64,000 bases of DNA from Candidatus Nomurabacteria bacterium. Lineage in GTDB: Bacteria > Patescibacteriota > Minisyncoccia > Phycocordibacterales > UBA9973. Location: positions 18,983 through 82,982 of the forward strand of contig JAPLXQ010000006.1 in the NCBI GenBank assembly GCA_026395995.1. The letters are read 5' to 3'. Below, one piece after another: positions 1 through 64,000 of the stretch (the first letter of the stretch is position 1; every line of letters begins with the position of its first letter). A program made the translations under genes and the position numbers. The notes beneath the pieces were generated by a model that worked only from the letters and a program-made list of their open reading frames with translations, was not told where the DNA came from and made no database searches.

Positions 1-789
1 GCTGCAGTGCAGGCGGGAGTACTCCAAGGTGATGTGCGTGATGTTTTGCTCCTCGATGTTATTCCACTTTCACTCGGTATTGAAACACTCGGAGGTGTGG
101 CTACAAAATTAGTTGAAAGAAATACAACTATTCCATCAAGTAAATCACAAACATTTTCTACAGCAGCCGATAATCAGACAAGTGTTGAAATCCATATCGT
201 TCAAGGTGAGAGACCAATGGCTTCAGATAATAAAAGTTTAGGACGATTTATTTTGGACGGAATTCCACCAGCACCACGCGGTATGCCACAAGTTGAAGTT
301 TCTTTCGATGTTGATGCAAACGGAATCTTAAATGTTACAGCAAAAGATAAAGCTTCAGGAAAAACTCAAACAATTAAAATCGAAGCAAGTTCAGGATTGA
401 AAGATGAAGATATAAAGAAGATGCAAGCTGATGCTGAACTCCATGCTGATGAAGATAAACAAAAGAAAGAATTAGCTGAAATAAAAAATTCTTGTGAAAT
501 GACTATTTACTCTGCAGAAAAAGCGCTCAAAGATAATGAAGCAAAAATTCCAGCAGATGTAAAAGATGGAGTGAATGCAAAAATCACAGCACTTCGCGGA
601 TTGAAAGATGGCACAGATTTACCAGCTATTCAAAAAGCTCTCGAAGAACTTTCTACAGAAATGTCCAAGATCGGTGAAGCTATGAGTAAAGCAGGTGCAG
701 AAGCTCCAGCTGGAGGCGCTCCAGAAGAACAAGCCACAGAAGTAAAAGGTGAAGAAGTAAAGCCAGAAGGTGAAGAACCAAAAGCGTAA
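1..789 (+). CDS. dnaK: Molecular chaperone DnaK (Hsp70), C-terminal substrate-binding and lid region; the 5' end lies outside the window
   Basis: Translation of the 7..789 ORF, whose frame is open from base 1, contains canonical Hsp70 substrate-binding-domain segments ([94 protein letters not shown]) and an acidic lid/tail. Confidence 0.92.
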
Positions 790-806
790 TTAAAAAAATA
801 AACAAC

Positions 807-884
807 AAAGAGTTTTTCGAGCTGGTCTGGCGCCGACTGTCCTAAGATAGGAGGCGAGAACCGAGGACCCGAGAAAAACTCTTT
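807..884 (+). other. GC-rich structured element between dnaK and the next gene: an 11-bp perfect inverted repeat (AAAGAGTTTTT / AAAAACTCTTT) enclosing a ~56-nt GC-rich loop with an internal hairpin (TCCTAagaTAGGA), followed by a T-tract. Possible long-stem terminator or small structured RNA
   Basis: Inverted repeat read directly at 807-817 and 874-884. The inner region (gagctggtctggcgccgactgtcctaagataggaggcgagaaccgaggacc) is far more GC-rich than surrounding intergenic DNA. A T-run follows at 881-890. Confidence 0.35.
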
Positions 885-919
885 TTGTTTTATTTTTACA
901 TGTTATAATTAAACCATCT

Positions 920-3019
920 ATGGAACCAACACAATTCCCAGAAAATAAAGATATTACATATTTAGGTGAGACTACTTTTAGAAACAAAAATCAACTTTTT
1001 GGTATTAAAAGAAAAGATCGTCGCCAACATGTCTATGTTCTCGGAAAATCTGGAACAGGTAAATCAGCCTTACTTACAAATATGGTTATGCAAAACATTA
1101 TCAATGGAGATGGTGTTTGTGTTGTCGATCCTCACGGAGAATTGGTTGAAGATATCGTAGCGGCTATTCCTCCACATCGTATGAAAGATGTCGTCTACTT
1201 TAATCCAGCTGATACCGATTATCATATTGGTCTAAATGTACTCGAACTTATTGATCCTCAATACAAGCATCTTGTCGCATCAGGACTGATGGGAATCTTC
1301 ACAAAAATTTGGGCAAATGTTTGGTCTGCTCGTATGGAATACATTTTGAACAATGCAATTTTGGCTTTGCTTGAGACTCCAGGCACGACACTCCTTGGTG
1401 TCACTAGAATGCTCGTAGATAAACCATATAGAAAAACAATTGTTGATAATATCAAAGATCCTATCGTAAAAGGTTTTTGGGTAAATGAATATGACACTTG
1501 GCAAGATAAATTTCGTAATGAAGCTATTACTCCGATTCAAAACAAGGTCGGACAATTTCTTTCTAGCTCTATTGTTCGTAATGTCGTCGGTCAATCAAAA
1601 AGTACAATCAATCTTTTTGAAATAATGAATGAAAGAAAAATTTTCCTTGTAAACGTTTCAAAGGGACGTATCGGTGAAGACAATTCTGCTTTGCTCGGAG
1701 GTATGCTAATTACAAAAATCCAGCTCGCTGCGATGGAGCGTGTTCGTATTCTAGAAGATCAACGTAAAGACTTTTATTTATATGTCGACGAATTCCAAAA
1801 TTTCGTGACAGACTCTTTTGCAAACATTCTTTCTGAAGCTAGAAAATATCGTTTAAATTTGACTGTCGCACACCAATACACTGCTCAGCTCGTATCTGCA
1901 AATGGTTCAGCTGTACGTGATGCTGTTTTCGGTAACGTCGGAACGATGATTGTGTTTCGTGTCGGTGCTGAAGATGCAGACTTTTTGGAAAAAGAATTCG
2001 AACCAGAATTTATGGCACAAGATATTGTGTCTTTACCAAACTATCGAATTTATTTGAAGCTTATGATTGACGGAGTCACATCTCGTCCATTTTCTGCTAA
2101 AACTTTACCACCTATGGTGACAAAGAGAAATTTACAAACAGAACAAGAAGTAATAGATATTTCCAGAAAACTTTATGCTCGACCTAGAGAAATTGTCGAA
2201 GGTGAAATTAGTGAATGGAGTGGAATGTTTTTAAATCTTTCCGCTGCTACAGCACCAAAAGGTGGAAAAGAAATAGAACAATTTCCAGTGAAATGTTCTA
2301 TTTGTGCCAAAGATACTCTTGTACCATTCAAGCCAGAACCAGGACGACCTGTCTATTGTAAAGATTGTATTGCCAAAATGAAAGAAGGTACTTTGAAACC
2401 TTTACCTTTTACAGCACCCAAAATAGTAGAAGAAAAGAAAATTGAAGCTCCTATTCAAAAAACTATAAATGAAGTAAAAATACCTGTAATCACTCCGCCA
2501 ATACCAGCACAAATAGCGTTTAAACCAGCTTATAAAGATCCATTAAGTCCTACACCAGCACCAATTGCACCAAAACCAGCATATCAAGCTACTCAAAACC
2601 AGCCTTTTAAACCAGCTCTACAACAACCAATACAAACTATCCAAAAACCAATACCTCAAAATAATGCCTTGAAAGATGTTTTAGCTAAAGCTATGACTGA
2701 AAAGAAAGTCGAGCAACCAGTACAACCAAAAATATTTATTCCAACAGTTCAACCCACACCAGCACCTGTTTCTTTGGATTCATTAAAGAGTCAGACAAAT
2801 TCTTTACCAAATAATTTTCCAAAAGATAAAGGAGCTAGTAGTGATGATATGAATAAATTTAAAGATTTTATTACTGAAAAAGTATCACAACCACAAACAC
2901 CACCCACCACTCCTCAACAAAAAGAAGAAATAAAAACCTCACCCCAACTCTCTCCTGAAAAGGCGAGGGAGACAGTCAAAGAAGTCCCTGAAGACGTCTT
3001 GCTAAAAATCTTAGAATAA
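920..3019 (+). CDS. P-loop NTPase of the HerA/FtsK/TraD-like (DUF87-type) superfamily with a C-terminal CxxC...CxxC zinc ribbon and a long Pro/Gln-rich low-complexity tail
   Basis: Walker A GKSGTGKS near the N-terminus; Walker B-like hhhhDE ([11 protein letters not shown]). No N-terminal TM helix. C-terminal [32 protein letters not shown] zinc-ribbon motif, then repeats FKPAYKDP / [20 protein letters not shown]. Confidence 0.6.
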
Positions 3020-3033
3020 CTAAAATATACATT

Positions 3034-3681
3034 ATGTCCAAAAATTACTATGAAATACTAGGGGTAAATAAAAGTGCTTCAAAAGACGAGCTGAAAACAG
3101 CTTTTCGTAAATTGGCGCACCAGCACCATCCAGATAAAAATAAAGGAGATGATAAGAAATTCAAAGAAATAAATGAAGCTTATCAAACTCTTTCAGATGA
3201 TACAAAGCGTGCTCAATACGACAGATTCGGTTCTGGGTATCAAAATATGGGAGGTGGTGGCGGACAACAATATCAAGGTGGCTTCGGCGGCGGTTTTGAA
3301 GGTTTCGACTTTTCTGGTTTTCAAGGTGGTGGTGGAGCAGAATTCGACTTGAATGATATTTTCGCAGATTTTTTTGGAGGTGCACGTGGCTACAAACGTA
3401 CACCAAAAGGTAGAGACATGCAGACAGAAATAGAAATATCTATGATAGATGCAATTCTCGGTGCTGAGAGAAAAATAATTATTACCGGCCATAAAGAAAT
3501 AAAAATTTCTATTCCATCAGGAATTCATGATGGTCAAATGTTAAAAATGACAGGTATGGGAGAAGTCATAAAAGATGGAAAATCAGGAGATCTATATATT
3601 AAAGTCTATATAAAAGTACCAACCAAGATATCCAAAAAGGCTCGTGAACTGCTTGAGGAGCTTAAAAAAGAGGGGATTTAA
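3034..3681 (+). CDS. DnaJ-like J-domain co-chaperone, short form: J domain + Gly/Phe-rich linker + a single C-terminal beta-sandwich domain, lacking the CxxCxGxG zinc-finger repeats
   Basis: N-terminal [32 protein letters not shown] with the HPD motif; G/F-rich stretch [29 protein letters not shown]. No cysteine repeats. C-terminal [12 protein letters not shown]...[10 protein letters not shown] resembles DnaJ CTD. Confidence 0.75.
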
Positions 3682-3696
3682 TGCTATAATCAAAAC

Positions 3697-4554
3697 ATGA
3701 AAAAAGGGAGGATATTTTTCTTAATATTTCTATTAGCTTTTTCTTTTAGCGATAGAATTTCATTTGCGCAAAATTCTTCAAATGCAGGATTTATACCTAG
3801 TAATATTTGGTATTCCAAAGATCCTTTTGAGGAAGGAGATAATGTTAAAATTTATACCCTGGTTTTCAATCCTGATTCAAGGCAACTTTCAGGTTCAGTT
3901 TTATTTTTTGACAATGATGTATTACTAGGTAAAAAGACTTTTGTCGCTGGAGCGAGCCAGGTAGCCCAAGTCGGTCTATCTTGGAAAGCTACACTCGGTG
4001 ATCATGTGATTTTTGCTAAAATAGAAAATACTAAATTTTTAACTTCTTCAGGTTCCTCAGTCGATGTTTATTTGGCTGAAAATGAATCTGATAAAAGTAA
4101 ACGTACAGTCAATAAAAAAATACTCAATCAAGTAAACGACAGCATCTCTAATGCTAAAGACACTGCTCAGTCTGTAGCCACATCAGCTGATACACAGGCC
4201 ACTAGTATCGCTAATACAATCAAAGAGAAAACGCCAGATTTTATTGCCAAACCAATTTTGTATGTAGCCAATGGTATAGAATCATTCCGTGAATCGACAG
4301 ATAATAAAATTTCAAATACAAAAGATAAAATAAAAGCTGATATTCAAAAGATAAAAGATAGCGTCAATGGTACTACTGCTAATGCAAAAACTTCTGGTAA
4401 GAATGCATTGAGTAAGCCATTTGAATATGTAAAATTATTCTTTACTGCCATATTGTCTGCTATTTTAGATTTTAAAATATTATTCTATGGGCTTTCTGCT
4501 CTGCTTTTATTTTTTATTTTTAGATTTATTTGGAGGAAAATTTTTGGGAAATAG
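3697..4554 (+). CDS. Hypothetical secreted / membrane-anchored protein (N-terminal signal peptide, C-terminal hydrophobic helix)
   Basis: MKKGRIFFLIFLLAFSFSDRISFAQ signal-like N-terminus; Ser/Thr/Asn/Lys-rich body; C-terminal hydrophobic segment LFFTAILSAILDFKILFYGLSALLLFFIF. Confidence 0.45.
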   Translation: MKKGRIFFLIFLLAFSFSDRISFAQNSSNAGFIPSNIWYSKDPFEEGDNVKIYTLVFNPDSRQLSGSVLFFDNDVLLGKKTFVAGASQVAQVGLSWKATLGDHVIFAKIENTKFLTSSGSSVDVYLAENESDKSKRTVNKKILNQVNDSISNAKDTAQSVATSADTQATSIANTIKEKTPDFIAKPILYVANGIESFRESTDNKISNTKDKIKADIQKIKDSVNGTTANAKTSGKNALSKPFEYVKLFFTAILSAILDFKILFYGLSALLLFFIFRFIWRKIFGK

Positions 4555-4555
4555 T

Positions 4556-4807
4556 ATGAAATTAAGAATTCTTTCATCAATAATACTCTTGTTTTCTATA
4601 CTTTTTCTACCATTTTGGGTGTCTGTAATTTTAGCCTTAATTGGTATGTTTTTATTTTTCTTTTTTTTCGAAGTTGCTATTATAATGTTAATTTCAGATT
4701 TATTTTTTGGTCTGTCCAGTAAAAATATATTTACTACATTCATTATTTTTATTATCCTTTTATTCCTAATTGAATTTTTAAAGAAAAAAATGAAATTTTA
4801 TAAATAA
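4556..4807 (+). CDS. Small polytopic membrane protein (hypothetical); start trimmed to the first ATG after the upstream stop
   Basis: The 4487..4807 ORF overlaps the upstream gene. The internal ATG at 4556 gives MKLRILSSIILLFSILFLPFWVSVILALIGMFLFFFFF..., which is almost entirely hydrophobic. Confidence 0.35.
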   Translation: MKLRILSSIILLFSILFLPFWVSVILALIGMFLFFFFFEVAIIMLISDLFFGLSSKNIFTTFIIFIILLFLIEFLKKKMKFYK

Positions 4808-4810
4808 AAA

Positions 4811-6511
4811 ATGATTAGAAGAATTTTAAAAAACAAAAGAACAAAAAATGCTAACTCATATGTAGACCCAGATGAGATTTTTCTCGATTCTCAAAATATT
4901 GGTAATTTTGATGTTCAACAATTTGAAGGACGTATCGAGCGACCCGTCTCTAAAAAAACAGTATTTTTTCTTGGAACTTTCTTTATTATTTGTGGAATTT
5001 TGTTTTTAAGTCGACTTGGTTTTTTGCAAATTCAAAAAGGTGAAGCCTATTTTCAAAGAAGTGAAAATAATACCTTAGATAAAAAAATCCTATTTGCTGA
5101 TAGAGGTATTATATTTGATCGAAATAAAAAACAATTGGCTTGGAATGTAAAAGATGAGACGGTAGGAGAATTTGCCTCTCGTAAGTATCTAGAAAATGGA
5201 TTTTCTCACATTATCGGATACTTGTCTTATCCAGCCAAAGATAAGGCTGGTAATTATTGGCGAGAAAGTTTTACCGGTAAAGACGGAATAGAAAAACAAT
5301 ATGATGCACGACTCCAAGGTGTGAACGGGGTTAAAATCGTGGAAAACGATGTTCATGGCAAAGTCTATTCTGAAAATGTCGTAAATGCACCAGTCCGAGG
5401 AGCTGATTTAGATTTATCTCTTGATTCACGAATTCAAACAAAATTATTTTCTTCTATCAAAACTTTGTCTGAACAAATTCCTTTCAAAGGTGGAGCGGGG
5501 ATGATTATTGATGTGACTAATGGAGAAATAATTGCGAGTGTTTCTTATCCTGAATATGATTCAGCAATTCTTGCCAGTGGAAAAGATGTCGCTGTTATTA
5601 ATGGATATTTAAATGATAAAAGACAAGTCTTTATGGATAGAACTCTTTCTGGTCTTTATACACCGGGATCTATCGTCAAGCCGATCGTCGCCTTGGGTGC
5701 TTTGCAAGAAAAAGTAATTGATCCATTAACAAAGATTCTTTCCACTGGATCTATTTCAATTCCAAACCCATATGATAAAACAAAAGAGACGGTCTTCAAA
5801 GACTGGCGTGCGCAAGGATGGGTAAATATGCGAGACGCTATTGCCGTATCTTCCGACGTTTATTTTTATGAAATCGGAGGAGGTTTCCAAAGTCAAAAAG
5901 GTCTCGGTATTGCTAATATAGAAAAATATTCAAGAATGTTTGGTATTGGTGAAAAAACTGGAGTAGATATGCCTGATGAAAAAAGCGGAGTCATCCCTAG
6001 TCCAGAATGGAAAGCAATTCATTTTCCGACTGATGCAGCTTGGAGAGTGGGAGATACCTATCACACAGCCATTGGACAGTATGGATACCAAGTCACACCA
6101 ATACAAATGGTTCGAGCGATAGGTGCTGTCGCGAATTATGGAAATCTTGTGACTCCACATTTTTTATTAAATGATAGTCTAAAAAATTCTCAAGTTTCAA
6201 AAATAGATTTGAATCGAGATTATTTTAATGTTGTCCACGAAGGAATGAGGCAAGGAGTACTCGCTGGTACGACTGTCGCCTTGAACGTACCTTATGTACA
6301 AGTCGCTGCAAAGTCTGGTACGGCTCAGCTCGGTGTCGCGAAAAACAAAGTAAACTCTTGGGTGACAGGATTTTTCCCTTATGATCATCCGCATTATGCT
6401 TTTATCGTGATGATGGAAGCTGGACCAAAGACAAATGGAGTGGGAGGTACAGCAGTTATGCGTGAACTCTTGGACTATATGTCCACCGATACCCCTGAGT
6501 ATTTTAAGTAG
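4811..6511 (+). CDS. Penicillin-binding protein 2 / peptidoglycan D,D-transpeptidase (PBP2/FtsI class)
   Basis: N-terminal TM anchor, then transpeptidase motifs: SxxK (GSIVKP), SxN-like (SSDVYFY) and KTG-like (AKSGTAQ). Length 566 aa. Confidence 0.85.
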   Translation: MIRRILKNKRTKNANSYVDPDEIFLDSQNIGNFDVQQFEGRIERPVSKKTVFFLGTFFIICGILFLSRLGFLQIQKGEAYFQRSENNTLDKKILFADRGIIFDRNKKQLAWNVKDETVGEFASRKYLENGFSHIIGYLSYPAKDKAGNYWRESFTGKDGIEKQYDARLQGVNGVKIVENDVHGKVYSENVVNAPVRGADLDLSLDSRIQTKLFSSIKTLSEQIPFKGGAGMIIDVTNGEIIASVSYPEYDSAILASGKDVAVINGYLNDKRQVFMDRTLSGLYTPGSIVKPIVALGALQEKVIDPLTKILSTGSISIPNPYDKTKETVFKDWRAQGWVNMRDAIAVSSDVYFYEIGGGFQSQKGLGIANIEKYSRMFGIGEKTGVDMPDEKSGVIPSPEWKAIHFPTDAAWRVGDTYHTAIGQYGYQVTPIQMVRAIGAVANYGNLVTPHFLLNDSLKNSQVSKIDLNRDYFNVVHEGMRQGVLAGTTVALNVPYVQVAAKSGTAQLGVAKNKVNSWVTGFFPYDHPHYAFIVMMEAGPKTNGVGGTAVMRELLDYMSTDTPEYFK

Positions 6512-6619
6512 AAATAGCTAAAATACTCTTAAATATCAAGGTATTAACTCTATTGACAAATAGGTGTATTTTATGCTATACTTGTAATGTAGTTCATTAA
6601 ATTTAAAAAATTCAGAAAT

Positions 6620-7096
6620 ATGAAAAAGAGATCTTTTTTAAACAAAGTTGGTGTTTTTTTTGGTGGAATTTTTGCAACCAAAGCGAGTTCGTATAGTTTC
6701 GATTATTTACTTTATCCATTAGCTATCCATTATCTTGGACTAGAATGGGGATTTGTAGTCATGCTGTTACTATCTTTTGTTTTAAATTATCTTTTCATCC
6801 TTCTGTATAATTCAACACAGAGAGATATCTTTGGTTTTGAAAAACTAAAAGAATTAAAAGATAAAACAACAAAAGAAAGTAAATCTTTTATCGCCCGATT
6901 AGTGGGTATGGGTTACGTGATGACTTTCATTGCATTGTCATTCTATGATCCATTCTTTGCAGTATTGTGGTTCCGGAAATCTACCAAGTTTGATAAAATG
7001 ACCAAAAGTGATTGGAAAATCTTAACGATTAGTACAATCATCGGAAATCTTATTTGGGCACCGATGGTATTCGGAGCACTTAAAATCTTCGAATAA
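6620..7096 (+). CDS. Hypothetical integral membrane protein
   Basis: Multiple hydrophobic helices (VGVFFGGIFATKA, FVVMLLLSFVLNYLFILLY, VMTFIALSFYDPFFAVLWF, ILTISTIIGNLIWAPMVFGAL). No recognisable catalytic motif. Confidence 0.4.
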   Translation: MKKRSFLNKVGVFFGGIFATKASSYSFDYLLYPLAIHYLGLEWGFVVMLLLSFVLNYLFILLYNSTQRDIFGFEKLKELKDKTTKESKSFIARLVGMGYVMTFIALSFYDPFFAVLWFRKSTKFDKMTKSDWKILTISTIIGNLIWAPMVFGALKIFE

Positions 7097-7107
7097 GTAA
7101 AACTAAA

Positions 7108-7137
7108 TTGCTCAGCTAATTAGCTGAGCAATTTTTA
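7108..7137 (+). terminator. Rho-independent terminator: 12-bp perfect palindrome TTGCTCAGCTAATTAGCTGAGCAA followed by TTTTTATTT
   Basis: Perfect hairpin read directly 12 nt after the stop of the 6620..7096 gene, followed by a T-tract. Confidence 0.8.
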
Positions 7138-7322
7138 TTTAATCAAAAATTAAACTCCACTGTGGATGGAATTGAACTGTTAAATTTATGGATTTTTGGA
7201 GATAGGTATCTACTCCGAATTCCATTAATACAATTACTTCCAAGTGTTCACTGATTTCTGTACAATTTTCGATACCAACATAATAATATCGATTTTGTTT
7301 TTCTTCTTTTTGTAATGATTGC

Positions 7323-7481
7323 TCAAAAAAGAAGTATACATCCCAATCTTTTTTTTAGGAAAAGTCCGGCCATTCCGCAAATTCCATCACAAATCCCTTC
7401 AATTGGTAATTTATGTTCTGTCTTCTGTGCTTCACAATTAATACAAATTAAAGAAAATAAGGTAAAGATCACTTTTTTCAT
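7323..7481 (-). CDS. Small (52 aa) Cys-containing secreted-peptide candidate, absent from the supplied ORF track because it is under 60 aa: MKKVIFTLFSLICINCEAQKTEHKLPIEGICDGICGMAGLFLKKRLGCILLF
   Basis: ATG at 7481 and TGA at 7323 on the minus strand, translated by hand. Signal-peptide-like N-terminus, a GICDGICG motif and an amphipathic C-terminus. It sits in the ORF-free gap upstream of the YcaO locus. Confidence 0.3.
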   Translation of the reverse strand: MKKVIFTLFSLICINCEAQKTEHKLPIEGICDGICGMAGLFLKKRLGCILLF

Positions 7482-7538
7482 AATATTAATTTTTAAAACT
7501 TTGTTTATAGTTTATCATTGTTTATCTAAAAGTCAAGA

Positions 7539-7568
7539 TTGACACTGTTTATTTTTATATAGTATCAT
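7539..7568 (+). promoter_or_regulatory. Candidate sigma70-type promoter (TTGACA - N18 - TATCAT) upstream of the small-peptide ORF at 7629
   Basis: TTGACA at 7539-7544 and an AT-rich -10 region at 7556-7568, about 60 nt upstream of the ATG. Confidence 0.3.
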
Positions 7569-7628
7569 TATTATGAATAAACTCATGTAGTGTGAGAGTT
7601 CATTAAGTTCATTTAATCTCTAAAAAAG

Positions 7629-7730
7629 ATGAAAAAGAAAATCTTTAAATCCGTAAAGTTATCTGCCCCAAAAATTGCAATTCCTAAATCAGGAAATTGT
7701 GGTGGAAACTCATGTAAATGCAAGCACTGA
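7629..7730 (+). CDS. 33-aa peptide MKKKIFKSVKLSAPKIAIPKSGNCGGNSCKCKH: candidate RiPP precursor (Lys-rich leader plus Gly/Ser/Cys-rich C-terminal core). Absent from the ORF track
   Basis: Hand translation from ATG 7629 to TGA 7728-7730. A candidate promoter lies upstream and a perfect terminator hairpin directly downstream. Core composition (G/N/S/C) is typical of azol(in)e-type precursors. It is about 0.9 kb upstream of the RRE-YcaO gene on the same strand. Confidence 0.4.
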   Translation: MKKKIFKSVKLSAPKIAIPKSGNCGGNSCKCKH

Positions 7731-7750
7731 TTGCACATAATGCATTGTAA

Positions 7751-7782
7751 AATACACCTATAAATTTAGGTGTATTTTTTTT
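7751..7782. terminator. Bidirectional rho-independent terminator (ACACCTA taaattt TAGGTGT + T8) shared by the convergent small peptide (+) and HExxH peptidase (-) genes
   Basis: Hairpin and T-tract read directly at 7754-7782; A-rich on the other side. Confidence 0.7.
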
Positions 7783-8632
7783 ATTTTCTAAAAAAACTAA
7801 ATATTTGTTTCGGATTTATTTTAAAAAGTTCCAGAAGGGTATTTCCTGACCTACTTATAACTTCGTCAATGAGCCAATAACCAAGACTATATCCATACCA
7901 ATTTTGTAGATTTTTTGTTCCAAAAAAATACGAAAGATAGAAATCAATATTACTATCATCAATAAAAAGATTTAAATCTTTTTCAGATATTATATTAAGT
8001 TCTTTGATAGCATCTTCTTTGTTTAAAGTAGTAGACCATGGGGCACGATTACCACCTACAATAAATTCTCTAAAATGCTCAGCCAATCCTTCATTTACCA
8101 TTCCATCTAAAATGGAATTCCATGAATATTGCGATGTATATGCAAGATGAGCATATTCGTGAGGTATAGTTTCCCTTAAGGATACTTGCCATTTCTCATT
8201 TGTTGTATCAATGAGTAAATACATAATATTTCCTTCAACTATAAAACCATTTACCCCATCTAAGTCTTCACTTGCTTCTTTGTTATAAAGCGGAAGTATA
8301 TAAACGTTAATATTTTTTGTAACAGAAACTGCATTAAAAGATTTTTTAATAATAACTTCAACTATTTTTGAAATAGTTTCAATATGTTCAAATATGTTTA
8401 TGTAAAAAGATTGTTCTGATTCACCAAAAATTTTACGACCGAGATCGTTTTTTAACTTCTCTTCGTTTGAATACTCACCAAGACTAAAATTCGGAGTATT
8501 TTTTATTTGTGTAAAAATGTCCTCTAAAGAAGAAGTTTTTGATTCTGAAGAATGAGGTTGTATATAAAAAAAATCTACTTTTACAGATTTTGATAAATAT
8601 TGACTTTTTATTTTTTCATTGTTATTGTTCAT
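7781..8632 (-). CDS. Putative Zn-dependent peptidase (HExxH...E gluzincin-like; DUF2268-like), cytoplasmic
   Basis: IPHEYAHLAY (HExxH) followed by NEGLAEHF, which supplies the third zinc-ligand Glu. 283 aa, no signal peptide. Divergently transcribed from the YcaO gene with only a 32-bp gap. Confidence 0.55.
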   Translation of the reverse strand: MNNNNEKIKSQYLSKSVKVDFFYIQPHSSESKTSSLEDIFTQIKNTPNFSLGEYSNEEKLKNDLGRKIFGESEQSFYINIFEHIETISKIVEVIIKKSFNAVSVTKNINVYILPLYNKEASEDLDGVNGFIVEGNIMYLLIDTTNEKWQVSLRETIPHEYAHLAYTSQYSWNSILDGMVNEGLAEHFREFIVGGNRAPWSTTLNKEDAIKELNIISEKDLNLFIDDSNIDFYLSYFFGTKNLQNWYGYSLGYWLIDEVISRSGNTLLELFKINPKQIFSFFRK

Positions 8633-8664
8633 ATAAATAAAGTGAACCTTAAAAAATATAATCC

Positions 8665-10161
8665 ATGAAAAATAATGAATATTTCCCTCGATTTATCGCC
8701 AAATGGATTAAACATCCTCAAGGCATACAAGTATATGCTCTTAAAGAAAGCATAACACTTGAAGAAATGAATGTACAGGCTATTTCTTCAATAGAAAAAA
8801 TATGTTCAGGTAAGAACAATCTTGATGAAGTGATCCGTAAATTGTCACTTAAATGGGACAAGGATGATATAGTGACATTGATTTATCTTTTCATTGAAAA
8901 GCAAATTATTGTTAATAATAAAGAAGTAAATCCTTTAGTTAAGGGTTGTAAGTTAAAAAAAATAGAGACCCTTTTACCAAACCAAGAAACAGTTGATATT
9001 TTAAATCTACCATATCAAGTTATTTACGGGAGAGCTGGTTCTGATATTTGGTCTTCAGGGAAAGATATAGATATTAATATTGCTACAAATAAAATGATTT
9101 CTGAAATTGCTGAATGGAATGCATGGAATTTTCCAAAAAAAGAATGTACTCTTTTTGGGTCATTTGAAAGTCTTGCTAGTAAAAACATACTAGTACCACC
9201 TAGTGATATTATTAATTATGCTGATTTTCAATATAGTGATATTTTATTTCCTTATAAAATATTCAATCCACTATCAAATTATAATTGGATTTGTGCAAAA
9301 AATTTTATAAATAACGAGAAGGTTTTTATATTCTCTGAACATATTCTTTTTACGCAAAATCCAATATATGTTGCTAATACATCGTCTGGTTGTTCAGCTC
9401 ATGTTAATAAAAATAAAGCTATTCATCATGCTGTGCATGAATTAATCGAAAGAGACGCTTTTATGATTTACTGGTTAAATAAGTTAGATCGACCTAGAAT
9501 TAATTTAAATTCATTACCAGAAAGTATTATATTTCGAGTAAAAAATATTCAAAATCTTGGATACCGTCTTACTATTAATGACATCAGTATGGGGATTGCT
9601 CCAGTTATTATGGTTGCTTTGCAAGATATAGATGGTTGTTATGTAACTTCTGGATTAGCTTCATTGTATGACTTCGAGGCCATGTTTAGCTCTGCATTAT
9701 CAGAAGTCGAGGTTAGTCTACTTCATATTTTGAATAGTAAAAAGATTGTACAAAAAAAATTGAAACCAGAAACAGTGAAATCTCTTGTTCAACATGAAGA
9801 GTTACATCAGCAAATAATGTATCAAAAAGAAACTTCATTCATATTTGAATCAAGTAAAGAAATTTCTTTTAAAAACTTTATGATAGCTTATAAGGATGAA
9901 AAAAATATCATCAAAACGATATTAGACAAAGGTTTTGATTTGTATGTTGTTGATGCAACAGATTGGGAGATTGATGTTTTACTACCAGAACATCGTCATA
10001 TTGTTCGAGCTATTATTCCAGGTCTTGTACCGTTATCTTTTGGTTATCACAAAGAACCATTAGGTATGTCTAGGATTTATGAAGTGCCTGTTCAGTTAGG
10101 TTTTCGTAGTAATACTATCTCGTATCAAGAGCTGAATAGATTTCCTCATCCGTTTAATTAA
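8665..10161 (+). CDS. RRE (PqqD-like) - YcaO fusion protein; predicted ATP-dependent peptide cyclodehydratase/backbone-modifying enzyme of a RiPP-type pathway
   Basis: N-terminal ~100 aa fits the PqqD/RRE pattern (ITLEEMNVQAISSIEKICSGKNNLDEVIRKLSLKWDKDDIVTLIYLFIEKQIIV). YcaO motifs follow: YGRAGSDIWSSGKDIDINIATNKMISEIAEWNAW and SSGCSAHVNKNKAIHHAVHELIERDAF (the ExxER ATP/Mg site). The C-terminus ends ...RFPHPFN, a PxP-type Pro-rich tail like that of azoline-forming YcaOs. Confidence 0.75.
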   Translation: MKNNEYFPRFIAKWIKHPQGIQVYALKESITLEEMNVQAISSIEKICSGKNNLDEVIRKLSLKWDKDDIVTLIYLFIEKQIIVNNKEVNPLVKGCKLKKIETLLPNQETVDILNLPYQVIYGRAGSDIWSSGKDIDINIATNKMISEIAEWNAWNFPKKECTLFGSFESLASKNILVPPSDIINYADFQYSDILFPYKIFNPLSNYNWICAKNFINNEKVFIFSEHILFTQNPIYVANTSSGCSAHVNKNKAIHHAVHELIERDAFMIYWLNKLDRPRINLNSLPESIIFRVKNIQNLGYRLTINDISMGIAPVIMVALQDIDGCYVTSGLASLYDFEAMFSSALSEVEVSLLHILNSKKIVQKKLKPETVKSLVQHEELHQQIMYQKETSFIFESSKEISFKNFMIAYKDEKNIIKTILDKGFDLYVVDATDWEIDVLLPEHRHIVRAIIPGLVPLSFGYHKEPLGMSRIYEVPVQLGFRSNTISYQELNRFPHPFN

Positions 10162-10169
10162 AACAACTT

Positions 10170-10201
10170 ACACCCAGCCAAATATCATCTGGGTGTTTTT
10201 A
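10170..10201 (+). terminator. Rho-independent terminator after the YcaO gene (ACACCCAG ccaaatatcat CTGGGTGT + TTTTTA)
   Basis: 8-bp perfect stem plus T-run, read directly 9 nt after the stop codon. Confidence 0.65.
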
Positions 10202-10202
10202 T

Positions 10203-11072
10203 TTGCTGATTTTTACAGGGGATTATGATATTATTAATACTATGTCAGAAGAAAATCAGAAAATTTCAATCGGGGATTATGATACTATAATGAATGATAG
10301 AAATATCTTTAATCAGATAGTGTATACACCGCTTTCTGAAGCGCTTAGGCTTCTCGAAGAAAGACAAAAAGATCCAGTATTAATGGCAAAAATTGAAGAA
10401 TTACTTAATGGTGATATTCCAGAAGTTTTGAAACCTATTGGTAAATATGCAGTTCAATTTAGACAAATTGCAACACCCAACAATGAATGTAAGTATTTTC
10501 TAAAGATTTCTAATAATTTCGGCTTAACTCCAACACTCATGGAATACCATAGTGATAAATTTTCTTCTAATAATTTTTTTAAACGTTCCCTAGGTCAATT
10601 ACACATACAAGGACCTATAAATAAAAAAAATGAATACCAGATTGAAAAAATTACCATTATGGATTTTAATAAACATAATGGTAAAAAATTAAATGAAGTT
10701 GTTACCCATTGGAACGAATCAATCATTGATTTCCATAGAAAATTATTTAATATATGTGACTTAAATACTAAAGAATGTAATTTTTATGACACTTCGGAAT
10801 GGATTAATAATCACGGATCTAGTCCAGAGGAATATTATAAACAATTCCTTATTTTATTTGTTTGTCATGGAATTTTATTTGAAAATTTTCTTTTAAACAA
10901 AGAAGAAAGTTCTTTTATTAAAAATGTAATTTTACCAGCATTAGAAGATGTTATAAATTTAACAGGAGTAAAACCACTAATTGTACCCGGTTCTCCTATT
11001 GATATTGAAGATGAAAATTTCTGGGTTCTATATCATCCAAATATTAAGACTATAATTCAAAATGAAAAATAA
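10203..11072 (+). CDS. Hypothetical protein (289 aa) with no recognisable motif; first gene of a tightly packed 4-gene unit with the SET protein, a Cys-rich protein and a histidine kinase. The true start may be the internal MSEENQK
   Basis: ORF only. Overlaps the next gene by 11 nt. Asn/Lys/Ile-rich. No assignable domain by eye. Confidence 0.35.
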   Translation: MLIFTGDYDIINTMSEENQKISIGDYDTIMNDRNIFNQIVYTPLSEALRLLEERQKDPVLMAKIEELLNGDIPEVLKPIGKYAVQFRQIATPNNECKYFLKISNNFGLTPTLMEYHSDKFSSNNFFKRSLGQLHIQGPINKKNEYQIEKITIMDFNKHNGKKLNEVVTHWNESIIDFHRKLFNICDLNTKECNFYDTSEWINNHGSSPEEYYKQFLILFVCHGILFENFLLNKEESSFIKNVILPALEDVINLTGVKPLIVPGSPIDIEDENFWVLYHPNIKTIIQNEK

Positions 11073-11616
11073 AACACCAAAGTTAAAAAAGAAAAGTACA
11101 GGTAAATATGGTAATGGTTTTTACGCTGATGAAGACATAAAAAAGGGGACTATAATCCATATGTTTACAGGGAAAAGAATGGATGTAAAAGAATTAGTTC
11201 AAAAAGTTAATTCTAACAAAGAAAATATTGATGACCCATTTCAAATAGGCAAAAGAACATATATTGACTTAGACGAAGTATCTAGAACATTTAATCATAG
11301 TTGTGACCCTAATTGTGGGATAAGAAAAGTTGGTGAAATGTTTTCCTTAAGAGATATTAAAAAAGGAGAAGAAATTACTTATGATTATTCATTAACTATA
11401 GCACCTACAGAATGGAAAATGAAATGTTTGTGTAAAAGTAAAAATTGTCGTAAAATATTAGGAGATATAAATTCTGTATCAAAAAAACAATTAGATTCTT
11501 ACAAGAAATTTGGAGCTTTGCAAAACTACATGAAGAAACTATTAAAAGAAATAGAAAGTGGTAATTACAAAGTACCAAAATATGAAATTGAAGCTTTAAA
11601 CAGTCTTAAAATATAG
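11062..11616 (+). CDS. SET-domain protein lysine methyltransferase (with post-SET Cys cluster)
   Basis: GNGFYADEDIKKGTII (SET N-region), RTFNHSCDPNCGIR (the canonical NHSCxPN motif), EEITYDYS (ELxF/YDY motif) and post-SET CLCKSKNCRKILG. Confidence 0.8.
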   Translation: MKNKTPKLKKKSTGKYGNGFYADEDIKKGTIIHMFTGKRMDVKELVQKVNSNKENIDDPFQIGKRTYIDLDEVSRTFNHSCDPNCGIRKVGEMFSLRDIKKGEEITYDYSLTIAPTEWKMKCLCKSKNCRKILGDINSVSKKQLDSYKKFGALQNYMKKLLKEIESGNYKVPKYEIEALNSLKI

Positions 11617-11667
11617 TAAGTTATTTTTTATAAATATTAAATATGTTAAAATAATAATAAGTTAAAA

Positions 11668-12024
11668 ATGAAAAAAAATACCAAAGCCATTATTGTAATA
11701 ATCCCGATTTTATTTTTAGTAATATTTAGTTATAGGTATTATCAATATATAATTCAAAAAAACTATATATTAGAAGTTAATACTATTTGTAATTCTGAAA
11801 TAGAAAACTGTTTTGATTCTTCAGATTTAAGTTTTGGTCAAAATCCTTATAAAAAAGTAAGAGTTTTAGATAAATATGCTCCTAAATGTCTCGAAGAACA
11901 TAATTGTGATAGCTTTTATTGTCCTGTTAGCCTAGGTAAAGATAAATGTGAAATTACTTACTGTTCAGATGAAACAAAAGTCGATGGGGAAGGTTGCACA
12001 AATAAAATAATAACTAATCAATAA
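11668..12024 (+). CDS. Small Cys-rich secreted or membrane-anchored protein (10 Cys in the ~85-aa extracytoplasmic part)
   Basis: N-terminal hydrophobic anchor AIIVIIPILFLVIFSY. Then CNSEIENCFDSSD...KCLEEHNCDSFYCPVSLGKDKCEITYCSDETKVDGEGC, consistent with a disulfide-rich fold. Confidence 0.45.
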   Translation: MKKNTKAIIVIIPILFLVIFSYRYYQYIIQKNYILEVNTICNSEIENCFDSSDLSFGQNPYKKVRVLDKYAPKCLEEHNCDSFYCPVSLGKDKCEITYCSDETKVDGEGCTNKIITNQ

Positions 12025-12026
12025 AA

Positions 12027-13757
12027 ATGCTATCTCATTTCATAAATATTCAATATTGTTATACATATCTTATTGACCAGACACCTGTAAGTCTTTTGTT
12101 ATACTCACATATACCTACAGCTATACTTGCTTTATTTTTTGGTATTTTTATTTTTCTAAAAAATAGAAGCCAGCAAGGTTTTGCTCTGTTAATGATTTGT
12201 ATATCTTTTGCTCTTTGGTGTCTTTTTGATCTGAGTTCTTGGTTTTCTTTTATTGGATCTGGGAATACCATGCTTGCATGGTCACTATTAGATTTAATTT
12301 CATTAATTATGTTCTTCTTTTCTTATTACTTTCTATATACTTTTATTACAGAAAAGGATTTTCCTATTTGGCAATGGTTTGTTGGATTTATTTTAATACT
12401 ACCTACGGCCGTTTGGACATTGTTAGGTAAAAATTTACCTAACTATGATTCAAATAACTGTCAAGCAATAGAAAATACTAAAATTACTGGTTACCTATTT
12501 TATATTTTAGGTCTATTTATAATAATTTCTTCTGTATTTTCTATATATCAGTATATGAAAAATAAAGAAAATTTTGAAAAAAGAAAAAAGATTTTACTAG
12601 TTGGGAGCGGTATAATATTATTTTTAATTTTCTTTTTTTCAGCATTATTAGCTGTTAATTTATTAGCAAATAGTGATTCATCTGGATATGTCTATAACTA
12701 TGAAATTTATGGTTTGTTTGGAATGCCGATATTGCTTATATTCTTAGGTTATCTTGTTATAAAATTCAAGGCATTTAATGTAAAACTTATTTCAGCTCAA
12801 GCATTAATATTTGCCTTGATAACTTTGATAGGTTCTCAGTTTTTGTTTATTACAAGTACAGTAAACTTTATATTAAATGGGGTCACATTTATCGGAGTAG
12901 TAATTTTTGGAATTTTCCTTATTGAATCTGTTAAAAAAGAAGTAAGACAAAAAGAATATTTAGAAAAACTAACAATAGAATTAAACGATTCAAAAATGCG
13001 ACTTGAGGATACAAATATCAAGCTTGAAAGTGCAAATGACAAACTTCAATCTCTCGATAAATTAAAGACAGAGTTCCTTTCACTCGCTTCACACCAGCTT
13101 CGTAGTCCTTTGACAGCTATTACAGGCTATACATCGATGCTACTCGATGGATCATTTGGAAAAATGGATGACAAGCAGAAGGAAGCTATTGACCGTGTGT
13201 ATCAATCTAGTCGTCATCTCTCTACTACAGTGGAAGATTTGTTGAACGTGACAAAGATCGAGCAAGGTGGAATGCAATACGTGATGGCAGATTTTGATTT
13301 TGAAAAAGCTGCTCAAGATTTAGCCAAAGATTTATCCGTCACTGCTGAGAAAAAAGGTTTGAAGCTCACTTTCAAGACAGATAAAAAATCTCCATATACA
13401 GTAAAAGGTGATATGGAAAAAATCCGTCAGGTTATTTTGAATTTTATAGATAACTCTATTAAATATACGAAAAAGGGAAGTATTCATGTACTTATATCAA
13501 AAGATGAAGATAAGAAAAAAATTCGTCTTTCTATTACCGATACAGGTATGGGTATGACTCCAGAGATAAAAGCAAAATTATTCCAAAAATTCTCTCGTGC
13601 TGAAGGAGCAAAAATGAATGCTGGAGGTTCTGGTCTCGGTCTCTATCTAGCAAAGAAAATCATTGAAGAAGGGCATCATGGTGCTGTAGGTGTCGATTCT
13701 GATGGTACAGACCTAGGTTCCACCTTCTGGATGGAATTGGATGAGGCTACAAACTAA
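12027..13757 (+). CDS. Sensor histidine kinase with N-terminal multi-pass (7TM-type) membrane domain, HisKA and HATPase_c; no cognate response regulator in the window
   Basis: About 7 hydrophobic helices in the first 300 aa; a coiled-coil linker; the H-box FLSLASHQLRSPLTAITGY; the N-box NFIDNSIKYT; G-boxes DTGMGM and GGSGLGLYLAKKI. Confidence 0.85.
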   Translation: MLSHFINIQYCYTYLIDQTPVSLLLYSHIPTAILALFFGIFIFLKNRSQQGFALLMICISFALWCLFDLSSWFSFIGSGNTMLAWSLLDLISLIMFFFSYYFLYTFITEKDFPIWQWFVGFILILPTAVWTLLGKNLPNYDSNNCQAIENTKITGYLFYILGLFIIISSVFSIYQYMKNKENFEKRKKILLVGSGIILFLIFFFSALLAVNLLANSDSSGYVYNYEIYGLFGMPILLIFLGYLVIKFKAFNVKLISAQALIFALITLIGSQFLFITSTVNFILNGVTFIGVVIFGIFLIESVKKEVRQKEYLEKLTIELNDSKMRLEDTNIKLESANDKLQSLDKLKTEFLSLASHQLRSPLTAITGYTSMLLDGSFGKMDDKQKEAIDRVYQSSRHLSTTVEDLLNVTKIEQGGMQYVMADFDFEKAAQDLAKDLSVTAEKKGLKLTFKTDKKSPYTVKGDMEKIRQVILNFIDNSIKYTKKGSIHVLISKDEDKKKIRLSITDTGMGMTPEIKAKLFQKFSRAEGAKMNAGGSGLGLYLAKKIIEEGHHGAVGVDSDGTDLGSTFWMELDEATN

Positions 13758-15151
13758 ATTTTAAAAATTTTATAACCTTCAGGAATGTCTTTTATTTCAT
13801 AACCAAGTGAATTTATTTTTTCGCGGAGGTCGTCTGACTTTTGGAAATCTTTATTTTTGCGAGCTTGTTCGCGTTCTTCGGCGAAAGCTGTCACTTCATC
13901 TGATATATTATCTTCTTTTAATTTATCTAAACCGAGACCTAGTACTTTATCAAAATCTAACAAGGTAGTTTTTTTATCAGCATTTGAGACTTTTTCATCT
14001 TTCAATATATCCCATATTAAAGTCAAAGCTTTTGGAGTATCTAAATCATCTGCGATATATTCTTTAAACTTGTTTTGATAGTCAGAATTTGCTACTCCAA
14101 GGTCACTTCCAAGGTCTATATAAGCCCTAAAAAGCCGTTTTAAGGCTGTTTGAGCACCTTCGAGGGCCTCATAGTTGAAATTCATTTTAGTTCGATAATT
14201 ACCCATTAAAAGCCAAAAACGATAGGCGAGTGGATTGATGTCTTTTTCTTCTAAAAGTTTTAAACGTAAAAAATTATCACCTGATTTTGCCATCTTTTCT
14301 CCAGCCATATCGAGGTGTTCATGATGAAGCCAATATTTTACAAAAGGACTTTTACCTGTAGCACATTCAGATTGAGCAATTTCATTTGTATGATGCACTG
14401 GTATATGGTCGATACCTCCAGTATGAATGTCGAATTGTTCACCTAAAAATTTTATTCCCATAGCAGAACATTCTATATGCCAACCAGGAAAACCCTGGCC
14501 CCAAGGTGAAGGATATCCGATTTTCGGATCAAATTTCCACAAAGCAAAATCTGCAGTATTATGTTTTTCAGAATTTAGGCCTATTCTAGATTCCTCGTCT
14601 TCATTTTTTTGAATTCCATTTCTTAATACTCCATATTCAGGGAATTTTTCTGTATCAAAATAGATTCCATCAGTGATCTTATAAGTAAAACCATTTTTCT
14701 CTAATCTTTGAATAAGTTCGACATCTTCATTAATATAATCTGAAGCAAAAGCGAGAACGCTCGGTGTGAGAATATTTAATTTTTGTAAATCTTCTTTAAA
14801 TCTGTCTGTGTAGAACTCAGCAAGCAAACGCATGTTTTGTAAATTTAATTCTTTACCTTCACGAAGCAAACCTTTTGTCATTTTATCATCACCAGAATCC
14901 GCATCACTAGCAAGGTGGCCAATATCTGTAATATTTATGACTTGTTTTACGTTGTAGTCAAAATATTTTAGAGCTCGGCGAAGAGTGTCGGCAAAGACAT
15001 ACGAGCGTAGATTACCTATGTGAGCGTAATTATAAACTGTAGGCCCGCAAGTATACATACGAACTTCTTTTGGGTCTATTGGTGAAAAATCTTCCTTTGC
15101 TCTCGTAAGAGTATTATATAATTTGATATTCATTTTATTATTTAAAACCAT
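13754..15151 (-). CDS. cysS: Cysteinyl-tRNA synthetase
   Basis: MYTCGPTVYNYAHIGNLRSY (HIGH-type motif), KMAKSGDN (KMSKS motif), and a Cys-binding region. 465 aa. Confidence 0.9.
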   Translation of the reverse strand: MVLNNKMNIKLYNTLTRAKEDFSPIDPKEVRMYTCGPTVYNYAHIGNLRSYVFADTLRRALKYFDYNVKQVINITDIGHLASDADSGDDKMTKGLLREGKELNLQNMRLLAEFYTDRFKEDLQKLNILTPSVLAFASDYINEDVELIQRLEKNGFTYKITDGIYFDTEKFPEYGVLRNGIQKNEDEESRIGLNSEKHNTADFALWKFDPKIGYPSPWGQGFPGWHIECSAMGIKFLGEQFDIHTGGIDHIPVHHTNEIAQSECATGKSPFVKYWLHHEHLDMAGEKMAKSGDNFLRLKLLEEKDINPLAYRFWLLMGNYRTKMNFNYEALEGAQTALKRLFRAYIDLGSDLGVANSDYQNKFKEYIADDLDTPKALTLIWDILKDEKVSNADKKTTLLDFDKVLGLGLDKLKEDNISDEVTAFAEEREQARKNKDFQKSDDLREKINSLGYEIKDIPEGYKIFKI

Positions 15152-16062
15152 TTTTTAGCCTTGAAGAAGACAAATACTGCAATACTAGTTACCAACATTG
15201 ACCCTAATATTATATAAAATTGACCCATTCCATGAATAAGCACAAAGTCTGTATTCATCATAAAGATACTAGATATAACACTAACAGGTGAAATAAGGAA
15301 AGTAATAATTGTCAGTATCTTCATTGTATCGTTGGTTTTATTTGCTAGCAATGAATCGTTTGTCTCACGTAAGTCGACAATCGTTTCTTTGTAAGAATCC
15401 ATAGCACTTTTTATTTTATTATATTCACCTGTAATAGCTTCTAATTGAAAAATAAATTCTGGTTCAAAAAATTTCTTACCAGCGGATTCAAAAGATTTCA
15501 AAGCTTCATAATGATAACGCATTGCTTGTTTGAAATTTAATAATTTTCTATTTGCTTCAGAGATTATTCTGACAGTATCTTTCTCACGACCTCCAAAAAT
15601 ATCTTGCTCTATCTTTTTTAGTTCAGGATGAAGAGCTTCTAAATCTTTAGCGACATTTCTATATAGTTCTCGGATGATATGGTAGAACAAATAACCAGCA
15701 TGATCTTCTTTTGCATCTTTACCTTCTTTATTCAATAAAGCACGAACTTCAAATTTCTTGAAAAATTCATGAAGGGGATTTACTAATTCATAATGAATAG
15801 TAATAAGGAATTTTTGACCGACGACGAAATCTATCTCTTGCTCTGTTTTACCATCCTTTTTCATATGATCAATAGGGAAGTGCAAAACTAAGTAAATCAA
15901 ATTATTATAGAGTTCCACTTTTGAACGCACTGTCTCTGTGATAAACTCTTCAGCGACCATTGGTGCTATTGAGTATTCATCTACCAAACTAGCTACTTCT
16001 TCGACTGTTGGGGATTGAAGATCAATCCAAGTAATGCCATTAAATGTGTATTTTGAAATCAT
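15142..16062 (-). CDS. CorA-family divalent cation (Mg2+/Co2+) transporter-like protein with a variant MMN loop motif
   Basis: Cytoplasmic N-domain plus two C-terminal TM helices with ...SIFMMNTDF... between them, in place of the canonical GMN. Roughly 300 aa, the typical size. Confidence 0.5.
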   Translation of the reverse strand: MISKYTFNGITWIDLQSPTVEEVASLVDEYSIAPMVAEEFITETVRSKVELYNNLIYLVLHFPIDHMKKDGKTEQEIDFVVGQKFLITIHYELVNPLHEFFKKFEVRALLNKEGKDAKEDHAGYLFYHIIRELYRNVAKDLEALHPELKKIEQDIFGGREKDTVRIISEANRKLLNFKQAMRYHYEALKSFESAGKKFFEPEFIFQLEAITGEYNKIKSAMDSYKETIVDLRETNDSLLANKTNDTMKILTIITFLISPVSVISSIFMMNTDFVLIHGMGQFYIILGSMLVTSIAVFVFFKAKKWF

Positions 16063-16099
16063 ACATCTATTATAATATTTTAAAGAAAATTTAGAAAGA

Positions 16100-16140
16100 C
16101 CCCCACCTCACTCTAACCCTCTCCTTATAAAGGAGAGGGA
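16100..16140. repeat. Degenerate intergenic copy of the GC-rich palindromic repeat family (CACCTCACTCTAA CCCTCTCC TTATAAAG GAGAGGG)
   Basis: Same architecture as the intragenic copies at 42072, 52348 and 54709 (lead sequence, 8-bp stem, 8-nt loop, complementary stem), with S to W substitutions. Confidence 0.45.
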
Positions 16141-16187
16141 AATATAAAGACTTGCATTTTAAAGCGTTTTCGTATAATATAGAACTT

Positions 16188-16505
16188 ATGGAATTCGCAG
16201 TTATAAAAACAGGTGGAAAACAATACAAAGTCGCTGTAGGCGATGTTGTTTCTATCGAGAAAATAAAGGGTGAATACGCAAAAGGAGATAAGGTCTCTTT
16301 TGATACTGTTATGCTCGTAGATAACGGAAAAGATACTGCTATCGGTATGCCTTTCATTTCTGGTGCCAAAGTAAATGCTGAAATTGTTGAAATCGGCCGT
16401 GCCCGCAAGGTTATGGTTATCAAATACAAACAAAAGTCTCGTTACCTCAAGAGAAACGGACACCGCCAACCATTCTTTAAAGTAAAAATCTTATCAATAG
16501 CATAA
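16188..16505 (+). CDS. rplU: 50S ribosomal protein L21
   Basis: MEFAVIKTGGKQYKVAVGDVVSIEKI...KVMVIKYKQKSRYLKRNGHRQPFFKVKI is a canonical bL21. The start was moved to the internal ATG at 16188, since the N-terminal extension of the 16152 ORF overlaps the upstream repeat. Confidence 0.9.
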   Translation: MEFAVIKTGGKQYKVAVGDVVSIEKIKGEYAKGDKVSFDTVMLVDNGKDTAIGMPFISGAKVNAEIVEIGRARKVMVIKYKQKSRYLKRNGHRQPFFKVKILSIA

Positions 16506-16534
16506 AAAATCCTTCAGCAATGAGGGATTTTTTG
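16506..16534 (+). terminator. Rho-independent terminator after rplU
   Basis: AATCCTTCAGCAATGAGGGATT hairpin followed by TTTTTG. Confidence 0.55.
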
Positions 16535-16605
16535 TTTGCCTGAATTTACTTGACTTTTTTAATTGTTAATATATAATAAAGAAAAACTTGTAAAAATTCA
16601 AAAGA

Positions 16606-16890
16606 ATGAAGACTAAAAAATCAAATGGACGTAAGTCCAAAATGGAAAAATACATAGATAAATTAAAAAAGATTATGATTAAGGAAATTCAAATGCTTCC
16701 TGATAATGTATTCAAGGAAGAACTTGATTTCGCTAATGCCTTAAATGATGAAATAAGAATGGAAGAATTTGCAAAAACACATGCAAAAGAAATAACATGG
16801 GTAATGGGTCAAATAGATGTGGAAAAAGTAATTAAAGAAGCTAGAAATCAACTTGCGTTAGAAACAAAAAAGAACAAAACTAAGAAATAA
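16606..16890 (+). CDS. Hypothetical Lys/Glu-rich small protein (not L27)
   Basis: ORF with a plausible promoter upstream (TTGACT-N16-TATAAT at 16550-16577) and a terminator downstream. No recognisable motif. Confidence 0.4.
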   Translation: MKTKKSNGRKSKMEKYIDKLKKIMIKEIQMLPDNVFKEELDFANALNDEIRMEEFAKTHAKEITWVMGQIDVEKVIKEARNQLALETKKNKTKK

Positions 16891-16892
16891 AA

Positions 16893-16920
16893 TAAAAATC
16901 CCGAATATTCGGGATTTTTT
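16893..16920. terminator. Bidirectional terminator AAATCCCGAATATTCGGGATTT flanked by A- and T-runs, between convergent genes
   Basis: Perfect 9-bp stem read directly. Confidence 0.75.
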
Positions 16921-17539
16921 AATGTCTATTTTGTAAAGCGTTCTTTATGGTTTCATTATCAGAATACTCGAGTTCAGTACCAGTAGATAAACCACGACCA
17001 AGGGAAGAGATTTTAATATTCAAAGATTCAGCCAATTCTCGAAGTTGGCTTTTTATATACATATCAGTATGATCACCTTGAGGTGAGAGGGAAAAGGCGA
17101 GGATTATTTCCTTCAAATTATTTTTATTGTTATTTATTTTATCTTTCAATTCATTGAGGCGAATTCGAGCTGGAGTACTTTTTTCTACTATTGGAACAAG
17201 TCCGCCTAGAACAAAATATTTTCCACTATAATTTTTACTCTTTTTAACACTTTCTAAATCGGAATCTTTTTCAATAATCATTAATATGCTCTGGTCAGTC
17301 TTTGGGTTAGAACAAATATCACAAATTTTTTTCTCATCTACGCTATAGCGTAGATTAAAGAATCGGAAACATTCAGCACATTGAGAAATTTCTTTCTTTA
17401 AATCTAAAATTAATTTTGCTAAATTTTCAGAATAATTTGGATTACGTGCCATTAGAAAATACACAAAACGTTTTGCTTGTCTTTCTCCGATACCGGGGAA
17501 TTCTTTAAAGTATTCTGTTAGTTTTTCAATTGCATCCAT
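16919..17539 (-). CDS. recR: Recombination protein RecR
   Basis: N-terminal LTEYFKEFPGIGERQAKRFVYFLM (HhH), the C4 zinc finger CAECFRFFN...CDICSNP, and a Toprim-like region. Confidence 0.88.
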   Translation of the reverse strand: MDAIEKLTEYFKEFPGIGERQAKRFVYFLMARNPNYSENLAKLILDLKKEISQCAECFRFFNLRYSVDEKKICDICSNPKTDQSILMIIEKDSDLESVKKSKNYSGKYFVLGGLVPIVEKSTPARIRLNELKDKINNNKNNLKEIILAFSLSPQGDHTDMYIKSQLRELAESLNIKISSLGRGLSTGTELEYSDNETIKNALQNRH

Positions 17540-17541
17540 AT

Positions 17542-18933
17542 TTAAAATTCATCTAAAGCATCAGCTTTTTTATTTGAAGAAAATTCACTTAAATTATTTT
17601 TATCAATAGACAAAAAAGATGTAGTCTTATCATCAAAATAAAGGTCCACTTTACCTGTAGGTCCATTACGATGTTTTTCAATCAAGATTTCGGCGATATT
17701 TGTACGCTCAGATTCATCTTTACCTTTATCTTCACGGTGAATAAACATTACGACGTCAGCATCTTGTTCAATAGATCCAGAGTCACGAAGGTCAGAAAGG
17801 CGAGGCTTACCTCCACGAGATTCCACAGCACGAGAAAGCTGTGAAAGTGCAATTACAGGCACATCGAGCTCTTTGGCTAAGCCTTTCAATGAACGAGAGA
17901 TTTCAGTCACTTGGTTCACCATAGAATCATAACTCTTTGATGTAGTCATAAGCTGCAAGTAGTCGACGACAATAAGATCAAGACCTTTTTCAGCTTTCAA
18001 ACGTCGTGAAGCAGCTTTCATTTTTGCTATCGAGTTACCAGCTTGATCATCGATAAAGATTTTTGCTTTTGAAAGTTTATCTAGAGAGTCACGAAGTTGA
18101 GAAAATTCTTTATCAGAAGATAAATTTCCTGTACGCAAATTCCAAGCATTCACTTTTGATTCAGCTGAGAGCATTCTATCAATCAATTGTTGAGTAGACA
18201 TTTCCAGAGAAAAAATACCGACAGATTTACCGTGCTGGGTTGCAGCCAAGCGGGCAATATCGAGGGCGAGAGTCGTCTTACCTACAGATGGACGAGCAGC
18301 GAGAATTATCAAGTCTGATTTTTGGAAACCAGAAAGCATTGTATCCAAATCTCGAAAACCAGTCGGAATTCCACGTATTTCACCTTTATTTTCATGAAGT
18401 CTGGATAGTCGATCAAAGGCTTCAGGTAAAGCGTCTTTCATGCTCACAAATTTTTGATTCTTTGGTGAAGAAACGACAGCAAACATTTTCTTTTCTGCCA
18501 TATCGAGAATTTCCTCCATGTGATCATCACCTTCATCAAAAGCGAGTTCTGAAACATAATCTGCGGCGTCGATGAGTGAACGTAGAATAAATTTCTTTTG
18601 CACAATGTCAGCGTAGTGGCGGACATTTGTCGAAGAAGGAACAATATTTACTATTTCAGCGAGATATTGATTTCCACCGACAGCTTCGAGGAGTTTTCTT
18701 TCAGAAAGTTTTGTCGAAAGTGAAAGCATATCGATAGGTTCATTGGCTCTAGCCAAATCCATCATTGTATCAAAAAGTATTTTATTTTTTTCTACGTAAA
18801 AAGAATCTCCAGTAATGACATCTTCGATATCATTAATAGCATCTTTACGTAAAAGTATAGATCCAAGAACAGCTTTTTCTGAATCAATGCTTTGTGGTGG
18901 AATGCGAATTTCATTTTTCTTAAATTTTGACAT
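17542..18933 (-). CDS. dnaB: Replicative DNA helicase DnaB
   Basis: N-terminal DnaB domain (PPQSIDSEKAVLGSILL), Walker A ARPSVGKTTLALDIA, IVVDYLQLM, and the RecA-like C-terminal domain. Confidence 0.9.
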   Translation of the reverse strand: MSKFKKNEIRIPPQSIDSEKAVLGSILLRKDAINDIEDVITGDSFYVEKNKILFDTMMDLARANEPIDMLSLSTKLSERKLLEAVGGNQYLAEIVNIVPSSTNVRHYADIVQKKFILRSLIDAADYVSELAFDEGDDHMEEILDMAEKKMFAVVSSPKNQKFVSMKDALPEAFDRLSRLHENKGEIRGIPTGFRDLDTMLSGFQKSDLIILAARPSVGKTTLALDIARLAATQHGKSVGIFSLEMSTQQLIDRMLSAESKVNAWNLRTGNLSSDKEFSQLRDSLDKLSKAKIFIDDQAGNSIAKMKAASRRLKAEKGLDLIVVDYLQLMTTSKSYDSMVNQVTEISRSLKGLAKELDVPVIALSQLSRAVESRGGKPRLSDLRDSGSIEQDADVVMFIHREDKGKDESERTNIAEILIEKHRNGPTGKVDLYFDDKTTSFLSIDKNNLSEFSSNKKADALDEF

Positions 18934-19051
18934 AGGTGCATTTTAGCACAATCAATAGATAGGTGAATAGAGACAAATAGCATAACTATGTTATTAAAAT
19001 GGGGAAAAGGTTTATACTGAAAAATATTAGAATTTATGATAATATATAGGA

Positions 19052-20071
19052 ATGGAAAATAAACCAGAAACAAAAGAAATAATAGTTTTGACAGGTGATA
19101 GACCAACAGGAAAACTCCACTTGGGGCATTTTGTCGGTTCTATTCAAAATAGACTTAAACTTCAAAATGAAGCTAAAAAATCTTTTTATATGGTTGCTGA
19201 TATGCAAGCTCTCACTGATAACGCTGAAAATCCAGAAAAAATTCGTATCAATACACTCGAAGTCGCACTCGACAACCTCGCTTGTGGACTCGATCCAGCT
19301 AAGACAACAATGTTCATACAATCCCAAATTCCTGAAATTGCAGAATTAGCACTCCTTTTTATGAATCTAGTAACACTCGCTCGTTTAAAAAGAAACCCAA
19401 CAGTAAAATCTGAAATGCAACAAAAAGGTTTCGGTGAAGATGTTCCAGCAGGATTTCTAGTTTACCCAGTTTCTCAAGCAGCAGATATTTTATTTGCAAA
19501 AGCAAACTTGATTCCAGTCGGTGAAGATCAAAAGCCAATGATCGAACAAACAAATGAAATAGTAGATTCATTCAATCGCATTTATGGAGATACTTTTAAT
19601 AGAGTCTCACATTTAGTCGGAGAAACTCCACGTCTGGTCGGCACTGATGGTAATTCAAAAATGTCTAAATCATTAAACAATGGAATTTATCTTTCTGATT
19701 CAGATGAAACAATAGAAAAGAAAGTCATGGAAATGTATACAGACCCAAACCATATTCATGTACAAGACCCAGGCAATGTCGAAGGTAACGTTGTTTTTAT
19801 GTATCTCGATATTTTTGATACAAATAAAGAAGAAGTTGCAGATCTAAAAGAACAATATAAAAAGGGTGGACTCGGTGACGTTATTCTAAAAAAACGTCTA
19901 GCAAAAGTTTTGTCTGAAATAATAGCTCCTATTCGTGAGAAAAGAGAAAAATTAGCTGAGAATCCAAAAATGGTTATGGATATTCTAGAAGAAGGTACAA
20001 AAAAAGCTCGTGAAGAAGCAATTCAAACATTAAATGAAGTTCGCCGTGCAATGAAAATAGATTTTTTTTAA
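19052..20071 (+). CDS. trpS: Tryptophanyl-tRNA synthetase
   Basis: TGDRPTGKLHLGHFVGS (HIGH-region) and KMSKSLNN (KMSKS). Class I aaRS of 339 aa, the typical size. Confidence 0.88.
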   Translation: MENKPETKEIIVLTGDRPTGKLHLGHFVGSIQNRLKLQNEAKKSFYMVADMQALTDNAENPEKIRINTLEVALDNLACGLDPAKTTMFIQSQIPEIAELALLFMNLVTLARLKRNPTVKSEMQQKGFGEDVPAGFLVYPVSQAADILFAKANLIPVGEDQKPMIEQTNEIVDSFNRIYGDTFNRVSHLVGETPRLVGTDGNSKMSKSLNNGIYLSDSDETIEKKVMEMYTDPNHIHVQDPGNVEGNVVFMYLDIFDTNKEEVADLKEQYKKGGLGDVILKKRLAKVLSEIIAPIREKREKLAENPKMVMDILEEGTKKAREEAIQTLNEVRRAMKIDFF

Positions 20072-20091
20072 AAGTTAACTAAAAAATAAAA

Positions 20092-21906
20092 ATGAATAAA
20101 GAAAAAAACAAAAAAAGCTTTATAGCTCAGATATTAGTTTTGTTTAAACCATTCTGGAGATATATTTCTATTATTGTTTTTATATTAATAATAATTCAAT
20201 TAATTGGTACTCTTGCCCCATATTTACTTGGTAAAAGTATTGACGCTATTACAAAAGGAAATGTTCATTTAACATTTTTGCTTTTATTTATTTCATTAAT
20301 AATATCTATTTTTCAAAGTATTGGTTTGTGGTGGTTGAAAGAATATGTAGAAATTAAAAAATTAGATACTCATATACAAAAATCTTTTTCGATTTATTCT
20401 CTAACTAAAATGTTGCAATTTTCTATTGGTCAACATATTAATGAACATTCAGGAGTAAAACAAACTATTGTAAATAAAGGACAAAATTCAGTAAGTAATT
20501 TAATTGAAATAGTCTTTTATAATTTAATTCCAAATTTACTTCAAGTTTTAGTAACATTAATAATATTATTTATTTTTGACTGGAGGATAGCCATTATTGC
20601 TTTTGTTTTTGTTACTATTTATATAATAGTTTCATATAGAAGAAATATAATTGTTTTTCCAATTGTAGATGAAATAAGAAAAAAACATCAGGCTCAAGGA
20701 AAGACAGAATCAGAATTATATAGAAATTCAACATTGGTTATTTCTGAAGCTCAAGAAAAAGAAACTATCAAAAATTTCACTAAATTTTGGAATAATCTTA
20801 CAGATTTTGAAAATCAAACTTGGATTAATTATTTAAAAAAATTCTATCCACAAAAATTATTTATCTTGTTTGGTCAATATGCCTGTTTAGCTCTTGGTTT
20901 ATACCTTATATTAATAGGTGAACATTCTATTGGTATGATAGTAACACTTTTTTCATGGTTAAATTCTGTTTTTGGAAATTTAATCAACATAATGAGCACT
21001 CAAAGAAGAATTTTATTTTTAATTGTTGAAATACGAAAATATTTTGATTTATTAGATATCGTTCCTGATATTGATCCAAATCCAAAAGGAGTAATAATAG
21101 AAAAATTAAAAGGACAAATAGAATTTAGAAATGTAAATTTTGCTTATCCATATCGTAAATCGGAAAAAGAAGAGGAAGAAGAAAAAGATACGAGTGAAAA
21201 TAAAGAAGACCATACTGTTTCAAATATTAATTTCATAATTCCAGCTGGAGCCAAGGTCGGCTTTGTAGGTATGTCTGGTTCAGGAAAGACCACTATCGTA
21301 AACCTTATACGTAGATATTATGAAGCCACTGATGGAGAAATTTTAATAGATGGAGTTCCATTAAAAGAAATAAATCTAAAATGGCTTCGTTCACATATAG
21401 GTAACGTCGAACAAAAAATAGATTTATTTGATAGAAGTATAAAGGATAATATTTTATTTGGATTACCAGAAGGACAGAAAAATGTTGAAGATAAAAAATT
21501 ACAAAAAGCAGTAAAAGATGCTTCTTTGACAGAATTTATTGAAAAATTAAAAGATCATGGACTCGAGACAATGATCGGTGAAGGAGGAATAAAAGTTTCT
21601 GGTGGTGAAAGACAGCGTATAGGCATCGCTCGTGCACTCATCAAAGATCCTAAAATACTTATTTTTGATGAAGCTACAAGTGCCCTCGATTCACACAATG
21701 AAAAATTAATTCATGATGCGATAAACAAAGGTTCAAAAGGTAGAACAACTATTATTATTGCTCACAGACTTTCAACCATCGCTGATGCTGACAAAATATT
21801 CGTCGTAGCAGATGGAAAAATAGTAGGAGAGGGAACTCATGAAAAACTTTCAAAATCTTGCAAAGAATATAAGAATCTCTTAAAATATCAGCTTTTCGGA
21901 GTATAA
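20092..21906 (+). CDS. ABC transporter, fused permease + ATPase (exporter type, MsbA-like), with an acidic low-complexity insert in the NBD
   Basis: Six N-terminal TM helices; Walker A GMSGSGKTT; signature LSGGERQRIGIARAL; Walker B ILIFDEATSALD. Insert YRKSEKEEEEEKDTSENKEDH between NFAYPY and the Walker A region. Confidence 0.85.
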   Translation: MNKEKNKKSFIAQILVLFKPFWRYISIIVFILIIIQLIGTLAPYLLGKSIDAITKGNVHLTFLLLFISLIISIFQSIGLWWLKEYVEIKKLDTHIQKSFSIYSLTKMLQFSIGQHINEHSGVKQTIVNKGQNSVSNLIEIVFYNLIPNLLQVLVTLIILFIFDWRIAIIAFVFVTIYIIVSYRRNIIVFPIVDEIRKKHQAQGKTESELYRNSTLVISEAQEKETIKNFTKFWNNLTDFENQTWINYLKKFYPQKLFILFGQYACLALGLYLILIGEHSIGMIVTLFSWLNSVFGNLINIMSTQRRILFLIVEIRKYFDLLDIVPDIDPNPKGVIIEKLKGQIEFRNVNFAYPYRKSEKEEEEEKDTSENKEDHTVSNINFIIPAGAKVGFVGMSGSGKTTIVNLIRRYYEATDGEILIDGVPLKEINLKWLRSHIGNVEQKIDLFDRSIKDNILFGLPEGQKNVEDKKLQKAVKDASLTEFIEKLKDHGLETMIGEGGIKVSGGERQRIGIARALIKDPKILIFDEATSALDSHNEKLIHDAINKGSKGRTTIIIAHRLSTIADADKIFVVADGKIVGEGTHEKLSKSCKEYKNLLKYQLFGV

Positions 21907-21916
21907 AATATCTTAA

Positions 21917-21953
21917 AACAACTATCTAGGACTGTCCTAGATAGTTGTTTGCT
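21917..21953 (+). terminator. Rho-independent terminator: 16-bp perfect stem AACAACTATCTAGGAC / GTCCTAGATAGTTGTT
   Basis: Read directly after the ABC transporter stop; followed by TGCTATTT. Confidence 0.75.
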
Positions 21954-22009
21954 ATTTCTATAATATATGATATAGTTTATTTGAAATAAATAGTATAAAA
22001 AATATAAAT

Positions 22010-22255
22010 ATGTTTGCAACAATCGAACAGGCTTTAGATGTCTACAAACAAGAGGTTAAAGATTATTTAACATGGTTTGAGACACTCAATTTACCCAAAG
22101 AGGGAACAATAGAATTAAAATTAGGAATTTTAGACCCTATTGACTATGACAAGTTCATGGCTTGGCAGGAAAAAATGGCTAGTATGGTCAAAGTTTTAGG
22201 CCTAACTGAAAAAGAAGAAGCAGAAATTGATTCTGAGTTGGGTGTAATAGCCTAA
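22010..22255 (+). CDS. Hypothetical small protein (81 aa)
   Basis: ORF only. Confidence 0.3.
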   Translation: MFATIEQALDVYKQEVKDYLTWFETLNLPKEGTIELKLGILDPIDYDKFMAWQEKMASMVKVLGLTEKEEAEIDSELGVIA

Positions 22256-22319
22256 CTCAAAAGTTCCGAAGTTAAAAGACTCGGAGCTTTTTTATTTTTA
22301 TACTTAAAATTTACATAAA

Positions 22320-22348
22320 TTGACATACAACTAAAATTATGTTAAATT
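22320..22348 (+). promoter_or_regulatory. Candidate sigma70 promoter TTGACA-N17-TAAATT upstream of the GNAT gene
   Basis: Consensus -35 hexamer at 22320-22325, -10 at 22343-22348, 25 nt before the ATG. Confidence 0.4.
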
Positions 22349-22373
22349 AAAGAAAAATTGTAAATTATAAAAT

Positions 22374-22973
22374 ATGAATAAAAAATCATTATTTGAAGTA
22401 AAAGTTGATGAAAATATCACTTTACGTATCAGAAACATTGAAGACTCAGCAATACTGTTTAATCTGATAAATAAAAATAGGAAACATCTTTCAGAATTTT
22501 TGAATTGGGTTCCAAAAACAAAAGAAGTATCTGATACGGAAAATTTCATTCTTAGAAAAATCGAAGAGTTTGAAAAAGGCACTAGTTGTGACTTTGGAAT
22601 TTATTATGACAATATACTTATTGGCTCTGCTGGATTTCATAGTATCTGTAAAACAAACAAACATGCTTCTATTGGATATCTAATTTCAAAAGAGTATGAA
22701 GGGAAAGGTATTGTTACAAAAGTAGTAACAAAATTGCTTGAAATTGGTTTAGAAAAGTATAAGTTGCATCGCGTAGAAATACGGATGATTGTTGAAAATA
22801 AAAAAAGCCAAGCTATTCCAAAAAAACTTGGTTTTAAACACGAAGGCACTCTGCGTGACATTATTTTTGTAAATAATAAATTTCATAGTATGGAAATTTG
22901 GAGCACATTGCTTTGTCCTATAAAAAAGGGACTTAACAATAAAAAAGAAGATAACAAATGTAACGGAAAATAA
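22374..22973 (+). CDS. GNAT-family N-acetyltransferase (RimJ/RimL-like)
   Basis: ITLRIRNIEDSAILFNLINKNRKHLSEFLNWV..., IGYLISKEYEGKGIVTKVV (acetyl-CoA binding Q/RxxGxG/A-like), LHRVEIRMIVENKKSQAIPKKLGFKHEGTLRD. Confidence 0.75.
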   Translation: MNKKSLFEVKVDENITLRIRNIEDSAILFNLINKNRKHLSEFLNWVPKTKEVSDTENFILRKIEEFEKGTSCDFGIYYDNILIGSAGFHSICKTNKHASIGYLISKEYEGKGIVTKVVTKLLEIGLEKYKLHRVEIRMIVENKKSQAIPKKLGFKHEGTLRDIIFVNNKFHSMEIWSTLLCPIKKGLNNKKEDNKCNGK

Positions 22974-22976
22974 CTA

Positions 22977-23005
22977 AAAGTCTCTCGGAAACGAGGGACT
23001 TTTTA
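22977..23005 (+). terminator. Rho-independent terminator (AAAAGTCTCTCG gaaa CGAGGGACTTTTT)
   Basis: Hairpin plus T-run read directly after the GNAT gene stop. Confidence 0.6.
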
Positions 23006-23034
23006 ATTTCTAATTTTTATGATAAAGTTTAAAC

Positions 23035-24420
23035 ATGCAAAATAGAACATATATTAAAGATTTAAATACAAAAGTAGGGGAGGAAGTTATCATTGCTGGA
23101 TGGGTAGACATTCGTCGAGACCAAGGTAAAATGGTCTTTTTTGACATGCGTGATATGACTGGAAAAATCCAATGCGTTACTTTACCAAACAGTGAAGCAA
23201 TAATACTAGCAAAAGAAATCCGCCCTGAATGGGTTTTGAAAATTAATGCCAAAGTAAATGCTCGCCCTGAAAAGAATATAAAAATTGGAGTTGTAAATGG
23301 TGATGTAGAACTTGAAGTATTAACTATTGAAGTTTTAAACGAAGCAAAAACTCCACCATTCCAAGTAAATGAAAATACGAGTGGAATCAATGAAGATTTA
23401 AGAATGAAATACAAATATTTAGATTTGCGCACAGAAAGAATGCAAAAAAATATTCGTATGCGTGACAAGATCGTGACATTTTTCCGCCAATATATGCACG
23501 ACAATGGTTTCCTCGATGTTGAAACACCAATAATGACAAAAGGTACACCTGAAGGTTCACGTGAATACCTCGTGCCATCTCGCCTTGAACCAGGAAATTT
23601 TTATGTACTTCCACAATCACCTCAACAATTCAAACAGCTTTGTATGGTGGGAGGCGTAGAAAAATATTTCCAAATTGCAAAATGTATGCGTGATGAAGAT
23701 ACTCGTGGTGATCGTCAACCAGAATTCACTCAGCTCGACTATGAAATGTCTTTCATAACTCAAGAAGAAATTATTGCTTACACAGAAGAAATGTTTATTA
23801 AAATGGTGCAAACTGTTTACCCTGAAAAGAAAATTCAGCAAATTCCATTCCCACGTCTTACTTATGCTGAATCAATGGAAAAATATGGAAATGACAAACC
23901 AGACTTGAGAGAAAATAAAGAAGATCCAAACTTACTCGCATTTTGCTGGGTAGTTGATTTTCCAATGTTTGAAAAAGATTCTGAAGGTGGAGTACAAGCA
24001 GTGCACCACCCATTTACTTCACCGAAGGCTGAAGACGCGCACCTACTCGAGACTGATCCGCTTTCTGCTCGTGCAAATGCATATGACATAGTATTAAACG
24101 GTTATGAACTCGGTGGAGGAAGTATCCGTATTCACCAAAGAGAATTACAAAATAAAATTTTCGAATTACTTGGCCTTTCAAAAGAACTCATCGAAGCTCG
24201 TTTCGGTCACATGCTCGAAGCTTTTGAATACGGTGCTCCACCACACGGAGGCTGTGCACAAGGTATCGATCGTATTGTTATGTTACTTCAAAATGAACCA
24301 AATATTCGTGAAGTTATTGCTTTCCCAAAGACTGGTGAAGGTAAAGACTTAATGATGGGCGCTCCTTCTCTCGCATCTGATAAACAACTCAAAGAACTCG
24401 GTATACAGTTAAAAAAATAA
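23035..24420 (+). CDS. aspS: Aspartyl-tRNA synthetase, bacterial type but lacking the GAD insertion domain (probably non-discriminating, given gatB in the same window)
   Basis: N-terminal OB anticodon-binding domain; motif 2 [24 protein letters not shown]; DKPDLR followed almost directly by WVVDFPMFE with no ~100-aa GAD domain; motif 3 GGGSIRIH...GIDRIVMLL. Confidence 0.85.
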
Positions 24421-24422
24421 AA

Positions 24423-24454
24423 AATAGGTATCAGAATTAAATCTGATACCTATT
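24423..24454. terminator. Bidirectional terminator: 13-bp perfect stem AATAGGTATCAGA / TCTGATACCTATT
   Basis: Read directly between the convergent aspS and 24478..24885 genes. Confidence 0.75.
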
Positions 24455-24477
24455 AAGTTCACATGCATTAAAATTTT

Positions 24478-24885
24478 TTAAAATGTATGTGCTGTAAAGT
24501 TAAACTTATTGCTTAAACATATCTGAATGGAACCATCCGGATATTCCAAAATCATATTAAACTCTGCAATATAAGAGTGACCTGGAGTAGTCATTATGCA
24601 GTAGACCACTCTATTTGTAGTATCTGCTACATTAGAGTGATGTAAAATCTCCTGAGAAATTAACGGTTCATTAATTGTAGAGTCAAATACATTTGAATTA
24701 ATTTTCATAGAATTAAATCCTGGTGTAATTTTATCCCAGGAAATTTCAGCCATTGTTACATTCATTCCAACTGCATTTGGAATACTTTTTAATGTATCTG
24801 CTACAATTTCTTGTGCATTAATTTTTACTACAGAGATCACTAAGTTCATAATGATCATTCCTACGATAATTGTTACTTTTTTCAT
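24478..24885 (-). CDS. Hypothetical secreted protein (start trimmed to MKKVTIIVGMIIMNLVISVVKINAQ signal peptide)
   Basis: Signal peptide with an AQ-E cleavage-like site; no other motif. Confidence 0.4.
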   Translation of the reverse strand: MKKVTIIVGMIIMNLVISVVKINAQEIVADTLKSIPNAVGMNVTMAEISWDKITPGFNSMKINSNVFDSTINEPLISQEILHHSNVADTTNRVVYCIMTTPGHSYIAEFNMILEYPDGSIQICLSNKFNFTAHTF

Positions 24886-25044
24886 TTTTATATATAGATT
24901 TAATTGATTTCCGCAAATCCCTAAAGGATCTCTGGTAATCAATCAAATCTCTTTTTTAAATAACCTTTAACTACATCAAGTATAGCATATATATAATAAA
25001 AAGTCAAGTATAGAAATACCCCTTAAAAATGCTATTATATAAGG

Positions 25045-25815
25045 ATGGAAGAGGAAATCTCAGAAAATTCTTATATCGTAAAAACTACAGGCTTTGAAGG
25101 TCCTTTTAGTTTGCTTTTAAACTTGATTGAATCAAGAAAACTTTTCGTGAACGAAATATCTTTATCTCAAGTTACCGAAGATTATATTAGCTATATAAAT
25201 AAATTAGACAATCTCAGTCATGTTGAAATTTCAAACTTTGTCGTCGTGGCGGCGACTTTGATATTAATCAAATCAAAATCATTATTACCAAATATGAATC
25301 TCACTTCTGAAGAAGAAGGTGAGATAGTGAATTTAGAAGATAGACTTCGCTTGTACGAAGTTTTTTCTAAATTAGCAATCAATGTAAAAGAACAATTTGG
25401 GAAAAATATTATTTTTTCTCCACTTGAAAGAAAAATGGAAAAAGAAATATTTGTACCTGATATACATATAGATACACAAACAATGCATGCCTTAGTATCA
25501 GAAGTTTTAGAAAAAATTCCTAAAAAAATAGAACTTCAGGAAGTAGAAGTCAAAAAAGTCATTAGTATCGAAGAAATGATAGATGATCTCACCCAAAGAA
25601 TTCAAAATTCTATGCAATTAAATTTCAAAGAATTCACCGGTCACAATGGAGAGAAAAGAGCTTTCACCAAAGAAGAAAGGGTAGTTGTAATTGTGGGATT
25701 TCTTGCTATGCTTGAGATGGTCAGACAAGGTATTGTAAATGTAATTCAAAATGATAATTTTCAAGATATAATAATTGAAAAAGAAACATTAATAATTAAC
25801 GAAGAAATTATATAA
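25045..25815 (+). CDS. scpA: Segregation and condensation protein A
   Basis: N-terminal FEGPFSLLLNLIESRKLFVNEISLSQVTEDYISYI matches the ScpA kleisin signature. Confidence 0.8.
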   Translation: MEEEISENSYIVKTTGFEGPFSLLLNLIESRKLFVNEISLSQVTEDYISYINKLDNLSHVEISNFVVVAATLILIKSKSLLPNMNLTSEEEGEIVNLEDRLRLYEVFSKLAINVKEQFGKNIIFSPLERKMEKEIFVPDIHIDTQTMHALVSEVLEKIPKKIELQEVEVKKVISIEEMIDDLTQRIQNSMQLNFKEFTGHNGEKRAFTKEERVVVIVGFLAMLEMVRQGIVNVIQNDNFQDIIIEKETLIINEEII

Positions 25816-25816
25816 T

Positions 25817-26365
25817 ATGGAATTAGAAACAAAAATTGAATCAATACTTTTTTTTAAAGGTGAGCCAGTATCTATCAATACATTGGCTAGTATTTTAAAA
25901 GTTTCAAAAGAAGAAATAAAAGAAGCTATTATAAACTTATCTACAAGTCTCGAAAATCGAGGAATAGTTTTATTGGTCAAAGAAGATGAAGTAAATCTTG
26001 GCACAAACCCGACAATGTCTGAAATGATTGAAAATTTACAAAAAGAAGAACTCAATAAAGACCTTTCAAAATCAAGCTTGGAGACACTTTCTATTATTTT
26101 ATACAAAAATGGTATTAGTCGTTCTGAAATTGATTATATTCGTGGGGTTAATTCCAGCTTTATTCTTCGAGCGCTTTCTATACGTGGATTAATAGAAAAA
26201 TTAACTGATCCAAAAGATAATCGAAAATATATTTATAAACCGACCTTTGATGTATTATCCTTTATGGGCATAAAATCAGTCGAAGAATTACCAAATTATT
26301 CTGAAATAAATCCAAAAATAGAGACCGAAATTAAAAAATTAGAAGAAGAAAATTATGATAACTAA
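25817..26365 (+). CDS. scpB: Segregation and condensation protein B
   Basis: IESILFFKGEPVSINTLASIL... winged-helix ScpB pattern, immediately downstream of scpA. Confidence 0.8.
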   Translation: MELETKIESILFFKGEPVSINTLASILKVSKEEIKEAIINLSTSLENRGIVLLVKEDEVNLGTNPTMSEMIENLQKEELNKDLSKSSLETLSIILYKNGISRSEIDYIRGVNSSFILRALSIRGLIEKLTDPKDNRKYIYKPTFDVLSFMGIKSVEELPNYSEINPKIETEIKKLEEENYDN

Positions 26366-27413
26366 CTTAGTAAAAATTTTTTTACCGACAACAATAGCTT
26401 TTATAGTGGGTATTTTATTTACACCACTGGCGACACATTATTTTTATAAATATAAAATGTGGAAGAAAAAAGTTCGAAATACTGAAGATGATATTTCTTT
26501 AGCTTTTAAAGCTATCCATGAAAAGAAAGAGCAGACAGAAGTATCTACACCATGTGTCGGAGGTATTATTATCTGGGTTTCTGTTTTATTTACTATATTG
26601 TTATTTTTTATTTTGGCTCTTATTTTCCCGAATGATATATTTACAAAATTAAACTTCTTGAGTCGCTCTCAGACATTTATTCCATTAACTTTATTTATCC
26701 TCGGATCAATACTAGGGCTGATAGACGATATTTTAGAAATTAATGGTAAATCAAATATCACCCGAGATTCAAACTGGTATACCAAATTAAAAATTTCTAT
26801 TATTGTGGCTTTTGGGTTGATTGCTGGATATTGGTTTTTCTTTAAATTGGGAATGTCTTCTATTCATATTCCTTTTGACGGTTCATGGCAACTCGGCATC
26901 TTTATAATTCCTTTTGTTGTCTTAGTCATGCTTGGAACTTTTTCTGGTGGAGTCATCGATGGTATCGACGGCCTTTCAGGTGGAGTACTGGCTGCAATTT
27001 TTGGTTCTTATACCTTTATTGCTTTTACTCATAATCAAATAGATTTAGCTACTTTTTCTGGAGTTATCACTGGTGCTATTTTAGCCTTTTTATGGTTCAA
27101 CATTCCACCTGCGAGGTTTTATATGGGGGAGACGGGGATGATGCCGCTCACTATTACATTGGCCACTATAGCCTTTCTGACTGATACAGTTTTAATTTTA
27201 CCTATTATTGCTTTTGCCTTAGTCGCCACTTCTTTATCTTCTAGCATACAAATGTTTTCAAAAAAATATTTTGGTAAAAAAGTTTTTTTAGTTGCACCAT
27301 TACATCATCATTTTGAAGCCTTAGGTTGGCCGACTTATAAAATCACAATGCGATACTGGGTACTCAGTATTATGTTTGCAATTATTGGAATAATTTTAGC
27401 TACCATAAGTTAA
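26355..27413 (+). CDS. mraY: Phospho-N-acetylmuramoyl-pentapeptide transferase MraY
   Basis: VIDGIDGLSGGV (DGxDGLxxG motif), NIPPARFYMGETG and APLHHHFEALGW (the MraY HHH motif); 10 TM helices. Confidence 0.85.
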   Translation: MITNLVKIFLPTTIAFIVGILFTPLATHYFYKYKMWKKKVRNTEDDISLAFKAIHEKKEQTEVSTPCVGGIIIWVSVLFTILLFFILALIFPNDIFTKLNFLSRSQTFIPLTLFILGSILGLIDDILEINGKSNITRDSNWYTKLKISIIVAFGLIAGYWFFFKLGMSSIHIPFDGSWQLGIFIIPFVVLVMLGTFSGGVIDGIDGLSGGVLAAIFGSYTFIAFTHNQIDLATFSGVITGAILAFLWFNIPPARFYMGETGMMPLTITLATIAFLTDTVLILPIIAFALVATSLSSSIQMFSKKYFGKKVFLVAPLHHHFEALGWPTYKITMRYWVLSIMFAIIGIILATIS

Positions 27414-27418
27414 TATAA

Positions 27419-28543
27419 ATGAATCCCGTTAGAAATATGAAAAAACAAAAAATAGATAGATTTTTTCTTGGAATAATAATCGCTTTAATTCTTGTCGGTA
27501 TAGCGATGTTTATTTCAGCTTCTTTGGGTCTATTAATGAGAAATCAGCATACTTTTTATTCTGTTTTAATTAGTCAGCTAGTATTTGGTCTTGGCCTCGG
27601 TGGCCTCGGTATATTTTTTTGCTTAAAAGTTCCAATTAAATTCTGGAGAAAAAATGCTTTTTATATTTTCCTTGGATCAATTATTTTAACAGCTATGGTT
27701 TTTGTCCCTCATTTAGGTTTTGTTCACGGTGGAGCAAGAAGATGGATATCTATACTCGGTTTTTCTTTTCAACCAAGTGAAATTTTAAAATTTTCTTTTG
27801 TTATTTATTTTTCAGCATGGCTTTCATGGGCCAAAAATAAGGTGCAAGATTTTAAATTTGGAATTTTACCATTAGGTGTAATGCTGGCTATTATTGCTGG
27901 TATTTTGTTAAAACAACCAGACACAAAAAGCTTTATTTTAATTACTATTACAGGTATCACAATGCTTTTTATCTCTGGAGTTCCTTGGAAATATATTATA
28001 GGAATAGGCCTAGCTTCCGTTTTACTCTTAGGAGGGCTCGTTATTTTTACTCCGTACTTGAGGGCCAGAGTGAATACTTTCATTCATCCTTCTCAAGATT
28101 CACAAGGATCTTCTTATCAACTTCAACAAAGCTTGATAGCCATAGGCTCAGGTGGAGTCTTTGGTAGAGGTTATGGTCAAAGTATTCAAAAATTTAGTTA
28201 TTTACCTGAACCACAAGGGGATTCTATTTTTGCTGTTGTTGGAGAAGAGCTTGGTTTTGTCGGCAGTGTCAGTATTATATTTCTATATGTACTTTTTGCT
28301 TTTCGAGGACTACGTATCGCCAATCGTAGCCCAGATCTTTTTGGTAGACTTTTGGTCTCGGGAATTGTTATACTTATCACAGCACAGTCATTCATGAACA
28401 TAGCTTCTATTATAGGTGTTTTTCCACTCACAGGTGTGCCATTAGTTTTCATGAGTCAAGGTGGAACTTCTTTTATGATAGATTTGATAGCTATAGGTAT
28501 AGTACTTCAAGTTTCCAAATTACAACGTGAGAATAATAATTAA
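27419..28543 (+). CDS. ftsW: SEDS-family peptidoglycan glycosyltransferase FtsW (RodA/FtsW family)
   Basis: FQPSEILKFSFVIYFSAWLS and PEPQGDSIFAVVGEELGFVGS, characteristic SEDS motifs. Positioned between mraY and murG. Confidence 0.8.
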   Translation: MNPVRNMKKQKIDRFFLGIIIALILVGIAMFISASLGLLMRNQHTFYSVLISQLVFGLGLGGLGIFFCLKVPIKFWRKNAFYIFLGSIILTAMVFVPHLGFVHGGARRWISILGFSFQPSEILKFSFVIYFSAWLSWAKNKVQDFKFGILPLGVMLAIIAGILLKQPDTKSFILITITGITMLFISGVPWKYIIGIGLASVLLLGGLVIFTPYLRARVNTFIHPSQDSQGSSYQLQQSLIAIGSGGVFGRGYGQSIQKFSYLPEPQGDSIFAVVGEELGFVGSVSIIFLYVLFAFRGLRIANRSPDLFGRLLVSGIVILITAQSFMNIASIIGVFPLTGVPLVFMSQGGTSFMIDLIAIGIVLQVSKLQRENNN

Positions 28544-28554
28544 TTAATAAAAAT

Positions 28555-29685
28555 ATGAAAATAGTTTTTACAGGTGGAGGTACTGGTGGACACTTTTATC
28601 CAATCATTGCTATTGCTCAAAGTGTTAACAAAATAATAGACAAAGAAAAAATATTACAAGCAAAATTGTATTATGTTTCTGATAGTCCTTACGACAAAGA
28701 GGCACTTTTTGAAAATGGATTAATTTATGAAGAAGTAAAGACTGGAAAAATGAGGACTTATTTTTCTATGAAAAATTTTTCTGATATGTTTAAAACATTT
28801 TTAGGAATTTTTTCTGCTCTTTATAAAATATATTCTATTTATCCAGATGTAGTTTTTGGTAAAGGTGGCTACGCTTCTTTTCCTACACTCGTCGCAGCGA
28901 GAATTTTAAGAATTCCTGTGATTATTCATGAGTCAGATTCTGCTCCAGGACGAGTAAATCTCTGGGCGGGAAAATTTGCAGAAAAAGTAGCAATATCTTT
29001 TCAAGAAGCAGGTCTTTATTTTCCAAAAGAAAAAACAGCTTGGACAGGTCAACCAATTCGCCAAGAAATACAACAGACAACCTCTAGAGATGAAGCTCTT
29101 CAGTATTGGAAACTTGAATCAAATATACCTGTACTTGTTATATTGGGTGGTTCACAAGGAGCAGAACTCATTAATAATGTCATTTTGGATGCATTACCTA
29201 GACTCGTAGAAAATTTTCAAGTTATCCATCAGACAGGGGTACGAAATTTCAAAATGGTAGATGATCGATCAGAAGTTATTCTAGCAAATAATCCAAATAA
29301 ATCTCGATATCAAAAAGTAGCTTTCTTAAATAATTTACAAATGAAAACATCTGCTGGTGTAGCTTCTATTATAGTCACACGTGCTGGTTCAGGATTATTT
29401 GAAATAGCGACTTGGGGCATTCCATCGATCTTGATTCCAATTACAAACACAAATATGGATCACCAAAAGAAAAATGCTTTCAATTATGCTCGTGCTGGAG
29501 CCTGTAGTGTAATAGAAGAGATGAATATGACTGCAAATATTCTAATGGCTGAAATAGAAAGAATTACTAGCGATAAAATTACATGGGCGAGAATGGCAGA
29601 AAGTGCTCGGACTTTCAACAAGACAGATGCTGCTGGTAAAATAGCTCAAGCTATTGTTGATATTGCTTTGAAACATGAAAAATAA
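28555..29685 (+). CDS. murG: UDP-N-acetylglucosamine--N-acetylmuramyl-(pentapeptide) pyrophosphoryl-undecaprenol N-acetylglucosamine transferase MurG
   Basis: MKIVFTGGGTGGHFYPIIAIAQ (the G-loop), the GT28 fold and the C-terminal GGSQGA motif. Confidence 0.88.
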   Translation: MKIVFTGGGTGGHFYPIIAIAQSVNKIIDKEKILQAKLYYVSDSPYDKEALFENGLIYEEVKTGKMRTYFSMKNFSDMFKTFLGIFSALYKIYSIYPDVVFGKGGYASFPTLVAARILRIPVIIHESDSAPGRVNLWAGKFAEKVAISFQEAGLYFPKEKTAWTGQPIRQEIQQTTSRDEALQYWKLESNIPVLVILGGSQGAELINNVILDALPRLVENFQVIHQTGVRNFKMVDDRSEVILANNPNKSRYQKVAFLNNLQMKTSAGVASIIVTRAGSGLFEIATWGIPSILIPITNTNMDHQKKNAFNYARAGACSVIEEMNMTANILMAEIERITSDKITWARMAESARTFNKTDAAGKIAQAIVDIALKHEK

Positions 29686-29724
29686 AAACTTTTAAAATAT
29701 AACAAAAAATGTTATATTATCTAA

Positions 29725-31062
29725 ATGTCAGAACAAAAAGTTATAACTAGATTTGCGCCGAGTCCTACTGGTAAATTCCATGTTGGAGGTATTCGATCTG
29801 CTCTTTATAATTATCTTTATGCGAGAAAACATAATGGTAAATTTATTTTACGTTGCGAAGATACTGATCCAGCTAGATCTAAAAAAGAATACGAGGATTA
29901 TTTTATAAATGTCTTCAAATGGCTTGGTTTAGAATATGATGAATTTTTTCGTCAGTCAGAACGCACAGAAATTTACAAAAAATATTTACATAAACTCTTA
30001 GAAGAAGATAAAATTTATATTTCAAAAGAAGAAATAAAAGAAGAGGGTCAAAGAAGCGAAGTTATTCGTTTTAGAAATCCAAATAAGATTGTCACTTTTC
30101 ACGATGAAGTTTTAGGAGATCTATCTTTCAATACCACAGAGCTTGGTGACTTTATTATTGCTCGTGATATTGAAAGCCCTCTTTATCACTTCACTGTTGT
30201 TGTAGATGATTTCGAAATGAATATCACCCATATTATTAGAGGGCAAGAGCATGTCTCAAATACACCAAGACAAATCCTTATTCAAGAAGCCATTGGTGCT
30301 CCACGACCTATTTACGCCCATGGTTCCGTTATTTTAAACGAAGAAAGAGCTAAGCTTTCAAAACGTGACCCATTAGTTCGTCCATCACTTGAATACAAAG
30401 ATGAAGGCTATTTACCAGAAGGACTACTGAACTTTATGGCTTTTTTAGGCTGGAACCCAGGAGGAGAAAAGGAAATCTATACATTAAAAGAATTAATTAA
30501 TGCTTTTTCTTTAGAAAGAATGCAGAAACCAGGTGCAATATTTAATCCTGAAAAATTAGAATGGTTCAACAAAGAACATCTAAAATTATTACCAAAAGAA
30601 AAACAATTAGAATATATTTTTGAATTTATTCCAGAAAACATAAAAAGTCTTCCAAATTATTCAAAAGAAAAAATTGAAAATATGTTAAATATTTTAATTG
30701 AAAGAATTACTCATTTTGGGCAAATTAAAGAGAATTTTGAAACAGGGGAGTATAATTTCGTCTTTTCACAACCAGAATATGATAAAACAAAATTATTATA
30801 TAAAACCTCTACAGTAGAACAAAAAAACGAAAATATAAATAAGACCATATCAGCTTTGCAAGAAATATTAGAAAGTAATTTCACAAAAGAAAATGTGAAA
30901 GAATCCTTAATGAAGATAGCAGATTCATTACCTAGTCGTGGAGAATTATTGCACCCAGTTCGTTTTTCTCTTTCAGGAATGGATAAATCACCAGATCCTT
31001 TTATTATTGCTGAAATTTTAGGAAAAAATGAAACAATATCTAGATTACAAAAAGCTTTATAA
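29725..31062 (+). CDS. gltX: Glutamyl-tRNA synthetase (catalytic-core form, 445 aa)
   Basis: ITRFAPSPTGKFHVGGIRSALYNYLYA (HIGH-type) and AKLSKRDP (KMSKS). Confidence 0.88.
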   Translation: MSEQKVITRFAPSPTGKFHVGGIRSALYNYLYARKHNGKFILRCEDTDPARSKKEYEDYFINVFKWLGLEYDEFFRQSERTEIYKKYLHKLLEEDKIYISKEEIKEEGQRSEVIRFRNPNKIVTFHDEVLGDLSFNTTELGDFIIARDIESPLYHFTVVVDDFEMNITHIIRGQEHVSNTPRQILIQEAIGAPRPIYAHGSVILNEERAKLSKRDPLVRPSLEYKDEGYLPEGLLNFMAFLGWNPGGEKEIYTLKELINAFSLERMQKPGAIFNPEKLEWFNKEHLKLLPKEKQLEYIFEFIPENIKSLPNYSKEKIENMLNILIERITHFGQIKENFETGEYNFVFSQPEYDKTKLLYKTSTVEQKNENINKTISALQEILESNFTKENVKESLMKIADSLPSRGELLHPVRFSLSGMDKSPDPFIIAEILGKNETISRLQKAL

Positions 31063-32329
31063 TTTAATATTCAGCTTTGTCATTTTAGGTTTTTTTCTAT
31101 TCAATTATCCTCCTTCAATACATGCTCAAACAGTAGAAAGTCTACAAAACCAAATAAATCAAAGGAATAATGACATTGCTAATTTGGAAAAAGAAATTGC
31201 TTCTTACAATTCTCAATTAAATGACCTTGGTCAACAAAAGAGTTCTTTAAATACATCTTTAAAGCAATTAGACTTAACTAGAAAAGAACTAACAGCTAAT
31301 ATTTCTCTGACTAGTAAAAAAATTGAAAATACAAATAACAAAATAAGTAACTTAAGTTCACAAATAAATGACAAACAAAGCTCTATTTCAAATGACGTAG
31401 CATCAATAATGCTTGAATTAAAAAAAGTAAATGAATTTGAACTGAATTCAAATTTAGAAATAATTTTATCAGAGACTGATTTTACAAAAATTTGGAATGA
31501 TATCGATAATATAAGTTCAGTTCAACAAAAGATTAGAGCAAAGATATCTGAATTAAAAAAAATAAAAGGAGATTTAGAAGATACAAAAAAAGTCACAACT
31601 AATGCACGCAATGAATTAGTCGCCTTAAAAGCAAAACTTGCTGACCAGAAAAAAATAGTTGACCAAAACACAAAAGAAAAAAATAAATTATTATCTGAAA
31701 CCAAAAACAATGAAGCAAATTATCAAAAACTTTTGAAAGATAGGTTAGCTAAAAAAGATGCTTTTGAAGCTGAGATACGTAACTATGAATCACAATTAAA
31801 GTTTATTTTAGATCCAAATAAACTTCCAGGACAAGGAGTTCTTTCTTGGCCACTAGATTATATTTATGTAACACAACTTTTTGGTAAAACTGAAGCAGGG
31901 AAGCGATTGTATGCAAATGGTACTCATAATGGTACAGATTTTCGTGCACCAGTCGGTACACCAGTCAAAGCTATGGCTGATGGTATAATCGCTGGTACTA
32001 ATGATACTGATTTGCAATGCCGAGGAGTTTCTTTTGGGAAATTAATACTCATAAAATATGATAATGGTTTAGCTAGTACTTATGGTCACCTTTCTTTGAT
32101 AAAAGTTAATGTTGGTCAAAGAGTCGCTCGAGGTGAAATAGTCGGCTACAGTGGCAATACAGGCTATTCTACAGGTCCACATTTGCATTTATCAGTCTAC
32201 GCTAAAGATGCTGTAAATATGAAAACTTTACCTAGTAAATCTTGCCCTGGAAAATCTTTAACTCAACCAATCTCAGCCATCAATGCTTATTTAGATCCAA
32301 TGTATTATCTACCTCCTTATAAGAAATAA
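31028..32329 (+). CDS. Secreted coiled-coil M23 metallopeptidase (EnvC/NlpD-like peptidoglycan DD-endopeptidase)
   Basis: Signal peptide; ~250 aa heptad-rich region (NLEKEIASYNSQLNDL...); C-terminal M23 motifs HNGTDFRAPVGTPVKAMADGII and GPHLHLSVY. Overlaps the gltX 3' end by 35 nt. Confidence 0.85.
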   Translation: MKQYLDYKKLYNLIFSFVILGFFLFNYPPSIHAQTVESLQNQINQRNNDIANLEKEIASYNSQLNDLGQQKSSLNTSLKQLDLTRKELTANISLTSKKIENTNNKISNLSSQINDKQSSISNDVASIMLELKKVNEFELNSNLEIILSETDFTKIWNDIDNISSVQQKIRAKISELKKIKGDLEDTKKVTTNARNELVALKAKLADQKKIVDQNTKEKNKLLSETKNNEANYQKLLKDRLAKKDAFEAEIRNYESQLKFILDPNKLPGQGVLSWPLDYIYVTQLFGKTEAGKRLYANGTHNGTDFRAPVGTPVKAMADGIIAGTNDTDLQCRGVSFGKLILIKYDNGLASTYGHLSLIKVNVGQRVARGEIVGYSGNTGYSTGPHLHLSVYAKDAVNMKTLPSKSCPGKSLTQPISAINAYLDPMYYLPPYKK

Positions 32330-32368
32330 TTTGCCTTGTTTTTAATAAATATGGTAAAATAAAGATAT

Positions 32369-32503
32369 ATGAAAAATAAACAAGGTGGTTTCCTTCAATT
32401 AATAATATTTATCGTGGTCATAGTATTTTTGATGCATTACTTTGGTCTTACTCTCACAGGAATTTTCAACTGGTTTGCTACTATGTTTCATAGTATTATC
32501 TAA
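32369..32503 (+). CDS. 44-aa single-TM peptide MKNKQGGFLQLIIFIVVIVFLMHYFGLTLTGIFNWFATMFHSII, first member of a 3-copy small-peptide family; absent from the ORF track
   Basis: Hand translation. The N-terminus MK[NKR]K-Q-x-GG plus hydrophobic helix is shared with the 32516 and 33482 ORFs. Confidence 0.35.
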   Translation: MKNKQGGFLQLIIFIVVIVFLMHYFGLTLTGIFNWFATMFHSII

Positions 32504-32515
32504 ATATATAATTTA

Positions 32516-32818
32516 ATGAAAAAAAAATATCAAAATGGTGCAGTCAGTATACTCGGTGCAATCATATTAGCTATTTTTATTTTTGTTATTTTAAGAGAAT
32601 ATTTTAATATAGACCTACAGGCAATCTTTATAAATGATCAAGTCATAAATACTTATCATCAAATTCAAACATCTCTATTAAGTTTTTGGCAGCACTATCT
32701 ACAAAACCCAGTTTCATATTTTTGGCATGCATTTTTAGATAACATGCAACGTATCCATGATGGTCAACCCACAGTATTTACCACTGCAGGACAAAATCTA
32801 ACAATACCATTACACTAA
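32516..32818 (+). CDS. Small membrane protein, paralogue 2 (100 aa) with conserved C-terminal motif YFWHAFLDNMQRIHDGQP
   Basis: MKKKYQNGAVSILGAIILAIFIFVIL N-terminus. The C-terminal motif is nearly identical to that of the 33482 ORF (YFWHSFVSNMQRMHNGQP). Confidence 0.5.
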   Translation: MKKKYQNGAVSILGAIILAIFIFVILREYFNIDLQAIFINDQVINTYHQIQTSLLSFWQHYLQNPVSYFWHAFLDNMQRIHDGQPTVFTTAGQNLTIPLH

Positions 32819-32820
32819 AA

Positions 32821-33438
32821 ATGATTTTTACAAAGAAAGAGTTAATTCTATTTAAAAAATTAAATACACCAGAAAAAATACAAGATTTTTTGAATTCGAT
32901 TCCTTTTAATTTTGAAAAAAATGGTATTGATACTATCAAATCACCACTTGAAACCTTACATAAATGGAATGCTCATTGTTTTGAAGGAGCATTACTTGGT
33001 GCTTATATATTGTCTTTGCATGGTCATAAACCATTACTTTTGTATCTTCAGTCTACAAAAGATACAAAAAACTATGACAGTGATCATGTTATAGCTCCAT
33101 TCAAAGAAAATGGCTATTGGGGTGCTTTATCAAAAACAAATCATGGAATTTTACGATATCGTGAACCAATTTATAAAAACATTCGTGAACTTGTAATGTC
33201 CTATTTCCATGAATATTTTTTAGATGACGGTACAAAAACTCTCCGTAAATATTCAGATGTTTTAGATTTAAATAAATTAAAAATAAATTGGCAAAATAGT
33301 GAAGATGATTTATGGATAATCGATAGGGAATTGGATAAAATAAAACATTACAATATCCTACCTAAAAAATTTAAAAAACTACGTAAGGCTGACAAAATAG
33401 AAATAGCTACTGGTAAACTAATCGAATGGGTTAAATAA
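32821..33438 (+). CDS. Transglutaminase-like / papain-fold cysteine peptidase-family protein (putative)
   Basis: SPLETLHKWNAHCFEGALLGAYILSLHGHKPLLLY fits the G-x-C-x-x-F/A ... catalytic-Cys region of transglutaminase-like proteases. Downstream DHVIAPFKENGYW supplies the His, followed by Asp-rich segments. Confidence 0.45.
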   Translation: MIFTKKELILFKKLNTPEKIQDFLNSIPFNFEKNGIDTIKSPLETLHKWNAHCFEGALLGAYILSLHGHKPLLLYLQSTKDTKNYDSDHVIAPFKENGYWGALSKTNHGILRYREPIYKNIRELVMSYFHEYFLDDGTKTLRKYSDVLDLNKLKINWQNSEDDLWIIDRELDKIKHYNILPKKFKKLRKADKIEIATGKLIEWVK

Positions 33439-33481
33439 AAAATATTTGATAAATACTAAAATATATTCTATTATAGACAAC

Positions 33482-33682
33482 ATGAAAAGGAAACAGACAA
33501 ATGGTGGCTACATAAGCCAAATAGTATCTATAATCGTATTAATTTTAATTATTATATTTCTTTCAAGAAATTCTACAGTTAAATATTTTTGGCACTCATT
33601 CGTTAGCAATATGCAACGCATGCATAATGGCCAACCAAATGACTGGCAACTCGCTGCACCAATCATTCCATTTAATCGTTAG
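33482..33682 (+). CDS. Small membrane protein, paralogue 3 (start trimmed to MKRKQTNGGYISQIV...), same family as the 32516 ORF
   Basis: N-terminal charged head + TM helix and the C-terminal YFWHSFVSNMQRMHNGQP motif shared with 32516..32818. Confidence 0.5.
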   Translation: MKRKQTNGGYISQIVSIIVLILIIIFLSRNSTVKYFWHSFVSNMQRMHNGQPNDWQLAAPIIPFNR

Positions 33683-33690
33683 CACTAAAA

Positions 33691-33769
33691 CAGCTTATTT
33701 AGCGATATCTTGATGTTGCTAAATAAGCTGAATCTTTTGGGTATGGTTCTAAGTAACCATACCCAAAAG
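33691..33769. terminator. Twin perfect hairpins between convergent genes: CAGCTTATTTAGC/GCTAAATAAGCTG (13 bp) and CTTTTGGGTATGGTT/AACCATACCCAAAAG (15 bp)
   Basis: Both inverted repeats are perfect and were read directly. They lie between the 33482 (+) and 33796 (-) genes, one serving each direction. Confidence 0.6.
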
Positions 33770-33795
33770 ATATATTGTGCGACGTAGTCCTATTA

Positions 33796-34218
33796 TTAAT
33801 GACAGCTACTAGAAAGCTCATAACCAGCACTTTGAGCCTCTTCCCCTGTGCTAAAATATATTTTATTTGATTCCTTAATAGTCTTACCAGCAGAACAACC
33901 GACTGGATAATACTTCTTCCCTTTACTAGATGCAAAAAAGTTTCCAGATTTATTAGAATTATTTATATCTGTATTTGAAGTGCTTTTCTGAGCTATATTT
34001 AGCTCATTTTTGCTATTTTGAGCACTTTCTAGACCATTTAGAGCATTTGCCTGATTTGAGCTATTTTCGACCTTAAATTGACCATTTTGACCTTGTATTG
34101 ATAGTCTACCTAGCATAAATGAGCCTAAGCCAACTAAAATGACAATTAAAATAATTAGGATGTCTTTTCCCTTTTCACTTAATATTTTCTCCTCAATAAA
34201 ATACTTGATTTTTTCCAT
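33796..34218 (-). CDS. Membrane-anchored protein with a low-complexity linker and a small C-terminal Cys-containing domain (KYYPVGCSAGKTIKESNKIYFSTGEEAQSAGYELSSSC)
   Basis: N-terminal TM (ILIILIVILVGLGSFMLG); Asn/Ser/Gln-rich linker; C-terminal motif Y-x-x-x-G-C ... I-x-x-x-N ... F-x-S-x-x-x-A-x-x-x-G-Y ... C. Confidence 0.4.
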   Translation of the reverse strand: MEKIKYFIEEKILSEKGKDILIILIVILVGLGSFMLGRLSIQGQNGQFKVENSSNQANALNGLESAQNSKNELNIAQKSTSNTDINNSNKSGNFFASSKGKKYYPVGCSAGKTIKESNKIYFSTGEEAQSAGYELSSSCH

Positions 34219-34286
34219 AGGATGGTTTATACTCTACATATCTTAATTATATAAGGTTTTTAATAAAAATAAAGTAATATAAATAT

Positions 34287-34559
34287 ATGGCACATAGAAA
34301 AGCCGGCGGAACAGCCTCCAACTTAAAAGACTCAAATCCACAGTACTTAGGTACGAAGCTTTATGATGGTGAAAAAGCTCAAGCTGGTTCTATTATCATC
34401 CGTCAGAGAGGTACAGTAATCTTAGCTGGTACAAATGTCTCTACAGGAAAAGATCATACCCTATTCGCACTCAAAGATGGTACAGTAAAATTCAGTACAC
34501 GACGCAAAACTTCTTTCAACGGAAAAACTGCAGTCAAGAAAGTAGTGAACGTAATCTAA
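34287..34559 (+). CDS. rpmA: 50S ribosomal protein L27
   Basis: [61 protein letters not shown] is a canonical bL27. Confidence 0.9.
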
Positions 34560-34573
34560 ATAAAACACAAATA

Positions 34574-34607
34574 AAAAAGTCCCGATTAATTTCGGGACTT
34601 TTTGTTT
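34574..34607. terminator. Bidirectional terminator AAAAAGTCCCGA ttaatt TCGGGACTTTTT
   Basis: Perfect stem with A-run on one side and T-run on the other, between rpmA (+) and rplI (-). Confidence 0.75.
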
Positions 34608-35050
34608 TATGCTTTTGTAATTACTACTTTAAAACTAGACTTGTGATGTTTTATTTCTACAGGAATTTCAAACTCCCCTATCTCCTTTATTGGTTTTTCG
34701 AGAATTATAAAATCTTCTAAAATTTCTGCTTTATGATTTGTCTTTAAAGCTTCAATAATTTCTTTTTTATGAATTGAAGAAAATAGATGTCCTTTTTCAT
34801 TGGCTTTACCAGAAATATTTACAACCTTGTCTTTCAATTCAGCCAAACTCTTTAATATCAATTCTTCTTGAACTTTATTGTCCAATAATACAGCATTTTT
34901 CTTTGCTTCCAGTTGAGCCAAGGCTTGAGGTGTAGCTGGGGCAGCCAATTTTTTTGGAAATAGAAAATTACTAGCATAGCCATCATTTACATCTTTGACA
35001 TCGTTTCTGCGACCGACTCTTGGTACATCTTTTAAAAAAATTACTTTCAT
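34607..35050 (-). CDS. rplI: 50S ribosomal protein L9
   Basis: MKVIFLKDVPRVGRRNDVKDVNDGYASNFLFPKKLA is a canonical bL9 N-domain. Confidence 0.88.
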   Translation of the reverse strand: MKVIFLKDVPRVGRRNDVKDVNDGYASNFLFPKKLAAPATPQALAQLEAKKNAVLLDNKVQEELILKSLAELKDKVVNISGKANEKGHLFSSIHKKEIIEALKTNHKAEILEDFIILEKPIKEIGEFEIPVEIKHHKSSFKVVITKA

Positions 35051-35057
35051 ATATTTA

Positions 35058-36299
35058 TTATTCTTTATTTGCTACCTGTATAGGTGTCCAATTATTTAAT
35101 AAATCAACCGCTTTGTTCATTTGTGGATCTTTTTTTTCTAAAATATCTTTACTGGTCATCGGGACAATAAAATCTGGGGTAAGACCTTTGAGTGATATTG
35201 AAGTTCCTTTTGGTGTCAGCCATTTAGCTATCGTAACCTTTAAAATTGTATCGGGTGTAATATCTACTACTTCTTGCACAGAACCTTTTCCATAACTCTG
35301 CTCCCCTACCAATTTTGCTCTATTGTTATCTTGCATTGCACCTGCAAAAATTTCAGAAGCAGAAGCAGAGCCACTATCGATCAAGACCACAAATCTCAAT
35401 TTATCATTAAAAGCATTGAAACCTTTACTCATGTAAATATTTGGTTCTTTACTTCCACCATAGTCTTCAGTTACAACTTTTTCACTAGATGGCAAAAAGA
35501 AACTCGCCATATCTATCGCAGAATCCAAGTATCCGCCAGGATTACCTCGTAAATCAAAAACCAATTTATAACTTCCTGAATCAGCGAATTTTTTCAAAGC
35601 ATCACGGAAAAGATTAGAAGAATTTGCCGAAAAACTATATAAGGTAATAACAAATATTCCATCTTTACGGAGATTTGTCTCTATCGTCGGAGTATTGATA
35701 ATATCACGTATTATTTTTATTTCTCTTGGTTCTTTTTCACCATCACGAAAGATTGTGACACTGACAGTAGTACCTTTTTCTCCACGAATCAACTTGATAG
35801 CTTGTTCGATAGTGAGGTCAGTAGTTATTTTTTTATCTATTTTTAAGATCTTATCACCAGCTTTGATTCCCGCTTTGTAAGCTGGAGTGTCTTTGAGTGG
35901 TGCAATAACAGTCAATATTTTATTTTTTATTCCTACTTCCATTCCAACACCAGAAAATGTTCCAGCGATATCATCTTCAAATATCTTTGCCTCAGTTGGA
36001 TTAAAAAAAGTACTATACGGATCACCTAGTGAATCAGTCAATCCTTTTATCGCACCATAGACCTTATCTTGATCAGAAACTTTATTTGCATCAGGATATT
36101 TTTCATTAATAGTATTCCAGACTTTCCAAAAAGGTGCAAAATCTGCTTTTGTATTTACTTGGATATTTTTATTATTTACATCTACCTTATCTACTTCTGG
36201 TAAATTTCTATGACCAATAAAAATACCAAAGAAAAAAACTCCAAAAATAATCAGGATTGTGTATGGATTCTGTTTTTGATTAAAAAATTTTTTTATCAT
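35058..36299 (-). CDS. ctpA: Carboxyl-terminal processing protease (S41 family, CtpA/Prc-like) with PDZ domain
   Basis: N-terminal TM/signal; PDZ (GVGMEVG..., KAGDKILKIDKK); S41 motifs DLRGNPGGYLDSA and LIDSGSASASEIFAGAMQD (catalytic Ser/Lys). Confidence 0.85.
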   Translation of the reverse strand: MIKKFFNQKQNPYTILIIFGVFFFGIFIGHRNLPEVDKVDVNNKNIQVNTKADFAPFWKVWNTINEKYPDANKVSDQDKVYGAIKGLTDSLGDPYSTFFNPTEAKIFEDDIAGTFSGVGMEVGIKNKILTVIAPLKDTPAYKAGIKAGDKILKIDKKITTDLTIEQAIKLIRGEKGTTVSVTIFRDGEKEPREIKIIRDIINTPTIETNLRKDGIFVITLYSFSANSSNLFRDALKKFADSGSYKLVFDLRGNPGGYLDSAIDMASFFLPSSEKVVTEDYGGSKEPNIYMSKGFNAFNDKLRFVVLIDSGSASASEIFAGAMQDNNRAKLVGEQSYGKGSVQEVVDITPDTILKVTIAKWLTPKGTSISLKGLTPDFIVPMTSKDILEKKDPQMNKAVDLLNNWTPIQVANKE

Positions 36300-36302
36300 T
36301 TA

Positions 36303-36542
36303 TTAAATTCTTGGCTTAGAATTATTTTGAGTAAAATCTTCATCTTCAGAAGAAGTATCAAAATTGGCTGATTTTACGTTTTCTACATCAATCTTTTCCT
36401 TTTTATAAATAAGATAGGCAAAATACATAATACCAAGACCTGTCAAAGTAAAAAGAGTCTGCTTCCAACTATATGGAAAACCTAAATATGGCAATATCGC
36501 CACCCAAATACCAATAATTAAAAATATTCGTGCTTTTTTCAT
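36303..36542 (-). CDS. Small two-TM membrane protein (hypothetical), start trimmed to MKKARIF
   Basis: Two hydrophobic helices plus an acidic tail. Confidence 0.35.
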   Translation of the reverse strand: MKKARIFLIIGIWVAILPYLGFPYSWKQTLFTLTGLGIMYFAYLIYKKEKIDVENVKSANFDTSSEDEDFTQNNSKPRI

Positions 36543-36580
36543 TCCCCTATTATACCTTAAAAGTACTAAAGTATGCAATA

Positions 36581-36610
36581 AAAAATCCCCTCAAATTTGA
36601 GGGGATTTTT
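36581..36610. terminator. Bidirectional terminator AAAAATCCCCTCAAATTTGAGGGGATTTTT
   Basis: Perfect 10-bp stem flanked by A5 and T5, read directly. Confidence 0.75.
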
Positions 36611-36629
36611 CAATAAGAAATAAAAATAA

Positions 36630-38207
36630 TTAGTTCTTGTTGAAATCTGTTGTAAACTTTTCGGTCATTGATTTTCTCAATTTTTGTTGAGTTTCAGTAT
36701 CAATTTTTGAACCAGCAAGCACTGACTCGATAGCATCCATATGATTTGAAAAATCTTTGATTACATCGTTATCTGAAGTATTTTTCTTATCAAAAAGGAT
36801 TTTTCGATTTTGAGCTGCAGTTTCTCTTTGAGCAATACTTGTTTGCATCAAGTCATTCATCATCAATTGGAAATTATTAGTTTTTGTCTGCAAATCAATC
36901 TTTTGATTTTGCTGATTTTCAACTGAATATTTTTCTTTTTGAAGAGCAATAGCTTCTTCATAAGTATCTTTTCCAGACATTAGTTTCATTAAAACCACCA
37001 ATGACTCTAATATAAAGAAGAAAATAAATAATGACCAAAACAAAATTGGTGTCTTCTTCGCAATCGCCCACATTGCTGTGTATCGATCAGAATAACCATC
37101 CGCCTTTTCTGTCATAATTGCTTCTTTACGCTCTTCAAAAAACTTTTTTGCAGTAGAGATCTTTTCTAATAATTCAGGTTCTCGCTTTTGTTGTTTTTCA
37201 ACAGCAGAAACTAAGGCCAGGTATTCAGCACAAGTGTTTTTTGACTGATCAAATTGAGCAATCATCTCTTTTAATGCAACTGAATCTGCTCGAAGCGCTT
37301 CTTTTTTTGCTTTTGCAGCAGCGCCATCACCCGGAATATGAGTTCCAACTCTGCCTTCTATTTCTCCAACTAAAGCATCTCTGCGTGAAGTAATTAATGC
37401 ACGTTGTTCGTTAATCAAATCTTGTTGTGTTTTTAACCAAGAACCATATGCAGTATTAGCAATTTGAACTTCGTTTGTTCGTTGATCACGTTCATTATTT
37501 ATTATTGTAACGTAATTGGCAATACTATCATTAACTTGTGCTACTTTTAATTTTTTCTTCAGAGCAATCTCCTGATGAATTTCAGTATTAAAGATCCAAA
37601 TATTTATAAAAGTAGTATTAACAAATGCTATTGCCATAATCATAACTAAACGTGAAACAGCAACCCAAACTCTTTTCTTTCCAGCTTCGTGGTCCATAAA
37701 GACAACAATACCGCGATCAAGGGCCCAGATAATTAAATACCATAATACTGCTACTATGATACCTGTACTTACTGACAAAAAAATATCACTCCACATTCTG
37801 TACGCAAGTGCTGAAGAAAAAGTAATTGTAATAAACATCAAGATTCCAAACACACTTTTTTTGAATCTTACAGAATTGGGCTGATCTCTCAAAATCGAAA
37901 GGTCAGCACCACCGAACCATTGGAAAAATTCTCCAAAATTACGGAAAGGTATTACATTTCTGATGCTTCTAACTGTTTCAAAAATAACAGCAACAACAAG
38001 TGAAAAGAATGCCCAAGGCATTGCAAATGCATTACCGAATACTTCTCCTGTTTTTATAAGAGCTTGTTTCGGTGATTTAGTTGATATCCATTCTGTAATA
38101 AATACACCAATGACGACAAGTAGAACAGCTGACAAAATAATAATAACTGCCAAGCTCAGGTATGACATACCCTGTTTAAAAAAAATAGATAAAAATGTTT
38201 TTTTCAT
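36630..38207 (-). CDS. Large membrane protein with an internal coiled-coil region (hypothetical; DUF4407-like architecture)
   Basis: Four or more TM helices in the N-terminal half; a long heptad-rich segment (about 250-420); one more TM; Gln/Asn-rich tail. Confidence 0.4.
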   Translation of the reverse strand: MKKTFLSIFFKQGMSYLSLAVIIILSAVLLVVIGVFITEWISTKSPKQALIKTGEVFGNAFAMPWAFFSLVVAVIFETVRSIRNVIPFRNFGEFFQWFGGADLSILRDQPNSVRFKKSVFGILMFITITFSSALAYRMWSDIFLSVSTGIIVAVLWYLIIWALDRGIVVFMDHEAGKKRVWVAVSRLVMIMAIAFVNTTFINIWIFNTEIHQEIALKKKLKVAQVNDSIANYVTIINNERDQRTNEVQIANTAYGSWLKTQQDLINEQRALITSRRDALVGEIEGRVGTHIPGDGAAAKAKKEALRADSVALKEMIAQFDQSKNTCAEYLALVSAVEKQQKREPELLEKISTAKKFFEERKEAIMTEKADGYSDRYTAMWAIAKKTPILFWSLFIFFFILESLVVLMKLMSGKDTYEEAIALQKEKYSVENQQNQKIDLQTKTNNFQLMMNDLMQTSIAQRETAAQNRKILFDKKNTSDNDVIKDFSNHMDAIESVLAGSKIDTETQQKLRKSMTEKFTTDFNKN

Positions 38208-38337
38208 TTATATAAAATATTAAATTTTAGGGTAACGGCAGCCCTTACGCCGGCAGAACTTAACTTGTTTTTAAATTTTCAAGAAACAGCTTACATCTAA
38301 TAGATTATCATATATATGATATAAAGTCAAGCTATTT

Positions 38338-39012
38338 TTAAGCTATTATTACAACAAATTCCCCTTTTTGTTTTACTGTATTTTTTGTGTAATATTCTAG
38401 TAATTCTGCTGGAGTTCCTGTTTTAAATTCTTCATATATTTTAGTGATTTCGCGAGCCACGCAGACTTTTTTATTTGGTGTAAATTTTACAAGTGCTTCT
38501 AATGTTTTTAAAATGCGATGTGAAGATTCATAAAAAGCCATAGTTCTCTCAGACTCTGCTATTTCTTTAAAGAGTGTTTCCCTGCCCTTTTTATGTGGTA
38601 AAAATCCCAAGAATGTGAATTCGTGTATTGGAAGTCCACAAGCAGAAAGTGCAGTGATAATTGCTGAAACTCCAGGAATTGGAATAACATTTACATTATC
38701 ACCAAACTTTTCTTTTATTTGAGATACAAGCAAAGCACCCGGATCTGAAATCCCTGGTGTACCTGCATCTGAAACGAGTGCAATATTTTTTCCTTCTTCT
38801 AATAATTCAAAAATTTTATCTGTCTTACCAATCTTGCTCTGTGCATGATAGCTCATCGTAGCTTTTTTTATTTCATACTTATTTAGAATCTTTTGTGTCA
38901 TACGAGTATCTTCACACAATATCAAATCAACTTCGCCGAGAATGCGAATAGCACGAAGCGTAATATCTTCCATATTTCCTATCGGTGTAGCTATTACATA
39001 AAAATTACTCAT
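38338..39012 (-). CDS. rsmI: 16S rRNA (cytidine1402-2'-O)-methyltransferase RsmI (tetrapyrrole-methylase fold)
   Basis: MSNFYVIATPIGNMEDITLRAIRILGEVDLILCEDTRMTQKIL matches the RsmI N-terminal signature. 224 aa. Confidence 0.8.
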   Translation of the reverse strand: MSNFYVIATPIGNMEDITLRAIRILGEVDLILCEDTRMTQKILNKYEIKKATMSYHAQSKIGKTDKIFELLEEGKNIALVSDAGTPGISDPGALLVSQIKEKFGDNVNVIPIPGVSAIITALSACGLPIHEFTFLGFLPHKKGRETLFKEIAESERTMAFYESSHRILKTLEALVKFTPNKKVCVAREITKIYEEFKTGTPAELLEYYTKNTVKQKGEFVVIIA

Positions 39013-39116
39013 TTGTTGATTATAGCAAAAAAGCTTTTTTTATATTATTGACTTTTACATCTAATATGTTAATATATATATTGAATATAAAATCTTTCAA
39101 ATTTAAAGAAACACAC

Positions 39117-39566
39117 ATGAAAAAAAGACTCTTAAGTATCGCTATCGTGGCGACAGTAATTTTGTTGTTTTTAGGAAAAATAACTTCTGCGCAAACAGAT
39201 TCAATGCATTGTGGAAATTATAATCCGCAAAATATGGAAGTAACTCTTCCGTATTACAATGATACAGTTATAGTATACGTCCTCTATGATAAACGAGGAA
39301 AGTTTACATATACTGATCAAGATTTTAAGGACGGGAAATATGTGACTTATCAAAAAATTGCAAATAAAAATTTTAAGAAATTAAAATCGCATGATGATGT
39401 CGTAATTCCGGTAAGTTTTGAAAATCTTGAAATCTTCCAGGAAGTATTTTATAAATACAAAAAAGAAGATTTAAGATTTAAAAACGTAAAAATCGATTGT
39501 AGCATTATATTCGGAAGTCCTGGTCAATGGATAACCACAATCTCTATTTACTTAGAAAAAAATTAA
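39117..39566 (+). CDS. Hypothetical secreted protein (start trimmed to MKKRLLSIAIVATVILLFLGKITSAQ)
   Basis: Signal peptide; no other motif. Confidence 0.4.
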   Translation: MKKRLLSIAIVATVILLFLGKITSAQTDSMHCGNYNPQNMEVTLPYYNDTVIVYVLYDKRGKFTYTDQDFKDGKYVTYQKIANKNFKKLKSHDDVVIPVSFENLEIFQEVFYKYKKEDLRFKNVKIDCSIIFGSPGQWITTISIYLEKN

Positions 39567-39568
39567 CA

Positions 39569-39600
39569 AAAAAGTCCCGAACGAATCGGGACTTTTTTTA
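39569..39600. terminator. Bidirectional terminator AAAAAGTCCCGA acgaa TCGGGACTTTTTTT
   Basis: Perfect 8-bp stem flanked by A- and T-runs, between the 39117 (+) gene and atpC (-). Confidence 0.75.
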
Positions 39601-40059
39601 TTTTCTGTACTTTCTAGTCTTCCATTTATCTGCGATTTTGACTCGAGTGAGGGAGCGGTCGAGCTCGGTCGCGAAGTGTTCGAAGTCTACGACTTCTTTG
39701 TTCTCGGCGAGTTTTTGAAGTTCTAATGATCGAGCTTTTGCTTTCTCGATGGCTTCATCTGTAATTTCAGAAATATGTTCTGCAAAGTCGGCAAGGATAG
39801 CGACTTCGGTTATAGAAGTTTGTGAAGGACCTTCCTTCACAGATTTAACCTCGAGAAATCCGCCTACAACCGCATATGGAATATGCTCGCCATTTGCTAG
39901 GGCTACGATATCGCCAGATTTGAGGCCTGCGATTATCGGCACGTGCTCGGGCAAGACTGTGATCTCCCCTTCCAGTGTGGGCACTGTCACGCTCTCAACA
40001 AGCTCTTCGAGTACGAGCTTTTCTGGGGTGACTATTTTTAGTTTTAATTGTTTTGACAT
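39598..40059 (-). CDS. atpC: F-type ATP synthase epsilon subunit
   Basis: LKLKIVTPEKLVLEELVESVTVPTLEGEITVLPEHVPIIAGLKSGDIV is the canonical epsilon N-domain. It is the last gene of the atp operon. Confidence 0.85.
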   Translation of the reverse strand: MSKQLKLKIVTPEKLVLEELVESVTVPTLEGEITVLPEHVPIIAGLKSGDIVALANGEHIPYAVVGGFLEVKSVKEGPSQTSITEVAILADFAEHISEITDEAIEKAKARSLELQKLAENKEVVDFEHFATELDRSLTRVKIADKWKTRKYRK

Positions 40060-40062
40060 AAT

Positions 40063-40293
40063 TTATTTTAAAAGAAAACCTTTAATATCTTTTTCTTGAG
40101 TTAAAGTAAGATAATATGCAAATGCACAACTTGCTACATTTCTATTATAACCATGTTCGTTGCCATCTTTTACGCAATGCACTACTTTAAAAGTAAGGAA
40201 TAAAATAACTAAAACAATAATTAAAGCAAAGGACAAAAGTAACTTAATCCATAATTTAACTTTTTTTATTTTTTTAATTTCTTGATTTTCCAT
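40063..40293 (-). CDS. Small single-TM protein MENQEIKKIKKVKLW..., inserted between atpD and atpC; paralogue of 42793..43125
   Basis: Shares an identical nine-residue N-terminus (MENQEIKKI) and about 26 identical nucleotides at its 5' end with the ORF at 42793..43125. Confidence 0.45.
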   Translation of the reverse strand: MENQEIKKIKKVKLWIKLLLSFALIIVLVILFLTFKVVHCVKDGNEHGYNRNVASCAFAYYLTLTQEKDIKGFLLK

Positions 40294-40304
40294 AATTTAA
40301 TTAT

Positions 40305-40356
40305 AACGCCCCCTTCCCGCCCGCCATCGCTACGCTCAGGCGTTAGCGGGCGGGCA
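40305..40356. repeat. GC-rich nested hairpin (CCGCCCGC ... GCGGGCGG with inner GCTACGC tcag GCGTTAGC) in the atpD-downstream intergenic region
   Basis: Read directly; a strongly GC-rich island in AT-rich spacer DNA. Confidence 0.4.
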
Positions 40357-40372
40357 TATAAAACTAATAATA

Positions 40373-42783
<2,411 letters not shown>

Positions 42784-42792
42784 AAAAATTAA

Positions 42793-43125
42793 TTACATAA
42801 GTGGTTCAAATGCTATCCAGTGCGGGAAAAAATATCTAAAAATAAAATATAACAAGGGCATCAAAATTACCAAAGTATTAAGAATTTTATATTTTAATAT
42901 AGAACCCCCAATTTCCTTTTTAAAGTAGGATATTTTTTTAAAATCTGCTACACACTTAATTAAAGAGAAATAAGATAATACTAGACCGACAATTACATAC
43001 AATATAACGTTAGCGGAATCGAAGAAATATAAACTTATAACATAATAAATTATCCACGCACAAAGTAAAAATATGAAACTAGCAATCTTATCTTTATATA
43101 TTTTTTTAATTTCTTGATTTTCCAT
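42793..43125 (-). CDS. Small multi-TM membrane protein MENQEIKKIYKDK..., inserted between atpA and atpG; paralogue of 40063..40293
   Basis: Same 5' end (ttatggaaaatcaagaaattaaaaaaat) and N-terminus as the 40063 ORF; three hydrophobic helices. Confidence 0.45.
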   Translation of the reverse strand: MENQEIKKIYKDKIASFIFLLCAWIIYYVISLYFFDSANVILYVIVGLVLSYFSLIKCVADFKKISYFKKEIGGSILKYKILNTLVILMPLLYFIFRYFFPHWIAFEPLM

Positions 43126-43129
43126 AATT

Positions 43130-44641
43130 TTAACTCAAAAATCCTGCTTTGTAATCCCCGATTGCTTGTTTTAATTCTGCTTCGCCGGCATCAGTCCACA
43201 TCTTTGTCTCGCGAATGTCTTTGAGGAATGTCTTTGCATTATTTTCTGCATAGGCGACGAGGCCCGCTTCGAATTCTTTGATCTTTTCGACTGGCACTTC
43301 ATCGATCATGCCTTTCACGAGCGCATAGAGCGTAATGATCTGATGTTCGACGACGACCGGAGAATATTGCGGCTGCTTGAGCATTTCCACTGCTCTCTTT
43401 CCTCTTTCGAGTTGGCGCTTGGTAGCGTCATCGAGGTCGGAACCGAATTGTGAAAAGGCTTCGAGTTCACGGAATTGCGCGAGGTCGAGTTTCAAAGTTC
43501 CAGCGACTTTTTTCATACCTTTGATTTGTGCAGATCCTCCCACACGAGAGACCGAGAATCCGACGTTTACCGCAGGCCGCACGCCTTTGTAGAAGAGATC
43601 AGTTTCGAGGAAGATTTGTCCATCGGTGATGGAGATCACGTTTGTCGGAATGTACGCAGAAATATCTCCAGCTTGAGTTTCGATTATAGGAAGAGCAGTG
43701 ATAGATCCACCTCCGTAATCTTTATTTTTTCGACAAGCACGTTCGAGTAAACGTGAGTGCAAGTAGAAAACGTCTCCAGGGTACGCTTCACGGCCTGGTG
43801 GACGGCGGAGCAAGAGTGAGATTTCACGGTAAGCGACAGCGTGCTTTGAAAGATCATCATAAATAATCAAAACATCTTTTCCTGCATCCATAAAGTGCTC
43901 AGCGATAGCGACACCAGTATAAGGAGCGATGTATGACATAGCTGCAGGTTCTGATGAACCAGCTGAGACGATGATGGTGTAATCCATCGCACCACCTTCG
44001 GCGAGACGAGTTTCTATTTTTCGGAGCTTGGAATCTTTTTGACCGATCGAGACGTAGACACAGATCATGTTTTGACCTTTTTGGTTTAGGATCGCATCGA
44101 TAGCGATAGCGGTCTTACCGGTCTGGCGGTCACCGATGATGAGCTCGCGTTGTCCACGGCCGATAGGAATGAGCGCATCGATAGCCTTGATACCTGTCTG
44201 CACTGGTTGGTCGACTGATTGGCGACTCATGACTCCGGAAGCCACACGCTCCACAGGGTTTGTCTTGTCTGTCTTGATAGCACCTTTGCCGTCGATAGGC
44301 ATACCGAGCGCATTGAGTACGCGGCCGATTTGGAGATCTGAAACAGGAACTTCGAGAATTTTACCAGTAGCTTTCACTTCATCCCCTTCGCGAATCTTAG
44401 AGAAATCACCGAGAACGATAACACCCACAGAATCATCTTCGAGGTTAAGAGCCACACCTTCCACACCGTTTGCAAAAGTGACAATTTCTGAAGCTTTGAT
44501 ATCGGAAAGGCCTGAGACTTTCGCGATACCGTCGAAAACTTCCACTACGTGGCCGATCTTTTCTGACTTCACTTCCGCCTTGAAATTCTCGATTTCTTTT
44601 CGGAGATTTTCTACTATTTGATTGTGATTTTTTGTTGTCAT
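43130..44641 (-). CDS. atpA: F-type ATP synthase alpha subunit
   Basis: Walker A GDRQTGKT and a canonical F1-alpha sequence throughout ([14 protein letters not shown]..., [19 protein letters not shown]). Confidence 0.95.
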
Positions 44642-44654
44642 TTTATTTTAAAAA

Positions 44655-45071
44655 TTATTTTGAAATTAAGTGTGCTGATAATTGGTTCAATTTATTTCTG
44701 TAAGTCGTATCTAGTATCTCATCTCCGATCACTATTTTCATTCCGCCCAGTAATTCTTTGTCTTCTATATATTCACTCACTATCTCTTTTGCACTATATT
44801 CAGTAAATTTATTTTTTATATCTTCTTCAATTCTCTTTCTCTCACTCTCTTCAATCTTTTTCGCAGACAAAACTTTTATTCTCACCACACCGTCTTCTTT
44901 ATCTATTATTTTTCCGACAGCATCCAGTATTTCGTCCGATCTATTTAACAATTTCTTTTTATTTAAAAAATTCAGTGTTTCTTTGACAGCAACATCCAAG
45001 TCACCACCAGACTTTCCTTTCGTATGTCCGGCTATCGCTTGAGCTATGTTTTGTACTGAAATTTTTGCCAT
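44655..45071 (-). CDS. atpH: F-type ATP synthase delta (OSCP) subunit, short form
   Basis: C-terminal GGMKIVIGDEILDTTYRNKLNQLS matches the delta signature. Positioned between atpF and atpA. Confidence 0.75.
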   Translation of the reverse strand: MAKISVQNIAQAIAGHTKGKSGGDLDVAVKETLNFLNKKKLLNRSDEILDAVGKIIDKEDGVVRIKVLSAKKIEESERKRIEEDIKNKFTEYSAKEIVSEYIEDKELLGGMKIVIGDEILDTTYRNKLNQLSAHLISK

Positions 45072-45076
45072 AATTA

Positions 45077-45526
45077 TTATTTATTTTTTTCTGCAAGAAT
45101 CTTTTCTGTTGCTGCCATTGCAAGACCTGCTACTTCATTCTTTAACTCAGTCATCATTTTTTCTTTCTCTGCATCTAAAGTCTTTTTACCTTGTGCGAGC
45201 ATTCCTGCAACTTCTGCCTTTGCACTTTCAAGCATTTCTGTCTTTTTCTTCTCTACTTCTTTTTTAGCTTTATCAAAGATTTCATTTGCTTCATTGCGAG
45301 CCTTGCGCATAGCGACTTCGGATTCCTTTGCAGTATTTTCAAGCATTTCTTTATTTGCTTTTGCATCATCGAGACCTTGTTTTATTTCTTCTTCACGATC
45401 ACCCATCAATTTCTTGAGTGGCTTTGCAGCAATAAAATAAAGCGCAATGAAAACGAGAGCAAAGTTGAACAGCTGTGCAATCATTATTTTGAAATCTATG
45501 TGAAATGTTGATATTAATGAATCCAT
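45077..45526 (-). CDS. atpF: F-type ATP synthase b subunit
   Basis: Single N-terminal TM (IAQLFNFALVFIALYFIAAKPL) followed by a long charged coiled coil. Confidence 0.8.
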   Translation of the reverse strand: MDSLISTFHIDFKIMIAQLFNFALVFIALYFIAAKPLKKLMGDREEEIKQGLDDAKANKEMLENTAKESEVAMRKARNEANEIFDKAKKEVEKKKTEMLESAKAEVAGMLAQGKKTLDAEKEKMMTELKNEVAGLAMAATEKILAEKNK

Positions 45527-45651
45527 AATTTTTTATTTTTATTTGTTAGATTTTCTGCTATCGCAGAATTTATAACATTTCTTTTAATTTTTGCTTTTTA
45601 ATATTGAGCAAAACACAACGCTCACTTTCGTAAGCATTGAGGTTCCAATCA

Positions 45652-45903
<252 letters not shown>

Positions 45904-45940
45904 TTAATTAAAACTAATAATTTTTCGACTTATTTTTAAG

Positions 45941-45982
45941 GCCGACGTTTTCAGTCGGCTCCCCGACCTAATGCGTCGGGGG
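45941..45982. other. Tandem GC-rich hairpins in the atpB-atpE intergenic spacer (GCCGAC gttttca GTCGGC; CCCCGAC ctaatgc GTCGGGG)
   Basis: Read directly. A GC-rich island within AT-rich DNA; probably an mRNA structure within the atp operon. Confidence 0.4.
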
Positions 45983-45987
45983 AATTT

Positions 45988-46878
45988 TTACCCATGCACT
46001 AACTTCTCTTTGCTATGCCCATGCTCTTCCTCATGTTCTCCATGATCTTGAGCAGCTATTGTGAAATAAACTGCGGCAAGAAGACTAAATATGAGTGCCT
46101 GTATCAAACCTACGAACACTTCCAAAAATAGAAATGGTGCAGGTACAATATAAGCGAAGATAGCAGACATAGAAACAAGAAGAACTTCTCCAGCAAAAAC
46201 ATTTCCGAATAATCGGAATGAAAGAGAAGCAACTTTTGCCATTTCTCCGATGAGTTCAAGTATTCCTACGAAGAAAGTAATCGGAGCGACGATAAGTACT
46301 GTCGGATCTTTACGTACCTTGGTAAATATAGAACCGAGCGCTTTTAGATTAACATATTTATTGAAAAATTTCCATGAACCAATAGCTATTATTCCAAAAA
46401 TATTTGAAGCAATGACGACCATAAGAGCGAACGCCAAAGTAGTATTTATATCTGCTGTTCCTGAACGGAAAAGAGGCACAAAAGATGTGATTCCCCCTTC
46501 AGTAGCATTAAAACCAAGAGATCCTAGCCCTGGTACAAGACCAAGCCAGTTTGAAACTAATATAAAAAGGAAAAGTGAAAAAACTAACGGAAAGATTTTA
46601 TTTGAAATTTTTCTGTCGTTGGTAACTTGGTCACAAAGTGAAAGTGCGCCTTCCATTATTATTTCAAAAAGATTTTGTAATTTACCTGGGACTTTTTTCA
46701 TTTTCTTTTTTAAAACCAAGAAAAATGACACGATTATTAAAACAGTCAGCCATGATGTGAGTAAAGAATTTGTAACCTGAAAACTACCAATAGAAAAAAT
46801 AGGTTCTGCATAAATAGTCACATCGTGACTGATAGGTTGAATGACAATATTATTTTGTATTTGATTTGTATTTTCCAT
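45988..46878 (-). CDS. atpB: F-type ATP synthase a subunit
   Basis: Five-TM protein ending ...LSFRLFGNVFAGEVLLVSMSAIFAY with the conserved Arg helix. First structural gene of the operon. Confidence 0.88.
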   Translation of the reverse strand: MENTNQIQNNIVIQPISHDVTIYAEPIFSIGSFQVTNSLLTSWLTVLIIVSFFLVLKKKMKKVPGKLQNLFEIIMEGALSLCDQVTNDRKISNKIFPLVFSLFLFILVSNWLGLVPGLGSLGFNATEGGITSFVPLFRSGTADINTTLAFALMVVIASNIFGIIAIGSWKFFNKYVNLKALGSIFTKVRKDPTVLIVAPITFFVGILELIGEMAKVASLSFRLFGNVFAGEVLLVSMSAIFAYIVPAPFLFLEVFVGLIQALIFSLLAAVYFTIAAQDHGEHEEEHGHSKEKLVHG

Positions 46879-46879
46879 A

Positions 46880-47118
46880 TTATTTATTTAAAGTTTTTTG
46901 ATATTCTTTTATTTCTTTATAAATTCCAGAACAAGTAATACCAAAACCGAGAGCAAGTAATCCTAAATATACAAAACTACTTTCTTGTATTTTGAATAAA
47001 AATTTATTAGAGAGAACTACTATAAGTACAGGCAATATAATCCAAGATGTCGTTTTAATATAAAAAACCATCACTGGTTTCCATATGGACATATTTGACT
47101 GTACTTTCTTTTCTTCCA
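46880..47118 (-). CDS. Small two-TM membrane protein immediately upstream of atpB (AtpI/AtpZ-like position). The start was trimmed to MEEKKVQ, because the longer ORF overlaps a tRNA gene
   Basis: Position and topology. The annotated 118-aa ORF extends through the tRNA-Ile at 47118..47192, so it is shortened here. Confidence 0.4.
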
Positions 47119-47192
47119 TGGTGAGTGTGGATGGAATCGGACCATCGACCTCTGTCTTATCAGGACAGCGTTCTACCACTGAACTACACACT
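47118..47192 (-). tRNA. tRNA-Ile (anticodon GAT)
   Basis: Hand-folded cloverleaf on the minus strand: GAGTGTG TA GTTC AGTGGTA GAAC G CTGTC CTGATAA GACAG AGGTC GATGG TCCGATT CCATC CACACTC A CCA. It has a perfect 7-bp acceptor stem, a 4-bp D-stem and 5-bp anticodon and T stems. The anticodon is GAT with U33/A37, and CCA is encoded. The T-loop reads TCCGATT (C at position 55). Confidence 0.8.
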
Positions 47193-47288
47193 CGTATTAA
47201 CCCATAAAATATAACAAAAAAAAGAAAAAAACACAAATAAAAAACACTCTATTGCTAGAATGTTTTTTATTTTGAGAAATCTAAGAGA

Positions 47289-47627
47289 TTAGTATTCTCG
47301 GCGACCACCACCGCGGTTTGCACCACCGTAGCCACCACCATTTCCTCCGAAAGAACCACCAGTTCTTGGTGGACGAGCTTCCATAGGACGAGCTTCGTTC
47401 ACAGTAAGATTTCGACCTCCGAAATCTTTACCGTTGAACATTTCTACAGCTGCTTGTGCTTCTGCATCAGATGACATTTCAACGAAACCGAAACCTTTTG
47501 AGCGACCAGACATTTTGTCTATGATAATACTTGCTGATGTTACTGAACCAGCACCTGCGAAATGAGCTGATAATTCTTCGTTAGTAGTACTGTAAGGTAA
47601 ACCACCAACATATAGCTTTGTTGCCAT
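47289..47627 (-). CDS. RRM-type RNA-binding protein with Gly/Arg-rich C-terminal tail
   Basis: LYVGGLPYSTTNEELSAHFAGAGSV (RNP2), KGFGFVEM (RNP1), then GGSFGGNGGGYGGANRGGGRR. Confidence 0.85.
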   Translation of the reverse strand: MATKLYVGGLPYSTTNEELSAHFAGAGSVTSASIIIDKMSGRSKGFGFVEMSSDAEAQAAVEMFNGKDFGGRNLTVNEARPMEARPPRTGGSFGGNGGGYGGANRGGGRREY

Positions 47628-47794
47628 ATTATTATTTCTCCTGTTTTTTAAAAATCAGGCAAAAACTATTTATAAAACGTAGATACCCTGACCGCTGTTT
47701 GTTTCGTTGATGCAAACAAATCACTACTCACAATTTACACAAAAAAGCTTTGAGAACTACATTTAAAGTATAGCACAATAAAAAGTAAATAGCA

Positions 47795-47828
47795 AAAAAG
47801 CCGTCCCTGATAATATAGAGACGGCTTA
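47795..47828 (-). terminator. Rho-independent terminator downstream of prfA (AAGCCGTC ... GACGGCTT + U-tract on the minus strand)
   Basis: 8-bp stem at 47799-47806 / 47821-47828, with the A-run at 47795-47800 on the plus strand. Confidence 0.55.
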
Positions 47829-47921
47829 ACTAGATTTTTACTTCTAATTTCCTCCAGGTTTACGGAGGCACTATTTGATTAAATCAAATATACACTAAAT
47901 ATTTTATATTTGCAACAGGTT

Positions 47922-48896
47922 TTAATCTTCATCTTCTGAATCCCCTGTTTCACCAGAAGCAATTGCGTCTACTATTTCTTGAATATCGCCTTCCATAATT
48001 TTTGGTAGATTGTGCCAAGATTTTTTGATACGGTGGTCAGTTACACGATCTTGAGGAAAATTATAAGTACGGATTTTTTCTGATCGATCACCAGAACCGA
48101 TTTGATTTTTTCTATCACCTGAATATTTTTTAGCTTCTTCCTCTTCTTTCATTTGTTGAAGTTTCGCAGTCAAAATAGCCATCGCTTGCTCACGATTACC
48201 TAGCTGAGTCCTCTCTGAAGTACAGCGCACATCTATACCTGTAGGTTTATGAATAAGTCGCACCGCAGTCTCAACCTTGTTCACATTTTGTCCTCCAGCA
48301 CCACCAGAACGAGAATATTCCATATCAAGATCAGCAGGATTTATTTCAAATAAAACTTTTTTACGAATTGGCAAAATAGCTACCGAGGCAGTAGAAGTAT
48401 GCACACGTCCATTTTTTTCTGTGCTAGGAATTCTTTGTACACGATGCACTCCTGTCTCATAACGAAGCATATCGTAAACTCCTTTTCCTTTTATTTCAAA
48501 AGAAGCTTCTTTATATCCACCGACATCACTTTTGGATTCATAGTTTGTCTTCCAGTTAAAATTTTTAGTCTGGCAAAATATTTCATACATATGTGCAAGG
48601 CGCCATGCAAAAAGTGAAGCTTCATCTCCCCCTGCTCCAGCACGAACTTCGAGTACTATTTCATTCACAAATTCTTCCTCTACTTTTTCTTTATCTAAAA
48701 TATCTTGAATTTGTTTTTCTGTAACTTCTCTTTGTTCTTGAATAGATTTCAATTCAGCTGTCGCCATCTCATGTAAAGACTCATCACTGTCGAGCATTTC
48801 TCGTACCTCGGTTTCTTCTCTATTTAGTCGCTCCAAAATACCAGCAAAATAATTTGTAGTATGACTCTTTTTTAATTCTTCAATATCGAAACTCAT
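47922..48896 (-). CDS. prfA: Peptide chain release factor 1
   Basis: GGQ motif ([11 protein letters not shown]). RVQRIPSTE carries a PxT-type tripeptide motif (RF1) rather than SPF (RF2). There is no internal frameshift site. Confidence 0.8.
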
Positions 48897-48912
48897 ATAT
48901 TTATTATATCAA

Positions 48913-49023
48913 AAAAGTCGCATGTATGTTTTTTATGGACATTTCAAGAGCGACTGGCTCTTGAACCTGAGAAATTTTTTAGTAAAAAAATTTCGTGCCA
49001 TAAAATGCATACATGCGACTTTT
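48913..49023. other. Highly structured ~110-nt element between rpmE and prfA: a 24-bp interrupted outer stem (AAAAGTCGCATGTATG..TTTTATGG / CCATAAAA..CATACATGCGACTTTT) enclosing two internal hairpins (AAGAGC gactg GCTCTT; AAATTTTTT agt AAAAAAATTT)
   Basis: All repeats read directly. On the minus-strand transcript the structure is followed by UUUUUUGAUAUAAUAA, giving a terminator-like U-tract plus a TATAAT box. Confidence 0.5.
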
Positions 49024-49028
49024 CTAAT

Positions 49029-49250
49029 TTATTTTTTAGCTTTTGCTGCAGATGCAACACCACGCTTCTTGAAGCGATCAATACGTCCTGTAGTATCTAG
49101 GATTTTATCATTACCTGTATAGAAAGGATGGCATTGAGAACAGATTTCGTTTTCAATTACAAGCATTGTAGAACCAATTTCAAAAACAGCCCCACAAGCA
49201 CAAGTGGCTTTTATCTTATCATCATATTTTGGGTGTATACCTTTTTTCAT
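49029..49250 (-). CDS. rpmE: 50S ribosomal protein L31 (Zn-binding type)
   Basis: MKKGIHPKYDDKIKATCACGAVFEIGSTM...CSQCHPFYTG, showing the CxxC...CxxH zinc ribbon of bL31. Confidence 0.88.
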   Translation of the reverse strand: MKKGIHPKYDDKIKATCACGAVFEIGSTMLVIENEICSQCHPFYTGNDKILDTTGRIDRFKKRGVASAAKAKK

Positions 49251-49289
49251 ATCTTTAATTTAGCACGTAAATATAATTTATGCAAATTT

Positions 49290-50669
49290 CTAATAACCCT
49301 GCAATGGGTCGATTTTATTAATCTGAATATCAGCCACCAATTTCATAACACTCTTACCATAAGAACAAGACGATCCACCTGAGCCATAATACTTACAGGC
49401 TGCCTTAATTTGTGAAGAATAGCTACTGCCTGAAGCACCAAGATCCGATAAAAATATTGCTGAAGCCATAAACGCATCACGAGGTGCCCAAGGATTAGGA
49501 GTAGAAACTCCTAAATAAGTGGCAAGACGATTTTCTATAAGCTTCCAGGTACTAGCGATGAATTGAGCTGGACCCAAAGCTCCACCATAACCCTTCACTC
49601 CGGCAATAGGACATGATACAGCCGTCTTTAATGGATCAAGTCCAAGACGACTAGTGATATCTAGGAATGGTTGTAGATCTCGGCTTGGCTTCATTAAGTT
49701 TGTCCAAGTCTTACCTTTTGTACTGACACCATATCCAGCATTTGGACCAGTAATATCAGTCAAAAAACATTGCCCGACATTAGATCCCAAATTACTTTCT
49801 TGAGTCAGAATTGCCAACAAAAATGCAGGAGCAACACCAGTTTTATTTTTTGCTTCATTTGCATACTGCAAAGCTGTACCGAATTCGATTTTAGTAGAAA
49901 TACCAGCAAGGCTAAATAATGCACTACGAATTTTATTGGCTTTAGCTTTTTTATCATCAGCTATAGCTTTATAATCACTTTCTTTTTGCTTACTCACAGC
50001 TAAAAGCTGTTTTTTTTCTGCTTCTGATTGTGCTACTTTTTTTTGTGTATTTTCTAATTCAGATTTTGCATCCAACTCAGCATTACGTTTCGTTTCTAAA
50101 TCTTTTTTCTGATTTTCAGTCTCAGCTTTTATTCCATTAATTTTTTCCACTGAAGATTTTACAGATTCTTTAATAGAAGTATAAGATTCTAAATCACTAT
50201 AAAAAGTGGAAATATTTTCATCTGAAAGTATTAAATGGGCTAAATTTTTATCATCAAAATCATTTGTATTTCTTAACAATTGAGCTATCGAGGAATGCTC
50301 TCTGTCTATTTTTTCAGAAAGACTTTCAATCTTACTCACTTTATCGTTAATTGAAACCTTCAAACTAGCTACAGCCACACTTCGTGATTTTATTTTTGTT
50401 TTTAAGGCAGAGATTTGTGAAGTCAAATAATCGACATCACCCTTGATAGTACCTGTCTTTTTTTGTTGAGCTATTTGGCGATTTAAGGCATTGTTATATT
50501 CTATCTCTAGAGCGTCTAGTTCTTTTTGGCAAAAATCTTTATCGAACTGAGTCACAATATTAGAAGAAGAAGAACAATCAATAGCCAATGCTTTGTTAAT
50601 TTGAAGCATTGGGTAAAAATTAAATACAAATATTACAATAAAAAAAGCCATGATTGTCTTTTTCATCAT
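49290..50669 (-). CDS. Secreted coiled-coil protein with C-terminal lytic transglycosylase (SLT-like) domain
   Basis: Signal peptide; ~230-aa heptad-rich region; the C-terminal domain has AFLLAILTQESNLGSNVGQCFL (the catalytic-Glu ES motif) and GPAQFIASTW. Confidence 0.65.
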   Translation of the reverse strand: MMKKTIMAFFIVIFVFNFYPMLQINKALAIDCSSSSNIVTQFDKDFCQKELDALEIEYNNALNRQIAQQKKTGTIKGDVDYLTSQISALKTKIKSRSVAVASLKVSINDKVSKIESLSEKIDREHSSIAQLLRNTNDFDDKNLAHLILSDENISTFYSDLESYTSIKESVKSSVEKINGIKAETENQKKDLETKRNAELDAKSELENTQKKVAQSEAEKKQLLAVSKQKESDYKAIADDKKAKANKIRSALFSLAGISTKIEFGTALQYANEAKNKTGVAPAFLLAILTQESNLGSNVGQCFLTDITGPNAGYGVSTKGKTWTNLMKPSRDLQPFLDITSRLGLDPLKTAVSCPIAGVKGYGGALGPAQFIASTWKLIENRLATYLGVSTPNPWAPRDAFMASAIFLSDLGASGSSYSSQIKAACKYYGSGGSSCSYGKSVMKLVADIQINKIDPLQGY

Positions 50670-50701
50670 GGCTTAATTATATCATAAAAATGATTAGAGT
50701 A

Positions 50702-51334
50702 TTATTCAGCTGGAATAACTTCTTCTTCTTTCTTACCTTTCTTTTCTACTTCAATCGCTGATAGATCTACTGGAGCGACTTCTACTTCCTCTTTTTGTAC
50801 AGCAATACTTGCTACTACTTCTTCTAATGCAGTTATTATAGTAACGTTTGCTGGAATAGAAATATCTGAAACTAATACGACGTCATCGACAGTAATTAAT
50901 TTTGAAATGTCAATTTCAAGATTATGTGGAAGATCTTTTGGAAGAGCTTCGACTTCGACTTCGTGAAGAACTTTGACGAGTGATCCTAGACCACCTTTTA
51001 CAGCAGCTGATACACCAGTAAATTCTACAGGAACGTGAACCTTGATTTTCTTATTCATATCAACGACTAAGAAGTCGACATGTATTGGCTCATCAGTAAC
51101 AGGGTGAACTTGAACTTCATGGATAAGAGTATCTACAGCACCAGATTCTGCTTCAATCTTTACAGTAGAAGATTCTCCAGCTTTGTGCCAAACTTTTTTA
51201 AATTCAACAGATGAAATAGTAATAGGAGTTGTTTCTTTGCCCATACCGTAAAAAACAGCTGGGATTTCTCCGCCTTTTCTTAAAGCAGACAAATCTGCCT
51301 TTGGATCTCTTGTTTTAGCTTTTATTGTGAACAT
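50702..51334 (-). CDS. rplY: 50S ribosomal protein L25 / general stress protein Ctc
   Basis: MFTIKAKTRDPKADLSALRKGGEIPAVFYG... plus the C-terminal beta-barrel extension typical of Ctc-form bL25. Confidence 0.85.
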   Translation of the reverse strand: MFTIKAKTRDPKADLSALRKGGEIPAVFYGMGKETTPITISSVEFKKVWHKAGESSTVKIEAESGAVDTLIHEVQVHPVTDEPIHVDFLVVDMNKKIKVHVPVEFTGVSAAVKGGLGSLVKVLHEVEVEALPKDLPHNLEIDISKLITVDDVVLVSDISIPANVTIITALEEVVASIAVQKEEVEVAPVDLSAIEVEKKGKKEEEVIPAE

Positions 51335-51383
51335 GAACTCTATTATATATAAATTCGGTTAAATTGCAAGTGAATAAAGCAAA

Positions 51384-53141
51384 TTATACTCCGTGGTGTG
51401 GTTTTGGGTGTTCTATAGCTAAATGACTAGCTATATATTCCTTTGTACCACCTATCTTTTTACCAGGATTTAAAATATTATTCGGGTCAAAAATAGTCTT
51501 TGTTTGTTTGAATAAATTGTAAATTCTTTCACCATACATCTTCTCTAGGTACGGAGTTCGTACTATTCCGTCATTGTGTTCAGCTGTTATAGACCCATGA
51601 TAACGAATAACTAAATCATAAACTTTATCTGAAAGTTCTAAAATAATTTTAGCTGTATCGGGACGAGTAAAATCCATCAGTGGAATTATATGAAAATTTC
51701 CATCACCTGCGTGTCCTGCTATCGTATATGTAATATCATAATTTCCTAAAATTTTATTTAACTCTGGAATAAATTTTGGTAAAAATTCTGGACGAACAAT
51801 AATGTCATCGATAAATGGTGCTGTTCTTTTGTTCGCGACGTGTTTACGAAGTAAATTGAAACTTTCGCGACGAATATCCCAATATTTTCCTGCTTCTGCA
51901 TCTGATTTCGTAATATGAACTTTTAAATTAAAATGTTTTATCGCTTCTTTTAATTTTATACATTGAGCATTTGCTTGCTCTTCATTATCGCCAGCAAATT
52001 CTACAAGCAAAATCATTTTCGGGAATCCACCTGTAATCATCATTCCGAGTTCCGGCAAGAATGACCACATAAATTTAATCATTCCTATTAATCCTTTTGT
52101 CTTTAAAAAGTCTGGGAAAAACTTTACTGCGAGTTTCATCGTCTTGTCATCATAAGTTTCCAATGTCTCTGGATTCAGAGGTAAAATCTCATCTACAAGT
52201 CTACCTAGTGGTTCCAAGTCTGTCATAAAAATAGCTACAAGTTTTGAATACTTTGGATTTTTAACAAGTTTAAAAGTGACTTCTGTCGCTATACCTAAAG
52301 TTCCTTGAGAACCAACGAGCAACTTATTTAGATTAAAAATTTTATCAGCACCCCCTCCCAACCTCCCCCTTGGCAAAGGGGGAGGAGAACTCAATACATT
52401 CCAAAGATAATATCCAGCAGAATTTTTGTGAACTTTTGGTTTCGCCTCCGCTATTTCTTCTTCATTATTTTTTACTAATTCAAAAATCTTTTTACTATAT
52501 TCGTCTTGATTAGAAATTTGATTCGCTGGAATTGATTTTATAATTCTCTCTACTCCGTCAGTAAAAACAACTTTTGATTCTACTACATAATCTTCTGTTT
52601 TTCCGTATTTTAAAGTTCTCTCTCCTGCAGAATTATTTCCAAACATTCCACCCATAGCATTTAAACTCTTTGATGCAGTATAGCAAGGTAAAATAAGCCC
52701 TTTTTCTAAAGTTATTTTTTCAAAATCTCTGTAAAACATTCCCGGCTGAACAGTAATGGTCGGCTGGGAAAAGGCAAGACCTTTAGGGAGTCCAAGGTCT
52801 TGCCTTGAGGAAGCCGAATCATTAAATTCAATTAATTTATTCATATATTTAGTAAAATCTAAAATTATAGATTCACCGATAGCTCCGCCAGACATATCTG
52901 TCCCAGCACAACGGCACGTAATAGAAAGAAGATCACCTTTCTCATGCAATCCTTTGTTTTTTACGATGTCATTATTTTTATTTATAAATTTAACTAAATT
53001 CTGAACATCAATATTATCTTTAGGAAAGATTACAAACTTTGGACGAATTTCAAAAATACTCGCATCATGAGAATATTTTTTAAGTGTTTCATCACTATCA
53101 TCCACTTCCCCTTTTATTATTTTTTGTAGTTCTTCTTTCAT
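51384..53141 (-). CDS. FAD-linked oxidoreductase (PCMH-type FAD-binding domain + FAD-oxidase C-terminal domain; GlcD/D-lactate dehydrogenase-like), carrying an in-frame GC-rich repeat insertion
   Basis: FAD-binding segments (ITCRCAGTDMSGGAIGESIILDF; LLVGSQGTLGIATEVTFKL); the C-terminal HGSITAEHNDG. The insert [16 protein letters not shown] is encoded by the repeat at 52348-52388. Confidence 0.7.
   Translation of the reverse strand: MKEELQKIIKGEVDDSDETLKKYSHDASIFEIRPKFVIFPKDNIDVQNLVKFINKNNDIVKNKGLHEKGDLLSITCRCAGTDMSGGAIGESIILDFTKYMNKLIEFNDSASSRQDLGLPKGLAFSQPTITVQPGMFYRDFEKITLEKGLILPCYTASKSLNAMGGMFGNNSAGERTLKYGKTEDYVVESKVVFTDGVERIIKSIPANQISNQDEYSKKIFELVKNNEEEIAEAKPKVHKNSAGYYLWNVLSSPPPLPRGRLGGGADKIFNLNKLLVGSQGTLGIATEVTFKLVKNPKYSKLVAIFMTDLEPLGRLVDEILPLNPETLETYDDKTMKLAVKFFPDFLKTKGLIGMIKFMWSFLPELGMMITGGFPKMILLVEFAGDNEEQANAQCIKLKEAIKHFNLKVHITKSDAEAGKYWDIRRESFNLLRKHVANKRTAPFIDDIIVRPEFLPKFIPELNKILGNYDITYTIAGHAGDGNFHIIPLMDFTRPDTAKIILELSDKVYDLVIRYHGSITAEHNDGIVRTPYLEKMYGERIYNLFKQTKTIFDPNNILNPGKKIGGTKEYIASHLAIEHPKPHHGV
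52348..52388. repeat. Single reverse-orientation copy of the GC-rich palindromic repeat (GCACCCCCTCCCAA CCTCCCCC TTGGCAAA GGGGGAGG), in frame inside the FAD-oxidase gene
   Basis: Near-exact reverse complement of the atpG copy at 42072-42111, differing only in the loop. It translates to SPPPLPRGRLGGG. Confidence 0.7.
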
Positions 53142-53142
53142 A

Positions 53143-53487
53143 TTAAAATATTACCATGGAAACAAGTCCTAAAATTCCAAAAATAAATCCAATAGCAGTT
53201 CCCCTGCTTGGAAGTTCATGAAAAATTAAATAATTAATTATTGGTTCCATAAACAGTATAGAAGTAATTGATATCACAGAAACAATCCAAATATCTTTAA
53301 ATCCTTTAAATGCGAACATATAACCTGCTACTAAAAGTCCACCAGCTATAGTCATTAATATAAACATCTTGATAAAGATCGACCAAAATAAATTATTTTG
53401 ATATGAATGTGCTGCAATTACTTCAGTATAAATAGCTAAACTTTCTCCAAGAAATAATAATGCAACACTAATAATTTTTATCAACAT
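53143..53487 (-). CDS. Small four-TM membrane protein, SMR/DMT-superfamily-like (Glu in TM1)
   Basis: 114 aa with four hydrophobic helices and a conserved-position Glu (LLFLGESLAIY) in helix 1, as in SMR transporters. Confidence 0.4.
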   Translation of the reverse strand: MLIKIISVALLFLGESLAIYTEVIAAHSYQNNLFWSIFIKMFILMTIAGGLLVAGYMFAFKGFKDIWIVSVISITSILFMEPIINYLIFHELPSRGTAIGFIFGILGLVSMVIF

Positions 53488-53489
53488 TT

Positions 53490-54359
53490 TTATTGCATTC
53501 CATTAAATAATTTTAATCTTGATTCTACTACGACTTCGATGGCATCGACTGCTGGTTGTAATATTTTTGCAGGAGTTATTTCTATAGGATTTGCAGCAAT
53601 TGTTTTCTCTACTGCTTCTTTAAAGGCGAGACGAATCTCACTATTAATGTGTACTATTGAAATTCCAGCTTTGATAGCATTAGTAAAATCTTCATCACGA
53701 AGACCTGAACCTCCATGAAGAACAAGTGGTATACCTGTAATATTTTTTATTTCACCCACGAGTACTGCATCGATATGTGGCTTACCTGTTTTTATAAGTC
53801 CATGAATACTGCCAACAGATGGAGCAAATAAATCAATCCCAGTAGCATCTACGAAATTCTTCGCATCTTCGGGCTTGGTTAGGACTCCTGCACCTTCTGG
53901 AATACTGTCGCGAATCACAGAACCAGAGCCGATAAAGCCGAGCTCTGCCTCTATCAAGACATCTCTTCCTGTATTTTTTGTAACTTCACGTGCGTAGTCT
54001 ACACATTGTTTTGTAATTGCTACATTTTCTTCGAAAGGAAGTTTTGTATTATCGATGATAGCCATATCGAAACCGACATCGATACACTTCTTTACTGATT
54101 CGAAAGATGCATGATGATCTGCATTTAAAAATATTGGATAATTATCACGAGTGCGAATTTCACTGACCAATGCATATACTTCTTCGAGTCCTGCGAATTT
54201 TTCTTCTCCTTCTGAAACTCCGATAATAACTGGTAAATTTAATTTTTTTGCCGCATTATAAATACCATGTAACGCTTCTAAATTTGAAATATTAAAATGC
54301 CCAATAGCAACACCCCTTTCCTGCGCTTCTTTTATATATTCACGTAATGTTTTATTCAT
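53490..54359 (-). CDS. fba: Class II fructose-/tagatose-bisphosphate aldolase
   Basis: IGVSEGEEKFAGLE, NADHHASFESVKKCIDVGFD (zinc-ligand His) and LVLHGGSGL, all class II aldolase hallmarks. Confidence 0.85.
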   Translation of the reverse strand: MNKTLREYIKEAQERGVAIGHFNISNLEALHGIYNAAKKLNLPVIIGVSEGEEKFAGLEEVYALVSEIRTRDNYPIFLNADHHASFESVKKCIDVGFDMAIIDNTKLPFEENVAITKQCVDYAREVTKNTGRDVLIEAELGFIGSGSVIRDSIPEGAGVLTKPEDAKNFVDATGIDLFAPSVGSIHGLIKTGKPHIDAVLVGEIKNITGIPLVLHGGSGLRDEDFTNAIKAGISIVHINSEIRLAFKEAVEKTIAANPIEITPAKILQPAVDAIEVVVESRLKLFNGMQ

Positions 54360-54363
54360 TACT

Positions 54364-55842
54364 CTATTTTAGCAAATCCATGAGCAATTGTTTAGCTACT
54401 TGGGGATTCGCGGAGCCTTTGGTTTCTTTCATCATTTGACCGACGAGTGACATGAGCGCGACTTCTTTACCGCCTTTATAATCAGCAACGACTTTTTCAT
54501 TTCCTGAGATTATTTTCTGAGCAATTTCAGTGAGTGCACCTGTATCGTTTTTCTGAAGCAAATCTTTTTCTGTAGCAATTTTAAGTGGGCTAGCATCTTC
54601 GGAAACGATCATCGCCAAAATATCTTTTCCGGCACGAGAAGAAATTTTATTTTCAAAAATTAATGTGACGAGTTCGGCAAAGTTAAAAGCACTTGGCTTT
54701 TTGAATTTTCCCTCCCCTTCGCCAAGGGGAGGGTTAGGGAGGGGTGCATTTTTCCTTAGACCAATAAAATCTGTAGTTATATAATTAGAAGCAACTTTTG
54801 CTAAATCTTTATTGTCACTAAGCTCTACAATAATTTCTTCAAACCATTTTCCGAGTTCTAAATCATTAATATAGACTTCTATATCTTCATCTTTAATACC
54901 ATACGCTGTTTTATATCTATCTCTCTTTTGTGCTGGAGTTTCTGGTAGATCTTTCTTCATAGCTTCTAAATCAAAAGCTTCGTGAAGTTTCATTTTTGGT
55001 AAATCAGGATCAGGAAAATAACGATAGTCCTGACTACTTTCTTTCTTTCTCTGAGAAATTGTCTTTTGTTTATTTTCATCCCAACCACGAGTTTCTTTTA
55101 CTATTTCACTTTCGCGTCCACTTTCAAAAAGTTCAGTCATTCTTTCTACTTCATATTTAATAGCTTTTTCTGCACTACGGAAAGAGTTTAAATTTTTTAC
55201 TTCTACATATGCAGGCCATTTGTTATCTTTATCTGGTGAAATAGAAACGTTTGCTTCTACGCGCATTTCTCCCTTTTCCATATTTGCCTCTGAAACTCCG
55301 AGATACCAAAGTAAGAGTTGATATTCTTTTGCGAAATTACTTGCGCACTTTGCCGCATCTTCTGGATTATCAAAAGTATGTGCTTCAGTAACGAGTTCCA
55401 TAAGTGGTACACCAGCACGATTGAAATCAATAAGTGTATAATCCCCTTTGTCGTGTTTACTAGTCCCTGTATCTTCTTCCAAGTGAATACGAGTGAGGTC
55501 CATCCCTGCGAGCTTACCACCAGAAACTATTGGATATTTGTATTGTGAAATCTGATATCCTTTTGGAATATCTGGATAAAAATAATTCTTTCTATCGAAT
55601 TCTGAAAAATCTGCTATTTCTGAACCAAGTGCGAGCCCAACTTTAATAACACTTTCAATAGCCTTTTTATTGGGTACAGGCAAAGTCGCCGGATGCGCCA
55701 TACATACAGGACAAATGTTTACGTTTGGCTTTTCCTCATCAGGATCGTTTTTACAACCACAAAACATCTTTGTAGTTGTCTTCAACTCCGCATGTATTTC
55801 CAAACCTATTGTTGTGTAATATTTCTTTTCCATAAAGTTCAA
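54364..55842 (-). CDS. gatB: Asp-tRNA(Asn)/Glu-tRNA(Gln) amidotransferase subunit B, carrying an in-frame GC-rich repeat insertion near the C-terminal domain
   Basis: MEKKYYTTIGLEIHAELKTTTKMFCGCKND is the canonical GatB N-terminus. The insert APLPNPPLGEGEGKF is encoded by the repeat at 54709-54747. C-terminal YqeY-like domain. Confidence 0.88.
   Translation of the reverse strand: MNFMEKKYYTTIGLEIHAELKTTTKMFCGCKNDPDEEKPNVNICPVCMAHPATLPVPNKKAIESVIKVGLALGSEIADFSEFDRKNYFYPDIPKGYQISQYKYPIVSGGKLAGMDLTRIHLEEDTGTSKHDKGDYTLIDFNRAGVPLMELVTEAHTFDNPEDAAKCASNFAKEYQLLLWYLGVSEANMEKGEMRVEANVSISPDKDNKWPAYVEVKNLNSFRSAEKAIKYEVERMTELFESGRESEIVKETRGWDENKQKTISQRKKESSQDYRYFPDPDLPKMKLHEAFDLEAMKKDLPETPAQKRDRYKTAYGIKDEDIEVYINDLELGKWFEEIIVELSDNKDLAKVASNYITTDFIGLRKNAPLPNPPLGEGEGKFKKPSAFNFAELVTLIFENKISSRAGKDILAMIVSEDASPLKIATEKDLLQKNDTGALTEIAQKIISGNEKVVADYKGGKEVALMSLVGQMMKETKGSANPQVAKQLLMDLLK
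54709..54747. repeat. Single forward-orientation copy of the GC-rich palindromic repeat (CCCTCCCC TTCGCCAA GGGGAGGG TTAGGGAGGGGTGC), in frame inside gatB
   Basis: Same architecture and tail as the atpG copy; translates to PLPNPPLGEGEG. Confidence 0.7.
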
Positions 55843-55941
55843 TTATTATAGCAAAATAACTCTATAATTTATAGAGTTGACAAAAATTAATTTTAAGAGT
55901 AATGTAATACAAAAATACATTCACAATTAAAAACTATAAAG

Positions 55942-56550
55942 ATGTCAAAATTAAACTTATTACTAGTTAAAGAAGAAAAAAGAATAACTCTATTAAGAGA
56001 AAAATTTGCAGAAAGAACAAAAGTTGTTATTGAACATAATCTTCTCGCAACAGAACATAACAAATTAGTAGAAGAATTAAAAAAATCAAAAGAAAAATTA
56101 CAAATACCAAACCTGAGAATACTGGTAATAGACAAAGAACTGCAAGAGAATGTTGAACCTATTGTTTTGAATACAATGTCAGTATTAGTAAACTTGCTTT
56201 CAGAAAAAATACTGATTTCATTCCTTTCTTCAAAAACATATTATAATGAGGAAGAAAAAAAGGGGGCTTGTCCTACAGAATACTTGGAACGACAATCATT
56301 ATTATTTTGTTTGTTGTTCGAAGGCCTTCATGTTAATTTTGGTAAAAAACCTTCCTTTCGTGAAAGTTCTGTAACAGTATTAACTAATGAATTTGAATCT
56401 CGAGCCAAGGCCAATTCAATGACATTAGAAAATTTTCTAGCAAAAACAAAAAAAATCATTAATAAAAAATGGTCTGATTTTGCTGAAATTGAAATTCTTG
56501 CAAGTAGTGATAATGTAGCATATAAGATAATATTCACTCCTAAAAAATAA
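55942..56550 (+). CDS. Hypothetical protein (202 aa)
   Basis: ORF with a downstream terminator; no motif recognised. Confidence 0.35.
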   Translation: MSKLNLLLVKEEKRITLLREKFAERTKVVIEHNLLATEHNKLVEELKKSKEKLQIPNLRILVIDKELQENVEPIVLNTMSVLVNLLSEKILISFLSSKTYYNEEEKKGACPTEYLERQSLLFCLLFEGLHVNFGKKPSFRESSVTVLTNEFESRAKANSMTLENFLAKTKKIINKKWSDFAEIEILASSDNVAYKIIFTPKK

Positions 56551-56562
56551 AAGAAATAAACC

Positions 56563-56588
56563 AAAAATCCCCACATGGGGATTTTTTT
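56563..56588. terminator. Bidirectional terminator AAAAATCCCCA cat GGGGATTTTTTT
   Basis: Perfect 7-bp stem flanked by A5 and T7. Confidence 0.7.
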
Positions 56589-56892
56589 ATTCTTTAATCG
56601 TAGCTTCGACGTGGAGAGTTTCGGTAGATTGACTATTTGGGGCGGAGGCGTTGCCTCCGTATCTTTTCACTTTTGTATAAATCCAAGATCCGGCATTACC
56701 TACAGTATGCGCCGTATCAGTCATTGTCTTTACCTTAGAAAATACAACAAAAAGTAAGAATAAGGTAACAACGTAAGGTATAATAGCTAACCAAAAAATA
56801 ACTTTAAAAAATAAGTATGGACCACCGAGGACATGAGTGTATCCCAATACCCAGAGTGCCATCATTATTAAAAAAGTTCGTGAAAGTTTCAT
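56587..56892 (-). CDS. Small membrane protein (hypothetical)
   Basis: Three hydrophobic helices plus a hydrophilic C-terminal tail. The tail-coding DNA contains a GGAGGCgttGCCTCC hairpin. Confidence 0.35.
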   Translation of the reverse strand: MKLSRTFLIMMALWVLGYTHVLGGPYLFFKVIFWLAIIPYVVTLFLLFVVFSKVKTMTDTAHTVGNAGSWIYTKVKRYGGNASAPNSQSTETLHVEATIKE

Positions 56893-56896
56893 ATAT

Positions 56897-57892
56897 TTAT
56901 TTAACTTTTAAAACCTTAGTCAAATCATCCATAAATTCTTTTATTGAAGCATCATCGAACAATGAAAGTGTAAAAACTTTTTTACCTAGCTTCTCGAATT
57001 CTTTTTTTGTTTTTGCTATTATTTTTTTATCCTCCAAAACATCAGTCTTGGTTAAAATAATTATTTCTTCTTTTGCTGAAAGACCTTCTTCTCCAAGCTC
57101 AGCCTTTTTATCATAGGCTTCGAGTTCTTTGCGAATTTCTTTATAAGTTTTCATTAAATTTTCGTTTTCAAAAGATACAAGGTGTGCAATCATTTTAGTA
57201 CGCTTTATATGCTTTAAAAATTTTACCCCAAGGCCTTTACCTTCACTAGCCCCTTCGATGATTCCTGGAATATCAGCAATTATGTAACCATAGAAATCTC
57301 CGAGGTGTGGGTCGAGGGTTGTGAATTGATATGAGCCCACTTTTGACTGAGCATTCGTCACAGCATTAAGAAGTGAAGACTTCCCTGCATTAGGAAGACC
57401 TACTAGCCCGATATCAGCAAAGATTTCGAGTTCTATTTGAAAGTCCCCGACTTCACCTTCTTGACCGGGACGCCAATCTCTAGGAGTAGTATTGATAGAA
57501 CTTTTAAAATGTTCATTACCATATCCGCCACGTCCACCATGACAAATCATAAATTTTTCTCCTTCTTCGAGAAGAGTAAATTTTTCTCCGGTTGCAATAT
57601 TTGTAACTACAGAACCAATAGGAAGTTCTAGCATAAAATCCTCACCATTTTTACCAGTAAGACTTTTACTTCCACCATCTTCACCTTTTTCTGCATAAAA
57701 ATCTTTTTTAGCTTTGTATTTTGCTAGAAGTCCTATATCACGCGCACCGACAATATAAAAATCTCCACCACGTCCACCGTCGCCTCCTGCAGGCCCACCC
57801 TTAGCAATAAATTTTTCTTGGCGCCATCGTACGACACCGTTTCCACCGTTTCCTGCTTCTGCGTGTATTTTTAATTCATCGATTAATGCCAT
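56897..57892 (-). CDS. obg: GTPase Obg/CgtA
   Basis: Obg-fold Gly-rich N-domain (GNGGNGVVRWRQEKFIAKGGPAGGDGGRGGDFY); G-domain GLVGLPNAGKSSLLNAVT, DIPGIIEGAS. Confidence 0.88.
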   Translation of the reverse strand: MALIDELKIHAEAGNGGNGVVRWRQEKFIAKGGPAGGDGGRGGDFYIVGARDIGLLAKYKAKKDFYAEKGEDGGSKSLTGKNGEDFMLELPIGSVVTNIATGEKFTLLEEGEKFMICHGGRGGYGNEHFKSSINTTPRDWRPGQEGEVGDFQIELEIFADIGLVGLPNAGKSSLLNAVTNAQSKVGSYQFTTLDPHLGDFYGYIIADIPGIIEGASEGKGLGVKFLKHIKRTKMIAHLVSFENENLMKTYKEIRKELEAYDKKAELGEEGLSAKEEIIILTKTDVLEDKKIIAKTKKEFEKLGKKVFTLSLFDDASIKEFMDDLTKVLKVK

Positions 57893-57905
57893 ATAATATT
57901 TTCGT

Positions 57906-58976
57906 TTAATTTAATAAAGGTGGATTTTTAGACATCCAATCCAACAACCAATCTATCGCTTTTTGTATATTTTCAAAATCTCCCATTTTCATAACACCAC
58001 CAGATGCCAAATCATGACCACTTCCGAGGTTTGTTCTTTCAAAAAGTAATCGAACATTTGTAATTCCAGGGAGTGAACGAGCTGATAAATGGATATTACC
58101 ACTTTCTCTAGTACTTACCACAAAACCCCAACCATAGCCTGATATATTTCTCAAATACTGAGCCATATATATGTGTGAACCAGCAGAGCGTTCTTCATCG
58201 GTAAATTTATTATCTGTAAAAAATTTTTCGTCAACAAAAGAATATTGAAATGGTGGCCAGCCTGGAATAGTCTTATAGTTAGTATTCTTTATAAATTCTT
58301 TAATAATCTCAAAAGCATTAGCTGAAATAGAATTATATTTAGATTTAAAACTATCAATAGATATCTCGCCTATTTCCACTAAACGTTTTACTATTAAATA
58401 TATTTCACTCTGATGTGGTTTTATATAAGTCAGATTTCCAGTATCTCCTAAAATACCTAAAAGAAAAATTTCTGAAAGTTCTTTTGTTAAATTAAAATCA
58501 TTTTCAAAAATAGTATATATGAGTTGTGCTGTAGAAGTCATACTACTATCTATAATAGACAAGAAAAATTCATCTGGAGTTCCAGCATGATGATCGAGAG
58601 TAATAGTTTTTGGAACTAACTTTAAAAGTTCTGGAAATTTTGAAAATCTATGATACTGACTACCATCTAAAGTAATTAAAAGGTCAGTATCTTTTAGGTT
58701 CTCTGACATATCATTCACAAAATTTATTTTTTCAAAATTTTTAAATATATTATATCTCTCTATTTTTGGTCCAGTATAAAATATTTGTATATTTTTATCA
58801 GTATTTTTTTGAGATAAAATTTCATATATAGAAAGAACAGACGCTATAGAATCATCATCTGGGCCTATATGTGAAGTAATAACAATATTTTTAGCATTGT
58901 TAAAAAATTCAAAAAAATCTTTATTATATTGTTCTTTTTTATTCATTTCCATTGAAAAATTCTTCAAAAATCTCAT
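57906..58976 (-). CDS. DHH/DHHA1-family phosphoesterase (NrnA-like oligoribonuclease / pAp phosphatase)
   Basis: ITSHIGPDDDSIASV (DHH motif I/II region), LDHHAGTPDEF (the DHH motif) and a C-terminal DHHA1-like GGGH-type region (GSGHDLASGG). Confidence 0.7.
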   Translation of the reverse strand: MRFLKNFSMEMNKKEQYNKDFFEFFNNAKNIVITSHIGPDDDSIASVLSIYEILSQKNTDKNIQIFYTGPKIERYNIFKNFEKINFVNDMSENLKDTDLLITLDGSQYHRFSKFPELLKLVPKTITLDHHAGTPDEFFLSIIDSSMTSTAQLIYTIFENDFNLTKELSEIFLLGILGDTGNLTYIKPHQSEIYLIVKRLVEIGEISIDSFKSKYNSISANAFEIIKEFIKNTNYKTIPGWPPFQYSFVDEKFFTDNKFTDEERSAGSHIYMAQYLRNISGYGWGFVVSTRESGNIHLSARSLPGITNVRLLFERTNLGSGHDLASGGVMKMGDFENIQKAIDWLLDWMSKNPPLLN

Positions 58977-59544
58977 ATAACCAAGCTATTAAACGATCAA
59001 AGGCGATAAAGGATATTACTAATATCAAAACAGTGAGCAAAAATCTCCATATTTCATGACTAATATTCAAAGCCGTATATCCAAAGAAATATCCAATTGC
59101 CAAAAATCCTGGCCCCCAAATAAGTGTAGTAATAAATTCGGCTTTTAAATATATTTTTAATGGGATTCTTTTAAAACCAGAAAAAATAATAACGATATGG
59201 TTTACACCTAAAATAAATTTTGAAAGAAATATTGACCAAAATGGTCTTTCGTTGAACCTAGGCATGACATCCAAAACCCTATGCTCTAAATATTTTATAA
59301 ACTTTGTATTCTCCCATTTTTTATTTATAAGGAAACCAATATAGTATCCTAAAAATGTTTTACCCAAGAGTCCAAATAAAATTATTACAGAAATAATATA
59401 AATATTTAATACTCCTATAAATAACAATATTCCAGAAGAGATAACAAAAAATTCTCCTTCAAGAAGGATCCCGAAAAAAATAATAGCATAAGCTAAAAAT
59501 TCATGACCGATTATAAAATGTTGTAAAAAATTTACTGTATGCAT
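58939..59544 (-). CDS. DedA/TVP38-family-like membrane protein
   Basis: Five to six hydrophobic helices, with EGEFFVISSGILLFIGV and FLSKFILGVNHIVIIFSGFKRIP resembling DedA re-entrant motifs. Confidence 0.45.
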   Translation of the reverse strand: MHTVNFLQHFIIGHEFLAYAIIFFGILLEGEFFVISSGILLFIGVLNIYIISVIILFGLLGKTFLGYYIGFLINKKWENTKFIKYLEHRVLDVMPRFNERPFWSIFLSKFILGVNHIVIIFSGFKRIPLKIYLKAEFITTLIWGPGFLAIGYFFGYTALNISHEIWRFLLTVLILVISFIAFDRLIAWLYEIFEEFFNGNE

Positions 59545-59557
59545 TCAAATCTTTAAA

Positions 59558-60007
59558 TTAAAATAATGAGTCCACCACTTCTTTGACCATCATACCGTCA
59601 GCTTTACCTTTTAATTCTTTCATAATAGCAGACATCAATATTCCCTTTTTTGAAACATCGATAATTCCGAGCTCTTCTTTTTTTGTCTTAACAATATTTT
59701 CAACTTCACTTTTTTCCATCAAGGCTGGTAAAAAAGTCTCTAGAATTACAAGCTGGGCTGATTCTTCGGCGACCAGGTCTTCCCTGCCTCCTTTTTTAAA
59801 TTGTTCAATAGAATCTTTTCTTTGCTTGGCTAATTTTGTGATTACACCGATAGCCTCTTCGTCAGTTAAAATTTCTTGAGGCTTTTTGCCTTTTGCTACT
59901 AATTCATTCATAAAAGCCGCGGACATTCCACGAAAAGTCTCCAATTTGACACTATCACGAGCAATCATAGCCTCTTTTATATTATTTTTGATTTGTTCTT
60001 GTAACAT
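59558..60007 (-). CDS. GatB/YqeY-domain protein
   Basis: LQEQIKNNIKEAMIARDSVKLETFRGMSAAFMNELVAKGK ... KQRKDSIEQFKKGGREDLVAEE matches the YqeY family over its full ~150 aa. Confidence 0.75.
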   Translation of the reverse strand: MLQEQIKNNIKEAMIARDSVKLETFRGMSAAFMNELVAKGKKPQEILTDEEAIGVITKLAKQRKDSIEQFKKGGREDLVAEESAQLVILETFLPALMEKSEVENIVKTKKEELGIIDVSKKGILMSAIMKELKGKADGMMVKEVVDSLF

Positions 60008-60043
60008 ATACTTATTCTAGCAAAAATATGATAAAATAGCACT

Positions 60044-60760
60044 ATGCAAAACATTATATTTTTTGATACAGAGACTACAGGAAATACAGAGAAAGATTTC
60101 CTTTGTCAGATAGCTTATATGAGTAATGGTGAATCTTTTTCTGAAATGTATAAACCAGAAAAAAGAATTCCACCCGAAGCTTCAGCTGTACACCATATTT
60201 CAAATAAAATGCTCGAAGGAAAACCAAGTTTCAAAGAAAGTACTGATTATAAAAAAATAAAGAAAATATTTGAAGACACCAGCACTATCGCTGTAGCCCA
60301 TAATGCACCATTTGATATTTCTATCTTAAAAAATGAAGATATTACTATCGCGAACTTTATCTGTACTCTCCGTGTTGCTCGTGCACTCGATCCTGAAGGA
60401 AAAATAGAAAAATATAATCTTCAATATTTACGCTATTTACTAGAAATAGAAATTACCGCCCAAGCGCATGACGCACTCGGCGATGTGATGGTACTTGAAA
60501 AACTTTTTGAAAGATTATTGAAAAAAGTAATGGATACTGATAATGTCGACGAAAGTACTGCAATACAAAAAATGATAGAAATATCTTCACACCCTAGTAT
60601 TTTTAGAAAAATAAATTTTGGTAAATACGCTGGGCAAAATTTAGAAGAAATAGCTCAAAAAGATAAGGGCTATCTCGAATGGCTCTACAATCAAAAACTT
60701 CAGAGTGACACTCTCGAAGAAGACTGGATTTATACACTTAAACATTATTTAGGAAAATAA
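60044..60760 (+). CDS. DEDDh 3'-5' exonuclease (DnaQ-like) with a C-terminal extension
   Basis: Exo I IIFFDTETTG, Exo II AHNAPFDISIL, Exo III HDALGDVMVL. Confidence 0.75.
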   Translation: MQNIIFFDTETTGNTEKDFLCQIAYMSNGESFSEMYKPEKRIPPEASAVHHISNKMLEGKPSFKESTDYKKIKKIFEDTSTIAVAHNAPFDISILKNEDITIANFICTLRVARALDPEGKIEKYNLQYLRYLLEIEITAQAHDALGDVMVLEKLFERLLKKVMDTDNVDESTAIQKMIEISSHPSIFRKINFGKYAGQNLEEIAQKDKGYLEWLYNQKLQSDTLEEDWIYTLKHYLGK

Positions 60761-60761
60761 T

Positions 60762-61814
60762 ATGCAAAATATACTTTGGATTCTAATAGGAATATTTGGT
60801 GGAGGTTTTATTGTCTATCTATTTTTAAATAAAAAGAAAGATAACGGAACCAATCAAGATGTCGGTCTTCAGCTCGTCCTCACTCAAATCAACGAACTTT
60901 CTCGTACTGTCGATATGAAAATCGGTGACACACACAAGCAGATGAATGATTCATTGAAATTTCATTCTAGTGAATCAAATAAAATAATTCGTGACGTCAC
61001 AGAACGCCTCACTCGTCTTGATGAGACAAACAAACAAGTCATTTCTTTCGCCGACCAGCTCCAAAGTCTTGAAAATATTTTAAAAAACCCAAAGCAACGT
61101 GGAATCCTCGGTGAATATTATTTGGAAACAGTTTTAAAAAATGTTCTTCCACCAGGAAGCTATCAAATGCAATACCCTTTTCCTGATGGTACTATCGTCG
61201 ACGCTGTAGTATTCGTGAAAGATAAAATAATTCCTATCGACTCAAAATTCTCTCTTGAGAATTACAACAGAATGGTAGAAGAACGCGATTCTACTGAGAA
61301 AAAAAGACTAGAAACAATTTTCGTAAATGATTTGAAAAATCGTATTACTGAAACTGCAAAATACGTACAACCACAGCAAGGTACGACTGATTTCGCTTTT
61401 ATGTTTATCCCGCACGAAGCTATTTATTATGACCTTATTACAAACAAAATAGGTGGATTAAAAGATGAAGAAAATGAAAACTTAATTCAACGTGCTGCTG
61501 GAAAGTATAAGGTCATCATTACATCCCCTACTTCTTTCCTTGCTTACCTACAAACTGTTTTACAAGGACTCAAGGCATTGCAAATAGAAGAATCTGCCAA
61601 AGAAATTATTAAAAAAGTGGAAGACCTCGGTAAGCATTTAAAATCTTATGATGAATATCACAACAAGCTCGGCAATGCTCTAGGTACTGTCGTAAATCAT
61701 TATAATGCTTCCAATAAGGAACTCAAGAAAATAGATAAAGACGTCCTCCGTATTTCTGGCACTTCTCCTGAGCTCGAATTACTCGAAATAGCCAAGCCAA
61801 ATCTAGAAGATTAA
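60762..61814 (+). CDS. rmuC: DNA recombination protein RmuC
   Basis: N-terminal TM, coiled-coil region, then a C-terminal nuclease-like domain (FAFMFIPHEAIYYDL, VIITSPTSFLAYLQTV) matching RmuC. Confidence 0.75.
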   Translation: MQNILWILIGIFGGGFIVYLFLNKKKDNGTNQDVGLQLVLTQINELSRTVDMKIGDTHKQMNDSLKFHSSESNKIIRDVTERLTRLDETNKQVISFADQLQSLENILKNPKQRGILGEYYLETVLKNVLPPGSYQMQYPFPDGTIVDAVVFVKDKIIPIDSKFSLENYNRMVEERDSTEKKRLETIFVNDLKNRITETAKYVQPQQGTTDFAFMFIPHEAIYYDLITNKIGGLKDEENENLIQRAAGKYKVIITSPTSFLAYLQTVLQGLKALQIEESAKEIIKKVEDLGKHLKSYDEYHNKLGNALGTVVNHYNASNKELKKIDKDVLRISGTSPELELLEIAKPNLED

Positions 61815-61841
61815 AATTAAATAAGATATGCACTTTTACTA

Positions 61842-61870
61842 TTGACATAAAACCTGTATCTTATATAATA
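61842..61870 (+). promoter_or_regulatory. Candidate sigma70 promoter TTGACA-N16-TATAAT upstream of the 61911 ORF
   Basis: Consensus hexamers read directly, about 40 nt before the ATG. Confidence 0.45.
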
Positions 61871-61910
61871 TAGGTTCTAGTAAATTGACAAACAATAAAA
61901 AACAGTAAAC

Positions 61911-62237
61911 ATGGCAAGTAAAAGCAGCAAAGCTGTTGGCAATAAACCAGCAGAAGAAACAAAAGTTACGGAAGTAAAAAATGTCCTTGAGGCAGCAGCA
62001 ATCAGACTGGATTCTGATAAATCCTTGGATTCTACTCCAATTGATGATAACCGTATTTTGGTTAGAATTGATAGAAAGTATATTTCAGGTAAAAACGAAA
62101 TCGGCAGGCACGCTGGTCACGCTGTGGTTAAAAAAACACCACTGACAAGTTTGCCCCCACAAAACATTGATCTGAATAAGATCCTGGCCAGTACACCAGA
62201 AAAAAGATACTCCGGAGCACCAGCAAGAAAATGGTAG
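61911..62237 (+). CDS. Hypothetical protein (108 aa), visibly GC-richer than the rest of the window
   Basis: ORF flanked by a consensus promoter and a perfect terminator; no motif recognised. Confidence 0.4.
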   Translation: MASKSSKAVGNKPAEETKVTEVKNVLEAAAIRLDSDKSLDSTPIDDNRILVRIDRKYISGKNEIGRHAGHAVVKKTPLTSLPPQNIDLNKILASTPEKRYSGAPARKW

Positions 62238-62240
62238 TTC

Positions 62241-62272
62241 CTAGCAGTCCCAAATCATCGGGACTGCTTTTT
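62241..62272 (+). terminator. Rho-independent terminator AGCAGTCCC aaatcatc GGGACTGCT + T7
   Basis: Perfect 9-bp stem and T-tract, read directly. Confidence 0.75.
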
Positions 62273-62377
62273 TTATTTAAAAATTCTGTGAGCTACAATA
62301 ATTTGTTCGTCGCCACTCACAAATTTTCCAGCCCCGGACTCAGCTATTTTTCTACTGAAAAATTATGCTTCCGTCTT

Positions 62378-62432
62378 CACAAAAGCGAAACAGACTAGAG
62401 TAGTCTAGTCTGTTTGAATTCGCGCTTTTGTG
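62378..62432. repeat. 21-bp nested perfect palindrome (CACAAAAGCG-AAACAGACTAG agtagt CTAGTCTGTTT-gaattc-CGCTTTTGTG) in a 290-bp non-coding spacer
   Basis: Outer 10-bp and inner 11-bp arms both perfect, read directly. No adjoining T-tract. Confidence 0.5.
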
Positions 62433-62528
62433 ACCCTAAGTAGTGCAAATTGGAACCTGATTGTATATCAAATAAAGAGTTTTCACTATTTGCGTGAAAA
62501 AATTGCCTTATAGTGATAGAATACATTT

Positions 62529-63221
62529 ATGCAACAATTAATAATGTTATTACCACCAGTAGATGATTTATTGTCTATGCAACCTGAGGAAATTGCACCT
62601 TTAGTATTACAATACGCTGAAACTCAACCACATTTAAATCGCTACAACTTCAGTATTCCTACAGCTGAAATCGAATCTTATGGACAAAGGAAGTCAAAAG
62701 AGGTTTATATGGTATTAATGGAAGCGTGGATGTGGTTAGAGGTAGAAGGATTTTTAGCTCCTCAGCCAGGAACTACTGATGGTTGGAGTTTTGTTACTCG
62801 TAAGGGAAAGAAAATTTTACAACAAAAAGATTTTAGTGCTTATCAAAAAGGCTCATTACTTCCATCAAGTGGACTTGACCCAGTTTTAGTTGAAAAAGTA
62901 AAACCTACTTTTATTAGAGGTGACTACGAAACAGCAGTATTCCAAGCCTTCCGTGAAGTTGAAGTTCGTGTAAGACTGAAAGCTGGATTGGCCGAAACTG
63001 ACATTGGTATTGAATTAATGAGTAAGGCCTTTAAAGCAAATACAGGGTTACTAACAGATAAAGTTGCTCCTGTACCTGAACAATTAGCAAAACATAATCT
63101 TTTTTCTGGAGCTATTGGTTTTCTTAAAAATCCTACCAGTCACAGAGTTGTATCTTACAACGATCCTAACGAAGTGGCAGACCTGATTCGATTTGCAAAT
63201 CAGTTGCTTAGACTTATCTAA
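62529..63221 (+). CDS. Hypothetical protein whose C-terminal half resembles the Ymh/TIGR02391 family (HEPN-related, defense-island associated)
   Basis: C-terminal GDYETAVFQAFREVEVRVRLKAG ... AFKANTGLL ... LFSGAIGFLKNPTSHR, which I recall as the Ymh pattern (...F-R/K-N-P-x-x-H). Recollection only, no search run. Confidence 0.4.
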   Translation: MQQLIMLLPPVDDLLSMQPEEIAPLVLQYAETQPHLNRYNFSIPTAEIESYGQRKSKEVYMVLMEAWMWLEVEGFLAPQPGTTDGWSFVTRKGKKILQQKDFSAYQKGSLLPSSGLDPVLVEKVKPTFIRGDYETAVFQAFREVEVRVRLKAGLAETDIGIELMSKAFKANTGLLTDKVAPVPEQLAKHNLFSGAIGFLKNPTSHRVVSYNDPNEVADLIRFANQLLRLI

Positions 63222-63273
63222 TCAAAAGTTCCAATTAACTATCCTCTGTGACCCTTATTAGAACTTCAAGAAG

Positions 63274-63978
63274 TTAAGGGAATTTAATATCTAAGAAAGA
63301 AATTAGTTGTATTGCTGAATCTATTCCTTCTGAGACTATTTGTAGTTCAATTGAAGATTCTTTTAGACCTTCGTGTATTATTTCATTGCGAATCTTCCTG
63401 AGTTTATCTATTTTTTCAATATAGCTTTTTTGTTTAGCATATTCTTTTTTTGAAATTGAAAGTGGAATTAGTAAATTAAGTGAAATAGACATTCCTATAT
63501 CTTTTTTAATATCTTTTATTTTATTTTGACTTACACCTTGTGCTATAAGTATTTTCTGAATTTTTTTGCCTAAAATAAACTCTATTATGATTGCTGATTC
63601 AATTGTGGCAATCCTTTTTTCATTCCATGCTGTTTTTTGTTTTAATCTTAATAATTCCTCAACTTCTTTGCTAGGTAAGATATTTTTATCTATAAATTTC
63701 TGTAAACCTTTCCATTTCTTAGGAGACACCAATTTATCCTCTTTAAATAAAGGATTTATTTCATTTGATCTAGGAATTTCAAAAGAAAAAATTTTCAGTG
63801 TACTCTTTTTAAGAGACCACTCTACTTTTTTAGATGAAAAGAAACTATTGTCAAAAAGCTCATGGAAATTTGAATTCATTTCAAAAATATTTTGTAAGTT
63901 GAGATTCATTCTTGCATATATAACAGCACGTCTCATGCTTTCGATATATATTTCATATATATATTTCGCTGTACGCAT
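63274..63978 (-). CDS. HEPN-motif protein (C-terminal R-x4-H: LRKIRNEIIHEG), putative RNase/abortive-infection-type protein
   Basis: RNEIIH fits the HEPN Rx4-6H catalytic motif at the C-terminal end. 234 aa, AT-rich. The upstream region runs off the window. Confidence 0.45.
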   Translation of the reverse strand: MRTAKYIYEIYIESMRRAVIYARMNLNLQNIFEMNSNFHELFDNSFFSSKKVEWSLKKSTLKIFSFEIPRSNEINPLFKEDKLVSPKKWKGLQKFIDKNILPSKEVEELLRLKQKTAWNEKRIATIESAIIIEFILGKKIQKILIAQGVSQNKIKDIKKDIGMSISLNLLIPLSISKKEYAKQKSYIEKIDKLRKIRNEIIHEGLKESSIELQIVSEGIDSAIQLISFLDIKFP

Positions 63979-64000
63979 TGTCTCATCTGAAGATTTTTTG

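What the first reader, a model, noticed from the sequence alone, without database searches (positions are those of the whole stretch)
54709..54747. Third in-frame copy of the palindromic unit, inside gatB
CCCTCCCC-TTCGCCAA-GGGGAGGG-TTAGGGAGGGGTGC has the same stem/loop/tail organisation and orientation as the first atpG unit. It encodes PLPNPPLGEGEG within GatB. All three intragenic copies sit in the same codon phase relative to the element. This suggests either a phase preference at insertion or selection against other phases.
Basis: seen in the sequence. Interest (0 to 1): 0.6.

Follow-up and report, generated by a model that had tools for sequence, protein, structure and literature searches.

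The report
Triplex-type GC repeat inserted in gatB
A 39-base GC-rich repeat of a kind long known between genes in E. coli (BoxC, or "intrastrand triplex motif") was recently inserted, in frame, into a surface loop of the essential enzyme GatB of a tiny AT-rich candidate-phyla bacterium, where it adds about a dozen residues.

Summary
The unit is real: window 54709-54747 is 69% G+C in a 33% G+C genome, and none of 100 shuffles gave the pattern. It is more than a palindrome with a tail. Its order is C-stem, loop, G-stem, TTA, then a second G-stem that is the exact mirror of the first. That is the BoxC / PIT / "TM" intrastrand-triplex repeat described in E. coli and cyanobacteria (PMC4666352).

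It is a true insertion. The two closest GatB orthologues (93% and 92% aa) and 115 of 120 homologues lack it, a net gain of 33 nt. AlphaFold places its 13 residues in a low-confidence coil between two helices.

The window holds six such units and shuffles hold none. Five lie inside genes. Two form an inverted TT/CCG doublet in atpG, built like E. coli BoxC pairs.

Related units sit at the same gatB codon in at least five scattered Paceibacteria lineages. Loops of atpG and a FAD-linked oxidase are hot spots too. The atpG doublet is 94% identical to that of a distant relative but 59% to that of a close one, so its history is decoupled from the gene's.

The "same codon phase" claim fails: gatB and the first atpG unit differ at the hairpin. 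Across 14 intragenic copies, two phases are used about equally and the third once.

Both the element and in-frame repeat insertion (Rickettsia RPE) are known. The host and the combination are new.

The parts
54709..54747 (+). Whole unit as reported. The G-rich (triplex-motif) strand is the + strand. gatB reads the complement as GCA CCC CTC CCT AAC CCT CCC CTT GGC GAA GGG GAG GGA, giving APLPNPPLGEGEG.
   Evidence: 69% G+C against 36% for the rest of gatB
54710..54717 (+). C-stem CCCTCCCC. It pairs with 54726-54733. The helix extends to 10 bp (54710-54719 with 54724-54733) around the tetraloop CGCC.
54718..54725 (+). Loop 1, TTCGCCAA
54726..54733 (+). G-stem 1, GGGGAGGG (purine strand of the hairpin)
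54734..54736 (+). Loop 2, TTA. This is the 'type A' loop of E. coli TM_ECO. Read on the gatB strand it would be a TAA stop in one frame.
54737..54744 (+). G-stem 2, GGGAGGGG. It is the exact mirror of G-stem 1 (8 of 8) and is the potential Hoogsteen third strand. On the gatB strand it forms the 'C-arm'.
54364..55833 (-). gatB (Asp/Glu-tRNA amidotransferase subunit B), the host gene. The first-start ORF runs to 55842 (TTG); the ATG start at 55833 matches the homologues.
42072..42113 (+). Sister unit 1 in atpG: CCCCTCCCCC-TTCGCTAA-GGGGGAGG-TT-GGGAGGGGG. Same strand and orientation as the gatB unit.
42119..42160 (-). Sister unit 2 in atpG, inverted, with a CCG ('type B') loop 2 and a T*A:T triplet. 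Together with unit 1 it forms an arm-to-arm doublet like E. coli BoxC pairs.
52345..52385 (-). Sister unit in the FAD-linked oxidase (peptide [15 protein letters not shown]). It matches atpG unit 1 at all but about 3 positions over roughly 50 nt.
2936..2973 (-). Sister unit in the C-terminal tail of the TraD/VirD4-like ORF 920..3019 (peptide [12 protein letters not shown])
16100..16140 (-). The only intergenic sister unit, lying between a 306-aa ORF (15142..16062, minus strand) and a 117-aa ORF (16152..16505, plus strand)

Best explanation
The segment is one copy of a dispersed, non-coding, GC-rich repeat of the BoxC / PIT / 'intrastrand triplex motif' (TM) family.

Anatomy (shown): a pyrimidine stem, a loop, the complementary purine stem, a 3-nt TTA loop, and a second purine block that mirrors the first. 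As single-stranded DNA the G-rich strand can fold into a hairpin and then lay the mirror block into its major groove. E. coli copies do this in vitro (PMC4666352).

History (shown): the copy entered gatB in the recent ancestry of this Nomurabacteria lineage.

Why it persists (inferred): it sits in a loop between two helices of the helical domain, its net length is a multiple of three, and the frame in use has no stop. It is therefore simply translated as about 13 Pro/Gly-rich, probably disordered residues. This parallels Rickettsia palindromic elements in Rickettsia genes. GatB most likely tolerates it rather than uses it.

How copies spread (inferred): copying from other genomic copies, either by an unidentified trans-acting enzyme that recognises the folded strand or by templated repair or gene conversion. 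Selection then leaves only copies in permissive loops, which would explain the same loops being hit repeatedly. The mechanism of spread is unknown for the whole family. No enzyme is known even in E. coli.
For: Identity:
- The unit obeys the C-stem / G-stem / mirror G-stem rule 8 of 8, with a TTA loop.
- It matches E. coli TM_ECO no. 2 at 30 of 38 positions.
- My finder also recovers the E. coli hrpB-mrcB BoxC pair, which serves as a positive control.
- The atpG doublet has the same hairpin / G-arm / spacer / C-arm / hairpin layout with TT and CCG loops.
- Family-wide, 75 of 78 CTCTCC-type hairpins from many phyla carry a mirror-type arm within 45 nt and only 3 a direct-type arm. Arm type follows hairpin type in 123 cases against 4.

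Insertion:
- It is absent from the closest orthologues and from 115 of 120 homologues.
- The DNA alignment shows a net +33 nt.
- G+C is 69% against 36% for the rest of the gene.

Tolerated loop: the AF2 model puts residues 363-381 in coil, with pLDDT below 50 for 365-375. The same place is a variable loop in solved GatB structures.

Mobility or turnover:
- There are 6 units in 64 kb and 0 in shuffles, and 23 in 1.17 Mb of Paceibacteria DNA against 0 in shuffles.
- Carriers of a unit at the gatB site are scattered, and each carrier's six nearest neighbours lack one.
- The atpG doublet is 94% identical to L247's, where the flanks are 57-81% identical. It is 59% identical to L246's, where the flanks are 86-96% identical.

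Translation: all intragenic copies are stop-free and in frame.
Against: - No mobilising gene was found. Thirty window ORFs scanned against Pfam include no transposase. The window is only a fraction of the genome, so this says little.
- There is no target-site duplication or clean junction. The filled site looks like a replacement of 2-6 codons, not a pure insertion.
- Triplex formation has never been shown in vivo, even in E. coli.
- The strict E. coli consensus (9-nt stems, CCCTCNCCC) is not met.
- No independent assembly of this exact gatB allele was found.
- Neither translation of the insert nor activity of the enzyme has been shown.
Confidence: 0.8

Rival explanations
1. Site-directed insertion (homing-like). 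The repeat family recognises particular DNA sites, so the recurrence at one gatB codon and at the atpG and FAD-oxidase loops reflects target choice and not survival in permissive loops.
For: - In five lineages the unit starts right after the same AAAAAT/ACAAAT of gatB.
- The atpG doublet has identical position and orientation in genomes whose flanks are only 57-81% identical.
- Several unrelated insert families share an AAT|TC junction.
Against: - The same loops are also occupied by unrelated palindromic families: 14 of 19 orthologues at FAD-oxidase site B, and several at the gatB site. That fits a permissive-loop filter.
- AAAAT-like strings are ubiquitous in a 33% G+C genome.
- The junction codon is a conserved Asn (AAT).
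- No enzyme is known.
Confidence: 0.25
2. The insert is functional and selected. It could act as a flexible Pro/Gly linker in GatB, as an mRNA hairpin that slows translation between domains, or as a DNA structure that regulates or destabilises the locus.
For: - The hairpin and mirror arm are perfectly intact.
- The mRNA is predicted to form a 10-bp GC hairpin.
- Holder et al. link such motifs to local genomic instability.
Against: - The closest relatives do without it.
- The same repeat sits in unrelated genes and in a spacer.
- The insert has low predicted order.
- No promoter, terminator or other activity was found for E. coli copies.
- Folding z-scores are unremarkable, at -1.4 and -0.9.
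Confidence: 0.1
3. The segment is an ancestral part of GatB that relatives lost.
For: Related units occur at the same codon in other Paceibacteria.
Against: - 115 of 120 homologues lack it, including all six nearest neighbours of each carrier.
- The window copy is a different subtype (CTCCCC, with no 3' arm) from the others.
- Its G+C is far above that of the gene.
- An old segment would not keep a perfect 10-bp palindrome at the synonymous-site divergence seen between these genes.
Confidence: 0.04
4. Assembly or sequencing artefact, for example a chimeric join through a repeat.
For: The exact GatB protein is not on record elsewhere. The neighbouring atpG carries a frameshift.
Against: - The reading frame is kept.
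- The flanks are colinear with L001 and L002 on both sides.
- The sister atpG doublet is seen in an independent assembly, L247.
- The L003 gatB unit is found identically in an NCBI MAG and in a Logan assembly.
Confidence: 0.03

Closest known systems
BoxC / PIT (potential intrastrand triplex) elements, i.e. the TM_ECO motif of E. coli and related G/C-rich triplex motifs of cyanobacteria (Holder et al. 2015, PMC4666352; earlier work by Bergler, Bachellier and Hoyne as cited there)
   Same: - Same order of blocks: C-stem, loop, G-stem, 3-nt loop, mirror G-stem.
- Same TTA and CCG loop types.
- Similar sequence (30 of 38 positions).
- Dispersed in multiple copies.
- Inverted A+B doublets.
- Copy number differs strongly between close relatives.
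- No associated transposase is known.
   Different: - E. coli copies are always intergenic. Here 5 of 6 are inside genes, in frame.
- The stems are 8 nt with one purine interruption, against 9 nt with two in E. coli.
- The host is a Patescibacteria (CPR) genome of 33% G+C.
- Relatives also carry a 'long form' with both arms around one hairpin plus a variable second hairpin.
Rickettsia palindromic elements (RPE; Ogata et al. 2000, as reviewed in PMC10969869 and PMC3184786)
   Same: - Selfish palindromic repeats inserted in frame into unrelated housekeeping genes of a small AT-rich genome.
- They are translated as extra peptide segments compatible with the fold.
   Different: - RPEs are about 105-150 bp and restricted to Rickettsia.
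- They are not mirror or triplex motifs.
- I know of no sequence relationship; RPE sequences were not compared here.
- The unit here is 39 nt and belongs to a cross-phylum family.
Other small repeats found inside genes: Coxiella QMITE (PMC5896051), BRE of Bordetella, and intragenic ERIC/RUP (PMC3184786)
   Same: Small structured repeats that are sometimes fused in frame with ORFs.
   Different: They are MITE-like, with terminal inverted repeats and often target duplications, and they are much longer. None is a triplex motif.
Yeast mitochondrial GC clusters (my own knowledge, not checked here)
   Same: Short GC-rich palindromic mobile clusters in a very AT-rich genome, some of them lying in frame inside a protein gene (var1).
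   Different: They are organellar and eukaryotic, with different sequences and no mirror arm.

Membership tests
BoxC / PIT / intrastrand triplex motif (class II purine motif, ITxF definition) | Three consecutive blocks on one strand: pyrimidine stem, loop, complementary purine stem, short loop, second purine block | tested here: met
   CCCTCCCC / TTCGCCAA / GGGGAGGG / TTA / GGGAGGGG. Loop 1 is 4 nt if the helix is read as 10 bp.
BoxC / PIT / intrastrand triplex motif | The third block mirrors the purine stem (G*G:C, A*A:T or T*A:T triplets, at most 1 mismatch) | tested here: met
   8 of 8 for the gatB unit. All six window units pass with at most 1 mismatch. Family-wide, 75 of 78 have mirror-type arms and 3 direct-type.
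BoxC / PIT / intrastrand triplex motif | Strict TM_ECO consensus: CCCTCNCCC N3-6 GGGNGAGGG N3 GGGNGAGGG | tested here: not met
   The stems are 8 nt with a single T/A interruption, and 30 of 38 positions match TM_ECO no. 2. CTCTCC-type copies in relatives (for example L002, CCCCTCTCC..GGAGAGGGG TTA GGGGTGAGG) share the two-interruption stem of the E. coli consensus.
BoxC / PIT / intrastrand triplex motif | Loop 2 is TTA (type A) or CCG (type B), with inverted A+B pairs | tested here: met
   The gatB unit has TTA. The atpG pair has TT plus CCG, arm to arm, like the hrpB-mrcB pair of E. coli K-12.
BoxC / PIT / intrastrand triplex motif | Over-represented, dispersed copies | tested here: met
   6 units in 64 kb against 0 in 20 shuffles. 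23 against 0 in 1.17 Mb.
BoxC / PIT / intrastrand triplex motif | Intergenic location (always so in E. coli K-12) | tested here: not met
   5 of 6 window copies lie inside ORFs. About 4 of 8 Patescibacteria hits are intragenic, against roughly 5% in other phyla.
BoxC / PIT / intrastrand triplex motif | The G-rich single strand folds into a stable triplex (CD/NMR) | not testable with these tools
   Shown only for E. coli oligonucleotides, and not seen in vivo.
Rickettsia palindromic elements (RPE) | In-frame insertion into unrelated housekeeping ORFs, at positions compatible with the fold | tested here: met
   gatB, atpG, FAD-linked oxidase and the TraD-like ORF. AF2 places the gatB insert in a coil with pLDDT below 50.
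Rickettsia palindromic elements (RPE) | Element of about 105-150 bp belonging to the Rickettsia RPE sequence families | tested here: not met
   The unit is 39 nt (net +33 nt) and belongs to the BoxC-type family. Sizes are from PMC3184786. RPE sequences were not aligned here.
MITE | Terminal inverted repeats plus a target-site duplication | tested here: not met
   No duplication at the filled versus empty gatB site. The junction looks like a replacement of 2-6 codons.
REP / RAYT | GTAG or CGTC tag at one end of the palindrome, and a RAYT (Y1 transposase) gene in the genome | tested here: inconclusive
   The unit carries no GTAG or CGTC on either strand. No transposase was found among 30 window ORFs, but the rest of the genome was not available.
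G-quadruplex motif | Four G3+ tracts with loops of 1-7 nt | tested here: met
   GGGG-A-GGG-TTA-GGG-A-GGGG in the gatB copy. It is not a family feature: CTCTCC-type copies have GG tracts.
Rfam RNA families | Match to a curated covariance model | tested here: not met
   Only tRNAs reached gathering score in the window and 4 loci. Nothing credible appeared at E<=10 over a long-form copy.

The most novel reading that the evidence does not exclude
BoxC-type triplex repeats, whose mode of spread has been unknown since the 1990s, are actively turning over in Paceibacteria (CPR).
- They repeatedly enter, or convert, the same few loops of essential proteins (GatB, ATP synthase gamma, a FAD-linked oxidase).
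- They may be homogenised within each genome.
- They therefore act as a structure-dependent mobile element or gene-conversion system that writes Pro/Gly-rich peptides into proteins.

Because the copies sit in alignable coding sequence, filled and empty sites can be compared codon by codon. That would make the insertion mechanism testable.
Probability: 0.3. Interest if true: 0.7.

Novelty: new variant of a known kind. Interest (0 to 1): 0.45.

Why it matters
BoxC/PIT/TM repeats occur in many phyla, yet nobody knows how they spread or what they do. In E. coli they sit only in spacers, where junctions are hard to read.

In these CPR genomes they lie in frame inside conserved genes. Presence/absence differences exist between genomes about 90% identical, the same loops are occupied again and again, and the element's history disagrees with the gene's. 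That gives a natural system in which to work out insertion sites, polarity and turnover.

It also gives a second example, after Rickettsia RPEs, of a reduced AT-rich genome whose proteins are being lengthened by selfish palindromic DNA.

On the practical side, such inserts inflate apparent protein divergence in CPR lineages. They can be mistaken for lineage-specific functional loops.

Tried and rejected
- **Rfam.** Gathering thresholds on the window and 4 loci, and E<=10 on a long-form copy, gave only tRNAs or noise.
- **Hairpin significance from folding energy.** Not useful. The z-scores were -1.4 (RNA) and -0.9 (DNA), because shuffled G-run/C-run sequences fold equally well. Only the atpG doublet stands out, at z = -3.5.
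- **MITE reading.** Rejected, because there is no target duplication.
- **REP/RAYT reading.** No GTAG/CGTC tag, and no transposase among 30 window ORFs.
- **First mirror-versus-direct test.** Sliding 7-of-8 matches could not separate the two, because the G-rich blocks are near-symmetric. An exact-motif test on CTCTCC-type hairpins then did separate them.
- **Literature.** Searches for CPR/Patescibacteria in-frame palindromic inserts, and for the cyanobacterial-type sequence strings, found nothing relevant.
- **A fuzzy-regex scan** of the window timed out.
- **P0045.** Its contigs have no DNA on file.
- **Junction motif (AAT|TC, GAAYTCAA).** Suggestive, but not separable from AT-rich background and conserved codons.
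Full report
**What is there.** Window 54710-54747 reads CCCTCCCC TTCGCCAA GGGGAGGG TTA GGGAGGGG TGC, exactly as reported. It lies inside an ORF on the minus strand (54364..55842). That ORF is GatB by Pfam (GatB_N 1e-98, GatB_Yqey 1e-29), by sequence match to solved GatB chains (3al0_B, 4e-110) and by fold. On the coding strand the segment reads GCA CCC CTC CCT AAC CCT CCC CTT GGC GAA GGG GAG GGA, giving APLPNPPLGEGEG. These are residues 363-375 counted from the ATG start. The segment is 69% G+C; the rest of gatB is 36% and the window 33%. The stem/loop/stem pattern occurred in none of 100 dinucleotide-preserving shuffles.

**It is an insertion.** A search of 5.8 billion proteins identifies the organism as a Candidatus Nomurabacteria-like member of the Patescibacteria. 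In an alignment of the 120 best GatB homologues, the two closest (P0001 at 93% and P0002 at 92%) read KNNP-EIKKPSAFNF where the window reads KNAPLPNPPLGEGEGKFKKPSAFNF. In all, 115 of 120 have no insert at this place. I fetched their contigs (L001, L002). At DNA level the genes are 91% and 88% identical to the window and colinear on both sides, and the window has a net 33 extra bases (AAAAAT|AATCCTGAAAT[AT] against AAAAAT|GCACC...GAGGG|AAAATTC). They do not, so the insertion reading stands. There is no target-site duplication, and the junction looks more like a replacement of two codons than a clean insertion.

**Where it sits in the protein.** An AlphaFold2 model was built from 41 aligned homologues (mean pLDDT 80.6). 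It has helices at 342-362 and 382-393 with coil between them, and residues 365-375 have pLDDT below 50. The alignments to T. maritima, A. aeolicus and S. aureus GatB place gaps in the solved chains at the same spot.

**What the unit is.** The 'tail' is not arbitrary. GGGAGGGG is the exact mirror image of the purine stem GGGGAGGG. A text search for sequence strings from related copies led to Holder et al. 2015 (PMC4666352). That paper describes 'intrastrand triplex motifs' (TM), earlier called BoxC and PIT elements:

- The pattern is CCCTCNCCC-N3-6-GGGNGAGGG-N3-GGGNGAGGG.
- The second loop is TTA (type A) or CCG (type B).
- E. coli K-12 has 23 copies, always intergenic, with five inverted A+B pairs.
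- A stable triplex forms on the single strand in vitro, but none was detected in vivo.
- No promoter or terminator activity and no link to transposons, phages or plasmids was found.
- The motifs are widespread, and very abundant in cyanobacteria.

The gatB unit has the same block order and the TTA loop, and matches TM_ECO no. 2 at 30 of 38 positions. Its stems are 8 nt with one interruption, not 9 nt with two, so the strict E. coli consensus is not met.

I wrote a finder for this architecture: 7-nt stems, at most 1 mismatch each for the Watson-Crick and the mirror relation, loops of 3-10 and 1-6 nt. It recovers the E. coli hrpB-mrcB BoxC pair as a positive control. It finds six units in the window and none in 20 shuffles.

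**The six units in the window.**
- gatB, 54710-54744.
- Two in atpG, at 42074-42108 and, inverted, at 42122-42155.
- One in a FAD-linked oxidase, 52351-52385.
- One in the C-terminal tail of a TraD/VirD4-like ORF, 2938-2971.
- One intergenic, 16106-16139.

Five of the six are inside ORFs, all in frame and stop-free. The atpG pair is laid out as hairpin-TT-G-arm-spacer-C-arm-(CCG)-hairpin. This is the arm-to-arm arrangement of one TTA-type and one CCG-type unit seen in the E. coli pair. It folds as a three-hairpin structure with z = -3.5. atpG unit 1 and the FAD-oxidase unit differ at about 3 positions over roughly 50 nt, including short flanks.

**The wider family.** The hits came from Cyanobacteria, Bacteroidota, Ignavibacteria, Armatimonadota, Chloroflexi, Proteobacteria, Spirochaetes, Patescibacteria and one Bathyarchaeia MAG. 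A scan of viral contigs found 38 more.

The flanks were not part of the pattern, yet they carry the expected arms. Of 78 CTCTCC-type hairpins, 75 have a mirror-type block GGG[TA]G[AT]GG within 45 nt and only 3 a direct-repeat type. The arm type follows the hairpin type in 123 cases against 4 (CTCTCC with GGGTGAGG, CTCCCC with GGGTGGGG).

Many copies have arms on both sides of one hairpin, with a variable second hairpin between the main hairpin and the distant arm. No Rfam family matches. Outside Patescibacteria the hits are nearly all intergenic: 7 of 101 low-GC hits have a spanning ORF of 200 aa or more, and two of those 7 are Patescibacteria. About 4 of 8 Patescibacteria hits are intragenic.

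**Hot spots and turnover.** Related units occupy the same gatB codon, straight after AAAAAT/ACAAAT, in L003/L004, L005, L006 and L134, and judging by its peptide also in P0045. These carriers are 69-80% identical to one another. They are scattered in a neighbour-joining tree, and each one's six nearest neighbours lack an insert. The window copy is a different subtype (CTCCCC stems, no 3' arm).

Other loops behave the same way. At site B of the FAD-linked oxidase, 14 of 19 orthologues carry an insert: TM units in the window, L002 and L131, and other palindromic families elsewhere. The variable loop of ATP synthase gamma is similarly colonised.

The clearest sign that the repeats have their own history is in atpG. 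The window's doublet is 94 of 100 identical to that of L247 (GCA_040384245.1), whose flanking 200 nt are only 57% and 81% identical. It is only 59% identical to the doublet at the same position in L246 (GCA_026396065.1), whose flanks are 86% and 96% identical. So units at a given site are replaced, converted or re-inserted independently of the gene. L247 also shows that these intragenic units are not an artefact of one assembly.

**Codon phase.** The landmark T of the C-stem is at codon position 3 in gatB, the FAD-linked oxidase and atpG unit 2, but at position 1 in atpG unit 1. gatB and atpG unit 1 coincide only over parts of the element, because 1-nt differences cancel.

Each unit is stop-free in two of three frames per orientation, and in one frame for atpG unit 2 as it sits in the gene. 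Being in frame and open is thus what any surviving copy must be. Across 14 distinct intragenic units in 1.17 Mb of Paceibacteria DNA the three phases are used 7: 6: 1. Getting at most one in a given phase has a binomial probability of about 0.03. However, four of the copies share the gatB site, so this is only a hint that one stop-free phase (reading Leu-Ser-...-Arg-Arg-Gly) is disfavoured.

**Mechanism, and what is inferred.**
- Shown: the identity of the architecture, the insertion, the loop location, the multiplicity, the recurrence at the same sites, and the discordant history.
- Inferred: that the unit is a selfish passenger translated into a disordered loop, and that the hot spots mainly reflect loops where extra residues are harmless.
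- Unknown: the copying mechanism. The 30 window ORFs scanned include no transposase. The ORFs scanned or seen in the window are mostly housekeeping genes.

The lack of target duplication, the apparent replacement of a few codons, and the site-specific replacement of one variant by another all fit templated repair or gene conversion from other copies. They fit an unknown structure-specific enzyme acting on the folded single strand equally well. I cannot separate the two.

**Comparison with known systems, and verdict.** As a sequence element this belongs with BoxC/PIT/TM repeats. The defining block order, mirror relation, loop types, paired arrangement and over-representation were all tested and met. 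The strict E. coli consensus and the intergenic location were tested and not met. As a phenomenon it works like Rickettsia palindromic elements, and more loosely like BRE or QMITE inserts, but it is not a member of those families.

I rate it a new variant of a known kind. The family is known, but here it is in a new phylum with an intragenic, in-frame lifestyle and recurrent hot spots that the held literature does not describe. Interest is moderate. The finding is largely explained, but it gives a tractable handle on how this old, unexplained repeat family moves.

Noticed in passing
window 42295-42386 (atpG, minus strand; break at about 42350): atpG is split into two overlapping ORFs. The window lacks 14 nt (after ...ATCATCG) that L246 has; L247 has sequence across those 14 positions too. 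L247, an independent assembly carrying the same doublet, itself lacks 19 nt a few codons further on. So two assemblies are frameshifted at nearly the same place, by different amounts. This could be a pseudogene, a split gamma subunit, or a recurrent assembly problem.
   Followed up: partly
window 52758-52818 (FAD-linked oxidase, minus strand): A second, unrelated GC-rich nested palindrome (TCGGCT..AGCCGA around GGCAAGACC..GGTCTTGCC) is inserted in frame, giving the peptide DSASSRQDLGLPKGLAFSQP. It is absent from L001 and L003. L002 has yet another insert at the same site.
   Followed up: partly
L001 about 14200-14320; also L137, L128, L160, L161, L132, L152 (FAD-linked oxidase site B): In-frame inserts of 80-160 nt. 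Their long outer stems differ in sequence between copies but are always complementary. In L001, L152 and L161 the outer stems enclose a shared core (..GCCTTCGCCCTCGGAGACA.AGGACAGGGAACCCACGAC..; peptide ..FALGD..); the other copies have different cores. 14 of 19 orthologues carry some insert here. The compensatory outer stems suggest a structured element. A gathering-score Rfam scan that included L002, which carries the same peptide motif at site A, returned only tRNAs.
   Followed up: partly
window about 42470-42500 (atpG N-terminal part): A perfect GTAG-tagged palindrome GTAGACGTC-G-GACGTCTAC (peptide SVDVGRLQ) lies where the close relative L246 has a triplex-motif unit (peptide APLLNKERGGGEV). 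This is a REP-like unit inside a gene.
   Followed up: no
window 40304-40357: A GC-rich block in the unusually long (313-nt) atpD-atpC spacer has two interleaved complementary pairs (TAACGCC..GGCGTTA and CCCGCCCGC..GCGGGCGGG), a pseudoknot-like arrangement.
   Followed up: no
window 45952-45983: A GC-rich hairpin (CCCCGAC-CTAATGC-GTCGGGG) lies just downstream of the ATP synthase a-subunit gene.
   Followed up: no
window about 30000-33500: Cumulative GC skew peaks here, and gene orientation changes from mostly plus to mostly minus. This is the signature of a replication terminus.
   Followed up: no
L001 10380-10420 (gatB of the closest relative): The closest relative lacks the triplex unit but has its own 21-nt in-frame insert (GDTSTSL) after the conserved SKH. 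This is another GatB hot spot, where P0008, P0015, P0019, P0029, P0045, P0071, P0099 and P0119 also carry inserts.
   Followed up: partly
L073 2678-3003; L209 (viral contig, 7.3 kb): A cyanobacterial MAG has four triplex-motif hairpins at an exact 101-nt period. One IMG/VR contig carries five copies in 7.3 kb, so the family also rides on viral or proviral DNA.
   Followed up: no
L246 6993-8264: The relative has an extra 423-aa ORF with no Pfam hit between atpG and atpD. In the window those two genes are only 64 nt apart.
   Followed up: no

What the first reader, a model, noticed from the sequence alone, without database searches (positions are those of the whole stretch)
61842..63978. Compositionally distinct terminal segment with a long nested palindrome and HEPN-type genes
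From about 61.9 kb the DNA becomes visibly GC-richer. It contains a promoter- and terminator-bounded 108-aa unknown, a 290-bp spacer with a 21-bp nested perfect palindrome (62378-62432), a protein with a Ymh/TIGR02391-like C-terminus, and a convergent protein ending in the HEPN RNEIIH motif. HEPN and Ymh proteins are recurrent in abortive-infection and toxin-antitoxin islands. This looks like a small horizontally acquired defense module. The palindrome may be a recombination or attachment remnant or an operator.
Basis: partly seen in the sequence, partly recalled or inferred. Interest (0 to 1): 0.55.

Follow-up and report, generated by a model that had tools for sequence, protein, structure and literature searches.

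The report
Mobile element junction at tRNA-Glu
This stretch is where a 7.3-kb mobile element, carrying three predicted RNA-cutting (HEPN) toxin or defence genes, inserted into a tRNA-Glu gene of a Nomurabacteria (CPR) genome, and the "palindrome" is the host's own structured RNA that normally follows that tRNA.

Summary
The palindrome, the promoter- and terminator-bounded 108-aa ORF, the Ymh domain and the RNEIIH motif are all real. The "GC-richer, compositionally distinct" claim is not: the segment has GC 0.333, the same as the window.

The segment is the left junction (attL) of a 7,280-bp integrative element. A large serine recombinase (LSR) inserted it into the 3' end of tRNA-Glu(CTC). A public contig that is 100% identical over the last 1,564 bases extends the window. 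It shows the rest of the element: a third HEPN-fold gene, a small nuclease-like ORF, a response regulator, a LOOT RNA, a rolling-circle Rep, the LSR and the regenerated tRNA.

Nine metagenome contigs carry the empty site, and another carries a different LSR element at the same nucleotide.

The palindrome is host DNA. It forms the first two helices of a roughly 190-nt structured RNA that abuts tRNA-Glu in relatives. That RNA shows strong covariation and matches no Rfam family.

Ymh and the convergent HEPN gene are element cargo. They are not a conserved pair and match no catalogued defence system. An RNase toxin or abortive-infection role is inferred, not shown.

The parts
61842..61869 (+). Consensus sigma-70-type promoter of orf108 (TTGACA-16-TATAAT). 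Host side of the junction.
   Evidence: 12 of 12 hexamer positions match.
61911..62237 (+). orf108, a 108-aa unknown protein with GC 0.407. It lies on the host side of the junction but in a variable zone between rmuC and the tRNA-Glu trailer.
   Evidence: Searches give no family hit. One search finds it absent from all 80 related rmuC loci. One search finds it only in the same sample's assembly.
62243..62275 (+). Intrinsic terminator of orf108: a 9-bp stem with 6 GC pairs, followed by T7.
62252..62438 (-). Structured 'trailer' RNA that normally abuts the 3' end of tRNA-Glu. It has seven helices and is cut off from its tRNA here. The 3'-most helix of relatives is absent and is replaced by the orf108 terminator.
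   Evidence: CM R1 scores 148 bits, E 8e-37. Alignments A2 and A5 show 25/41 and 36/41 pairs with compensatory changes, and 96% of cells paired against about 40% when partners are slid. No Rfam match.
62377..62433 (.). The nested palindrome (11-bp outer and 12-bp inner perfect arms, 7-nt bulge). It forms helices 1 and 2 of the trailer RNA. The arm at 62423-62433 lies within 15 bp of the crossover, so it is probably part of the attB half-site.
62430..62438 (-). Displaced original 3' end of tRNA-Glu (TAGGGTCAC on the tRNA strand): the acceptor-stem 3' strand, the discriminator and the first trailer base.
   Evidence: The right half of attL is identical (26/26) to the right half of the empty site in L096.
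62436..62438 (.). Common core CTA (TAG on the tRNA strand). It is shared by attL, attR and attB, and the strand exchange must have occurred within it.
   Evidence: The flanking bases differ between attL and attR on both sides of the trinucleotide.
62439..64000 (.). Left arm (first 1,562 bp) of a 7,280-bp integrative element. The element continues beyond the window to L001 position 7282.
   Evidence: L001 is 100% identical over 1,564 bp.
62529..63221 (+). 230-aa protein with a conserved but unclassified N-terminal domain (residues 1-110) and a Ymh-type HEPN domain (115-230). First cargo gene.
   Evidence: One search finds more than 341 homologues covering 97-100% of the length, so the 230-aa start is right and NCBI's 170-aa call is short.
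63126..63143 (+). K200-N-P-T-S-H205, at the position of the HEPN Rx4H motif. It has Lys instead of Arg, and this is invariant in the subfamily.
   Evidence: K 118/118, N 118/118, H 117/118.
63274..64000 (-). C-terminal 242 codons of a 318-aa HEPN-type protein (NCBI locus tag NT068_01365). The start codon is 230 bp beyond the window end. It is the last gene of a leftward operon.
63373..63390 (-). R281-N-E-I-I-H286, the Rx4H motif.
   Evidence: Invariant in 8 close and 43 distant family members.

Best explanation
SHOWN BY COMPARISON
- Window position 62438/62439 is the left junction (attL) of a 7,280-bp integrative element in a Candidatus Nomurabacteria (Patescibacteria) chromosome.
- Before integration the host carried, convergent with rmuC-orf108, a tRNA-Glu(CTC) gene followed directly by a roughly 190-nt structured trailer RNA. 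The first two helices of that RNA are the 'nested palindrome'.
- The element's large serine recombinase (LSR) exchanged strands within a TAG trinucleotide, 9 nt from the end of the tRNA.
- The trailer, with the last 6 tRNA nucleotides, stayed at the left end (window 62252-62438, minus strand).
- The body of the tRNA now lies 7.28 kb to the right. It is completed by an element-supplied 3' end, AGTCACCA.

GENE ORDER OF THE ELEMENT, FROM attL
1. Ymh-HEPN protein (+)
2. 318-aa HEPN protein (-)
3. 243-aa HEPN-fold protein (-)
4. 158-aa PD-(D/E)XK-like ORF (-)
5. receiver-domain protein (-)
6. LOOT RNA (-)
7. 302-aa unknown (+)
8. rolling-circle plasmid-type Rep (+)
9. 61-aa ORF (+)
10. LSR (+), whose ORF runs across attR into the tRNA

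INFERRED
- The element is an integrating small rolling-circle replicon.
They encode HEPN-type RNases with different N-terminal sensor domains.
- When triggered, for example by phage infection or loss of the element, they would cleave cellular RNA. This is abortive infection or addiction.
For: EXTENSION OF THE WINDOW
- Logan contig L001 is 100% identical over 1,564 nt.
- The same gene order appears in a second sample (L102).
- NCBI locus tags NT068_01365 and NT068_01370 lie on an 89.5-kb MAG contig.

HOST AND HOT SPOT
- RmuC is 79-89% identical to 80 Patescibacteria MAG loci.
- tRNA-Glu(CTC) lies within 10 kb downstream of rmuC in 37 of 41 loci scanned.
- None of the 80 loci has any cargo gene, but 5 have an LSR next to or overlapping that tRNA.

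ELEMENT ENDS
- tRNA-Glu(CTC) lies at L001 7272-7346(-) and overlaps the LSR stop codon.
- The LSR has the Resolvase, Recombinase and Zn_ribbon_recom domains and matches PHROG integrase at 1.8e-89.
- The left half of attR matches attB at 25/26 positions. The right half of attL matches attB at 26/26. The shared core is TAG.

EMPTY AND OCCUPIED SITES
- Eleven metagenome contigs contain TTCGCGCTTTTGTGACCCTA. In nine it runs straight into an intact tRNA-Glu.
- L098 has an unrelated 6.4-kb element at the same nucleotide. Its LSR is 35% identical and it has the same layout.

PALINDROME AS RNA
- The stems covary and the loop CTRC is conserved.
- G-U pairs place the RNA on the tRNA strand.

HEPN CARGO
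- Ymh is above the curated cutoffs and is listed as a HEPN family (PMC3710099).
- In the 318-aa protein, R281, N282 and H286 are invariant across 43 distant relatives. Nine of those hit HEPN_RiboL-PSP (best E 2e-6), and others hit DUF4145, HEPN or Swt1-HEPN.
- hhalign against the Ymh family puts RNxxxH on KNPxSH.
- Sampled Ymh homologues sit next to an MmeI-type R-M enzyme (L107) and next to an LSR (L110).
- A p243 homologue sits next to an LSR and a TIR/SEFIR protein.

REP
- PF23343 at 1e-19. It is 31-41% identical to Reps of 1.5-7.5-kb Firmicutes plasmids.
Against: - No excised circle (attP) was found. The only test was an exact-match scan of viral contigs, so current mobility is unproven.
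- No relative of the Rep or the LSR is present in IMG/VR.
- The Ymh subfamily has Lys, not Arg, at the catalytic position.
- No antitoxin-like partner (MNT) and no known defence system were detected.
- Nothing here demonstrates RNase activity or a phage-related phenotype.
- One sampled Ymh homologue sits among ordinary genes.
Confidence: 0.8

Rival explanations
1. The palindrome is element DNA: a replication origin for the rolling-circle Rep, an operator for the Ymh gene, or the recombinase's own site.
For: It lies in a non-coding spacer 96 bp upstream of the Ymh gene. Hairpins are typical of rolling-circle origins. A Rep is present.
Against: The same hairpin, with the same flanking 9 nt, follows intact tRNA-Glu genes in nine contigs that lack the element and in nine related genomes. 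Its stems covary as an RNA on the opposite strand. It lies to the left of the attL crossover.
Confidence: 0.03
2. Ymh and the convergent HEPN protein, with or without p243, form one dedicated multi-gene toxin-antitoxin or abortive-infection system that travels as a unit.
For: Three HEPN-type genes are adjacent. The p243 stop and the HEPN318 start are one base apart. HEPN domains act as dimers (general knowledge of the family).
Against: The closest homologues of each gene have different neighbours:
- The Ymh homologue at 89% identity follows a peptidase M1 gene.
- The HEPN318 homologue at 81% identity lies between a membrane protein and FtsH.
- p243 homologues lie in other islands.
None of the three is in any of 80 related loci. 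PADLOC gives no system.
Confidence: 0.15
3. The element is a fixed fossil. It integrated once and no longer excises or replicates, and its HEPN genes are neutral passengers or have been recruited for ordinary RNA processing.
For: No attP junction was found. Composition is fully ameliorated to the host. Degenerate LSR fragments at the same site in L007 and L061 show that such elements do decay.
Against: All ORFs are intact, including a 503-515-aa LSR and the Rep. The displaced trailer still matches the family model over its whole length (148 bits). The right half of attL is identical to an empty site. Ameliorated composition may simply mean that the element circulates within this low-GC clade.
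Confidence: 0.25
4. The palindrome is nothing more than the intrinsic terminator of tRNA-Glu.
For: In L019, L030 and L079 the inner hairpin is flanked by an A-run and a T-run, like a bidirectional terminator.
Against: Conservation and covariation continue for about 130 nt beyond it, through four to five more helices. In L100 the structure lies between tRNA-Glu and tRNA-Ser inside a tRNA cluster. In the window's copy the hairpin is not followed by a clean U-run.
Confidence: 0.15

Closest known systems
Integrative elements and prophages that use a large serine recombinase (phiC31, Bxb1, TP901-1 integrases; ccr of SCCmec; TndX). Recalled from general knowledge; the domain test was run here.
   Same: The Resolvase-Recombinase-Zn-ribbon architecture is present. 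The att sites share only a very short core (3 nt here) with no long direct repeats. The integrase gene sits at the element end.
   Different: The target is the 3' end of a tRNA gene, and the element replaces the tRNA tail. That habit is typical of tyrosine integrases. The LSR reading frame crosses attP/attR, so its last 5 residues are tRNA-encoded when integrated, and a different 24-residue tail is predicted in the circle. The host is a CPR bacterium.
Integrating rolling-circle replicons such as pSAM2-type AICEs of actinomycetes (recalled from memory, not tested).
   Same: A small element combines a rolling-circle Rep with a site-specific integrase and inserts into a tRNA gene.
   Different: The integrase here is a serine, not a tyrosine, recombinase. 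The Rep belongs to the REP_ORF2-G2P / small Firmicutes plasmid type, with only a 14-bit trace of RepSA. No FtsK-like transfer gene was seen.
Ymh (PF09509 / TIGR02391) family of the HEPN superfamily (Anantharaman et al. 2013, PMC3710099).
   Same: The C-terminal 116 residues match both curated models above cutoff. As described for the family, homologues occur as solos near R-M systems.
   Different: This subfamily has an invariant Lys in place of the motif Arg (KNPxSH). It also has a conserved N-terminal domain of about 110 aa that matches no Pfam family, including the AbiJ-NTD and AbiTii models.
RiboL-PSP-HEPN (PF18735) and single-gene HEPN abortive-infection proteins (AbiD/F/J/U2/V).
   Same: It has an Rx4H motif inside a C-terminal helical domain and an N-terminal non-catalytic domain. 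It occurs as a solo gene on a mobile element. The best, sub-threshold, Pfam match is PF18735, and relatives reach E 2e-6.
   Different: The match is below the gathering score (18-19 bits against 28.4). There is no L-PSP domain and no ParB neighbour. Word-based search finds only 8 relatives in 5.8 billion proteins. Exhaustive profile search finds 327 cluster representatives.
LOOT RNA (Rfam RF03000, listed as an sRNA of unknown function).
   Same: It scores 83 bits against a gathering score of 46.4 at L001 3494-3611(-).
   Different: Here it has a context. It recurs inside tRNA-Glu-integrating LSR elements (L098, L051, L026) and in an island with a p243 homologue (L103). In this element and in L098 it points away from the integrase and precedes the cargo genes.
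Functional tRNA 3' external transcribed spacers such as 3'ETS-leuZ of E. coli (recalled from memory, not tested).
   Same: It is a conserved RNA segment directly downstream of a tRNA in the same transcript orientation.
   Different: It is much larger and more structured (seven helices, about 190 nt). Its first helix pairs with the last four nucleotides of the tRNA region (UCAC/GUGA). No function is known.

Membership tests
Ymh / TIGR02391 (HEPN superfamily) | Match to the curated family profiles above their cutoffs | tested here: met
   PF09509 scores 74.8 bits (cutoff 25), E 6.6e-21, residues 115-230. TIGR02391 scores 60 bits (cutoff 39.45).
Ymh / TIGR02391 (HEPN superfamily) | Conserved Rx4-6H catalytic motif (stated as conserved for Ymh in PMC3710099) | tested here: not met
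   The motif position reads K200-N-P-T-S-H205. Lys is invariant in 118 of 118 subfamily members. The His is kept. Whether Lys supports catalysis is unknown.
HEPN superfamily (318-aa protein, window 63274-64000 and beyond) | Conserved Rx4-6H motif | tested here: met
   R281, N282 and H286 are invariant in 8 close and 43 distant homologues.
HEPN superfamily (318-aa protein) | Significant match to a curated HEPN family model | tested here: not met
   HEPN_RiboL-PSP scores 18-19 bits against a cutoff of 28.4. Support is indirect: 9 of 43 distant relatives hit it (best E 2e-6), and hhalign against Ymh gives E 0.024 with the motifs in register.
HEPN superfamily (318-aa protein) | All-alpha HEPN fold | tested here: inconclusive
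HEPN superfamily (243-aa protein, L001 1796-2527, outside the window) | Rx4-6H motif and HEPN fold | tested here: met
MNT-HEPN type II toxin-antitoxin | An adjacent minimal nucleotidyltransferase antitoxin gene | tested here: not met
   No nucleotidyltransferase domain is found in any ORF of the element.
Catalogued anti-phage defence systems (PADLOC-DB v2) | Significant match of the component proteins to a system model | tested here: not met
   Only weak hits were found: PD-Lambda-3_B at 5e-4, Csx1 HEPN at 3e-4 and PD-T4-6 at 0.011.
Large-serine-recombinase integrative element | Recombinase with Resolvase, Recombinase and Zn-ribbon domains at the element end | tested here: met
   E-values are 2.8e-31, 2.3e-14 and 3.7e-6. 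PHROG 95 integrase matches at 1.8e-89.
Large-serine-recombinase integrative element | attL and attR are reciprocal hybrids of an attB seen unoccupied elsewhere, with a short common core | tested here: met
   Half-site identities to attB are 26/26 and 25/26. The core is TAG. There are nine empty sites and one differently occupied site.
Large-serine-recombinase integrative element | Excision to a circular form carrying attP | tested here: inconclusive
   The inferred attP 22-mer is absent from IMG/VR. The source read sets could not be searched.
Rolling-circle replicon | HUH-type Rep of a known family | tested here: met
   PF23343 at 1.1e-19, PHROG 3419 at 1.4e-21, and 31-41% identity to small-plasmid Reps. 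The origin (nick site) was not identified.
Intrinsic terminator (for the palindrome) | G+C-rich hairpin followed by a U-run on the transcribed strand | tested here: inconclusive
   On the tRNA strand the window's inner hairpin is followed by UUUCGCUUUUGUG, which is itself the 3' arm of the outer helix. Relatives L019 and L079 have clean A and T runs.
Any Rfam 15 family (for the trailer RNA) | Covariance-model match | tested here: not met
   Nothing was found at gathering score. In the permissive scan of 62150-62560 the best match had E above 1.

The most novel reading that the evidence does not exclude
The palindrome belongs to an undescribed class of roughly 190-nt structured RNA fused to the 3' end of tRNA-Glu in one clade of Paceibacteria, with weaker paralogues near tRNA-Val. 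Its first helix sequesters the tRNA's 3' terminus and at the same time forms half of the attB site used by a family of tRNA-Glu-specific large serine recombinases. The elements those recombinases carry share an orphan RNA, LOOT, placed upstream of their variable cargo (here three HEPN genes). Two orphan RNAs would then be tied to the biology of mobile elements in CPR bacteria, and the recombinase's C-terminal tail would switch between integrated and excised states.
Probability: 0.5. Interest if true: 0.65.

Novelty: new member of a known kind. Interest (0 to 1): 0.45.

Why it matters
Mobile elements and defence genes of CPR/Patescibacteria are poorly charted. This locus gives a nucleotide-exact integration site with empty, occupied and differently occupied versions. 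It therefore offers a ready-made attB/attP pair for a new clade of large serine recombinases, enzymes that are sought as genome-engineering tools.

It also adds two small, unclassified HEPN families as candidate RNase toxins. It gives the orphan LOOT RNA a genomic context. It exposes a covariation-supported structured RNA next to tRNA-Glu that is not in Rfam.

The lesson for the scan is that composition was misleading here.

Tried and rejected
- A direct-repeat or k-mer search for a displaced tRNA fragment at the left end found nothing. The displaced piece is only 9 nt and differs by one base from the element-supplied copy. The junction was found instead through the outer-arm decamer, which turned up next to tRNA-Glu in L037.
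- The palindrome core is not in IMG/VR, and the window holds no second copy.
- A permissive Rfam scan of the spacer returned only chance-level hits.
- CM R1 found no further trailer copies in the other 71 related loci, so the RNA is restricted to one clade.
- Exact look-ups of RmuC and of NCBI's 318-aa HEPN sequence in the contig index failed.
- A profile of the HEPN318 family against PDB sequences gave nothing meaningful. Foldseek against the PDB gave nothing. The afdb50 library was unavailable.
- The Rep and the LSR have no close relatives in IMG/VR. The attP 22-mer is not in IMG/VR.
- The LOOT motif is not discussed in the main text of Weinberg et al. 2017, and no supplement text is held.
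- BLASTP between the LSR elements showed that only the recombinase is shared, so there is no conserved protein cargo.
- I considered that an inversion placed the tRNA far from rmuC. This is not needed, because several relatives also have the tRNA convergent with rmuC.
Full report
1. WHAT IS IN THE SEQUENCE

orf108 (61911-62237) has a perfect TTGACA-16-TATAAT promoter at 61842-61869. It has a strong terminator at 62243-62268 followed by T7.

The 291-bp spacer contains a nested inverted repeat. The outer arms are 11 bp (62377-62387 / 62423-62433). The inner arms are 12 bp (62388-62399 / 62404-62415). Both are perfect, and a one-sided 7-nt bulge lies between them. The fold z-score is -6.8, and the window holds no other copy.

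The 230-aa ORF at 62529-63221 matches Hypoth_Ymh (74.8 bits, cutoff 25) and TIGR02391 (60 bits, cutoff 39.45) over residues 115-230. The convergent ORF has RNEIIH at 63373-63390.

The composition claim fails. The segment's GC is 0.333 against a window mean of 0.333, which is the 53rd percentile. Only orf108 (0.407) is GC-richer, and the HEPN gene is AT-richer. The window's real GC outlier, at 40-45 kb, is the F-type ATP synthase operon.

2. EXTENDING THE WINDOW

The convergent ORF runs off the window end. An exact-protein look-up of the Ymh protein returned a 7,985-nt public contig, L001. It starts at window position 62437 and is identical over the 1,564 overlapping bases. A second sample shows the same gene order (L102).

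The genes downstream of the Ymh gene are, in order:
- a 318-aa HEPN-type protein (start fixed by homologues)
- a 243-aa protein whose stop lies one base from the HEPN start
- a 158-aa ORF with weak PD-(D/E)XK and TnsA-N hits
- a 128-aa receiver-domain protein
- a LOOT RNA (RF03000, 83 bits against a gathering score of 46.4)
- a 302-aa unknown
- a REP_ORF2-G2P rolling-circle Rep, 31-41% identical to Reps of 1.5-7.5-kb Firmicutes plasmids
- a 61-aa ORF
- a 503-515-aa large serine recombinase with the Resolvase, Recombinase and Zn-ribbon domains
- a tRNA-Glu(CTC) on the minus strand that overlaps the recombinase stop codon

3. HOST AND HOT SPOT

RmuC, just upstream of the finding, is 79-89% identical to proteins in 80 Nomurabacteria, Paceibacteria and Patescibacteria MAG loci. 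In these loci YqeY-ExoX-RmuC synteny is conserved. A tRNA-Glu(CTC) lies within 10 kb downstream of rmuC in 37 of 41 loci scanned.

None of the 80 loci contains orf108, Ymh, either HEPN protein, the Rep or the other cargo. Five have a large serine recombinase next to or overlapping the 3' end of that tRNA. The tRNA-Glu is therefore a recurrent integration target.

4. WHAT THE PALINDROME IS

The outer-arm decamer CACAAAAGCG occurs twice, inverted, immediately after tRNA-Glu in relative L037. I extracted the sequence downstream of tRNA-Glu in all loci. Nine relatives carry, flush with the tRNA's 3' end, a sequence homologous to the reverse complement of window 62252-62441.

RNAalifold predicts seven helices and 41 pairs. 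Twenty-five pairs show compensatory double changes in 10 sequences. With 25 sequences, 36 of 41 pairs do. About 96% of cells are paired, against about 40% when the partners are slid. No shuffle out of 500 reaches the observed values.

Helices 1 and 2 are the palindrome. The stem sequences differ between species while the loop (CTRC) and the pairing are kept. G-U pairs put the RNA on the tRNA strand, which is the window's minus strand. Helix 1 begins with the last bases of the tRNA region (UCAC pairs with GUGA).

No Rfam family matches. The covariance model finds it only in this clade. It also finds weaker paralogues near tRNA-Val and one tandem copy.

5. THE JUNCTION

Written on the tRNA strand, the four sites are:

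attB (L096, empty): ...gttcgattctctg TAG ggtcacaaaagcgcgaattc...
attR (here): ...gttcgattctctg TAG agtcaccaacgaagaagg...
attL (here): ...aatttgcactact TAG ggtcacaaaagcgcgaattc...

The left half of attR matches attB at 25 of 26 positions. The right half of attL matches attB at 26 of 26. The bases on either side of TAG differ between attL and attR, so the exchange happened inside that trinucleotide. This fits the 2-nt staggered cut of serine recombinases, which is established knowledge of that family.

A scan of metagenome contigs for the 20-mer spanning the hairpin arm and the displaced tail found 11 contigs. In nine of them the 20-mer runs straight into an intact tRNA-Glu (CTC or TTC), so these are empty sites. 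In L098 a different 6.4-kb element is inserted at the same nucleotide. It has the same layout and an LSR that is 35% identical. L095 has a variant junction 6 nt further on.

The element therefore spans window 62439 to L001 7282, a length of 7,280 bp. Only its first 1,562 bp are in the window. orf108, its terminator, the trailer RNA and the palindrome lie on the host side of the junction.

6. COMPOSITION OF THE WHOLE ELEMENT

The element's GC is 0.329 against 0.334 for the host. Its tetranucleotide distance is at the 76th percentile of host windows. No gene has a GC or GC3 z-score above 1.6 in magnitude. The element cannot be detected by composition.

7. THE CARGO

Ymh is a recognised HEPN family. 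It is found as solos and in R-M neighbourhoods (PMC3710099). The window's protein belongs to a widespread subfamily of about 240 aa, with more than 341 homologues across several phyla at full-length coverage. This subfamily has an unclassified N-terminal domain and an invariant KNPxSH motif, with Lys where HEPN proteins have Arg.

The 318-aa protein is rare by word-based search, with 8 relatives. An exhaustive profile search finds 327 cluster representatives. About 55 of these score at E 1e-30 or better and are mostly full length. The rest share only the C-terminal domain.

R281, N282 and H286 are invariant in a 43-member sample. Nine members hit HEPN_RiboL-PSP (best E 2e-6), and others hit DUF4145, HEPN or Swt1-HEPN. 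The query itself stays below the Pfam cutoff.

They are not a conserved unit. Each gene's closest homologues have other neighbours. Several of those neighbourhoods are defence-like or mobile:
- an MmeI-type R-M enzyme next to a Ymh homologue
- LSRs next to Ymh and p243 homologues
- a TIR/SEFIR protein near a p243 homologue

PADLOC recognises no system.

8. MECHANISM AND ITS STATUS

The integration history is shown by comparison. The following points are inferred. The element is an integrating rolling-circle replicon. The HEPN proteins are RNases held inactive until a trigger, and they act as single-gene abortive-infection or addiction functions. RNase activity, the trigger and present-day excision are all untested. 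The Lys-for-Arg change in Ymh and the sub-threshold family scores are real caveats.

9. OTHER ELEMENTS AT THE SAME SITE

BLASTP between the LSR elements found at tRNA-Glu (this one, L098, L051, L026, L028, L007 and L061) shows that only the recombinase is shared. LOOT RNA, however, recurs in four of them and in an island with a p243 homologue.

In this element and in L098, LOOT points away from the recombinase and precedes a PD-(D/E)XK-like ORF and the cargo. LOOT may therefore be the leader or first gene of the cargo operon. In both elements the recombinase ORF crosses attR. Here the integrated protein ends ...LVTLQRIEL, with the last five residues and the stop codon read from tRNA DNA. The predicted circular form ends with a different 24-residue tail and is 534 aa long.

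10. VERDICT

The locus is an ordinary kind of thing, an integrase-borne island with toxin-like cargo, in an unusual host, and it has an unusually clean junction. It also turned up two items worth follow-up: an undescribed structured RNA attached to tRNA-Glu, and a genomic context for LOOT RNA.

Noticed in passing
L001 3494-3611 (-), 3.9 kb beyond the window end. Also L098 5205-5330, L051 15577-15706, L026 14771-14891 and L103 643-764.: LOOT RNA (RF03000, an orphan 'sRNA') scores 61-85 bits inside tRNA-Glu-integrating serine-recombinase elements. In this element and in L098 it points away from the integrase and sits upstream of a PD-(D/E)XK-like ORF and the cargo genes, like an operon leader.
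   Followed up: partly
window 62252-62438 (-). Relatives include L049 11517-11715, L020 11639-11838 and L094 3617-3822.: A covariation-supported RNA of about 190 nt and seven helices lies directly 3' of tRNA-Glu (CTC or TTC). It is absent from Rfam 15 and restricted to one Paceibacteria clade. Weaker paralogues lie near tRNA-Val (L093 4413-4581, L098 192-372), and L095 has a tandem second copy (1261-1408). Its function is unknown.
   Followed up: partly
L001 5753-7300 (LSR) and 7272-7346 (tRNA-Glu). L098 2442-3983 and 2408-2481.: The recombinase reading frame crosses the crossover point. The integrated form ends in five tRNA-encoded residues (QRIEL). The predicted excised form would carry a different 24-residue tail and be 534 aa long. 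The distantly related LSR in L098 has the same overlap.
   Followed up: partly
L098 2470-8848: A second, unrelated-cargo 6.4-kb element occupies exactly the same nucleotide of tRNA-Glu in another metagenome. It is bounded by the regenerated tRNA and the displaced trailer. Its cargo includes several small membrane proteins and a second, 130-aa resolvase-like ORF.
   Followed up: partly
window 62437 (start of Logan contig L001) and 62343 (end of Logan contig L002): The independent short-read assembly of the same sample breaks within one base of the att core and again 94 bp to the left, so the trailer is left as an unplaced piece. This would fit co-existing strains with different flanks (empty or occupied sites), but it could also be an assembly accident.
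   Followed up: no
window 62529-63221: NCBI's annotation of this gene is a 170-aa product (P0011). More than 100 homologues align over the full 230 aa, so the upstream ATG at 62529 is the likely start. An extended -10 (TGATAGAAT, 62514-62522) ends 7 nt before it, and no Shine-Dalgarno sequence is present, which suggests a leaderless mRNA.
   Followed up: partly
window 41808-42783 (-): The ATP synthase gamma subunit is split into two overlapping ORFs: 162 aa covering profile positions 1-137 and 192 aa covering 141-284. This could be a frameshift, a sequencing error or programmed. The operon at 40.4-46.9 kb is the window's only real GC outlier (0.39-0.49).
   Followed up: no
window 61815-62300, compared with L037 11054-12290: The zone between rmuC and the tRNA-Glu unit is variable between species. 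It holds different small ORFs bounded by strong promoters and terminators: orf108 here, and 182-aa and 67-aa ORFs in L037. The 3'-most helix of the trailer RNA is missing here and is replaced by the orf108 terminator, which marks a rearrangement breakpoint near 62262-62285.
   Followed up: no
L007 11385-12434 and L061 11151-12430: Truncated or split serine-recombinase ORFs lie next to tRNA-Glu genes that encode CCA or CC ends. These look like decayed remnants of earlier integrations at the same site.
   Followed up: no
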